A stretch of DNA of 39,539 nucleotides from UHGV virus genome UHGV-0102636, one strand, 5' to 3'. Both the position numbers and the translations under genes were made by a program. The notes under the pieces were generated by a model. It did no database searches and had not been told where the DNA came from. It worked only from the letters and a program-made list of their open reading frames with translations. This document shows, piece by piece, positions 1 to 39,539 of this stretch. Source of the stretch: a virus. Numbering within the stretch: position 1 is the first letter of the stretch; each line of letters opens with the position of its first letter.

Positions 1-55
1 CTTTTTTGTCCTCCCCCTCAGGTCTTTTTTGTCCATAGGGTAGGTCTTTTTTGTC
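1..55 (+). repeat. Iterons AGGTCTTTTTTGTC inside the initiator gene (lytic origin candidate)
   Basis: Four copies, at 39512, 39536 (spanning the junction), 20 and 42, spaced 22-24 bp apart; AT-rich TATTATT runs at ~39450-39510. Confidence 0.8.
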
Positions 56-349
56 ATTACAATATGCAATTCTAAGATACCTTTTATCCACTTCTTTTGT
101 TCCAGGTTTATAAGTAATATCTGAAGTAATGTACCCTGCATCAACTAGACTTTTTATCCATCTTCTAACTTGCCTATCAGTAACTTTATATAGCCCAGCA
201 AAATAATCATTGCTTGCCCAGCAATATCCCTTTTCATTTGAAAGAGCTGTAATTTCTCCATAAAGCAACTTTGCATTTGGTGCAAGCTCTACATCGTACC
301 TAATATTTGCAGGTATAATCGCATAATATGATTTATGTATTTCTCCCAT
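1..349 (-). CDS. Phage replication initiator, N-terminal part (HTH_36-like wHTH); continues across the circular junction into 39151-39539
   Basis: Not in ORF track. ATG at 349 after SD AGGAGG. Translates MGEIHKSYYAIIPANIRYDVELAPNAKLLYGEITALSNEKGYCWASNDYFAGLY..., typical of Firmicute phage initiators. Frame runs uninterrupted across 1/39539 (245 aa total). Confidence 0.9.
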   Translation of the reverse strand, partial: MGEIHKSYYAIIPANIRYDVELAPNAKLLYGEITALSNEKGYCWASNDYFAGLYKVTDRQVRRWIKSLVDAGYITSDITYKPGTKEVDKRYLRIAYCNDKKDLPYGQKRPEGEDKK

Positions 350-358
350 AACAACCTC

Positions 359-625
359 CTAATTTAGTCTGCGTATCAACCATTTCCCACTTAAATAATC
401 TTCCAAGTATATTTCTACTTTGCATACTCCCCCACTGTTGTTTGGTCGATATGCTTCTATATATCCAAAATCTGCATGTGAAATGATTGCATTATATATC
501 GTGCCATCGTGATACTTAGCCTCAATGCACACTCCTTTGAAAAATTTGTCTATATCAAATACTTCTTGTTTTTTTGTAACAGGAATGTTTAAAACTCTTC
601 TTGTTGGAACAATTATTGTATTCAT
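359..625 (-). CDS. Hypothetical early protein
   Basis: 88 aa ORF with SD AAGGAG, in the operon upstream of the initiator. Confidence 0.7.
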   Translation of the reverse strand: MNTIIVPTRRVLNIPVTKKQEVFDIDKFFKGVCIEAKYHDGTIYNAIISHADFGYIEAYRPNNSGGVCKVEIYLEDYLSGKWLIRRLN

Positions 626-639
626 TTATTTTTCTCCTT

Positions 640-798
640 TTATTTGCATCCTGAAGATGTATTTTTATTGCAAGGTCTTACACATTGAATTGCTAATAGC
701 ACATCTGCAGCTACATTTAAGTAATTTACCTGCTCTGGGCACATATCTTTAATCTTTAAAATAAGTGCAAGTTTTTTTGTTTCCTCTTTTGTTGACAA
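640..798 (-). CDS. 52-aa small protein in the cro position (no obvious HTH)
   Basis: TTG start after SD AAGGGTGA; MSTKEETKKLALILKIKDMCPEQVNYLNVAADVLLAIQCVRPCNKNTSSGCK; first gene of the leftward early operon. Confidence 0.7.
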   Translation of the reverse strand: MSTKEETKKLALILKIKDMCPEQVNYLNVAADVLLAIQCVRPCNKNTSSGCK

Positions 799-917
799 AG
801 TATCACCCTTTTTTTTATTTTTTGATAACTTGTAATATAATATTAAAGTATTTTAGATTTTTTGTCAACAATATTTTTTTATTTATTGTTGACTTGTTAT
901 CATTTTAGGCATACAAT
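789..917. promoter_or_regulatory. Divergent lysis/lysogeny promoters with repeated TTGTTGAC operator candidates
   Basis: Plus TTGACT(889)-N17-TACAAT(912); minus TTGACA(868)-N17-TAATAT(845). TTGTTGAC at 789(+), 886(+) and 864-871(-), the latter two overlapping the -35 boxes. Confidence 0.65.
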
Positions 918-939
918 TATATTAGTAAGGAGGTGAATC

Positions 940-1323
940 ATGGAATCAATTAATAGCCGCATAAAAATCTTGCGTGAGCACTTAAATCTTAGTCAGGAGG
1001 AATTTGCAAATCAGATAGGTTTCAAAAGGAATTCTGTATCTTTGATTGAAAATGGAAATAGGAATATTTCTGAAAAAGGTATTAAAGTAATTTTAGAAAA
1101 GTTCCCAGTTTATGAAGAATGGCTTCGTAATGGTAATGGGGAAATGCTATATGACTATACGCCAGAAGAAAAATTTACACTTCTTTTAGCTGATATTAAG
1201 GCTTCTAACAATAGTTCATTAAAACAATTAATAGAAAAAATTAATTATCTTGATGAGGAATATCTGCATGTGCTTGAAGTAATGGTTGATGCGTTAATAA
1301 ACAAAAAGCCACCGATAAATTAA
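940..1323 (+). CDS. XRE-family HTH repressor (CI-like, no S24 autopeptidase domain)
   Basis: RIKILREHLNLSQEEFANQIGFKRNSVSLIENG HTH and EEWLRNGNGEM motif; divergent from the early operon; only 127 aa. Confidence 0.9.
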   Translation: MESINSRIKILREHLNLSQEEFANQIGFKRNSVSLIENGNRNISEKGIKVILEKFPVYEEWLRNGNGEMLYDYTPEEKFTLLLADIKASNNSSLKQLIEKINYLDEEYLHVLEVMVDALINKKPPIN

Positions 1324-1337
1324 TCGGTGGCTTTTTT
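1303..1337. terminator. Bidirectional intrinsic terminator
   Basis: AAAAAGCCACCGAT-aaatta-ATCGGTGGCTTTTT between convergent genes. Confidence 0.85.
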
Positions 1338-1446
1338 ATATTAATTTTAATATTCTCTTGGCAAATAAATAAATCGTCCTAAATCTTGTGTCTTGTTCAT
1401 TTAGTGCACTTATAATTTCAATAAGTTCTTGTTTCAATTCAAACAT
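1336..1446 (-). CDS. 36-aa peptide, putative SOS-induced antirepressor
   Basis: MFELKQELIEIISALNEQDTRFRTIYLFAKRILKLI (start may be the TTG three codons later). Has its own consensus promoter and LexA box; ends at the bidirectional terminator. Confidence 0.65.
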   Translation of the reverse strand: MFELKQELIEIISALNEQDTRFRTIYLFAKRILKLI

Positions 1447-1491
1447 CCCCTTGTTGTATAGTTCTAGCAAAACCCTTTTGTTGAATAATAT

Positions 1492-1505
1492 CGAACACAC
1501 GTTCT
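1492..1505. promoter_or_regulatory. LexA (Cheo) SOS box
   Basis: CGAACACACGTTCT matches Firmicute CGAAC-N4-GTTC; lies just downstream of the minus-strand promoter. Confidence 0.8.
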
Positions 1506-1518
1506 TATCTTAAAAAAT

Positions 1519-1547
1519 ATTATAGTATAATCTTTATTTTTTTTCAA
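1519..1547 (-). promoter_or_regulatory. SigA promoter of the 36-aa peptide
   Basis: TTGAAA(1547-1542)-N17-TATAAT(1524-1519). Confidence 0.75.
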
Positions 1548-1618
1548 CATTTTGTGCATATTTCATTATTTTTTACCACTTTTATATGTATTAATATCAT
1601 AATAAATATTAAATATGT

Positions 1619-1646
1619 ATAATTTTATACTATAGTATAAAATTAT
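1619..1646. repeat. Perfect 28-bp palindrome (operator candidate)
   Basis: ATAATTTTATACTA|TAGTATAAAATTAT. Confidence 0.7.
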
Positions 1647-1800
1647 TTTAGATATAGCACCTAACATATATATATTAAAATATTTTTTTATTTTCGCTTG
1701 TAGTCTCAATAAAAACAACGGATTATTTTAATCAGCAATTAACTTTTAGCTCATGGTGTTATTATCTAGACATAACTACATACAGAAAAAGGGTTGCACT

Positions 1801-2199
1801 ATGGATTTATTAAATGATGATTTTGGTAAAAGATTAAAACTTATAAGAGAATCACGAGAAATGACACAAGCTGAACTTGCAAGATACACAAGTATGTCTA
1901 ACCAAACTATCTCTAACTTAGAAAGAGGATATACCAAAACAATAAGTTATCTAGATTTAACAGCTATTTCGAAGGCCTTAAAATGTAAATTAGGTGATTT
2001 AGTGCCTGGGGTAGAAGAACTATCATATAACGACTACCAAGACCTTTATTACCAAATAAAGAAAATACACGATTTACTTGATAGTAATGCAAAGTTAAAA
2101 ATTAATAATAAAATGCTTGATAGGGAAACGAGAGAGCTTATAAGGATTTCTCTTGATAGTACTCTTAAAATTATTGAAGTTAAAACTGGCAATCGATGA
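1801..2199 (+). CDS. Second XRE-family HTH regulator (ImmR-like C-terminus)
   Basis: FGKRLKLIRESREMTQAELA...QTISNLERG HTH; C-terminal LDRETRELIRISLD; likely start is the ATG at 1801. Confidence 0.85.
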   Translation: MDLLNDDFGKRLKLIRESREMTQAELARYTSMSNQTISNLERGYTKTISYLDLTAISKALKCKLGDLVPGVEELSYNDYQDLYYQIKKIHDLLDSNAKLKINNKMLDRETRELIRISLDSTLKIIEVKTGNR

Positions 2200-2227
2200 G
2201 CTGCTACAATGTAGTAGCTCTTTTTTT
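2198..2227 (+). terminator. Intrinsic terminator
   Basis: GAGCTGCTAC-aat-GTAGTAGCTC followed by a T run. Confidence 0.75.
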
Positions 2228-2687
2228 ATGCCCTAAATCTAAAATAAGCATAAATAACACCAGCTAAAGCAAAAAACACGCCATACTCTCCGCCCCCACC
2301 TGTACGTATTCTTGCTAGAGAAAACTTCCTCCCATATGGCCATAGCCACGGCACTCCGCTTGGATTAAGGCTATCTAATATAAGATGCGATATACACCCC
2401 CAAAATAAGCCCACACACAGCCCTTTCCACATACCCATTAGTAAACATACACCTAATACTATAAATGTAAACAGGAGGCTATGCGTAAGCGTTCTATGCC
2501 CGAATCCTGCAAGCACGCTCGTAGATCTGGCCCTTTTATTAAGAATTGCCCCCGGATGATCTAAATCTGGAATTAGCGAACCCAGTGCAGCCCCTGCCAT
2601 AAACGTCAAAGGCCCTCCCGTAGGAAATATTGCATATGCTATACCACCTACTGCAATTCCACCCGCTATATGTGTCATATATGTCAT
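2226..2687 (-). CDS. YdjM-family inner-membrane metal-dependent hydrolase
   Basis: TH...GSLIPDLDHP...GHRTLTHSL...SHLILDSLNPSGVPWLWP motifs; several hydrophobic segments. Confidence 0.85.
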   Translation of the reverse strand: MTYMTHIAGGIAVGGIAYAIFPTGGPLTFMAGAALGSLIPDLDHPGAILNKRARSTSVLAGFGHRTLTHSLLFTFIVLGVCLLMGMWKGLCVGLFWGCISHLILDSLNPSGVPWLWPYGRKFSLARIRTGGGGEYGVFFALAGVIYAYFRFRA

Positions 2688-2724
2688 GTGCTACCACTCC
2701 TTTTATTTAGAAGTATTAGCTAGA

Positions 2725-3585
2725 CTAATTGTCCCCATACATTTTTTCTATATATTCCATTTCTCTACGTTCAAGTTCTGCCATATCCCAGTTATGAGAA
2801 TACGTCCTAGTAAAGGTATTATTTTTAGGCACAGTATTAACCGTAGATGCCTCTTTTTTTGTTGTAGATACATTTATACCATTAATACAAACGGATTCAA
2901 TATAAGCAAAATTAGGCTTATTAGCTTTACGAATACCTACTTTAATTGCAGACACAACTTTTTCATTTCCATAAGAGGTTATTAGATTAAGTAGTAATTC
3001 TTTTTCTGATTTAGATAATCTTTTAATTCCTCGATAATCTTTATATAGTGTTATCACATCTTCATCTTCTTCTGAAGAAGGAACTGATGAGGATGAATTA
3101 TTTTCTTTTTTAGTTATTTTCTTTTTATCCCTATTTTCTTTATATGTGTCCGATTTTCCGATTTCGGATTTTCCGATTTCCGTTTTTCGGTTTTCGGATA
3201 AAGAAGATGTATCTTCACCGTATTCTGATTTTCGGTTTCTGGATGAACCCATTGATTCTATTGGTTTCATATATACAGTATATCTAACACCTGCCATTTT
3301 ACCTTTTGAATCTCTAAGCTGTTCTTTACTTAAAAAACCTGCTTCAATGAGCTCTTGTAGACCTGCTGCAACACTTGCTTTTCCATCGCTTTTTAGTGCA
3401 GTAAGTGATTTAATATAAATTTTATGATTAGGGCTATTTTGAAACTGAAGTATTTGACAGTATATGCCTACAGCTTTAAAACTTAATGTTCTTACATTAA
3501 AAATATAATTAGGTATAGTAGTAAAACCAGCAAATTCATTAGAAAATACAAATTCTGTTTCATTGTTAAATTTTTTTTCAGACAT
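2725..3585 (-). CDS. Second (plasmid-type) replication initiator, wHTH plus DnaD-like C-terminus
   Basis: FTTIPNYIF..LSFKAVGIY N-terminus, repeat-encoded linker, NFAYIESV DnaD-like motif; attenuator leader and DnaA boxes upstream; near the par genes. Confidence 0.75.
   Translation of the reverse strand: MSEKKFNNETEFVFSNEFAGFTTIPNYIFNVRTLSFKAVGIYCQILQFQNSPNHKIYIKSLTALKSDGKASVAAGLQELIEAGFLSKEQLRDSKGKMAGVRYTVYMKPIESMGSSRNRKSEYGEDTSSLSENRKTEIGKSEIGKSDTYKENRDKKKITKKENNSSSSVPSSEEDEDVITLYKDYRGIKRLSKSEKELLLNLITSYGNEKVVSAIKVGIRKANKPNFAYIESVCINGINVSTTKKEASTVNTVPKNNTFTRTYSHNWDMAELERREMEYIEKMYGDN
3150..3240 (+). repeat. Rep-internal direct repeats (plasmid origin candidate)
   Basis: GATTTTCCGATTTC at 3152 and 3167; TTTTCGGTTT at 3184 and 3229. 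Confidence 0.65.
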
Positions 3586-3631
3586 AAAAAATACACTCTC
3601 CTTTTTTTGGTATGCAAAAGAGAGTGTTTCT
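3586..3631 (-). promoter_or_regulatory. rep leader hairpin sequestering the SD / attenuator
   Basis: Minus ACACTCTCTTTT pairs with AAAAGGAGAGTGT (contains the SD), followed by a U run and the ATG. Confidence 0.65.
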
Positions 3632-3667
3632 ATTGATTTTATATTTATTATGGGTTATACTATCTAC

Positions 3668-3753
3668 ATAATTAATACAAAGGTTAAGAAACACTTTCGG
3701 ACACCTTACAGATGATAGTCTCCAAACTATTAATCCATCTGTGAGGTGTTTTT
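3668..3753 (+). ncRNA. Antisense copy-control RNA (ctRNA) candidate
   Basis: Promoter TTGATT(3633)-N17-TATACT(3656). Stem ACACCTTACAGATG/CATCTGTGAGGTGT with a U-G pair that works only on the plus strand; T run at the end. Confidence 0.7.
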
Positions 3754-3789
3754 GCATGCCAATATTTAATTTTTTTAGATTTATATATT

Positions 3790-3894
3790 ATTATACTAGT
3801 TAACTCATTGATACACAACATAATAATTGTGGATACCTGTCATTTTTTTATGGATTTTGTAATAGTTTATACACAGGATACTAATTGTGTATAT
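3790..3894 (-). promoter_or_regulatory. rep promoter and four DnaA boxes
   Basis: TTGTGT(3818)-N17-TATAAT(3795). TTATACACA at 3867-3875 is perfect; one-mismatch boxes at 3809, 3828 and 3886. Confidence 0.65.
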
Positions 3895-3934
3895 ATAATT
3901 CAAGAGGGGATGCTGATTAATCCCCTCTCAATAG

Positions 3935-4177
3935 TTAATTTGTTTCTTCTAAAAACTTGACCTTGCCTTCAATAAACTCTTTCAAAGCATAAGGCATATC
4001 TTTATATAAGAAGTTGTCGGGTAAGCTATCATGAAACTCTGTATCATATTCGAGCACCTGAAGGAACGTTTCAATCTTAGGAGAATATGGACCTTGATAA
4101 CCATTTTCTTTAGTATCTTCGATGAAATCATTTAGATACTCTAATAATAGCTTACATAGTGCTAATTCGCTGATCAT
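3935..4177 (-). CDS. Hypothetical acidic protein
   Basis: 80 aa; SD AGGAGGT; hairpin at 3903-3928 downstream. Confidence 0.7.
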   Translation of the reverse strand: MISELALCKLLLEYLNDFIEDTKENGYQGPYSPKIETFLQVLEYDTEFHDSLPDNFLYKDMPYALKEFIEGKVKFLEETN

Positions 4178-4200
4178 AGTAGACTACCTCCTATAAATTA

Positions 4201-4359
4201 TTAATTTGCTTGCTCAAATTTATCACAACTGAAATCTTCTTCAACTACACCTTCATCGTCTCTATGCTCTCTCTTTTCGCATATAAGCACTTTAAATCGC
4301 TCTACTGAATAAAAGTGTCTGTCATATGCCCAAATACAATTAACGCATTTCTTTTCCAT
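4201..4359 (-). CDS. 52-aa Cys-rich (possibly Zn-binding) protein
   Basis: Not in track; SD AAAGGGG; MEKKCVNCIW...LICEK...FSCDKFEQAN. Confidence 0.65.
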   Translation of the reverse strand: MEKKCVNCIWAYDRHFYSVERFKVLICEKREHRDDEGVVEEDFSCDKFEQAN

Positions 4360-4424
4360 TTAATTAACCCCTTTCACTATCTAAAAAGATTATTTGAAAG
4401 GGCCAGTAGACTGGCCCCAGTATA

Positions 4425-5363
4425 CTATTTAATTTGAAGAAGATACCCTGTAGCATTTGCATATAAGCTAGTAAGTTGATTTACCTTTTGCTTATGTGGA
4501 AGAGAAATGCCTGTTATCTTATCCATCAAGTCAGCTCCACCACCAACTAAGTAAATTTTACGTGATTTCATATCAGTAAACTTTTTATTAATTTCAGTAA
4601 CAAGGCTGTCTACTACTGTTGTAGCTGAATAAAGGTAGCTATTAATATCAAACTCACCTTTTTCTGTAAGTACGATAGGGTTATTTAAGAAAATAGTCTC
4701 TATAGATGAAACGTCAGTAATAGATTTTGTTTTTTCTTTATCAAGTATTTCTGTCTTAATGGCATCGTAGATATTATACAACCCTTTATCAGCTGTCATA
4801 TATCCGTCTATTTGCCATTTAGAAAGGTTTTTGTTATAAGTTATACCTATTGCATCTGTAGTGCCGAAACCTACGTCTACAATCAATGCAGAATAATTTT
4901 TATCTATAGCAGGTAACAGATTGATAAATGCACTATACCCCTCTGAGCATATCTTAATGCTTTTTACTTTGATTAGCATAGGCTCACTATTTACTTCACC
5001 ATCTAGAACTACATTTGTAAGGTTTTTAACCTTATCTTCAAAATCTTCTTTTTTGCTGCTCTTGTATAAATCCAACGGAAGTCCAAGGGCTAAATCTATT
5101 TCTCTTACTTTTTCACTTGAACCATACAGTTCATATGCACCAAGTAGTATAGTTTCTTTGATATATTTCCTATCAGTCTTATCTACTTCTACAAGACTAT
5201 CGCCTACTCCAAAATGAAGCGTTTTACCTGCATGAGATACGACGTAATTTGTATCAAGAGAATTTTTAGATACTAATGATCTTACGACCTTGAATACTGG
5301 TTGACCGTCAACTTCTCCTGCAAATTTCATATTGCTGTTTCCTAAATCAATTGCTAATTTCAT
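4425..5363 (-). CDS. parM: ParM/StbA actin-like partition ATPase
   Basis: AIDLGNSNMK, IVDVGFGTTD and LVGGGA actin-fold motifs. Confidence 0.9.
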   Translation of the reverse strand: MKLAIDLGNSNMKFAGEVDGQPVFKVVRSLVSKNSLDTNYVVSHAGKTLHFGVGDSLVEVDKTDRKYIKETILLGAYELYGSSEKVREIDLALGLPLDLYKSSKKEDFEDKVKNLTNVVLDGEVNSEPMLIKVKSIKICSEGYSAFINLLPAIDKNYSALIVDVGFGTTDAIGITYNKNLSKWQIDGYMTADKGLYNIYDAIKTEILDKEKTKSITDVSSIETIFLNNPIVLTEKGEFDINSYLYSATTVVDSLVTEINKKFTDMKSRKIYLVGGGADLMDKITGISLPHKQKVNQLTSLYANATGYLLQIK

Positions 5364-5384
5364 AATAAACCCCCTAGTATTTTT

Positions 5385-5642
5385 TTAAAATGCATCAACT
5401 TCATCTTCATTAAAGTTTTCATTAACTATTACCTTTTCTTCCTCTATATCTTCAACTGTATTTTCTACAGTATCATTTTTAGGGATAAAGGTTGTTCTTG
5501 CTGCACCATTTTTTTCAGCTAAATAATCTGAATAAAGCAATTCTTTAATATATACTCCTGGGTTAAGCTTTGACTTTACCCATTCATATAGTTCTAATTC
5601 AGTTTGGTTTTCTTTGAAAGATAAGTTAAGTTGTTTTGCCAT
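5385..5642 (-). CDS. parR: ParR-like adaptor (RHH N-terminus, acidic tail)
   Basis: ATG at 5642 after SD AAAGGTGA; MAKQLNLSFKENQTELELYEWVKSK..YIKELL; directly upstream of parM. Confidence 0.7.
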   Translation of the reverse strand: MAKQLNLSFKENQTELELYEWVKSKLNPGVYIKELLYSDYLAEKNGAARTTFIPKNDTVENTVEDIEEEKVIVNENFNEDEVDAF

Positions 5643-5674
5643 GCAATCACCTTTCTTTTGTCTAGTAGTTTGTA

Positions 5675-5800
5675 TTAACTTATATAACCTAATATAAATT
5701 ATATAGCCGATTAAAGGAAAATGCAAGAGTATTTTAATATAAAGTTATATAAGGTTATACATAAACATATAAACTACTTTAATATAAAATTATATAAAAA
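5675..5800. promoter_or_regulatory. parC-like centromere around the par promoter
   Basis: Minus TTGCAT(5726)-N17-TATAAT(5703), flanked on both sides by ~10-11-bp-spaced (T/A)ATATAA units. Confidence 0.6.
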
Positions 5801-5828
5801 AATAGGCTTAGAAAAAGTACTAAGCCCT
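5797..5828 (-). terminator. Intrinsic terminator of the ftsK/relaxase operon
   Basis: Minus GGCTTAG-loop-CTAAGCC-TATTTTTT. Confidence 0.6.
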
Positions 5829-5863
5829 GAATAAAATAGTTTAATGCGGGTATAATATATATA

Positions 5864-6291
5864 AACTTAGGCTTTGGCTGTTGCGGGAACAGTCTTAGCT
5901 TTCTTCTTCACTTTAACGATTCTATACCCATTTACATTAATACTTGTGATAAGGGCATTATAAAATAGGAATAGTAAGTTAAAGTAAGGAAAAAGGAGTA
6001 CGAGGAAAATCTTATGATTGAACCCTCTGTATTCCTTTTTTGTTTTTAGGATTAAATAGTTAAACAAGAACAGTGTGACACATAGTGTTGAAACTGATAG
6101 GTTTAACTTAAAATCCATCAAGTAATTTAATAAAGCTTCTTCCATTTGTACTTCATCCTTTCATAAGTAAATTAATTAGTTAATGATGTTTAATAAGACC
6201 TATGCGGTGGCTCGTGCCTGTGCGGGTAATATTAAACTGCATGATCTATTAAGAAAACTACGCAAGAAGTAGTATTAATAATAGCTAGGTT
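5864..6291 (+). ncRNA. Large multibranched structured RNA (or ssDNA element) candidate
   Basis: Ends pair (AACTTAG/CTAGGTT), enclosing about 7 consecutive hairpins; several G-U pairs work only on the plus strand; TATAAT at 5851. Confidence 0.55.
5867..6145 (-). CDS. Possible small membrane protein (may be a shadow of the antisense RNA)
   Basis: 92 aa, two hydrophobic segments, SD AAAGGA; fully overlapped by the plus-strand structure. Confidence 0.4.
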   Translation of the reverse strand: MEEALLNYLMDFKLNLSVSTLCVTLFLFNYLILKTKKEYRGFNHKIFLVLLFPYFNLLFLFYNALITSINVNGYRIVKVKKKAKTVPATAKA

Positions 6292-6868
6292 AATTAAAGA
6301 TACTTATAAAGTCATCTAGCTTGGTGTTAAGCTGCTTAAACTTAAACTTACATTTGCTACTATCTATATCCTTATCTGTAACGTATACAACTACAGGCTT
6401 TTCTTCAAAGTAATCTTTCCATTCTTTTAAAAAGAAGTCATTATACTTCTCATAATTCACTTTATGCTTGTTAGAATTTGTTTCAACTTCAAGTAAAAAG
6501 AAAAAGAAGTTGCCTTCATACTCTCCAATAAATACGGCATCTGGTCGTATGGATCCAAAGACTTTTTCAACGAGCATAGTATTAATAATACTGCATTCGC
6601 TTAACTTAAAGTAAAATTCGTTTCGAAGATTATCATGTGTGAATTGCTTTACAGACCTAATTCTATTTGTGCTATACAAGTAGCCCTTGTAAAGAGTATT
6701 TCTTTCTCTATACAATAGACCATCTTCATGCAACTTCTTAAGCCTTTTCCAACAAACCTTTTGATTATTATAGGCAACCCTATTCAATTGCTCTGCTGTT
6801 GCAAGCCTGAATACTTCAAGCCAATCCATCATTACTTTATCTCTATCCGTAATCATACAACACCTCAC
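6290..6868 (-). CDS. Replication-relaxation (Replic_Relax / MOBC-type) nuclease-relaxase
   Basis: N-terminal wHTH (ATAEQL...KRLKKL), THD motif, IRPDA...LLEVET PD-(D/E)xE core; overlaps the ftsK stop codon. Confidence 0.85.
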   Translation of the reverse strand: MRCCMITDRDKVMMDWLEVFRLATAEQLNRVAYNNQKVCWKRLKKLHEDGLLYRERNTLYKGYLYSTNRIRSVKQFTHDNLRNEFYFKLSECSIINTMLVEKVFGSIRPDAVFIGEYEGNFFFFLLEVETNSNKHKVNYEKYNDFFLKEWKDYFEEKPVVVYVTDKDIDSSKCKFKFKQLNTKLDDFISIFN

Positions 6869-8106
6869 TTAAGTACTTTTAAAGGTTTCTTTTGCGAAGC
6901 CTTTACTTCAACTTCATCTTTCTTTTTAAATTGATTAACGGTATCTTCAATTACACTATCTTGTATATAAAAACTTCTAAAGAACGTATATTTACTTTCA
7001 AGCTTACCAATTGCCTGTGACTGCTCTAAAAGTTCACACCCTACATCATCTATAATAAGCCTGCTGTTAAATTCATTTTCGGTCTTCATCCCTACTGTGC
7101 CAGTGATATTATTTTTCATAGAGGAAGGGATACTGTCTGCTGTAGGCCTTTGAGTACCAAGTACAATATGTAATCCTGCAGCACGTAATTTCCTGCCAAG
7201 ATCAATTAATTCCTTGATTGCATCATAACCTTCTTTCTTATCATTTAAATCCATAAGGTCTGCAAATTCATCAATTATAAGAAAACCTCTTTTCATTTTT
7301 GAGTTAGGTTTAATGGCAATATAATCATCAAAACATCTTTGCCCTGATTCTTTGATTAGTTTTATGCGTCTCTCATATTCTTCTTTTATAGATTGCAAAA
7401 CATAAGGAGCATCATTTAAGTTATCTGCATAGGATGCAATATTTTGTGTATGTTCATATGCACCAAACTCTATGCCTTCTTTAAAGTCCATCAACCAAAG
7501 GGGTGCTCCTGGTATATTATGATAGATATGATTAATAATGATATTTTGCTGGCGACTCTTTCCACTTCCTGTACACCCAATAATTTTAATATGTGGGTCC
7601 TTCTTTAAATCCCAGTAGACGACATTATCATCTAAATCTGTTCCAAGAGGGATTAAGTGCTTAGGGGTTTTCCTAAATTCATAAGGAACTAATTCTATTT
7701 TTTCATTAAGTATTCTAAAATGCATAAGTCCCTTATCATTGTAGATGAATATTTTATTTTTATAACTTTCTCCATCATAGTTGATTAATAGTTTTTCTTC
7801 TATTTTTTTCTTATGCTTAATAAAGTCCTCACATGAAAGTGTATCGGATAGTTTAAATTTAACCAGTAAATAGTTTTTCTTCCTGGTAAATGCAGAGCAT
7901 TGAACCCAGTCACCTTTTGAAGCATCTAATATTCCTAGGTTCTCGAATAAAGATGTATAACCGGTTGTAAGTTGTTCTAACGGATCTACATTAACGGTTT
8001 TAACTGAAGCTTTTTTTGATTTAACATACTTAAAAATAGGAATTACAGCATCTCTAATGGCCATTCCGGTTAGTCCGGTTGCTAACATTACATATCCTAA
8101 TAACAT
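6865..8106 (-). CDS. FtsK/SpoIIIE-family ATPase (coupling-protein-like)
   Basis: Walker A GCTGSGKS, DFKEGIEF, Walker B LIIDEFADL, RAAGLHIVLGTQRP; N-terminal hydrophobic segment; no C-terminal gamma domain. Confidence 0.92.
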   Translation of the reverse strand: MLLGYVMLATGLTGMAIRDAVIPIFKYVKSKKASVKTVNVDPLEQLTTGYTSLFENLGILDASKGDWVQCSAFTRKKNYLLVKFKLSDTLSCEDFIKHKKKIEEKLLINYDGESYKNKIFIYNDKGLMHFRILNEKIELVPYEFRKTPKHLIPLGTDLDDNVVYWDLKKDPHIKIIGCTGSGKSRQQNIIINHIYHNIPGAPLWLMDFKEGIEFGAYEHTQNIASYADNLNDAPYVLQSIKEEYERRIKLIKESGQRCFDDYIAIKPNSKMKRGFLIIDEFADLMDLNDKKEGYDAIKELIDLGRKLRAAGLHIVLGTQRPTADSIPSSMKNNITGTVGMKTENEFNSRLIIDDVGCELLEQSQAIGKLESKYTFFRSFYIQDSVIEDTVNQFKKKDEVEVKASQKKPLKVLK

Positions 8107-8116
8107 TGAATCACTC

Positions 8117-8437
8117 CTATACTAGTTTTGTTGTGTCAACATTAGTACATTTTGGAGATTTATTTTCCTCTTCAATTTCTTCAAACATTCTTTTTATTTT
8201 CTTTTTACGTTCGTGTTCATAAAGCATTTTATCCCATTTTTCTGTTTCTCTTTTTTTTCTAGAAACATATACCTGTTGTCCTGCTGCAACGATAGCAAGC
8301 ACAAGACAAAGTGAAAGTATGAAAAGTAATTCTGGATCACTGCAAGTCATAAAAAATGATAAAAGACTTGCTATAGAGCTTTCATATAATACAATGTTTT
8401 TTTTCTGTTTCTTAGGTGGGATATAATATACTCGCAT
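8117..8437 (-). CDS. Small membrane protein with basic/coiled tail
   Basis: 106 aa, two hydrophobic stretches, SD AGGTGG; immediately upstream of ftsK. Confidence 0.7.
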   Translation of the reverse strand: MRVYYIPPKKQKKNIVLYESSIASLLSFFMTCSDPELLFILSLCLVLAIVAAGQQVYVSRKKRETEKWDKMLYEHERKKKIKRMFEEIEEENKSPKCTNVDTTKLV

Positions 8438-8453
8438 GATCTACACCACCTAT

Positions 8454-8507
8454 TCATTTTAAAAATCCTGTTAGCTTTGAAAGTATAAAACGATTAAATA
8501 AATACAC
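8454..8507 (-). CDS. 17-aa micropeptide MYLFNRFILSKLTGFLK
   Basis: GTG start after perfect SD AAAGGAGGT; stop abuts the SD of the next gene. Confidence 0.5.
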   Translation of the reverse strand: MYLFNRFILSKLTGFLK

Positions 8508-8524
8508 CGTACTACCTCCTTTAG

Positions 8525-8651
8525 AGTTGCATGGGATGTATGAAATGGTTTGAGATATGAGGAGGGAGGTACGAGTGACGAATATAGAAGGGGTTTGAAC
8601 GTGTATTACTCACCCTCTTGTCACCTCATACTCACCAAACACTCTTCAACT
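8525..8651 (+). other. Long irregular rod hairpin
   Basis: Nested pairs AGTTG/CAACT, TGGT/ACCA, TGAG/CTCA, TATGAGG/CCTCATA, GAGT/ACTC, AATATA/TGTATT. Confidence 0.55.
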
Positions 8652-8697
8652 GACTTACTATATATCTATGCACATAAGTTCAATTTATTCCTAAAAG

Positions 8698-9021
8698 TTA
8701 AAAAGCTAGATCATCCGTTTCTGGTCTAGGCGGACTATTCATATCTTTGCAACAATATTCCATAAAGTCTAGCAACTGGTCTATAGCTAAATCTATTCTT
8801 TCAGCCTCGATAGGCCCTGCTGTTTCTTTCCTTTTTTGTAAAACCTCTATCTCATGTTTATGGAAATAGTACTCATCTTTATATTGTTGCATCTCTTTAT
8901 CACATTCTACCCTGTCAATACTAGATGCATAACAAAAGTCTTTAAAGTAACATTTTCTGCATATCATATTATTCACCTTCAATTTTATATTTTTAAAGTA
9001 AGCTACATGGCTTTCGGCCAT
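8698..9021 (-). CDS. Hypothetical Cys-rich protein
   Basis: 107 aa with CxxC..C motifs. Confidence 0.65.
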   Translation of the reverse strand: MAESHVAYFKNIKLKVNNMICRKCYFKDFCYASSIDRVECDKEMQQYKDEYYFHKHEIEVLQKRKETAGPIEAERIDLAIDQLLDFMEYCCKDMNSPPRPETDDLAF

Positions 9022-9442
9022 GATCTATGCCTCTACTATAATATTTCGACAACAAAAACGAGTTACCGAAGTGTTTTCTTTAAATTTTTTAGTCACCTTT
9101 TTCTAAGTTATAATACAAGGCTTATTATTTTATATAACCAATATCATAAAAAAATTTTTTAAAGCATAAAAAGAGGATTTTTAAAATGTCCAAAAGTATT
9201 TATATGGATACACTCATAAAGCACTTGATGATACTAAGTTTAGTCATAAGAATATATGGTATATTTTTCATTAACTTTTTAACGCTACCACAGATAATAA
9301 ATAATTATCTTTGGTTAGTTTTTAAGTAGAAATTTTAATGGTATATGCTTAATATGTTGGAAATACTACGTTTTAGTATATATGGCATATTTACACTTAG
9401 GCTCATATTATGAAAAGTTTAGCCTGAGTGTTATTTTTACGC

Positions 9443-9475
9443 AAAAAAAATAAAGGTAGCCCATTTGGACTACCT
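9443..9475 (-). terminator. Terminator of the lysis operon
   Basis: Minus AGGTAGTCC-aaat-GGGCTACCT followed by a T-rich run. Confidence 0.75.
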
Positions 9476-10240
9476 CAGATAACAACTAACTTTAATTATT
9501 AAATCTCTTACATTATGATCTGTATATTTTTTATCTCTCCATATATCAGGACTATTTATAATCTTAGTCTCTACCATCTTAGCTATAATAGCTTCATAGC
9601 CACTTACATCAAACAGTCTAATCCCTATCTTACTAATAAGTGCTGGTACATTCTTAAGGTTAATACTTGTCCATGCTGCAGGACTGCCGATGATACCTTC
9701 TAATACTAGGTTCTGAACTGCTTTTTCGTATTCCTTATCCATTTGTATCCCTTGGATAGCTTTCTTAAAATCTGTCCATATTTTAGGCTCCCTAAGCATC
9801 TTCGCAGGGCATTGTTTACCACAACTATCATAGTGCCTAATAACCCTATCTACTGGAATATTTAACTCTTTCATAAGCTTCTTTGTAAGCTCTACTGCAT
9901 GAGCTACAGATTTACTGTAATCTCCGTCTTGGTTGACACAGATTTCTATCCCTATGCTATTGCTGTTATTACATTGCGGCATTGCTGGATTAGAGACATA
10001 CTTCTTGCCATTATGCCAAGATTGTACGTTATGCTCTACTAATTGGATAACTTGTTTATCGTCTACTACATAGTGTGCACTAGCTCCTCTATCTCCACCA
10101 TTAAAATACCTATAATGGCGTTCTGCATCTGCCCCTATATCTGTATTATCTGTTTCATGGATTACGATATAGACTGGTTTATTGATGCCACTATGATTGT
10201 ATTTAATAAGCTTCTTTGTTACCTGGACCATCTTATTCAC
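9470..10240 (-). CDS. Endolysin, N-acetylmuramoyl-L-alanine amidase (Amidase_2)
   Basis: YIVIHET, ASAHYVVDD, SWHNG, SIGIEIC, RHYD..GKQCP; duplicated C-terminal GIIGSP..W / KIINSP..W module. Confidence 0.95.
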   Translation of the reverse strand: MNKMVQVTKKLIKYNHSGINKPVYIVIHETDNTDIGADAERHYRYFNGGDRGASAHYVVDDKQVIQLVEHNVQSWHNGKKYVSNPAMPQCNNSNSIGIEICVNQDGDYSKSVAHAVELTKKLMKELNIPVDRVIRHYDSCGKQCPAKMLREPKIWTDFKKAIQGIQMDKEYEKAVQNLVLEGIIGSPAAWTSINLKNVPALISKIGIRLFDVSGYEAIIAKMVETKIINSPDIWRDKKYTDHNVRDLIIKVSCYLR

Positions 10241-10649
10241 CTACCTTAATAGTCTGTATTTCGGTTAGATTTTTTAGACATTCTTCTGATAATATGGTCG
10301 TACCTGCACCAACCGAAATCGTATTAGTTAACCTAGATTTAGCTTGATTGTTCTTAGATAAGTATTCCTTCATTTGAAGAACTGCAGCTTCTATGTAGCA
10401 ATCTATTTGCTTAGTAGTAAACAATAATCTCATAATAGGTGGTAGCTTCTCATATACCCATGTTACTACAGCAGAATATTTCAGCTCGCCAGTTCCACTG
10501 CCGTACAGTTCTTCAGCTTTACATACAAGGTAAAGTAACATCTCTTTAACCTTGCTCTCATATCCTTTTCTTACAAGGAAAACACACCCTACTATAAACA
10601 CTATTACTGTTAAAATATCGTATAAGTTAGCTTTAATAAATTCTAACAT
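10233..10649 (-). CDS. Holin (LL-H-like)
   Basis: N-terminal TM, AEELYGSGTGELK, IEAAV; directly upstream of the endolysin. Confidence 0.8.
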   Translation of the reverse strand: MLEFIKANLYDILTVIVFIVGCVFLVRKGYESKVKEMLLYLVCKAEELYGSGTGELKYSAVVTWVYEKLPPIMRLLFTTKQIDCYIEAAVLQMKEYLSKNNQAKSRLTNTISVGAGTTILSEECLKNLTEIQTIKVGE

Positions 10650-10909
10650 TCCACATCATCCTCTCTTGATTTATTTAAATTTTCTTCTTTCGTTTCAAAA
10701 AATGACTTACAGCAGTAAGAAGGGATAATCCACTTTAACCCATCCCAACAACTCGAAACGATACTATCTAACCCCATACCGTTTTTAAAGTTAATATAAA
10801 TAGAGGCTAACGTTGTAACTAACGTCAGCCATAATACTAGGTCCATAACTAGCTTGGTATATTGTCTTTTCTTTTTTTCTTTTGGTGTGTTTACCCATTT
10901 AAACGCCAT
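10643..10909 (-). CDS. Holin-like membrane protein
   Basis: 88 aa, basic N-terminus plus TM segments, in the lysis cassette. Confidence 0.65.
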   Translation of the reverse strand: MAFKWVNTPKEKKKRQYTKLVMDLVLWLTLVTTLASIYINFKNGMGLDSIVSSCWDGLKWIIPSYCCKSFFETKEENLNKSREDDVEC

Positions 10910-10921
10910 AACACATACCTC

Positions 10922-11101
10922 CTATAGTCCTAATAATGCAACAAGGCCCAGTACAACTGCGCCTATAAGCGTTCTTACTAACCATGCTTGGTTACTTTCC
11001 AGTTTTGCAACTCGCCCCTCTAGGGCAGCGACCTTTTCTGATAATAACACTTCTATTTTGGTTAAACGTTCTTTGATTTCTACTACATCGTCTTTTTCCA
11101 T
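10922..11101 (-). CDS. xhlA: XhlA-family haemolysin-like lysis protein
   Basis: Not in track; MEKDDVVEIKERLTKIE...LESNQAWLVRTLIGAVVLGLVALLGL. Confidence 0.8.
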   Translation of the reverse strand: MEKDDVVEIKERLTKIEVLLSEKVAALEGRVAKLESNQAWLVRTLIGAVVLGLVALLGL

Positions 11102-11110
11102 ATCTCTTAT

Positions 11111-12277
11111 TTACCCTCTAACTGTTATCCGTTTATCCTCTGCATTGTAATCCACTTTAGCACCCGTAAGTTCTGCAAATGCCCGAAGTGGAATAAGTGT
11201 ATAGACGCTTACTACTTTCACAGGAATAGGCATTTTTACCTGAGTAACCTTACCACCTTGCTCTGATTTAATAGTATTACTGCCTACCTGCATGGTAATA
11301 AGTTGATTATGCATCTTGCTGTAGGCTGTAATAACTTTGTCTAAACTTGAATAGCGTACCGTATATCCAAGCGTCTCACATAAGAATCTAAAAGGCACTA
11401 AAGTTGTCCCTTGTTCTACTACTGCAGGATAGTCCATAACCTCTTCTACATCATTAACTTGTACACTTTTAGAACCTACCTTTAATTCAATCGTGGTGCA
11501 TGGGAAGTCAATTTTATTACTATTATGAAAGTTAGGATACTTGATAAGCTTTGAATCTAATTCAAAAGTATGTAAGCTCTTAATATAAGTATCTACACTA
11601 TAAAGGCCTGTCCATTTTTCTGTAAAAGCTTCATATGGAACAAATAAATAGCCTTTATAACCTCTTGTAGTACCGTAAGATTCTTGCATAATAAACCAGT
11701 TTTTATAGGTCACTCCATTGATTGTTTTAGGCATATCTTCTATGTAGCCACATATCCAAATAGCATGTAAGCCATTAGGTTCGCTACCTTTAGCTGGCTT
11801 AACTACACATCCTTGTATAGGGAATGTGTGCTCTTTATATAATTTAACAATTGCAACACACCCACCATTCTCTACAATATGACGCTTTATACTTTCAACA
11901 TCTGTCGTTTTAATTTCTATGCGCTTCTTTGGTTTATACTTTCTAGCCTCTTCGTACATAGCCTCTGTAGTAGGTAGGAACTTGTTGTCATTGTAATCCT
12001 TATCCTCCCATGTAGGATATAAAGCTTCCGTACACATGCCATATTGGCATACCTGGTCCATAAGTTTTTCTATAGGCGTACCTGTTGCATCTGGTCTGCC
12101 ATCTACCTTCTTAGATAACATCATTCCCCAGCTATTACTAAGAGGTGTAACTTTTCCGTATATTCTAGCAAATTGTGCTTCTAATAAGCTACTTACTGCA
12201 TGGTTAGTACACCAGTTACTCCCTCGTTGGTGCTCTATTCCACTTGCTTGATTAAGATATTGTTTTGGTAAAGACAT
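11111..12277 (-). CDS. Papain-like (C1) cysteine peptidase fused to a copper-amine-oxidase N-terminal-like domain
   Basis: HQRGSNWC, GLHAIWICGY, QESYGTTRGYKGY; C-terminal TLVPFRFLCETLG and TLIPLRAFAELTGAKV repeats. Confidence 0.85.
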   Translation of the reverse strand: MSLPKQYLNQASGIEHQRGSNWCTNHAVSSLLEAQFARIYGKVTPLSNSWGMMLSKKVDGRPDATGTPIEKLMDQVCQYGMCTEALYPTWEDKDYNDNKFLPTTEAMYEEARKYKPKKRIEIKTTDVESIKRHIVENGGCVAIVKLYKEHTFPIQGCVVKPAKGSEPNGLHAIWICGYIEDMPKTINGVTYKNWFIMQESYGTTRGYKGYLFVPYEAFTEKWTGLYSVDTYIKSLHTFELDSKLIKYPNFHNSNKIDFPCTTIELKVGSKSVQVNDVEEVMDYPAVVEQGTTLVPFRFLCETLGYTVRYSSLDKVITAYSKMHNQLITMQVGSNTIKSEQGGKVTQVKMPIPVKVVSVYTLIPLRAFAELTGAKVDYNAEDKRITVRG

Positions 12278-12496
12278 TTCCTATCACCCTTTCTAAGGCA
12301 TAAAAAATACAGCCTATTAAGCTGTTCTTCTATGCCTCTATTTATTTTAGTCAAATCATTGATTTACTAATTATATTTATTTAGACCCATATATTCCATA
12401 ATATAGAATATTTTGTTTTTTCATTTTGTATTACAATTGCTATAATACTTCTTATCAACTAATGAGTTGAAATACAAAAGAAAGGTAGGGGTCACT

Positions 12497-12820
12497 ATGA
12501 GTTTTGAACTTAAAGGTTTTGACGAGCTCCAAAACAAACTACAAGAACTTGCTGATAAAGCTGAGAAATTAAGTGGCGAACATGAAGTAAGCTTTGCTGA
12601 ATTATTTGTTGAAGAATTTATGGTTAAACACACTAACTTCTCTAGCTTTAATGAATTACTTGATGCAAGCCCATTTGAGGTAAATTCTGCTGAAGACTTT
12701 AAGGCTATACCTGATGATGAATTTGATCAGTACATAAGCCAAGTTACTAACTTTGATTCTTGGGAAAGTATGTTAGAAGAAGCTTCATGTGAATATGCTG
12801 CTCGTCAATTAGGATTCTAA
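12497..12820 (+). CDS. Acidic hypothetical moron protein
   Basis: Opposite strand to the late operon; TGcTATAAT promoter at ~12438-12446; SD AGGGG; internal TNF-x-S-[FW] duplication. Confidence 0.8.
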   Translation: MSFELKGFDELQNKLQELADKAEKLSGEHEVSFAELFVEEFMVKHTNFSSFNELLDASPFEVNSAEDFKAIPDDEFDQYISQVTNFDSWESMLEEASCEYAARQLGF

Positions 12821-12948
12821 TATCCTACATTAATTAATACTTCATTTCTACTGGTGCAATGTGCTGTTATAGTTCTTGCACCAGTTTCTTTTTTTGTACT
12901 CACTTTAATTTTGCATTTTAATTCATTACTGATATTCTTTCGTTTCAT
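12817..12948 (-). CDS. 43-aa basic peptide
   Basis: SD AAAGGAG; MKRKNISNELKCKIKVSTKKETGARTITAHCTSRNEVLINVGY. Confidence 0.45.
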   Translation of the reverse strand: MKRKNISNELKCKIKVSTKKETGARTITAHCTSRNEVLINVGY

Positions 12949-13007
12949 TTTAGTTCTCCTTTTTAATATAAAAAATACACCTTATCAGGTGCTCTCAAAT
13001 CAGTCTT

Positions 13008-13145
13008 TTATTTTGCTACTTCTTTGCTTGCAATAATTTCTTGCATCTGTTCTTCAGTAATCATTCCTGCACTTACAAATTTATTTAAGTGTTCATCATT
13101 ATAAATACCCTTTTCATAGTATCTCTTAATTGTTTCAAACCACAT
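13008..13145 (-). CDS. xkdX: XkdX-family protein
   Basis: MWFETIKRYYEKGIY...FVSAGMITEEQMQEII pattern. Confidence 0.85.
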   Translation of the reverse strand: MWFETIKRYYEKGIYNDEHLNKFVSAGMITEEQMQEIIASKEVAK

Positions 13146-13146
13146 C

Positions 13147-13542
13147 TTATAACATCGCCCCTTTCAACATCGCTATTTCGAGTAATAAATTTGCATTTGT
13201 GACTTCCTGCTCTTTGTTCATCTTTTCTTGTTCTTGAATGTTAATTTGATGTTCAGCATTTTCGAGTAATAAACCTGCATTAATATTTTCTAAACCGTCT
13301 ACTCTAGCTGTTAAAGCTTCCATTTCATCGGGCACAGGTGGTTTATCTTTATCTGCTAACCATTTTTCATATGCCTCATCTGCTGTCATGTGTATTGTTA
13401 AATTAATGTAGTATTCTTCTATAATTTCTCCAGTTTCTTCGTTACGATTAATTACATAATCTTCATAGGTATAGTTTGGAGGGCTACCATCATCTCTCTT
13501 CATTAAGTCTAATTCTAATTGTGTTATTTTTTTATAGAACAT
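13147..13542 (-). CDS. Tail fibre-associated coiled-coil protein
   Basis: Between the fibre and xkdX; C-terminal ANLLLEIAML. Confidence 0.65.
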   Translation of the reverse strand: MFYKKITQLELDLMKRDDGSPPNYTYEDYVINRNEETGEIIEEYYINLTIHMTADEAYEKWLADKDKPPVPDEMEALTARVDGLENINAGLLLENAEHQINIQEQEKMNKEQEVTNANLLLEIAMLKGAML

Positions 13543-13557
13543 TTTTATCCCACCTTT

Positions 13558-14328
13558 TTAGTTAATCGAAAATGCAAAATCTAAGATATAAGTGTCCGAG
13601 CTATTAAATCCACTTCTAAGGATGACTTCTCCGTTTGTTCTAACTGTTATAAATCTTGCAACTTCCTCTTTAGACCAATTTTTGGCACCCGCAATTACAA
13701 GATTTGAATTTGGTTTAAATCCATCTGGTAAGGTAAATATAACAGTATTCTCATCCGATATACCACCTTTAATAGATGCATTCACAGTCACAGTATTTCC
13801 AGTTTTAGAGACATATTGATTCATGTCACCTATGCCTTTTGTCCATTGATTAACTAATGAAATATCTGTTTTGCTTGTTGTAGCTAGTTGTTGCCACTCA
13901 CCCCATGTATCTTCATTTAATGGATATTGGTTTCTTATATACATTTCCCCATTACAAAACGCATACTCATAGACATTTGTAAATCCATCTATACCACTGT
14001 ATGCATTTACTCCAAACATGTGCGCCCATGTAGGTAATCCTGTTACACCTTCAGACTTTAGCCCTGCGAATGCAAATTGAGATTTATAATCACTTGGCTT
14101 CGTAACAACTCCTCTGTTATCTTCTGCTGGTAGATGATTTCTTTGCAATAAATCATTAATTTGTTTCTCATTCACTTTAAGCTGCTGATCTATGGTATCC
14201 ATATTTTGATTAAACTCATCTACATTATAGAAATCATCTTGTCCAGGTTTAATAAGTCCATAATTTGTTGTTGATTCTGCTGCAAGCAAGTTGCCTCTTT
14301 CATCTACATCTATAATCTCTTCTTTCAT
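13558..14328 (-). CDS. Tail fibre / receptor-binding protein
   Basis: TTNYGLIKP..DDFYNVDEFNQNMDTID anchor, TWGEWQ knob, IFTLPDGFKP C-terminal domain. Confidence 0.85.
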   Translation of the reverse strand: MKEEIIDVDERGNLLAAESTTNYGLIKPGQDDFYNVDEFNQNMDTIDQQLKVNEKQINDLLQRNHLPAEDNRGVVTKPSDYKSQFAFAGLKSEGVTGLPTWAHMFGVNAYSGIDGFTNVYEYAFCNGEMYIRNQYPLNEDTWGEWQQLATTSKTDISLVNQWTKGIGDMNQYVSKTGNTVTVNASIKGGISDENTVIFTLPDGFKPNSNLVIAGAKNWSKEEVARFITVRTNGEVILRSGFNSSDTYILDFAFSIN

Positions 14329-14861
14329 AACTTTAAATCCTCCTCTCTTAGCTCTCTATGCCTAAAGGCTCTTAATTGCGCATGGGTATAACGTTTTAAT
14401 TCTTTATGCTGCCTATATCTTAGCTCTACCGTAACAATTAAATTAGCCGGGGCCATTTTACGTAATAAATTTCTAGCTTCTTCTTCCATCCTCTTAACTG
14501 TTAGTTCTACTTTTACAACTAGCGTATACTCATTAGAATTTAGGTTTATACTAAATCCATCCTTACCACAAAGTTGTGTAAGGCGTTCGAACATGCTTCT
14601 ATATGTATAAGGTAAGCTATCTCCCCACTTACTAAGCACTCTAAACCTTCTGCTTTCGAGTGTATCGTCTGCAAAAGGAACTATAGAAAGCATCTTTTCT
14701 CTTCTTGCTACACCTTTTTCTGTAGCCGTTTGGATAAATTGATCACTGATTAAATTTTGAAGTTCATCATTAACCTTTTTTAGTTCGCCATCTTCAACAG
14801 CACCTATTGATTCAAATTCTTTTATACTCTGTATAGTTTCAATCCAATAGTCTTTTATCAT
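14325..14861 (-). CDS. Baseplate protein XkdU/DUF2313
   Basis: DQFIQTATEKGVARREKML..DTLESRRFRV..PANL. Confidence 0.85.
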   Translation of the reverse strand: MIKDYWIETIQSIKEFESIGAVEDGELKKVNDELQNLISDQFIQTATEKGVARREKMLSIVPFADDTLESRRFRVLSKWGDSLPYTYRSMFERLTQLCGKDGFSINLNSNEYTLVVKVELTVKRMEEEARNLLRKMAPANLIVTVELRYRQHKELKRYTHAQLRAFRHRELREEDLKL

Positions 14862-15916
14862 ACCTTTGTCACCGTTCCTAACTTTGGAATACTATTAGGT
14901 TGCAAAATAAGGTTATTCAAAGAACCATTTAGTTTGGTAAATTGAACATCTAAAACACCAGTAACTTGAAGTATACGTGTTTCTATATAGGCAATTCTTA
15001 CGACTATATTGTCCGTACTCTCCCACGTTCTAGATAGCTGTATAAGATATTCATCTATAGCCTTTTCTATATGTGCCCTTACATCTTCCCAAGTATGTGT
15101 GCTAAGAAGAGTAATATTACTTTCAATATTAATAACCGTTTCATCTACAGCTTGAACTGTTACGATGTGTCCTATTGGTGCAATACCTACACCTTTACCT
15201 TGATTTTGCATAGGGTCTATAGCTGTTTGCACTTGATTGATTAACTCAATGCTAGGTTTCTTGTGTTCTGAATTAATGATAACAAGCTTAACTGTTCCTC
15301 CACCATTCCAAACTGGATAAACCTTTGTTCCTCCTACGCCTTTAATCTTGTTTGTCTTTTGCTTGTAATCAGCAATATTGCCACCAAACGATTCATTTTC
15401 TATGCTAGTAAAATATCTTTTTCTCAATGCTTCATCATCTTCCATATCTTCACCTGGAATCAATATGTCGGATAGTGTAGCATTTGTTAATCCATCTATG
15501 TTATCTAATGAAGTTAAGTTGCCATTATAAATGTTCCCGATTTTACCAGTTTGCTCACATTGTAATTCGTACTCAAAGCCTAATATATGCTTAGTTGCTT
15601 GATAGGTCGTATCTTCAACAGAAAATCTGCTACCTATAGGAATTTCTATGTTGAATACCCCTTTTCTAATGGCATGCGTTGCCTGTTGTCTGTATATCCC
15701 ACGTTCGCTACATCTTTTTGTAAGAAACTCGCCAAAACTAGTATCTGCATAAGTTAGATTCAACACATTTTGAAGTTCTAAATAAACTTGTGCAAGTTCA
15801 AAGCATGCAGGTGCTAAAGCATCATAAATTAAAGTCCCTTCTTCCTTGTAAATATCATCTGGTATCTCATTTAAGCATCTATCAAGCAGCTCTTCATAAG
15901 TTGGAATATTTATCAT
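14858..15916 (-). CDS. Baseplate J-like protein (XkdT)
   Basis: EGTLIYDALAPA, EDDEALR, GGNIADY, PVWNGGGTVK; likely ATG at 15916. Confidence 0.92.
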   Translation of the reverse strand: MINIPTYEELLDRCLNEIPDDIYKEEGTLIYDALAPACFELAQVYLELQNVLNLTYADTSFGEFLTKRCSERGIYRQQATHAIRKGVFNIEIPIGSRFSVEDTTYQATKHILGFEYELQCEQTGKIGNIYNGNLTSLDNIDGLTNATLSDILIPGEDMEDDEALRKRYFTSIENESFGGNIADYKQKTNKIKGVGGTKVYPVWNGGGTVKLVIINSEHKKPSIELINQVQTAIDPMQNQGKGVGIAPIGHIVTVQAVDETVINIESNITLLSTHTWEDVRAHIEKAIDEYLIQLSRTWESTDNIVVRIAYIETRILQVTGVLDVQFTKLNGSLNNLILQPNSIPKLGTVTKV

Positions 15917-16316
15917 GTATCTCCACCTCTCCAAAATCTGTAATAACTGTAAAATCACATATAAGTAATGTTTTTTCAAACGTTACACTAAAATTAGTAA
16001 CTTCTTTAATGTAGCTATTGACAAACAATGCTTCTTTTATATATCTTTGCAATTCGCTTTCCACAAATGCTCTGTCAAAGCTTTTATTGATTAAATCTTC
16101 TGTCTCAACGCCATAATCCCAAGTATAAATAAGATGTCTAAACCTCGGTGTCATAAGCACTTTATAAATCCATATCTTTATAGCTTCTTTACCTTGTACC
16201 ATTCTGCCTGTTAATTTACCTGTTTTAAAATCAACCTCATACTCAATAGGTATTTTCTTTTTATTTATGATTTCCTCACTCTTATCCTCTTGATCTATAA
16301 AAGGGAATAGACTCAT
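15894..16316 (-). CDS. Baseplate wedge XkdS/DUF2634
   Basis: EAIKIWIYKVLMTPRFRHLIYTWDYG. Confidence 0.88.
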   Translation of the reverse strand: MSLFPFIDQEDKSEEIINKKKIPIEYEVDFKTGKLTGRMVQGKEAIKIWIYKVLMTPRFRHLIYTWDYGVETEDLINKSFDRAFVESELQRYIKEALFVNSYIKEVTNFSVTFEKTLLICDFTVITDFGEVEIHDKYSNL

Positions 16317-16807
16317 ACTATGCTCACCACCTTACACAGAACAATATAAAGTTGCTCACCATCCATAGGCATTAAAGCAAGTAAATCACCCTTCTTTAGA
16401 TAAGATTTGAATTCAACTTCTGACTCGCCACTTAATGTGTATGGACCAGTTGATTCACAAGATCCATTGAAAGTTGCTTGATTATTAATAGAATGATTAT
16501 GGCTTGCAAAGGAATCCTCTCCTGAACCACCAGATGTATTTTGTGTACTTGATGTTAAATTGCCCTGTATACTTGATTCGCCATTATTACTCATTGTCCC
16601 TTGAGATGTAACTTGTAGGCTTCTTTTATACCCCTCTATTAAGTAATCAGCTATTAAGAAGTCGTCAACATCAAGTAGTAATTCATCAACTTTTATTTCT
16701 AATGGGGTCTCTGATACAACTTTGCCCAAACAAATAGAAGGTGGATTTGATTTCGCACCTTCTGCCTGCATCATTGCTATTAATCCTGAATATGGGTCCT
16801 TATTCAT
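16313..16807 (-). CDS. XkdR/DUF2577 spike-like protein
   Basis: GKVVSETPLEI, SHNH, LKKGD..YIVLCKV. Confidence 0.85.
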   Translation of the reverse strand: MNKDPYSGLIAMMQAEGAKSNPPSICLGKVVSETPLEIKVDELLLDVDDFLIADYLIEGYKRSLQVTSQGTMSNNGESSIQGNLTSSTQNTSGGSGEDSFASHNHSINNQATFNGSCESTGPYTLSGESEVEFKSYLKKGDLLALMPMDGEQLYIVLCKVVSIV

Positions 16808-16818
16808 ATACCCACCTC

Positions 16819-17778
16819 CTACTTCTCATCCATAATGTTTTTAAAGTTTAAATTAAGCTTCATAATATGTTGACCATTTGACCATGTATGTGTATCACTA
16901 TCAATATAGAAAACGCCTGTAAGTCCACTCGCACTATCTTTAAGCTGCACACCATTCCCTGTAACACAATCAACATATCCTAGTGCCGTTACATGAACAG
17001 TCTTTTGAACATCTACAAGCATTGATTGGGCTACTGTTTTAGCAGACTTATCTTTTTCTTTCGTATAAATATTTTGCAGTACTCCATACTTTTTAATCCA
17101 TTCAGCATTTTCGACCACGCCAATGGCATTACCTTTTCCATCATAAATACGAACTCGATTGACCATATTTTCAATACTTTCTGTGTAGCCACTGTCCATA
17201 ATATTACTTTCATCAGATAACATAAAAGTACTCATGACAGAACCTATTTCAATAACATCAAGCTTACCATCCCTTATTTTGGCCATGTACTTTTTATTGT
17301 TCTGCTTACTTGCTCCTGTGTAGGCACTCATAAAAATATCATAAATATATTTGTTATTTGCCTTGATATCTTGCTTAATGCCAGTCTTAGCAATATTACC
17401 TATAGGTATTGAGAAGTCATTACATATGGTTCTAGTCATTTCCTCGGCCGTCTTCTTTTTAAAGTTATAGACACCTCTATTTTTTATGGCATAAATCAAA
17501 TGGTCATAAGCCACAACATTGACTGTACTATTCTGGCCAGATTTACTATTCAAAAAGACAAATCCTTTAAATAACAATTTCCCATCATCATTAAAAAGCT
17601 TTAATATACTGCCATTTTTAATATAGATGTCTGGTATATTTTTATCGAGTACACTATTAATAAAGTCTAATTCTAATCTTCTAGCAACCTGACTTTTACC
17701 ACCAGCCCATGTTATTTTACTTATGTAATGCGTAATGTCACTGTATAATCCTTCTTGATGTAAATAGACTTTTGGCAT
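16819..17778 (-). CDS. XkdQ/YqbQ baseplate hub
   Basis: ITWAG..ARRL, KKYGVLQ, FYIDSDTHTW. Confidence 0.88.
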   Translation of the reverse strand: MPKVYLHQEGLYSDITHYISKITWAGGKSQVARRLELDFINSVLDKNIPDIYIKNGSILKLFNDDGKLLFKGFVFLNSKSGQNSTVNVVAYDHLIYAIKNRGVYNFKKKTAEEMTRTICNDFSIPIGNIAKTGIKQDIKANNKYIYDIFMSAYTGASKQNNKKYMAKIRDGKLDVIEIGSVMSTFMLSDESNIMDSGYTESIENMVNRVRIYDGKGNAIGVVENAEWIKKYGVLQNIYTKEKDKSAKTVAQSMLVDVQKTVHVTALGYVDCVTGNGVQLKDSASGLTGVFYIDSDTHTWSNGQHIMKLNLNFKNIMDEK

Positions 17779-18416
17779 TAAATTAACACCACCGTTCCCT
17801 TAACTAAATCCATGCCCTTATACTGATCTCTTTGATTGGTTTTAGCTATGGCCTTAGCATTACTCATACTTCCTGTCGTTTTCTTTGCTACAGTGTACAT
17901 GTTGTCACCTTTTTGCACCTTGTACTTAGAAGGTATAGGTTTTGCTTCCCTCTTTGTAGCTGGAACAGTAACTTGAGTGCCATTAGGTGTTGTAACCTTT
18001 GTAGGCTTAACTTGCTTCGTAAAAACATATTCTCTAAGTTCTAAGGTGAAGTAAACATCTCTTGTACCATCTTGCTCTGAAAATATAAAGTTCTCAATAG
18101 TCATAGCGTAATTAATAGATGTACCTGTAATGATTAAACGAATAGGCCTACCTGAGTCCCTCCATTTCTGAATCATCTTCACGCATTCATAAGGTTTAGG
18201 AAATCCTGTGTACTTACAGAAGTAGTACTCTTGTGCAGGGAAAAAACTTGATAGAGAAATAGATGCAAGACCTTTTTTACCTATCAAGTTGATTTCTCCC
18301 AGTGCGTTTATATTGACAACTGTATTATTGTTCCTTTGAGAAAGTTCAAAATCAGAAGGTGTAACAGGCAATCGAAGTTGTTCCTCATTATTGTTATAGG
18401 ATAAATAAAAATCCAT
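17778..18416 (-). CDS. XkdP LysM tail protein
   Basis: LPVTP, LSSFFP, DVYFTLELREY, YKVQKGD LysM. Confidence 0.88.
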   Translation of the reverse strand: MDFYLSYNNNEEQLRLPVTPSDFELSQRNNNTVVNINALGEINLIGKKGLASISLSSFFPAQEYYFCKYTGFPKPYECVKMIQKWRDSGRPIRLIITGTSINYAMTIENFIFSEQDGTRDVYFTLELREYVFTKQVKPTKVTTPNGTQVTVPATKREAKPIPSKYKVQKGDNMYTVAKKTTGSMSNAKAIAKTNQRDQYKGMDLVKGTVVLI

Positions 18417-18425
18417 AGCTACCTC

Positions 18426-20459
18426 CTATCCTAAAGATGTATTCATTGCACGCTTTTCTAGGTTTAAATATAATTGATAAGCTAACTTTTCAATATCCGC
18501 TTCTTCACGTATAACCATAGAAGCTATGTTAATGTTAACTCCACCTGAAGAAAGGGCTTGGTCTCGCTTATCTGCTTCTACTTTTGTAAGGATTTCTTCA
18601 CCCTCATGCAAAACCGCCTCATACCCATCATATGGAACCCTATCTAGTCCTGTAGCATGAAACCCTTTTTGTTTAGATAAGCTTGTAACAGGGTTATCTA
18701 TAGGTACATTAAATCCCTTATCTTTTGCAAGATTATTGATCTCTTGTGGACTAAGAGCACCACTTGCTCGCAGATCATCAATTACACCTGCATAACCTTT
18801 ACTGAACTGATTAGCCATTTGTTTACCAAACTCAACATACTGACTATTTAAAGCGACATCAGCTTGAATACTTTGAACTATCCCCATTTGAGACTCTTGC
18901 AAAAGTTTGACACCTTCACTATTTTGGTACTCAATCTCTGCCTTTGCTCGAGCTTCTGCGATAATTCTTCCCATTTCAGCTCCATCATCTTCACGCTTAG
19001 CCATTTTGTACTCATCTGTTTCCATAGCACTTGACATGGCATCAATAATAGACTGTTGATACTTATTTTCTAGGTCTGCTTTAAACTCACCTATAAGGCT
19101 GTTAGCTTCTCTCATTTTATCGCCAAGTTTACCACTAAGTTGCTCTATTTCTTTCTCCATACCCTCTTGGCGTTTGGTGTTATAACCTTCACCGTATCCT
19201 AATGTTATTTCAGCCTGCAAATCATTAAGCATTGCCATTTTACCAGCATATGTGTCCATTTGTGCATTCATAGCACCATAAAACCTACCACCTTCAGTAG
19301 TAGCAATTTGAAAGGCCCTTGTAACATCCTCTGCACTAATAAGTCCATTACTCATATCTTCTCTAAGTTCTGCAAGTGTTCGGCCTTGCTCTTCGGCTAA
19401 TATAGATAATGGGTTAAACCCTGCTGCTGTATATTGCAATAAGTCTTGGCCAGTAAGTTTCCCTGCTGATTGAGTTTGAGCATAAGCATAGGTTAAGTTG
19501 TTAAACTTATTCTGGTCACCCATGGCTACTTCACCAAGCATTCTCATGTCATCCATAACATTTTCAGCTTTTATGCCGTAGGCTAACATTTGTTTAGCTG
19601 CATTAACCATACTCGTTCCTTCATATGGAGTTTCTATTCCAAATGTTTTAATTTCCTCAAATAACTTATTCCCTTCTTCTTGACTACCAAGCAAAGTTCC
19701 CAATCCCATTACAAGTTGTTCCCTATCGCTTGACATTGTACTACCACTTTGTAAGTCTTGCTCTTGCTGTTCGGTTACTTTGCTATAAAGTGATTGCACT
19801 TCATTTCTAAACCTATCATCATCACGTTGTTGTTGCTCGGATAAAGCATTTATAGCCCCTGTCAAACCACCAACTGCAGCACCAACTGCACTGCCGATAG
19901 GTCCTGCTATAGCCCCAATAGCAGCTCCATTCAAAACCCCACCTGCTATAGAACTAATGTTACTGCCAACTTCTGAACCATACATAGAGGTAATATTTTG
20001 ATTAACGCTACTCGTTAGGGCATCTCCTACCATATTTCCTAGCCCTGCACTAGCTAAATTTTTAAGCATGGAGGTCTGTTGCGCTGCCATTGTACTACGC
20101 AGATTATTAGACTTATTCATATCAGCTTGCAATCTACTTTCAGCTTTACTTGCATCATTTGCTACTTTAGTAAGTCTCTTATACTCTTCTTGAAGCCCTA
20201 TTAGTTCACGTTGTTGCATTTGATAGGCTATTTTTGCCCCTTCAGATCCATCTTTAATGGCACGATTAATCTGATTAAGGTTTCTTTGTGCTTCTTTTAT
20301 ATCTAATTTTACTTCTAGTTTTTTATCAAATGCTTGGCTTTGTATCTTCCTATATTCCGTAACATCTCTTGACAGCCCATCAACACTTTTTCTCATTTTT
20401 TGAAGACTATGTGTAAGATTATCACTTGCCTTAAATGCAATACTTACGTCTTTTGCCAC
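18426..20459 (-). CDS. Tape measure protein
   Basis: TPYE, GKLTGQDLLQY..GFNP, HATGLDRVPYDGYEAVLHEGE. Confidence 0.92.
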   Translation of the reverse strand: MAKDVSIAFKASDNLTHSLQKMRKSVDGLSRDVTEYRKIQSQAFDKKLEVKLDIKEAQRNLNQINRAIKDGSEGAKIAYQMQQRELIGLQEEYKRLTKVANDASKAESRLQADMNKSNNLRSTMAAQQTSMLKNLASAGLGNMVGDALTSSVNQNITSMYGSEVGSNISSIAGGVLNGAAIGAIAGPIGSAVGAAVGGLTGAINALSEQQQRDDDRFRNEVQSLYSKVTEQQEQDLQSGSTMSSDREQLVMGLGTLLGSQEEGNKLFEEIKTFGIETPYEGTSMVNAAKQMLAYGIKAENVMDDMRMLGEVAMGDQNKFNNLTYAYAQTQSAGKLTGQDLLQYTAAGFNPLSILAEEQGRTLAELREDMSNGLISAEDVTRAFQIATTEGGRFYGAMNAQMDTYAGKMAMLNDLQAEITLGYGEGYNTKRQEGMEKEIEQLSGKLGDKMREANSLIGEFKADLENKYQQSIIDAMSSAMETDEYKMAKREDDGAEMGRIIAEARAKAEIEYQNSEGVKLLQESQMGIVQSIQADVALNSQYVEFGKQMANQFSKGYAGVIDDLRASGALSPQEINNLAKDKGFNVPIDNPVTSLSKQKGFHATGLDRVPYDGYEAVLHEGEEILTKVEADKRDQALSSGGVNINIASMVIREEADIEKLAYQLYLNLEKRAMNTSLG

Positions 20460-20516
20460 TTAACCACCTCCTTTTTACAAAAAAGAAAGACACTTGACTA
20501 GCAAGTGCCTAATACA

Positions 20517-21020
20517 TTAATTTATTTTTTCATATGCAGACATATTAAATGGATTAGTAGTAGATAGAAGTGTTTCACCATTTTCATCATGAATTAAAAT
20601 GGTGTCTATCCAATACTCATATTGGAAAACTGCTTGTGCAATTGTCTCAAGAGTGCTTTTATCATTAATATCACAAGTTAAAACTGCTCTTACAGTATTA
20701 TCATTAAACATCTTAATTTCTATGATATTTTTATACCAAGGAGCACCCCACTCAGGATCTCCCCATGTCTCTAACATGTAATCAGATACTTTTTTTGTTA
20801 ATTCCTCATCCCATTTTGTAATAGCATCATCGCCATCAACTTTATCCTGGTCTGATATATCACCATGTATTTGGTCAATATCCTCTTGAGTATCTTGATA
20901 CTCAACTTGTTCTATCTCTTCAGGTTTACTCTCTTCCATTTTCACAGTTTCATTCACTCCACAAGCTACCATCGAAAACATCATAATACTTACTATTAAT
21001 AAACTAAATAACTTTTTCAT
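20517..21020 (-). CDS. Acidic lipoprotein moron
   Basis: MKKLFSLLIVSIMMFSMVA-C lipobox; terminator at ~20479-20510. Confidence 0.8.
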   Translation of the reverse strand: MKKLFSLLIVSIMMFSMVACGVNETVKMEESKPEEIEQVEYQDTQEDIDQIHGDISDQDKVDGDDAITKWDEELTKKVSDYMLETWGDPEWGAPWYKNIIEIKMFNDNTVRAVLTCDINDKSTLETIAQAVFQYEYWIDTILIHDENGETLLSTTNPFNMSAYEKIN

Positions 21021-21064
21021 ACCCCACCTCTAAATAGTCTTTATTTTATATATAATAATATCAT

Positions 21065-21229
21065 TTAGAAGTGTCTAGGTCTACTTTCCATTTCGATTAT
21101 ATAAAAGCTTCTTAATAGTTTTAACTCACCAGAACTCATTTTGTAAATATCGGAAGGCTTTATCCCATGCTTAGACCATGCATAATACATTATTTTAGCC
21201 ATAAAATCGCCTTCCTTTATGAGTTTTTT
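21065..21229 (-). CDS. Frameshift extension of the tail assembly chaperone (GT product)
   Basis: A AAA AAC slippery site at 21229-21223; -1 frame KLIKEGDFMAKIMYYAWSKHGIKPSDIYKM...RHF. Confidence 0.8.
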   Translation of the reverse strand, partial: KKLIKEGDFMAKIMYYAWSKHGIKPSDIYKMSSGELKLLRSFYIIEMESRPRHF

Positions 21230-21603
21230 ACTTCTCTCACAGCATCATTATTATATCCGGATAATTCGTTTACAACCTTATAAATACTATAAAGTTCACC
21301 TGGTAAAAACAGTTTGTTGAGTAAGTCTTTTGGTGTAAATACTCCAAACTTGTCCATCAATTCTTTATTGCTTAAACGCTGCCCATCAATTCTGCAAGCT
21401 TCTAATATAGTATTTAACTCCATATCTGTATTAGTCTTGCTAATCTCTCCTAGATGAGCCACTTGCTCGTGTGTGAGTGCATAGCAAGTCACTACAAACT
21501 TTTCACCTAATACTTTGCTAAGCCTTTTAATTTCATAGTTTTTGTTATGTTTAGCTTGTAACTTTTCTACATCTGTTTCTAGTAATAAATCAATAATGCT
21601 CAT
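21217..21603 (-). CDS. xkdN: XkdN tail assembly chaperone
   Basis: IKRLSKVLG, LFLPGE..ELSGY..EVKN. Confidence 0.88.
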   Translation of the reverse strand: MSIIDLLLETDVEKLQAKHNKNYEIKRLSKVLGEKFVVTCYALTHEQVAHLGEISKTNTDMELNTILEACRIDGQRLSNKELMDKFGVFTPKDLLNKLFLPGELYSIYKVVNELSGYNNDAVREVKNS

Positions 21604-21644
21604 AATATCCCTCCTATAAAAATAAGACTAGGTTTCCCTAGTCT

Positions 21645-22082
21645 CTATTGTGGTTCGATAATATCTAAGTAATCCCAATCGGTAAAAGTAAAATTCTGAG
21701 TAATAGAACCTACTTGTCCACTTGCCCAGTCTGCGAGTGTTAGTGTAGAGAATTGGCAGTTTTTAAGCACTACTCTTTCTGCACCATATGCATCTGGGTC
21801 TGCTAATTTTGAAATAACAGTAAATACTGGCGTTTTACCTGCTTTAAGCATATCAGATAGCTTAATAGCCATTCTTGAATTAACTTTTGTCATTGTAATT
21901 GATCCATTACCATTCATGCCACTTACTTTCTGGTGTTTAGCTAGGTCGCCACACATAGGAACGTCAATAAACTCTAAGCTTATATCAGCTTTTAATCCTG
22001 TAGCCTCACGCACTAATTCACCTTCAAGCCATACTTCACCATATGTACCATTAATCGCTCTTCTTTCATCATACATAGCCAT
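21645..22082 (-). CDS. xkdM: Tail tube protein
   Basis: INGTYGEVW, SKLADPDAYGAERV, FTFTDW. Confidence 0.93.
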   Translation of the reverse strand: MAMYDERRAINGTYGEVWLEGELVREATGLKADISLEFIDVPMCGDLAKHQKVSGMNGNGSITMTKVNSRMAIKLSDMLKAGKTPVFTVISKLADPDAYGAERVVLKNCQFSTLTLADWASGQVGSITQNFTFTDWDYLDIIEPQ

Positions 22083-22096
22083 ACGTTAGACACCTC

Positions 22097-23146
22097 CTAA
22101 ATAAAGAAATTAATCTGAATATCCTCAATAGCATTAAGGATTTTAAAACGTGATTCTAAGAATACAAATGTTTGTGTATTCGCTTCTTTGATTTCTTGAT
22201 CTGTCATATCATCTACAGGTTCACCTTTACCTTTTAAGTAATTAATTTGTGCAGCCATATCAATGCCAGTAACAATATTTGTATCAAGTAATTCATCATT
22301 TCTTAATGCTTCTAAGTAAGCCTGAATAGATACAATTAAGTTGCACTTGTTATCATAGTTATTTGCAAACTTACCAATATAATTATCTTCGCAAGTACGC
22401 TTAATATCTGTGTAAATTAGATCCATAATATCTACAATCTTAATAGATTTATAATCCTCACTCTTAGTTGCACCTACTGTTGTTAAACTATTTACAGCCC
22501 TTGCTACTTTTACCTTTTCGCCGTCATGGAAGATGACAAATTCACCTGCGTCAATTTTAGTATCTAACTCTGACTTAGTGAATTTAGGAACATCATCTAC
22601 TTCCGAAAGTTGATAGTAAGTAGCACTTTGTTGAAGTGGTGTACCTGCTAACATACCAGCAATGCGTGAGCAATACTGAGCTGTTGTGAAAGTGGTATCA
22701 CCTACAACAATATTATCTGTTGTAAAGTTAATAATGCCTTCATGATCTCCCTTAGTATTTGGTAATACTGCTTTCACTTTAATGCCTTTTGTATCTCTAA
22801 GTCCTTTTACGAAAGTTGCCATGGCTGTAGCGGCTTCACTCTCCATATCATGTGGCCCTACGACATAATCAAATTTTTGTGTTTCAATTACCTTTAAGCC
22901 ATTTTGTACAGTATCAGATACAATAAGCACTACTGAACGTACTGGCTTTACTCCACCTAAAAAGCATCTTTCAATATATGCCTTGTTTTCAGGTGTAAGG
23001 CCATCTGGAATTTGAGTAATATCCTCAATCTTCGTTACACCGTGCGTTTCATCAACTACAATAATCGCTACAATACCTCGTTCACCACGCTTAATTGCTG
23101 TTGATGCCTTACTTTTAAATTCAATAAGTATATTTGGTAAACCCAT
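22097..23146 (-). CDS. xkdK: Tail sheath protein
   Basis: MGLPNI.IEFK, DHEGIINFT, RAVNSLTT, IKIVDIMD, YIGKFANNYDNK. Confidence 0.93.
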   Translation of the reverse strand: MGLPNILIEFKSKASTAIKRGERGIVAIIVVDETHGVTKIEDITQIPDGLTPENKAYIERCFLGGVKPVRSVVLIVSDTVQNGLKVIETQKFDYVVGPHDMESEAATAMATFVKGLRDTKGIKVKAVLPNTKGDHEGIINFTTDNIVVGDTTFTTAQYCSRIAGMLAGTPLQQSATYYQLSEVDDVPKFTKSELDTKIDAGEFVIFHDGEKVKVARAVNSLTTVGATKSEDYKSIKIVDIMDLIYTDIKRTCEDNYIGKFANNYDNKCNLIVSIQAYLEALRNDELLDTNIVTGIDMAAQINYLKGKGEPVDDMTDQEIKEANTQTFVFLESRFKILNAIEDIQINFFI

Positions 23147-23607
23147 TAAATCACCTCTTTCTCATTAATAAAAATTCTTTCAATCATTTCTCTTGCTTGT
23201 TCTTCATCAAATTTAGTGTCTACTAATCCATCTTTGAAGTTAAATTGCATATTTAAAGCAAGTTGCTCGTCTGCATCATTAAAACTGTAAGAAAACTTTA
23301 AATTCCTATCTTTAACTTGCAAATTAAACGTGCTTAAAAATTGCTTAAGTTGGTGCATAACATTTAGTTTTTCTTCTAGATCAGTTTTGCTGTACTTATC
23401 ATTAGTACCAAAATAGATAATTTGAATGTCTACTACGGTATCTTTTACAAATTTGCTACATCTTGTGTCTTTATTAAAGACTAATAAATATAAAAAAGAA
23501 GGTGTTTTAAAGCCCTCCGTTAAGTTCCCTATATAATGCTTACTTTTTGGTACACATTTTCTTATTTCACTTACTAGTGAGTAGAAAATATCTAAAATAT
23601 TAACCAT
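23146..23607 (-). CDS. Tail terminator-like protein
   Basis: EGFKTPSF, IQIIYF; position before the sheath gene. Confidence 0.75.
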   Translation of the reverse strand: MVNILDIFYSLVSEIRKCVPKSKHYIGNLTEGFKTPSFLYLLVFNKDTRCSKFVKDTVVDIQIIYFGTNDKYSKTDLEEKLNVMHQLKQFLSTFNLQVKDRNLKFSYSFNDADEQLALNMQFNFKDGLVDTKFDEEQAREMIERIFINEKEVI

Positions 23608-23998
23608 TAAAATCACCTACTAACTCATCAAGCATCTTTTCAGCATCTTGCTCCAGTTCATCTGCTAATTCATTAAGTGCATTCCTGTACATATGCTTGC
23701 CAGGAACCCACCCTATTACTTGACCATCTCTCACTAACTTATGACCATTTTCTATGAGGTGTGTATGTGGTGCAGTTTTATGATCTGCCCTTACTGCAGC
23801 ATATCCCCCACCAGAACCTATTGCCTTTGTTACACCATCTTTAAGATTACCAGTATGCTTCTTTACATTCGCATTAATATTAGAAATTACTTTGTTATAC
23901 ATTTTCTCACCGCTACCCTCAACTAATTTTCTTCTAGCCTGTGGAAATTGTTTAACCAGCTTCTCAAATTCTTTATCTAGGTCGTATAAGTCCATCAA
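23600..23998 (-). CDS. HK97 gp10-family neck protein
   Basis: TGNLK, APHTHLIENGH, WVPGKHM. Confidence 0.85.
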   Translation of the reverse strand: MMDLYDLDKEFEKLVKQFPQARRKLVEGSGEKMYNKVISNINANVKKHTGNLKDGVTKAIGSGGGYAAVRADHKTAPHTHLIENGHKLVRDGQVIGWVPGKHMYRNALNELADELEQDAEKMLDELVGDFNG

Positions 23999-24318
23999 AT
24001 CACCTCTAATGCTTTTATTTTAAAAATCTCATTCTTATATAGAACATTATCAATAGATGTAATATTGAATAGCTTATTGCCTTGCTTAAGCCTATCTTTT
24101 ATAGATAAATCTTTACAAGCATTGTACCTAATAACAAACTCTATAGTATTTTCAGCACTATATTGTTTGGCTTCCCAATACTCTTTCCCATGCAGATTAT
24201 TCATGCTGCACCATACAGTATTTAAATCAGTCCACTCTTCTATAGTAATTCCATGCTCATCTTCATATTCTATATTTCTCTGTATAGTTACCCTGTGATT
24301 TAATCTTCCTATATTCAT
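23995..24318 (-). CDS. Head closure (head-tail joining) protein
   Basis: MNIGRLNHRVTIQ, GKEYWEA, FVIRY, FNITSI. Confidence 0.9.
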   Translation of the reverse strand: MNIGRLNHRVTIQRNIEYEDEHGITIEEWTDLNTVWCSMNNLHGKEYWEAKQYSAENTIEFVIRYNACKDLSIKDRLKQGNKLFNITSIDNVLYKNEIFKIKALEVI

Positions 24319-24329
24319 TAAATCACCAC

Positions 24330-24629
24330 CTAAAGCAAGTTAATACAATGCATACTTAGCATACTATCATAGATTTTATTAACGCTTTCACCTGTTTTAT
24401 AAGAAGAAACCCCTTTTGTTCCCCTATTTTCATATAAATCAGCTACAATCATAAGAACTACATGAGCAAGTTCATCTATAGTGTCAATTTTAGCATCATC
24501 TAATCCTGTGTAGTTTTTAACATATGATTTTGCACTAATAAGTAGCTTTTCAAGATATTTATCATCATCATTAAAATCTACTCTAATATGCTGTTTTATA
24601 TCTTCTAATGTGATTTCACTTACTTTCAT
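24330..24629 (-). CDS. Head-tail connector (gp6-like)
   Basis: TLEDIKQHIRVD..DD, DLYENR. Confidence 0.9.
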   Translation of the reverse strand: MKVSEITLEDIKQHIRVDFNDDDKYLEKLLISAKSYVKNYTGLDDAKIDTIDELAHVVLMIVADLYENRGTKGVSSYKTGESVNKIYDSMLSMHCINLL

Positions 24630-24786
24630 CTTTCTTCACACCCTTTCGGGATTTCTTTTCTTCAACCTCTACAACGTACCCACATTTAAGAAGGTCAGTT
24701 AAGACCTCCTTATCTGTGATTTCTCTTTCTTCACCTGGATACATTGAGAGTTTACCTGAAAATCCTACAGTTGCTCGAACTCTCAT
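24616..24786 (-). CDS. Small post-capsid protein
   Basis: Not in track; SD AGGGGG; MRVRATVGFSGKLSMYPGEERE...DLLKCGYV. Confidence 0.75.
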   Translation of the reverse strand: MRVRATVGFSGKLSMYPGEEREITDKEVLTDLLKCGYVVEVEEKKSRKGVKKDESK

Positions 24787-24799
24787 TTTTTACCCCCTA

Positions 24800-25939
24800 T
24801 TATGCACCCATTTCAAGTACTGCTACTTTTTGGTGTTCTGTCACTTTAGCATCAAATTCAAACCATGCAACCACACCTACAGCATGTTGTGTCGCATATT
24901 TTTCTTGTAATAATTGCATCTCAATGTTTTCTCTAAAGTTTACTGATAATGCGCTTAAGTCACCGTATACAATAGGTTTTGCTGAAGCCTCAATTTTTGG
25001 CATATTGTCTGATAAGAATACTGGTTTCCCAAGTAATCTATAAGGGAATTCACCTGTAATATCATCTTGAAGTAAGTATCTGTTATTACCATCTTTAAGT
25101 TTTTTAACTGCTGTGAATGTTTCACTATGCATAATCCAACATGCATTTCCTTGGAACGCTTGCTTCACTTGTGCTTGCATATCAATTAAATCATCGGCTG
25201 TAATTGCAGAATTTGAAGTAATAGTTTTCTTATTTGTTGTATTTGTAATACCTTGTGCTGCACTTGAACCTGTGCCTACTAGCAATTCTTTTTCTAAGAA
25301 CTCCGCAATTTTTTCAGCCATATGAGATACAATAAAACCTACAATATCTACATCAGCATTATTAATGACTGTTCTTCCCATAAGTGTAAGCGCACCTGCT
25401 AAATAACCAGCAAGATCAACACTTGTAAATTTCCCTGCATCTGCTGTAAGTTCTTCAAACTCTGTGTGATAGCTTACTGCAATATCATGTGTAGAGTTTG
25501 CTTTCCCCCATACTGGAATTTTAAGAGTTCCTTTAACATGATACATAGTTGCTCTTGATAAGATAGGGCAAATATCTTTTACTTCTTTAATGATACGCTG
25601 TGCGATTGTCACTGGGATAACTGCACCATTGTTTCCCATCGTAATATTTTGTTCACCTGAACGTGTTTCGGAAATTTGTCCACGCACATATTCTTCAAAT
25701 GCTCTTGTTTCTGCTTCTTCTGATGTTTCTTCTTGAGGTGCTTTGCGTTTTTCAAAGTCTTTTGATTCCTCTAGAACTGTAATGCTCTTATCAATACGAG
25801 CAAGTTCAGCTTTGATTTCATCCATACGTGTTAACTCTGCATCCTCAAAAGCTCTTGTTTCTTCCTCTGCTTTTGCTACAATAGCATCTCTTTCCTCTAA
25901 TAAAGTATTTCTTTTTTCAATTAATGTTTTAATTTTCAT
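24800..25939 (-). CDS. Major capsid protein, HK97 family
   Basis: Coiled-coil delta domain, GAVIP, LKDGNNRYL, LLGKPV, YGDLS. Confidence 0.95.
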   Translation of the reverse strand: MKIKTLIEKRNTLLEERDAIVAKAEEETRAFEDAELTRMDEIKAELARIDKSITVLEESKDFEKRKAPQEETSEEAETRAFEEYVRGQISETRSGEQNITMGNNGAVIPVTIAQRIIKEVKDICPILSRATMYHVKGTLKIPVWGKANSTHDIAVSYHTEFEELTADAGKFTSVDLAGYLAGALTLMGRTVINNADVDIVGFIVSHMAEKIAEFLEKELLVGTGSSAAQGITNTTNKKTITSNSAITADDLIDMQAQVKQAFQGNACWIMHSETFTAVKKLKDGNNRYLLQDDITGEFPYRLLGKPVFLSDNMPKIEASAKPIVYGDLSALSVNFRENIEMQLLQEKYATQHAVGVVAWFEFDAKVTEHQKVAVLEMGA

Positions 25940-25954
25940 AGGCTTTAGCCCTCC

Positions 25955-26530
25955 TTAAAATGAATATTTATATTTTGAGTAGTCCACTTTAGGTGGTTCT
26001 TCTTGGTTTTCTTGTGTTTCTACATGGTCCTGCACATCTTCTGTGCTTCTAATCTCTCTTATAGTAGCTTCATCGCCTCTAAGTTCTACCTGTGTACCAA
26101 AGTAGGCAGGTGTTTTACTTAAAAGACTAACCTCTGTCACTTTTAAGTCCTCTATGTAACGTCGTTCTAGTCCTTCTTTGACTGGTTCATAACGTTGTTT
26201 GTTTGCAAAAAAGCCAAAAGAAAACCCGGTAAGCTTATTATTTTTAGCGCAATCAATTACTTCTTCATCGGTAATTGTTGCCCTAATTTTTAAGCCAATA
26301 TTATCCTCCCATAACTCAACATTTTGCTTAGTTGACCCAAGTTCACGTTTTTTATCATGGTTAAATAACAGTTTTACTTCATCTTCCCTGTCTAATGCTC
26401 TTTGCCATACCCCAGCTTCAATCTGTTCAACAAACTTCCCTCGTCTGTCTGCAAGTTCTCTACTGTCACGACATACTGCATTAACATAGCCGTCAATTTC
26501 AATGCTATTTTCTCTAATCTGTACCCTCAT
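25955..26530 (-). CDS. HK97-family prohead protease
   Basis: FVEQI, LFNHD, EDNIGL, GFSFGF, EVSL..PAY. Confidence 0.93.
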   Translation of the reverse strand: MRVQIRENSIEIDGYVNAVCRDSRELADRRGKFVEQIEAGVWQRALDREDEVKLLFNHDKKRELGSTKQNVELWEDNIGLKIRATITDEEVIDCAKNNKLTGFSFGFFANKQRYEPVKEGLERRYIEDLKVTEVSLLSKTPAYFGTQVELRGDEATIREIRSTEDVQDHVETQENQEEPPKVDYSKYKYSF

Positions 26531-27710
26531 TTTTCTCACCTCCTTTCATATGGTCTACATTTACAGTCTGATTCGTATTAGGTGTGTAAACTTCTTTTGT
26601 CTTTGGATTATAAAGTACATCTGCAAGCCCTAATTTAACAAAATCAAGGTTAAGAGGTTCTAAGTCTTCCATATATCTAACATCATCAACTTGTAAAAAA
26701 CTATTTTTGATACCTATTTCATAAGCTTTATAGCGTTTTTCAATATCACCTTTTAATAACTCTTTAGTATCGACTGCAAAATAAAAGGCACTCTTCTCAT
26801 CCTCTAATAAAAGAGTCTGGTTAAGTGCCGCTTCTAAAGCATTAATTATTGGAATGATTGTTAGTTTTACAAAGTTCTGATACACATTTTCTGTAGCTGT
26901 TCCCTCTAAAACAGATAAAGGTACTTTCAATAGGCTACATATTTGATCCTTTATACTTTTAGACATTTCATCCATCTGCATTTCTACAGGTGTGTTTGCT
27001 AACTCCTTATATTCAAGTCCCTCATTAAGAATAATACAATTCTCTTTACTATCTTTACCATATAGATTGCTCCACGCAACTTTTAGGGAGTCTAGTGCTT
27101 CTGGTTTTAATTTATTATTGGCTTTAATAACACCTTTTTTGATTCCACCTGTTTCTACATTATTTCTCTGAAACTTAAGTAGTTTATAGGCCAGTGTAAT
27201 AATTTCCTTGTTTTCTGTTACAAGCCCATTCCCTTGTACGCCATCTTCACTATTTCTTGCTAAAGATATAAAATCATAATACCTATAACTTCCACCCATT
27301 ACATTAATTTTTACATCTTTATAAATAGGATCAGTAGTCGGTATCACTGAAATGTAATGATTGTCAATGTAATGTAAACTTCTCACATTATTTCTATGCC
27401 TATTTATATAAGCATATCCTGAACCATAAATAAGATAATCTAAAATAATATTGTACTTAAAGGTATACCCATCTAGTAAGTCCCCTGTATCATCATTTAG
27501 AAGGTTCACTCTTTTATCCTTAACTTCTATTACTTTATCTGATTCTTCTTTATACAGCTTAATTGGTAGCCCTGCTATAGTACCTGCTATTAAGTTTAAA
27601 CACCCATTGATATAGGGAACTTCTAATGCTGTTTGCTTAGTTATAATAGTTTGCCCAACCACTGCCTGTAAAAAATCAGCTTCAGCATATCGTCTTTTCC
27701 ATATAGCCAC
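26514..27710 (-). CDS. Portal protein, HK97 family
   Basis: IAGTIAGLPIKLY, ILNEGLEY, LKGDIEKRY; likely GTG at 27710. Confidence 0.93.
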   Translation of the reverse strand: MAIWKRRYAEADFLQAVVGQTIITKQTALEVPYINGCLNLIAGTIAGLPIKLYKEESDKVIEVKDKRVNLLNDDTGDLLDGYTFKYNIILDYLIYGSGYAYINRHRNNVRSLHYIDNHYISVIPTTDPIYKDVKINVMGGSYRYYDFISLARNSEDGVQGNGLVTENKEIITLAYKLLKFQRNNVETGGIKKGVIKANNKLKPEALDSLKVAWSNLYGKDSKENCIILNEGLEYKELANTPVEMQMDEMSKSIKDQICSLLKVPLSVLEGTATENVYQNFVKLTIIPIINALEAALNQTLLLEDEKSAFYFAVDTKELLKGDIEKRYKAYEIGIKNSFLQVDDVRYMEDLEPLNLDFVKLGLADVLYNPKTKEVYTPNTNQTVNVDHMKGGEKNEGTD

Positions 27711-27799
27711 ATTTCCACCTCCTTTCATGAAATAAGGCACTAGTAGTAGAATTACTTTATACTTCCTCTGTATATTTCATTCTATAGATTTACTAGTGC

Positions 27800-29455
27800 C
27801 TATATTGTTTGTACTACAAAATCGTTGTCTGATTTATAGCATTCACTAAAAGCAAATACTGCTGCCGCAATTAAATCGATACGTTGCTTATTTTTATTTG
27901 CTTTATCTAATGCTTCATTCTCATTTCTATCTTTTCTTGTAACTGCATTAGATACATTCCATTCTAAAAGCTTAGACTTTTCATAATGTATATTACCTTT
28001 ATAAACTTCATTCCTAAATTCTTTTGTAGGTGGAGATAAGTTTGGATATGTTTGCTTCAACTCTATAACTTCATAGTCTTCTGCCAAAGATAGCATCATT
28101 TGTGTGCCATTGTATGGATCGCATACTATACATTTAATCGTACATTTAAAGTCATCCTCTATTTGTCTGATAAAGCTTTCTACATAGTTGTAATCTACAA
28201 TATCTCCTTCTGTTATGACGCATTCTCCTCTATCTTGTGCAGCTCTATAGTCAAATTTCTCTCGCCTACGTTTTAAACTCTCCTCTGGCAGGATACCTAT
28301 TGCTTTAAGATAGTATTTATCATTTTCCTTATACATCATATCTACAGCTGTTAAGTCAGTAGTAAGAGATAAGTCTAGAGATACCACAACTTCTTTACCT
28401 TTAAAGTCTATTTCTTCTACTGCTCCCTTTTTAAAGGTATTTAAATCCAAATAGGCTTCTTCTTCATTATTGGATAGCCATTGATTAAGAATTTTTATTC
28501 TAAATTCTCTCATAGCACTTGGTATGGTTAGCCCCTTTTGGAACTCTCCCCTTAGAAACTCTATCCCATTATCCATTGTCATTTGAAGAGGTGATGCTTT
28601 AATCCAGTTCTTTTCATCTCTATAGTCGTCTTTTTCATCAAGCTCAAACAATAGTGACAGTGTATTTTCTGCTTTAATTTTCCCTAACAACACATCTTTA
28701 TGATACTGAATCATATCTTTAAAAATATTTACCTCTAAGTCATATGCCGTTGAAATATAAATGGCAAGTCGAGTTTTTGTACTCATCTGAGACAACTTTA
28801 AAGCTCCAACTACATCGCCAGTTTCTTGATTGCCTACCTCATCTACAATATAAGTTGAAAGTAAAAGTCCATTAATATTGTTTGCTTCTCCTGAAAGTGC
28901 CTTGGAAGTAGCGTTATTAATCGTACATGTAATAAGTTCTCTGGTAATCTTGAAGTATTTCTTGATTGCAGGACTTGCAAGTATTAATTCCTTCATACTT
29001 TCTTTAACAAGTCTTGAAATATCTCTTGTTTTCCCTGCTATAGCATGTTGAGCAAATTTAGGACTTCTAAGCATAATGATTATCTCAATTAATGCACATA
29101 TAAAGCTTTTAGCTGATTTCCTGCCTATTTCAAGCAATAGTTCTTCTACAAGTCTTCCATAATCATTATCTTTACTTTTCCAACAGAATATATTTTCCAA
29201 AATAAAAAACTGAAATCCTGCAAGGTGCTCATAGACTGCTTCACCTGCATAAAATCCAGTTGCATAATTAATTAATTTACAGAACCCATATATAATACTG
29301 CATTCTTTTTCATCAAAATAATACCTAAATTCATCTGTATATTGAAGTTCTTCAATCCTTTTTATGTACCTCTCACACTCTAGCTTAACCCACTTATCAG
29401 CTACAAACTTTCCATCTGCTACATCTTTTGCCCATTCTAACCCATGTAATATCAT
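27800..29455 (-). CDS. terL: Terminase large subunit
   Basis: GRKSAKS Walker A, YIVDE Walker B, LDLSLTTDLTA, CDPYN, RIDLIAA. Confidence 0.95.
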   Translation of the reverse strand: MILHGLEWAKDVADGKFVADKWVKLECERYIKRIEELQYTDEFRYYFDEKECSIIYGFCKLINYATGFYAGEAVYEHLAGFQFFILENIFCWKSKDNDYGRLVEELLLEIGRKSAKSFICALIEIIIMLRSPKFAQHAIAGKTRDISRLVKESMKELILASPAIKKYFKITRELITCTINNATSKALSGEANNINGLLLSTYIVDEVGNQETGDVVGALKLSQMSTKTRLAIYISTAYDLEVNIFKDMIQYHKDVLLGKIKAENTLSLLFELDEKDDYRDEKNWIKASPLQMTMDNGIEFLRGEFQKGLTIPSAMREFRIKILNQWLSNNEEEAYLDLNTFKKGAVEEIDFKGKEVVVSLDLSLTTDLTAVDMMYKENDKYYLKAIGILPEESLKRRREKFDYRAAQDRGECVITEGDIVDYNYVESFIRQIEDDFKCTIKCIVCDPYNGTQMMLSLAEDYEVIELKQTYPNLSPPTKEFRNEVYKGNIHYEKSKLLEWNVSNAVTRKDRNENEALDKANKNKQRIDLIAAAVFAFSECYKSDNDFVVQTI

Positions 29456-29916
29456 GTTGTATCACCACCATTAAGTAATTGTAATAATGGGTCCTCTGCA
29501 TTTTGTTGTGCAATCATGTTTATATTAGCAAGCTTAGCCCTACTTTGTGGCGATAGACTTAACTCATTACAACATCTTAAGAAATCTTTGGTGTAAGTCT
29601 CCTTTATTTTCATAATATCTTTATTAGCCATAAGAGAAGGTTTTAAATTAATTTTCTTTTCAACCTCTTCTAGCCTATCTATTGCTATTACGCACGTAGT
29701 CAATATGAAAGTATCTAATGCTCCAAGTAAACCTGCTTCTTCTAAGTTGTTCACTATAAAACAAAATAATTCCAATTGTCTTTGGCTTAGATAATCAGGT
29801 GGCATAATGTCACCTTTCCCTTTAAGTTTTTCTTCTTGATCTATCCTCTCATTAGTTTCTGATTTAGTTTGAGAAGATTCTGTAAGTACCTTTGCACTTT
29901 TACATGGTCTGGCCAT
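29452..29916 (-). CDS. terS: Terminase small subunit, P27 family
   Basis: MARP, PPDYLS, ELSLSPQSRAKL. Confidence 0.9.
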   Translation of the reverse strand: MARPCKSAKVLTESSQTKSETNERIDQEEKLKGKGDIMPPDYLSQRQLELFCFIVNNLEEAGLLGALDTFILTTCVIAIDRLEEVEKKINLKPSLMANKDIMKIKETYTKDFLRCCNELSLSPQSRAKLANINMIAQQNAEDPLLQLLNGGDTT

Positions 29917-29944
29917 TTTCTCACCACCTTTTAAAAGATATTTT

Positions 29945-30040
29945 AAAATTTCATTTTACAGATTTTTTGTAACCGTGACTGCCCTAAGTGGTTCCCAAAG
30001 GTTACCTAAAAATCTTTCCCATACTCCGGGGGGATTGTTA
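29945..30040. other. Putative cos packaging region
   Basis: GC-richer segment between HNH and terS, the usual cos position in HK97/P27-type phages; cut site not determined. Confidence 0.5.
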
Positions 30041-30386
30041 GCTCTCCACCATGAACATCCATATTGTCATGGCACTCTTCGCACAATGGAATTAAATTTC
30101 TATCATCAAGTCTCTTTTCAAAGTCTACACTCAAAGGAATAATATGATGTACTTCATCAGCTACTCTATTAATTCCATTATGTTTGCATAATTGACATTG
30201 GTAGTGATAGTCTTTCATAATCTGTTTAGCTTTTATTTTCCACCACTTTGAGTTCCTAAATCTTTTAATTGCTTCATCCTTGTACTGTTCACGCATCTTA
30301 TTCCACTCTGTTTGGCACTTGTCGCATCTCTTTGTTCTATATGGTATTTTCTCACCACAATTACAACACTTTGTATATAAAGCCAT
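30006..30386 (-). CDS. HNH endonuclease (terminase cofactor type)
   Basis: CQLC..EVHHIIPL..NLIPLCEECH; directly upstream of terS. Confidence 0.92.
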   Translation of the reverse strand: MALYTKCCNCGEKIPYRTKRCDKCQTEWNKMREQYKDEAIKRFRNSKWWKIKAKQIMKDYHYQCQLCKHNGINRVADEVHHIIPLSVDFEKRLDDRNLIPLCEECHDNMDVHGGELTIPPEYGKDF

Positions 30387-30979
30387 TAGAATACATCATT
30401 CCTTTCAGATTCCTTCACCTTAAGTTCTAGCATCTTCTTATCATTTTCTACTTTGTGAGGATTGTCTTTCCACTCTCCCTTGTTCCTGTTAGTTAACCAG
30501 AATTTCTGTGCTGCTACATCTGCTGGTGAATGCTTCTTAAGTTTAACTACCTCTACCCTCTCATTGGAACATGCCCTTCCTTCATCGTCATAATATGTTT
30601 CTTTAAGCTTTATTTCTTTCTCTTCTGTGTAGTTGTATCCTATAGCTTTCATGTATAATGCTTGCTCAACTTTAGAGTTTGCTTCTTGCCTTTTTATCTT
30701 GCCTATTGCTAGAGTTTCAGAAAGTGCCGAATAGGCCTTTTTATACTCTCTAAAAGTGGAATAAGCAAGCCCTAACATGGCTGAAATTTCTTTTTCACTT
30801 AACCCTTGTATAGTCCACAACTCAATATCATCAAGCCTTTTCTCAACTTCTGTCCATTTATTACTAGCTATCTTAATCACCTCTTTTCTTGTCGGCACTT
30901 TCGGCACTACCTTATTTTTTAATGTGAATCTAGCTATTTTTTTACCATCATACTTTTTATGTTTTATAATCTCAATCAT
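30386..30979 (-). CDS. HTH protein resembling a small terminase subunit
   Basis: GLSEKEISAMLGLAYSTF HTH, VEQALYMKAIG, ADVAAQKFWLTNR. Confidence 0.7.
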   Translation of the reverse strand: MIEIIKHKKYDGKKIARFTLKNKVVPKVPTRKEVIKIASNKWTEVEKRLDDIELWTIQGLSEKEISAMLGLAYSTFREYKKAYSALSETLAIGKIKRQEANSKVEQALYMKAIGYNYTEEKEIKLKETYYDDEGRACSNERVEVVKLKKHSPADVAAQKFWLTNRNKGEWKDNPHKVENDKKMLELKVKESERNDVF

Positions 30980-31032
30980 TTATGAGCCTTTGATAATCAA
31001 TGCTTTCAACCTATTTTTTATCAATATTGCTT

Positions 31033-31060
31033 AGTTGACTTAATACACATACTGTTAACT
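31033..31060. other. Xer/lox-like 11-6-11 recombination site candidate
   Basis: AGTTGACTTAA-TACACA-TACTGTTAACT downstream of the tyrosine recombinase. Confidence 0.5.
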
Positions 31061-31162
31061 ATTTTTTATTTTTTCACTATAATAGAAGAAACTCATACTT
31101 TTCATTTCTTAGTTTACATTACCTAATTAAGTTTATTAATTGCCAAAATAAAAAAGTTCTTA

Positions 31163-31717
31163 CTATATAAAGGAAATTTTCTTAAGCACATCGTTTATGT
31201 CATCTCTCGTTACGCCAATATACCTCTTTGTGTAATTAATATCATCATGATTAAGTATGAGCATAATTTTATATGGGTCTACTCCATTTTGGTATAACCA
31301 ATACCCTAAAGATTTTCTTAAACTATGACAGCCTATCTTTTCCTCGTATCCGATTTTCTTTGCTGCATCATTCAATATCTTCCAGTACCGCTGTCTACTT
31401 ATATGTTCATTAGCTTTGCCTCTTGAACGTCTAAATAAATACTCATAATCACGCTTACCTTTACAATACTGTTTTAATATCTTCTTTAGGTCCTTATTAA
31501 TATTTAATGTTATTTCTTTATTTTTCTTAGCTTCTCTAAAATAAATAAAGTCTTTATCTCTTACATCTTTTACTTTTAGTGGCAATAAGTCTGATATTCT
31601 TCTGCCAAGATACAATCCACACATGAATAATACATAATCACGCTCATTATTTTCTTTCAATACTTCTGCAAGCTCTTGAATTAGGTCTCGATTTCTAATA
31701 GGCTCTACTGAATTCAT
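31163..31717 (-). CDS. Short tyrosine recombinase (probable multimer resolvase)
   Basis: GRRISD, HSLRK, LNH, RYIG catalytic residues; no N-terminal arm-binding domain. Confidence 0.92.
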   Translation of the reverse strand: MNSVEPIRNRDLIQELAEVLKENNERDYVLFMCGLYLGRRISDLLPLKVKDVRDKDFIYFREAKKNKEITLNINKDLKKILKQYCKGKRDYEYLFRRSRGKANEHISRQRYWKILNDAAKKIGYEEKIGCHSLRKSLGYWLYQNGVDPYKIMLILNHDDINYTKRYIGVTRDDINDVLKKISFI

Positions 31718-31750
31718 TCTTATCACCACCTCTCTTTTATATTTATACAA

Positions 31751-31790
31751 CAAAAAAGAACCCTTCGAAGACTAAAGGATTCTTTTTTTG
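31751..31790. terminator. Bidirectional-type terminator
   Basis: CAAAAAAGAACCCTT...AAGGATTCTTTTTTTG. Confidence 0.65.
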
Positions 31791-31992
31791 TTAGGGAGTT
31801 TAATATTTGCCGTTACTCAATCGATAGTTGTGTAATGTAATCTTTGAGTTTTACCAAAGTTTAGATATTTTATGTTTGCCTACCTACTTGATTCGACCCA
31901 CTGATGAAAAATCAAGTAACTGGTTATAGCCATTTGCTATAATTTTGTTAGGTCTCTTGTGGTTAATCCGTTCGCTGATTAAGCACAATATA

Positions 31993-32064
31993 ATAGTACC
32001 ATATCATTTCGGTAAAAAACCCCAACTTTTACCCAACTTTTACCCAACTTTTTCCCAACTTTTT
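31993..32064 (-). promoter_or_regulatory. Late promoter with four 11-bp activator-binding repeats
   Basis: CCCAACTTTT(A/T) x4 at 32021, 32032, 32043 and 32054; extended -10 TGgTACTAT at 32001-31993. Confidence 0.75.
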
Positions 32065-32504
32065 TTATTTAGGAAGTTTGCTAATGAAGAAATAATTAAT
32101 GCATTATTCTTTCTAATAGCTTCTTCGCATAGGTTCATCTTATAGGCTATCATTTTACATCTTATCTTCCTAAAATACTTAAGTTCTACAAGTTCTCTTT
32201 CATCATCTCTTAATATAGTTAGCATATTTTCCACTCTTTTTACTTGTATTTCCTTAAGTGTTTTTGCTCTCTTGAGTTCACTTATCTTCTTGTCTCTAGA
32301 AATAACCTCATTTTCTACTGAACTTGAAAAAGCATTAGTAGGTGTAGATGGTTTTCCATTATCTCCAGCACCTTTAAGTACTGTATAGTCATTTTCTAAT
32401 GTGTCTATATCTAATTCTATATCTACCACTTCTGCCTTTAATGTATTGTAATTGTACAGCATAGCTTCAATTTGTTTTCCTGTAACTTCTCTAGTTTTAG
32501 TCAT
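32040..32504 (-). CDS. ArpU/RinA-family late transcriptional activator
   Basis: IEAMLYNY, SSVENEV, ERELVELKYF plus C-terminal HTH; end of the early region. Confidence 0.85.
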   Translation of the reverse strand: MTKTREVTGKQIEAMLYNYNTLKAEVVDIELDIDTLENDYTVLKGAGDNGKPSTPTNAFSSSVENEVISRDKKISELKRAKTLKEIQVKRVENMLTILRDDERELVELKYFRKIRCKMIAYKMNLCEEAIRKNNALIISSLANFLNKKSWEKVG

Positions 32505-32508
32505 TAGG

Positions 32509-32853
32509 TCATTCCCCCTTTAATCTATTAGGTATATTCTGCATTTCTGGGTTAACTTCCTCATGGTATAGTGCATATGCAATATTCCAAAATGCCGCTC
32601 TCAAATGTGGTTCATCTTTAAAACCCATCATGTACTTGCTAAGATGTCTGAATGCACTATCCAACAAACTGCTAAGAGGTATGCCCTTCTCACAATTACG
32701 CTCTCCATATTTTAATGCCCCAGCTTCACAATGCAATGCAAGTTGGTGTATCGCTTCCCAAGGTATTAGATCATAACGACCTTTACCTTCTTGCATGTCT
32801 CTTACTGCACCTGTTTCAAATTCTCTTCTTTCTCCGCTATCTTTTATAGTCAT
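32509..32853 (-). CDS. dATP/dGTP diphosphohydrolase-domain protein (DUF5664-like)
   Basis: REFETGAVRD..GKGRYDLIP, GALKYGERN, DSAFRHL, DEPHLRAAFWNI. Confidence 0.85.
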   Translation of the reverse strand: MTIKDSGERREFETGAVRDMQEGKGRYDLIPWEAIHQLALHCEAGALKYGERNCEKGIPLSSLLDSAFRHLSKYMMGFKDEPHLRAAFWNIAYALYHEEVNPEMQNIPNRLKGE

Positions 32854-33001
32854 TATGTAATCCCCTTTATCCTTTACTTGTACTTTCTATATGCATAATT
32901 TAACTCATATTCAATTTTCTTTTGTTAAGCTATATGTTTATATGCCTAATGCAGTAAAACCGTTTTAAAGCTAAATTATGTATTATTTTGTTTTAATCTA
33001 C

Positions 33002-33220
33002 TCAAAAGTAATTTTTATTGACTACTTTCAATACAACTAAATCAACTTCTACAACCTCATACATTTCATTACATCTTCTTTTTTTGAATGAAAAAAACGC
33101 TTGTTCTTCATCAGCAAAAAGTACTGCTTGTTCACGTGATAATCTTTGCTTGGGTGGACTATAATTATAGTCCGTTCCAAATACCCACTCCCCTGTAGTC
33201 TTATTTATTATGGCGTACAT
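33002..33220 (-). CDS. Hypothetical protein
   Basis: 72 aa, SD AGAGGTGA. Confidence 0.7.
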   Translation of the reverse strand: MYAIINKTTGEWVFGTDYNYSPPKQRLSREQAVLFADEEQAFFSFKKRRCNEMYEVVEVDLVVLKVVNKNYF

Positions 33221-33245
33221 CTTATCACCTCTTTAAAAACATTTT

Positions 33246-33491
33246 TCACTGCATCCGGTCTCTGAAGTTTTTATTAACTTCTTCCACTCTCTTTTTCATT
33301 TCTTCAAACGCTCTTCTCCTTCTAGCTATTTCTTTCTTTGTTCTAATAGTTTCAGCAATACCTATTATCCAGGCAAACGGCATCATAACAATTCCAAGTA
33401 CAATTGCTACTACCAACATCCCCACTAAGAATATTACTGGCATAAGTGCAATTGCAGCTATTACAGCTATAATTCCTCCTACTATTTCCAT
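33246..33491 (-). CDS. Small membrane protein
   Basis: Long hydrophobic N-terminus, basic tail, SD GGGAGGT. Confidence 0.75.
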   Translation of the reverse strand: MEIVGGIIAVIAAIALMPVIFLVGMLVVAIVLGIVMMPFAWIIGIAETIRTKKEIARRRRAFEEMKKRVEEVNKNFRDRMQ

Positions 33492-33521
33492 GCTTTACCT
33501 CCCAAAAACTAATTTTATTGA

Positions 33522-34325
33522 CTACTCTTCAAACATACTGCACTGATTTTCTAGTGGCTTTTCTTTATTCTTACCTAACCACCACGCCATAACATCTTCA
33601 CCGTTCTTCCACTCACATCTATCCTTATCATCAAGATTTTCTAACATACGATCAAATGCTCTCACATAGTTCTCCTTGTATTTAGGGTACATCTCAAACT
33701 CTTTCTCCTGGTTGCTGCTTAAAGGGCATCCTACACATCCTAATCTAGTGAATCCTTGATCGTACAATTCACAGTATGGTATATTGTTAGTCTTTAAAAA
33801 CTCCCACACATCTTCATCCGTCCAGTCAATAATGGGACTTATACAAGTTTTACCTTTCCAGAATGACACCATGGATCTTTTACTTCTTCCTTTGCTCTCG
33901 GCCCATCTCACGCCAAGTAATACAGTATCTCCTACGTTACCTACGTTTTCTTTTAACTCATCGCAACAATATCTTAGTAGTCGTGTGGGTGGTGTTTTTC
34001 TGCTTGCTATTAAGTTAAATATTGTCTTAGGTCTTCCTATAAATCTTCCTTTGGCTTGCCTATTATTAAATGTATTGCACTTTCTCTCAATAACATCTGG
34101 ATAGTATTTTCTTCTAAATCTTATTAACTCAGGTGGATCAGGTGTAGGTGCTGCTTCAGCCCTAAATTTAACCCCTGCCATCTTGGCTAAGTGATATACC
34201 ACTTGACTATCCTTACCACCACTAAAAGCTAATAAATAGCCTGCTGGTGGCTCAAACTCTTTTAATCGCTGCACTGCTATATCAACTTTATTTCTTTCAC
34301 CAAATAACGTATTTTCTATTAACAT
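33522..34325 (-). CDS. PAPS-reductase-family (PP-loop, Fe-S) protein
   Basis: AFSGGKDS, YCCDELKE, GVRWAES, RLGCVGCP. Confidence 0.9.
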   Translation of the reverse strand: MLIENTLFGERNKVDIAVQRLKEFEPPAGYLLAFSGGKDSQVVYHLAKMAGVKFRAEAAPTPDPPELIRFRRKYYPDVIERKCNTFNNRQAKGRFIGRPKTIFNLIASRKTPPTRLLRYCCDELKENVGNVGDTVLLGVRWAESKGRSKRSMVSFWKGKTCISPIIDWTDEDVWEFLKTNNIPYCELYDQGFTRLGCVGCPLSSNQEKEFEMYPKYKENYVRAFDRMLENLDDKDRCEWKNGEDVMAWWLGKNKEKPLENQCSMFEE

Positions 34326-34393
34326 TACTTAATTAGGAGTTCTCGAGATTTAAGGGCCCACTCGTTCTCCTTTCATTTATTCAAAAAACTATT

Positions 34394-34807
34394 TTATTGC
34401 ATATCATTTAATTCTGGTATTCTATAATCACAAATGTATTCTACTGCCATAAACAATACATCTATCAATGTATTTGAATGATTTTCCCATATAGGCGATA
34501 CATCTATGTCATTTGCTGCATCTTCTAAATTTAGTAACTGAATACACCATCTTTCATCTACTGTATAGATATTCATTTGTGCAAACTCTCGTATAAACTC
34601 TATCAACTGTCCTTCTGTTAGTAATGGTGTATTTGCATCGCCTTTTAGTTCTCTAACTGCGTCAAGTTGACTACTTCTATAAATCAAAGTAGGATCTCCG
34701 TCTAACGGAACGTATAAATCCATCATTTTTGGTTGCCACCACTTTAGTAACGTATATTGAGTTGCCATTGACGCTCTATTAAATTTTGCTATATCAATAA
34801 CTTTCAT
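34394..34807 (-). CDS. Hypothetical protein
   Basis: WWQP, PLLTEGQLIEFI; likely ATG at 34807. Confidence 0.7.
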   Translation of the reverse strand: MKVIDIAKFNRASMATQYTLLKWWQPKMMDLYVPLDGDPTLIYRSSQLDAVRELKGDANTPLLTEGQLIEFIREFAQMNIYTVDERWCIQLLNLEDAANDIDVSPIWENHSNTLIDVLFMAVEYICDYRIPELNDMQ

Positions 34808-34827
34808 GTTTTCACCTTCCCAAAGAA

Positions 34828-34968
34828 CTATTTGTTTGATTTGTGGTAGCCACAAATTACTGTGTCGTGCACATTGCATATGTGATTTGTTATACTACAA
34901 ACCAAAACATGTCTACCATTTTCTTTTAATGCTTTTAGGTTCTTACAATCACCACATTTTTTTAACAT
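34828..34968 (-). CDS. 46-aa Cys-rich protein
   Basis: Not in track; MLKKCGDCKNL...LVCSITNHICNVHDTVICGYHKSNK. Confidence 0.55.
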   Translation of the reverse strand: MLKKCGDCKNLKALKENGRHVLVCSITNHICNVHDTVICGYHKSNK

Positions 34969-35007
34969 TGTTATTTACCTTCCCCAAAGAATTATTTTAT
35001 TTGCTTA

Positions 35008-35181
35008 CTACACAACCTTAAATCTTGTTTCTTCATGGCTATTTGCATCTGCAACACCTGTTACTCCATCTTCCACATTCTCATAGTACTCTTCTGCTTT
35101 TCTTATAGCTTCTGTCTTGCTGTCTGCATCAATTTCTAGCTCATACTTATAAATATCTGTTATTTCTATCTTGTACTTCAC
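35008..35181 (-). CDS. DpnD/PcfM-like small protein
   Basis: Not in track; MKYKIEITDIYKYELEIDADSKTEAIRKAEEYY. Confidence 0.7.
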   Translation of the reverse strand: MKYKIEITDIYKYELEIDADSKTEAIRKAEEYYENVEDGVTGVADANSHEETRFKVV

Positions 35182-35205
35182 GTGCCAACACCACCTTCAA
35201 AAAAA

Positions 35206-35394
35206 TTATTTTATGGTTTCAATCTCTTGCTCTATTACTTCCAAATATCTTTTTATTATGCTTACTTCATTTTTAAGATACCTAGTATCTTCTAAATGCA
35301 ACCCTTCTGTTTCAACAAGTGTTGCACCTAGCATTATATTATTAGCTCTATCTTTTATCATTTCAGCATGTATTGATACTTTCTTTGGATTCAT
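35206..35394 (-). CDS. Hypothetical protein
   Basis: 62 aa, SD AAGGGGA. Confidence 0.6.
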   Translation of the reverse strand: MNPKKVSIHAEMIKDRANNIMLGATLVETEGLHLEDTRYLKNEVSIIKRYLEVIEQEIETIK

Positions 35395-35419
35395 ACTATC
35401 CCCTTATAAAACTTAGATT

Positions 35420-36391
35420 CTACTTGCTAATCAGCGTTGCTATATTCTTAAGCCTTACTTCCACCGTTCCATTCGGATTAGTAATGATTTCTACAGCATC
35501 GGGATCATTAAGTATTTGAACAGGTAATTTAATTTCAATACCAGTATTTGTTTTCAACTTGTGAGTGGTATATTTTTTACCTACTTTATAAGCTTGTTGT
35601 AATTCAATAGCCTCTTCTGTTATACCTTGTTCTTCAAGTATATCCATACAAACGTTTATGATTTCTTCCCTATCGCCAAATGTATCATGCAATACATCCT
35701 CTATCATGATGCTACTTGTACTCTTAATGCTTTTAGCTAGATTACTTTTAGCAAAAGAAAGTGCCTCTATTTTATTCTCAAAGTTTTCCTCAATGGCTTC
35801 TGTAATAACTTTTTCTACAACATTGATTTTCTGTTTTGTAGAAAGAGGCGCCGTACAACCTAATAATGTGTGCACATATTTCTCTTTATGAGTATCTAGC
35901 AAAAGGATATTCATTTTCTCTATATTGATAATAGCTGCCTCTTGAATTTTGCTAGTGCTCTCAGGAAATATACTCTTATGCTTTATGATTTGATTACTCT
36001 CTACACTGTGATCCATTGCATGAGTGTATGCTTCTTTATAGTTCAGTTTAATAAATGCCACATATGGTACTGCATCACGTTCAAATTGAGTAATAATCAA
36101 GTCGCCACTTGGAATGTTTTCAAATGTTTGTAGGTATGCAAAAAATTGGTGAGCCATATCACATGAGAAACTATAAAAATCTTTAATACCACTTTTAATA
36201 ACCTCTAGCCATGGTGAGCTGTCTTCAAACACTGCTTTAGCCATGCTATGATTTTCAAATAGACCTACTACATAACTTGTAATATAAGCCTCTGTATCAT
36301 CTGTTAAGGTTAAGCACTGTTTAGATAACAGTGGCCTATCTAATGACGCATCTAACGTGTGCATAATTACTTGTTTAAATATAATACTCAT
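35420..36391 (-). CDS. Nucleoid-associated protein (NdpA/NA37-like)
   Basis: IMHTLD, IPSGDL, IKLNYKEAYTH, LKTNTGIEIKLP, NPNGT. Confidence 0.8.
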   Translation of the reverse strand: MSIIFKQVIMHTLDASLDRPLLSKQCLTLTDDTEAYITSYVVGLFENHSMAKAVFEDSSPWLEVIKSGIKDFYSFSCDMAHQFFAYLQTFENIPSGDLIITQFERDAVPYVAFIKLNYKEAYTHAMDHSVESNQIIKHKSIFPESTSKIQEAAIINIEKMNILLLDTHKEKYVHTLLGCTAPLSTKQKINVVEKVITEAIEENFENKIEALSFAKSNLAKSIKSTSSIMIEDVLHDTFGDREEIINVCMDILEEQGITEEAIELQQAYKVGKKYTTHKLKTNTGIEIKLPVQILNDPDAVEIITNPNGTVEVRLKNIATLISK

Positions 36392-36496
36392 TTTTATCCT
36401 CCGTTCTGGTACCGACAATAATTATTTTCATTCAATGTTTAAAATCTTTTTGTTCTGTTAATAATCTAGTCATAAAATTAATATGAAAAGAGGTCC

Positions 36497-36640
36497 ATGA
36501 ATGGTTATTAAAATACTAATCAATATTTTTCTTTAATATCTCATCTGGGGGCCCTTTGGCCTCCTAAGATATTAAACAACCATTCATTAATATCACTTTT
36601 AATCTAAAAAAGCCTTCGAGTAAATTGATTGCTCGAAGGC
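36497..36640 (+). ncRNA. Structured intergenic RNA candidate plus hairpin
   Basis: Nested ATGAATGGTT/AACCATTCAT, TTTAATATCT/AGATATTAAA and GGGGGCC/GGCCTCC, then GCCTTCGAGTAA/TTGCTCGAAGGC. Confidence 0.45.
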
Positions 36641-36677
36641 ACTTTCATTTCTTCAAGTAATCAAAATTTACTCTTAT

Positions 36678-36998
36678 CTACTCGCCATACTTTAAGGCAT
36701 TTGCATTTCTAGTAATTGTTTCCCATGTATTTGCAAATTCACAAATTCTATGTGTCTTTGGAACCACCATTCTTACATTGTCATTTTTGAAATCCATTAT
36801 TTCTTTTGTTATTCCTAAAGACTCCATGCTTATATAACAATCTCCACATCTGCATATCCTTTTTGCTTCTTCCTTTGCGTATAGCCCTGCTTTGTTCAAA
36901 TCAGTAGAATAACCACATCCATTCTTCCCCCAAAACAACACATCACTATAGCTATTCCAATACCTAAGTGCTATAATCAAATACTTTTTCTCTTCCAT
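36678..36998 (-). CDS. Hypothetical protein
   Basis: LFWGKNGCGYSTDLNKAGLY; SD GGAGGGG. Confidence 0.75.
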   Translation of the reverse strand: MEEKKYLIIALRYWNSYSDVLFWGKNGCGYSTDLNKAGLYAKEEAKRICRCGDCYISMESLGITKEIMDFKNDNVRMVVPKTHRICEFANTWETITRNANALKYGE

Positions 36999-37015
36999 CC
37001 TAACCCCTCCACTAC

Positions 37016-37189
37016 CTAGTTATTTTTGCTTGCATATACATAATCTAAATTCTTGCATCCCATTAGCTTTGTAAGTTGATCTTGATGTATCTCTGCAACT
37101 ATTTTTACTCCGCCACCTTTAGATGTTCTATCATCCTCTATGTAGATCATGCCACTATCTTTATGACATTTTCTTAATCTGATTTTCAT
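37016..37189 (-). CDS. 57-aa hypothetical protein
   Basis: Not in track; SD AAGGAGG. Confidence 0.6.
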   Translation of the reverse strand: MKIRLRKCHKDSGMIYIEDDRTSKGGGVKIVAEIHQDQLTKLMGCKNLDYVYASKNN

Positions 37190-37214
37190 AGTTCCTCCTT
37201 ATAAAAAATTGATT

Positions 37215-37379
37215 TTACGAATTGTAATATGTAACTCTTGTTCGAGTATCTTCCTTGCATTTCTTAAGGTATCTCTTTGCATTTTCTTTTACACTTTGTA
37301 CCTCATATTTATCTGCTTTACCTGATAATACTTTTTCTAACTGTTCTAAGTACCTTTCTGTTACAGGATATTTTTTCAT
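37215..37379 (-). CDS. 54-aa hypothetical protein
   Basis: Not in track; fills the gap in the early operon. Confidence 0.5.
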   Translation of the reverse strand: MKKYPVTERYLEQLEKVLSGKADKYEVQSVKENAKRYLKKCKEDTRTRVTYYNS

Positions 37380-37394
37380 TTATTCTACTTCCTT

Positions 37395-37763
37395 CTATAC
37401 GTATTCGAAACGCAATTTAGATGCTGTCATATATCCATTTCTGCACTTCATTGCATTTTCAAGGGCCTTAAATGATACCCAATTATCCAATGCTGCAGTT
37501 TCTATATTTTCATATATCTCAATTAACTCTCCTGTATCATAATCTAATTGTCTAATTCTACGCTTTGTTTTATAAATGCGTTCTTCAGCATACTCAAACC
37601 TTAATTTTTTACTAGGAATAAGTCCGTTTTGAGTCTTAATCGAATACCATATATCGGATTTTCTAAGATTAAATTTACTATTTGCTTCAGATACAGAGTT
37701 AAAAGTTTCAATTATTTCACCTGTATCATAATTTAATCTGTTAACTTTCCTTTGAAACCCCAC
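37395..37763 (-). CDS. NUMOD1-repeat DNA-binding protein
   Basis: Two repeats, YDTGEIIETFNSVSEA and YDTGELIEIYENIETA, each ending LRFEY. Confidence 0.75.
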   Translation of the reverse strand: MGFQRKVNRLNYDTGEIIETFNSVSEANSKFNLRKSDIWYSIKTQNGLIPSKKLRFEYAEERIYKTKRRIRQLDYDTGELIEIYENIETAALDNWVSFKALENAMKCRNGYMTASKLRFEYV

Positions 37764-37777
37764 TTTTAAATCCTCCT

Positions 37778-38101
37778 CTAAAAAAATGTTAATTGCTTCT
37801 CTCCAAGTTCATCTACAACTTCTTTTAAGCCTTTGAATGTATCTTCTGTATATCCTACAGACTGTTTCCATGCCTCATCCTTATGCATTTCAGCAACATA
37901 CATAAATAATGCTGTTTCTTCAGCATTCTTCCCCACATGATACATGCAGCATACTTTTAAAAGTCCTTCATAGGCAGATTGATCTCTACCCTCTTCAATT
38001 TGTCTTTTAACTGCCTGCATCCATTCTTGTTTACTTATTTTTGTATTATCTAGTAGATAATAATTATTGCCTTCTCTTTTACCTAATCTAAGGTTGCTCA
38101 T
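37778..38101 (-). CDS. Hypothetical protein
   Basis: 107 aa; overlaps the upstream gene stop (ATGA). Confidence 0.7.
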   Translation of the reverse strand: MSNLRLGKREGNNYYLLDNTKISKQEWMQAVKRQIEEGRDQSAYEGLLKVCCMYHVGKNAEETALFMYVAEMHKDEAWKQSVGYTEDTFKGLKEVVDELGEKQLTFF

Positions 38102-38427
38102 TTATTCAACACCCTCCCCCATAAGCTTCTATTTCTTAACTTATAATTTTCTTTTTCTAGCTCTTCACTATTGTCAAGTGCAGTTTTAAGCCTAAAGTGT
38201 AGTTCATCATAAGCTATCTTAATCTTACTGATTTCATCTTTATATTCTTTTTCTTTTCGCTGCCATTCTTTAACTTCTTGTAAATGAGCTTTTTGCATAT
38301 CAGTATTTTTAGCTGAATAGGTTAAAGTTAATTCTCTGTACTCTTCGCTTAGCTTCTTTTCTGCATTGACCTTTGCTGTTAATGCACCATTATTATTTTT
38401 TAGAGATTTAACTGTTACTAATAACAT
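38098..38427 (-). CDS. Coiled-coil hypothetical protein
   Basis: Heptad-rich, ends RSLWGRVLNK. Confidence 0.7.
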   Translation of the reverse strand: MLLVTVKSLKNNNGALTAKVNAEKKLSEEYRELTLTYSAKNTDMQKAHLQEVKEWQRKEKEYKDEISKIKIAYDELHFRLKTALDNSEELEKENYKLRNRSLWGRVLNK

Positions 38428-38500
38428 TTTTACTAGTTAATTTTTTTCAAGTGCTTCATCCTTAAGTTGTTTTCTATTCCAACCTTGGTATTCTGTTTTC

Positions 38501-39151
38501 TTATTTTTCACTTTCATTACCTCCTAATTTATTTAAGATATCCCTTACATTAGCCATGCTCTTTAGTGTTTCGGGATCTTGATTCCTTTCGTTTATGTCG
38601 AAATAAATGTCCTCTTTTATTTCAATCTGAAGCTTATCTTTTTGTTCATTTTGCAGATTATATTTTTTTATCTGATCTGTGAGTTGAACCCCCAATGACT
38701 TCTCTTCCCTAGTGCTCCTGATTGCACTCTCCATAGCTTTATTGAATTGTCCTCGTATTACACTTACCTTTTCGGCTTCACATATTGCCAAAAAACCACC
38801 TACATATTGAACAGCTTTTTGAACTTGTGCTGGTAAGCTTTGCATAGCTTCTTCGCATCTCATATATCCGTAATTACGTATAGCCTTTTCAACTAAGCCC
38901 CATCCTTCTTCTGCATCAACGTGTATAGGCATATCAATATCTGCATAGGATTGTCTTAAATTTTTAATACTTGGGAACTCATATGTAGTAATCATCTTTT
39001 TAGTAGCTAAAGCTAATTTTGTTGCATCTAAATCAATTAAATTGTCATACCACACACTCATCTGCAACTTGTTAGTTAGGTCTAGCTTCGTATAAGGATA
39101 TGCTGCTGCTATAGCGGTCATTATTTTTTGAAAATCCATTGAAGATAGCAT
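38501..39151 (-). CDS. Replicative helicase loader/inhibitor (G39P-like N-terminus)
   Basis: IAAAYP..VWYDNL.DL..FPSI, AEEGWGLV.KAIRNYG; directly after the initiator. Confidence 0.8.
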   Translation of the reverse strand: MLSSMDFQKIMTAIAAAYPYTKLDLTNKLQMSVWYDNLIDLDATKLALATKKMITTYEFPSIKNLRQSYADIDMPIHVDAEEGWGLVEKAIRNYGYMRCEEAMQSLPAQVQKAVQYVGGFLAICEAEKVSVIRGQFNKAMESAIRSTREEKSLGVQLTDQIKKYNLQNEQKDKLQIEIKEDIYFDINERNQDPETLKSMANVRDILNKLGGNESEK

Positions 39152-39539
39152 TAATTTGCACCTCTTTCTAAATAGCTCATGTCGATTGACATAGGATCCA
39201 TAGTTGGTTGAATCGGTTTATTGTAAGCATTTTGATTTTTTAATGGGAAAAGCCCTTTATATCCATTTTCAATACTTTGCTCAATTATTTTAATCTTTTC
39301 ATAATCATCTTTCCCTAGAGCATCAAGTTTTTTGATAATCATTTTAGCTGCTTTTAATGTAATTGTAGATTTAATTTCTTTTCTAAACTCTTTAAAGTCA
39401 TTTAGAGATTCTAGCAATGCTCCTGATGCATAGTTTTCGAATACATCATCAACACTCTCTTTATTATTAAGTGTATTATTCTTTGTATTATTAAAAGATG
39501 TATTATTATATAGGTCTTTTTTGTCCGTAGGGGTGAGGT
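39151..39539 (-). CDS. Phage replication initiator, C-terminal part (joins 1-349)
   Basis: Open frame from the junction; NNT repeats then FKEFRKEIK...IIEQSIENGYKGLFPLK. Confidence 0.88.
   Translation of the reverse strand, partial: LTPTDKKDLYNNTSFNNTKNNTLNNKESVDDVFENYASGALLESLNDFKEFRKEIKSTITLKAAKMIIKKLDALGKDDYEKIKIIEQSIENGYKGLFPLKNQNAYNKPIQPTMDPMSIDMSYLERGAN

Follow-up and report, generated by a model that had tools for sequence, protein, structure and literature searches.

The DNA analysed here, called the window throughout, is a stretch of 39,539 nucleotides that makes up nearly all of a complete phage genome of 39,590 bases with direct terminal repeats. Profile matches identify genes for its virion, namely those for a contractile tail, terminase, portal, capsid and sheath, and the window also encodes two HTH repressors and a Rep-like gene. 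As ParM-like and ParR-like partition genes are present at 4425-5642 together with Rep, the phage is probably plasmid-like and, consequently, able to miss the spore. Judging from its terminase, whose best match is to clostridial phages (40%), and from the order of the bacterial genome that holds the nearest relative of its Replic_Relax protein (reached via locus L036, a 'Candidatus Eubacterium'), the host is probably a member of the Clostridia, order Lachnospirales. Elsewhere in the genome, genes with a dATP/dGTP diphosphohydrolase N-terminal domain and a PAPS-reductase domain are clustered with a gene for an NA37 nucleoid protein at 32509-36418, an arrangement that may serve DNA modification or nucleotide-pool control. 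In addition, the gene at 11111-12277, beside the lysis genes, encodes a papain-like cysteine protease with a fused copper-amine-oxidase N-terminal domain.

After the lysis genes, four genes follow one another on the minus strand. The first encodes a 106-aa transmembrane protein (8117-8437), and similar genes head the module in two related loci, L043 and L092. It is followed by a gene for an FtsK/SpoIIIE-family ATPase with a hydrophobic N-terminus (6865-8106; E 1e-20) and by one for a nuclease/relaxase-like Replic_Relax protein (PF13814), which is 188 aa long when counted from the start codon that its relatives use (6290-6856; E 1e-7, above the cut-off). In 27 relatives of the latter, the H, PD, ExE and KY columns are conserved; a search with the nuclease profile found no relative of solved structure. 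The fourth gene, at 5867-6145, encodes a membrane protein of 92 aa. FtsK/Replic_Relax modules are commonly carried by phages of spore-formers, and those of Bacillus, Geobacillus and Clostridium phages show the same order of small gene, FtsK and Replic_Relax after the lysis genes. In the available part of PMC9658697, such modules are interpreted as serving plasmid-prophage maintenance, although their role is only guessed.

Several further features were observed in and around the module. In three loci, at 8440-8600 on the minus strand of the window, 11890-11960 of L092 and 5075-5170 of L043, the leader of its first gene contains a CU-rich tract that is conserved (TCACTC...CTTC.T[A]TC...A[A]ACC..TCAT) and could pair with the downstream ribosome site. 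The window also has a 17-codon GTG uORF with AGGAGG upstream of the 106-aa gene, and on the plus strand of the module leader, both in the window and in L043, there are 7-codon ORFs ending in GV behind strong ribosome sites. In L043, a gene for a 170-aa protein, whose N-terminus is hydrophobic and which contains an HExxH motif, lies between Replic_Relax and the membrane gene (2326-2838), and a folded spacer of 395 nt comes after it. A YdjM-like gene is found near the module in both L043 (546-1007) and the window (2226-2687).

The fourth gene had been overlooked in the earlier note, which instead described an ornate plus-strand structure over the same bases. Its ribosome-binding site, AAAGGA (6161-6156, within 6146-6162), lies 10 nt upstream of the ATG, and this site and the start codon are the complement of what had been taken for a pyrimidine loop. 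Purine-rich GGAG sites occupy the corresponding place in L043 and L075. Also overlooked was an intrinsic terminator on the minus strand (5794-5827), which consists of an 8-pair stem (5827-5804) and a U-run and ends the gene and the module. Terminator hairpins of -11 to -12 kcal/mol with U-rich tails are found at the same position in all four homologous loci, with differing sequences. Between the Replic_Relax stop codon, located at 6290-6292 and thus at the 3′ end of the described structure as had been claimed, and the membrane-protein gene there is a structured spacer (6163-6289, minus strand) with hairpins at about 6188-6254 and 6257-6273. This spacer is likely an mRNA leader or a processing site. 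Its minus/plus folding z-scores are -2.7/-1.2 in the window, -3.6/-2.1 in genome G213 and -2.5/-3.2 in L043, where it measures 144, 169 and 395 nt, respectively.

Conservation indicates that 5867-6145 is almost certainly a real gene. The 92-aa protein is 37% identical to an ORF of L043 (E 9e-13) and 42% identical to one of L075, the locus in G213. When the window is compared with L043, the fraction of identical nucleotides at the three codon positions is 0.41/0.58/0.42, different codons are used for 16 of the 29 identical residues, and this frame alone is free of stops in both sequences. A profile search of 1.84 billion representatives (E up to 0.001) places the protein in a family of 12 clusters at 50% identity, with lengths of 88-106 aa. 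All 15 aligned members have two segments with a hydropathy of 1.5-2.7 and a net charge of +8 to +15, and the conserved polar residues are N, Y, P and N. The predicted model of the window protein consists of two long helices, at low confidence (pTM 0.35), and the protein ends in a basic tail. It has no family in Pfam, NCBIfam or PHROGs, and the 15 members give only scattered weak matches to these databases (E 0.001 or worse). A structure search with the model returned no match (E above 6), and Atlas feature matches reach 0.76-0.83, which is under the useful level.

A word-based protein search returned only the protein's own cluster, with five near-identical members, and DNA homologues were therefore sought via Replic_Relax. 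A DNA pattern matched 74 genome and metagenome loci, of which one, L043, is a true homologue, and no viral locus. Among 401 genomes, one (G213) holds a close Replic_Relax homologue, and the family profile of the 92-aa protein detects a match in 2 of the 47 genomes of G213's family, the same two being the only ones among the 401 of its order. In the second of these genomes, G173 (L097/L098), what remains of the gene is its 3′ three quarters, which lie next to an integrase at the end of a prophage. There, the gene fragment is joined to an apparent module leader and the genome has no Replic_Relax match. At L097 1730-1822 (G173:C21), an apparent deletion has fused the module leader to the membrane gene near codon 24; the transmembrane, FtsK and Replic_Relax genes have been removed, while the frame, promoter motif and hairpins are retained. 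No such ORF is visible by eye in the distant FtsK/Replic_Relax loci L076, L077, L088, L089 and L093 and, in contrast to the window, none is annotated after Replic_Relax in phages phi18-2 and GBSV1. DNA relatives were found neither by blastn among phages or plasmids nor by tblastn of Replic_Relax or of the L043 membrane protein, and peptide-pattern scans of viral, genome and metagenome contigs yielded no relative. In these searches, the family was encountered only with the close clade.

Directly abutting the terminator, on the opposite strand, is a predicted promoter that faces the gene (5828-5857, plus). It comprises GAATA at 5829-5833, GG at 5848-5849 and TATAATA at 5851-5857, which bears out the candidate plus-strand promoter GAATA-N17-TATAAT that the earlier note had placed at 5829-5856, at the 5′ end of its structure. 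The layout of terminator, opposite-facing promoter motif and gene end is common to the four homologous loci (window, L092, L043 and L098), and in all of them the motif conforms to G[AT]ATA-N14/15-GGN-[AT]AT[AT][ACT]TA. This final pattern, which was fitted on the same four sites that it scores, has exactly one match per locus (39.5, 19, 6.2 and 18 kb), against means of 0.05-0.2 in shuffled sequences. It has no match in nine distant FtsK/Replic_Relax loci, and phi18-2 and GBSV1 lack the motif. A sigmaG pattern that was fixed before G173 was found matched the promoter site in the three loci then known, among two matches per locus. A second sigmaG-like site lies within the first module gene of G213 and is not kept in the window.

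The motif resembles promoters that have been mapped for the forespore factors sigmaF and sigmaG in Clostridioides difficile (PMC3789822, Table S6). For instance, that of CD1789 reads TGAATT-N14-GGATATACTA, and the window has TGAATA-N14-GGGTATAATA (PMC3789822). According to the available part of the same source, a G before the -10 element is sigmaF-like and an A after it is sigmaG-like (PMC3789822); all four sites carry both. The -35 element, the -10 context and the spacing agree with the mapped promoters in a comparison made by eye rather than by weight-matrix score. The TATAAT of the window would fit sigmaA too, but a perfect sigmaA -10 element is found in the window only, which makes it less likely that sigmaA reads the promoter. 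Thus, the hint at sporulation given in the earlier note gains substance from a sigmaF/sigmaG-like motif that recurs in four of four loci. The motif is likely a forespore-type promoter that drives an antisense RNA into the membrane-protein gene.

The region downstream of this promoter is strongly folded, as had been claimed: on the plus strand, 5860-6295 reaches -113.4 kcal/mol (z -5.90), and none of 100 shuffled sequences does as well. The minus strand also folds (-95.7 kcal/mol, z -4.28). All 11 arm pairs that were looked up exist, nearly all of them where they had been placed; the TAATTTA arm is present in sequence and starts at 6123 rather than 6127. Five of the seven claimed segments fold beyond chance on the plus strand (z of -2.5 for 5864-5900, -2.5 for 5905-5990, -5.7 for 5986-6045, -4.1 for 6045-6120 and -2.5 for 6185-6256), and the other two do not: 6122-6180 is practically unfolded (-0.2 kcal/mol, z +1.3) and 6255-6292 is at the level of chance (z -0.4). 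The helix said to close the whole, between 5864 and 6291, has pair probabilities of 0.83-0.98 in the window; it has no counterpart in G213, whose best duplex is -5.1 kcal/mol, and the -9.9 kcal/mol duplex of L043 forms through different pairs. G-U pairs do not single out the plus strand as was argued, since they account for 11 of 136 pairs on the plus strand and 8 of 129 on the minus strand. The region agrees with no known RNA family, as had been noted: Rfam gives no match at gathering score in the window, and the best E value in 5600-6400 is 1.5.

Strong folding is not unique to this region. In a rough scan of the genome with 120-nt segments and 8 shuffles each, 83 of 493 segments had a z below -2.5 on one strand, and several were stronger than those found here. 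In the same scan, segments at 26241, 32881, 36481-36680 and 38641 reached z -6 to -8. The stretch at 3520-3960, just upstream of the Rep-like gene (2725-3585), is strongly folded on either strand, with z-scores down to -6.7 at 3681, and could be a copy-control leader or an origin.

The predicted cis-antisense RNA would span 5863-6047 on the plus strand and contain the hairpins h1 (5869-5901), h2 (5905-5989) and h3 (5990-6041), followed by a U-run. It would measure about 185 nt or more; its 3′ end is uncertain, and it may extend over a further hairpin, h4, and the ribosome site. Three hairpins occur in the same order on the plus strand of all four loci, with registers that shift from locus to locus, and the z-scores of the region are -4.8 in the window, -4.1 in G173, -3.9 in G213 and -1.6 in L043. 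The U-run after h3, which is present in the window and G173 and absent from G213 and L043, is explained by lysine codons. Hairpin h4 lies in the 5′ part of the gene (6049-6116) and has a z of -4.1 on the plus and -3.0 on the minus strand. It is not conserved pair by pair, as 11 of its 22 pairs are kept in L043, and the region is deleted in G173.

Could the hairpins arise merely because U-rich helix codons face A-rich lysine codons? Compared with permutations of synonymous codons, the antisense/sense z-scores within the gene are -5.6/-4.3 in the window, -3.4/-3.1 in G213, -2.0/-1.3 in L043 and -3.6/-4.0 in G173, where the sense strand folds slightly better than the antisense strand. Folding thus exceeds the synonymous-codon controls in three of the four loci, and the codon explanation is rejected for the window, G213 and G173, but not for L043. 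Nine control pieces from other genes gave antisense z-scores of -3.5 to +2.3 in the same comparison; the lowest value comes from one of the nine, the first 279 bases of the holin gene (10233-10649; z -3.5 antisense and -2.6 sense, 15 permutations).

Particular base pairs are not preserved. Where positions have changed, plus-strand pairs of the window are kept in 14 of 50, 23 of 53 and 6 of 22 cases, and about 41% would be expected by chance. When homologous regions from the four loci were compared, as the earlier note had proposed, RNAalifold yielded no consensus (7 pairs, -3.4 kcal/mol, covariation term 0), although a covarying core of modest size might escape notice with only four loci. The alignments show no conserved core of nucleotides that coding would not explain. 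Four close variants of the protein lean to the plus strand: all 11 base changes fit the plus fold and 9 of the 11 fit the minus fold, two of them converting G-C to G-U on the plus strand and giving mismatches on the minus strand. The corresponding P is 0.002 against all non-synonymous changes and 0.067 against transitions, which make up 8 of the 11 changes; these base changes were deduced from the proteins, and pairs with a probability below 0.5 were counted as unpaired, which spared two of them. In effect, selection seems to keep the region folded, with a lean to the plus strand and without a fixed architecture. Such a pattern fits either an antisense RNA or an mRNA that is folded, but not an ornate RNA. 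Selection seems to act on the same stretch of 280 bases at two levels, the protein and the folded RNA. The idea that a plus-strand RNA activates the module in trans, through the CU-rich leader at about 8540-8570, was also considered and rejected; the duplexes are no better than those of shuffled sequences, and there is no preference for the own locus in nine pairings.

Taken together, the motif and the folding suggest that a forespore-driven antisense RNA probably exists and, given such an RNA, the odds that the 92-aa protein is toxic are slightly better than even. The reading that we prefer, to which we assign a probability of roughly 0.4, is that a forespore cis-antisense RNA silences a probably toxic membrane protein in the manner of a type I toxin-antitoxin pair, and that spores lacking phage DNA would fail as a result. 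The module mRNA would be made around the onset of sporulation, end at the terminator (5804-5827) and be long-lived because it is folded. After septation, the promoter would fire only in a forespore that holds phage DNA. The antisense RNA would start near 5863, probably stop at h3 and the U-run near 6047, and pair from end to end with the mRNA of the gene over its 3′ two thirds, which would lead to cleavage of the double strand or to a block of translation. A forespore with the mRNA but without phage DNA would make the membrane protein and fail. FtsK and Replic_Relax would help to bring phage DNA into the forespore. That all of this forms one device for spore inheritance, in which the two proteins import DNA and a two-helix toxin kills phage-free spores unless the forespore antisense RNA is present, is a more speculative proposal that we hold doubtful. 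Some findings speak against the mechanism: the prophages of G213 and G173 are integrated and can thus reach the spore unaided; many FtsK/Replic_Relax modules lack the 92-aa gene; and both strands fold.

The closest parallels are found among type I toxin-antitoxin pairs, in which an opposite-facing RNA overlaps the 3′ part of the toxin gene. The window shares with those of Firmicutes prophages (txpA/RatA, bsrG/SR4, bsrE/SR5 and C. difficile pairs) a small hydrophobic protein with a charged C-terminus, a predicted convergent overlap of the gene's 3′ part and a proposed role in keeping the element. By contrast, type I toxins have about 30-59 aa and one helix, whereas the window family has 88-106 aa and two hydrophobic helices. 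The window gene, unlike those toxins, has no Pfam, NCBIfam or PHROG match, and it differs from the pairs in standing at the tail of an FtsK/Replic_Relax module and in having a predicted overlap of at least 180 nt of coding sequence. Moreover, the C. difficile pairs are linked to sigmaB, whereas the window promoter looks like one for sigmaF or sigmaG. The proposed pair would thus work like a type I pair but cannot be classed as one, because its size and helix number lie outside those of described toxins. In the available part of PMC10730256, small hydrophobic toxins with basic tails and antisense RNAs are described as common in Firmicutes prophages, the C. difficile toxins are single-helix proteins of 34-59 aa, and sigmaB is named for their pairs.

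The proposed logic is the same as that of hok/sok post-segregational killing, where a stable, folded toxin mRNA is countered by an antisense RNA that is made only where the DNA is present. Here, the forespore would take the place of the 'daughter', and the promoter of the antitoxin would be compartment-specific; there is no sequence relation. The available parts of PMC8190038 and PMC10210947 contain nothing on the FtsK/Replic_Relax module. In the literature that was searched, no antisense RNA or toxin-antitoxin pair that is under forespore control and linked with a module of this kind was found. A recent preprint reportedly describes an apparatus by which phages deliver their DNA to developing spores, along with a toxin-antitoxin system that removes spores lacking the DNA. 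If this preprint exists and covers the module, the novelty shrinks to the protein family and the RNA antitoxin.

Among other explanations, the one that survives best, and which we consider possible though doubtful, keeps the forespore antisense RNA but makes the 92-aa protein a harmless accessory of the DNA pump, such as a channel or an anchor, which the RNA turns off with the rest of the module once the DNA has arrived. Small membrane proteins accompany TraB of Streptomyces, and the gene is fixed at the end of the transmembrane/FtsK/Replic_Relax module in three of the four loci. Two helices with conserved N, Y, P and N suit a specific partner better than a pore peptide, and cluster P0093 and Replic_Relax cluster P0009 agree in their number of contigs (7) and in their longest contig (7037), a hint that they are linked. 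Nevertheless, distant modules work without the gene, and G173 retains most of it along with the promoter and hairpins but has no pump genes.

Alternatively, there may be no functional plus-strand RNA: the fold would serve the stability or delayed translation of the sense mRNA, and the motif would be part of the terminator or a weak promoter of no consequence. This is unlikely. The good folding of the minus strand, the spacer that is better folded on that strand in two of three loci and the absence of covariation at the level of pairs are all in its favor, but the position of the motif is kept in four of four loci, once per locus, despite differing flanks, and the changes in the protein variants lean towards the plus fold.

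A role of the region as DNA, that is, as an oriT or single-strand origin for Replic_Relax and FtsK overlaid on the gene, had also been suggested in the earlier note and seems improbable. In its favor are long inverted repeats beside a relaxase-like gene and a coupling-protein-like ATPase. Nevertheless, 65% of the region is coding, pairing at positions that have changed survives no better than expected by chance, hairpin registers differ between loci, and neither a conserved nucleotide core beyond coding in the alignments nor a plasmid or phage match by blastn was found; furthermore, the element persists in G173 without the nuclease.

Large ornate noncoding RNAs, such as ROOL, GOLLD, OLE, ARRPOF and raiA, resemble the region in having multiple long stems within a phage and a promoter at the 5′ end, but they differ from it in that the window shows no credible Rfam match, no covarying consensus and an overlap with a conserved gene. 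The proposal of a single, free-standing RNA of 430 nt that binds the nuclease or the ATPase is highly improbable in spite of the strong fold and closing helix of the window sequence taken alone, as 65% of the span (279 of 428 bases) is a conserved protein gene on the opposite strand, RNAalifold finds no structure common to the four loci, G213 lacks the closing helix, the spacer varies from 144 to 395 nt, a 170-codon gene separates Replic_Relax from the element in L043, and G173 has lost h4 and keeps the promoter and hairpins in a genome without a Replic_Relax match. Instead, on the preferred reading, two overlapping RNAs share the hairpins.

A striking 'ncRNA' may therefore be the reverse side of a small gene, which in this case adds a membrane-protein family that had no earlier name. 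A forespore-type promoter directed into the last gene of the module would link the module to sporulation, and this link offers a test of how a plasmid-like prophage enters the spore lineage and stays in it. If the preferred reading is true, the phage would have coupled post-segregational killing to the asymmetric division of sporulating cells, and the codons of the toxin would also encode the fold of the antitoxin RNA.
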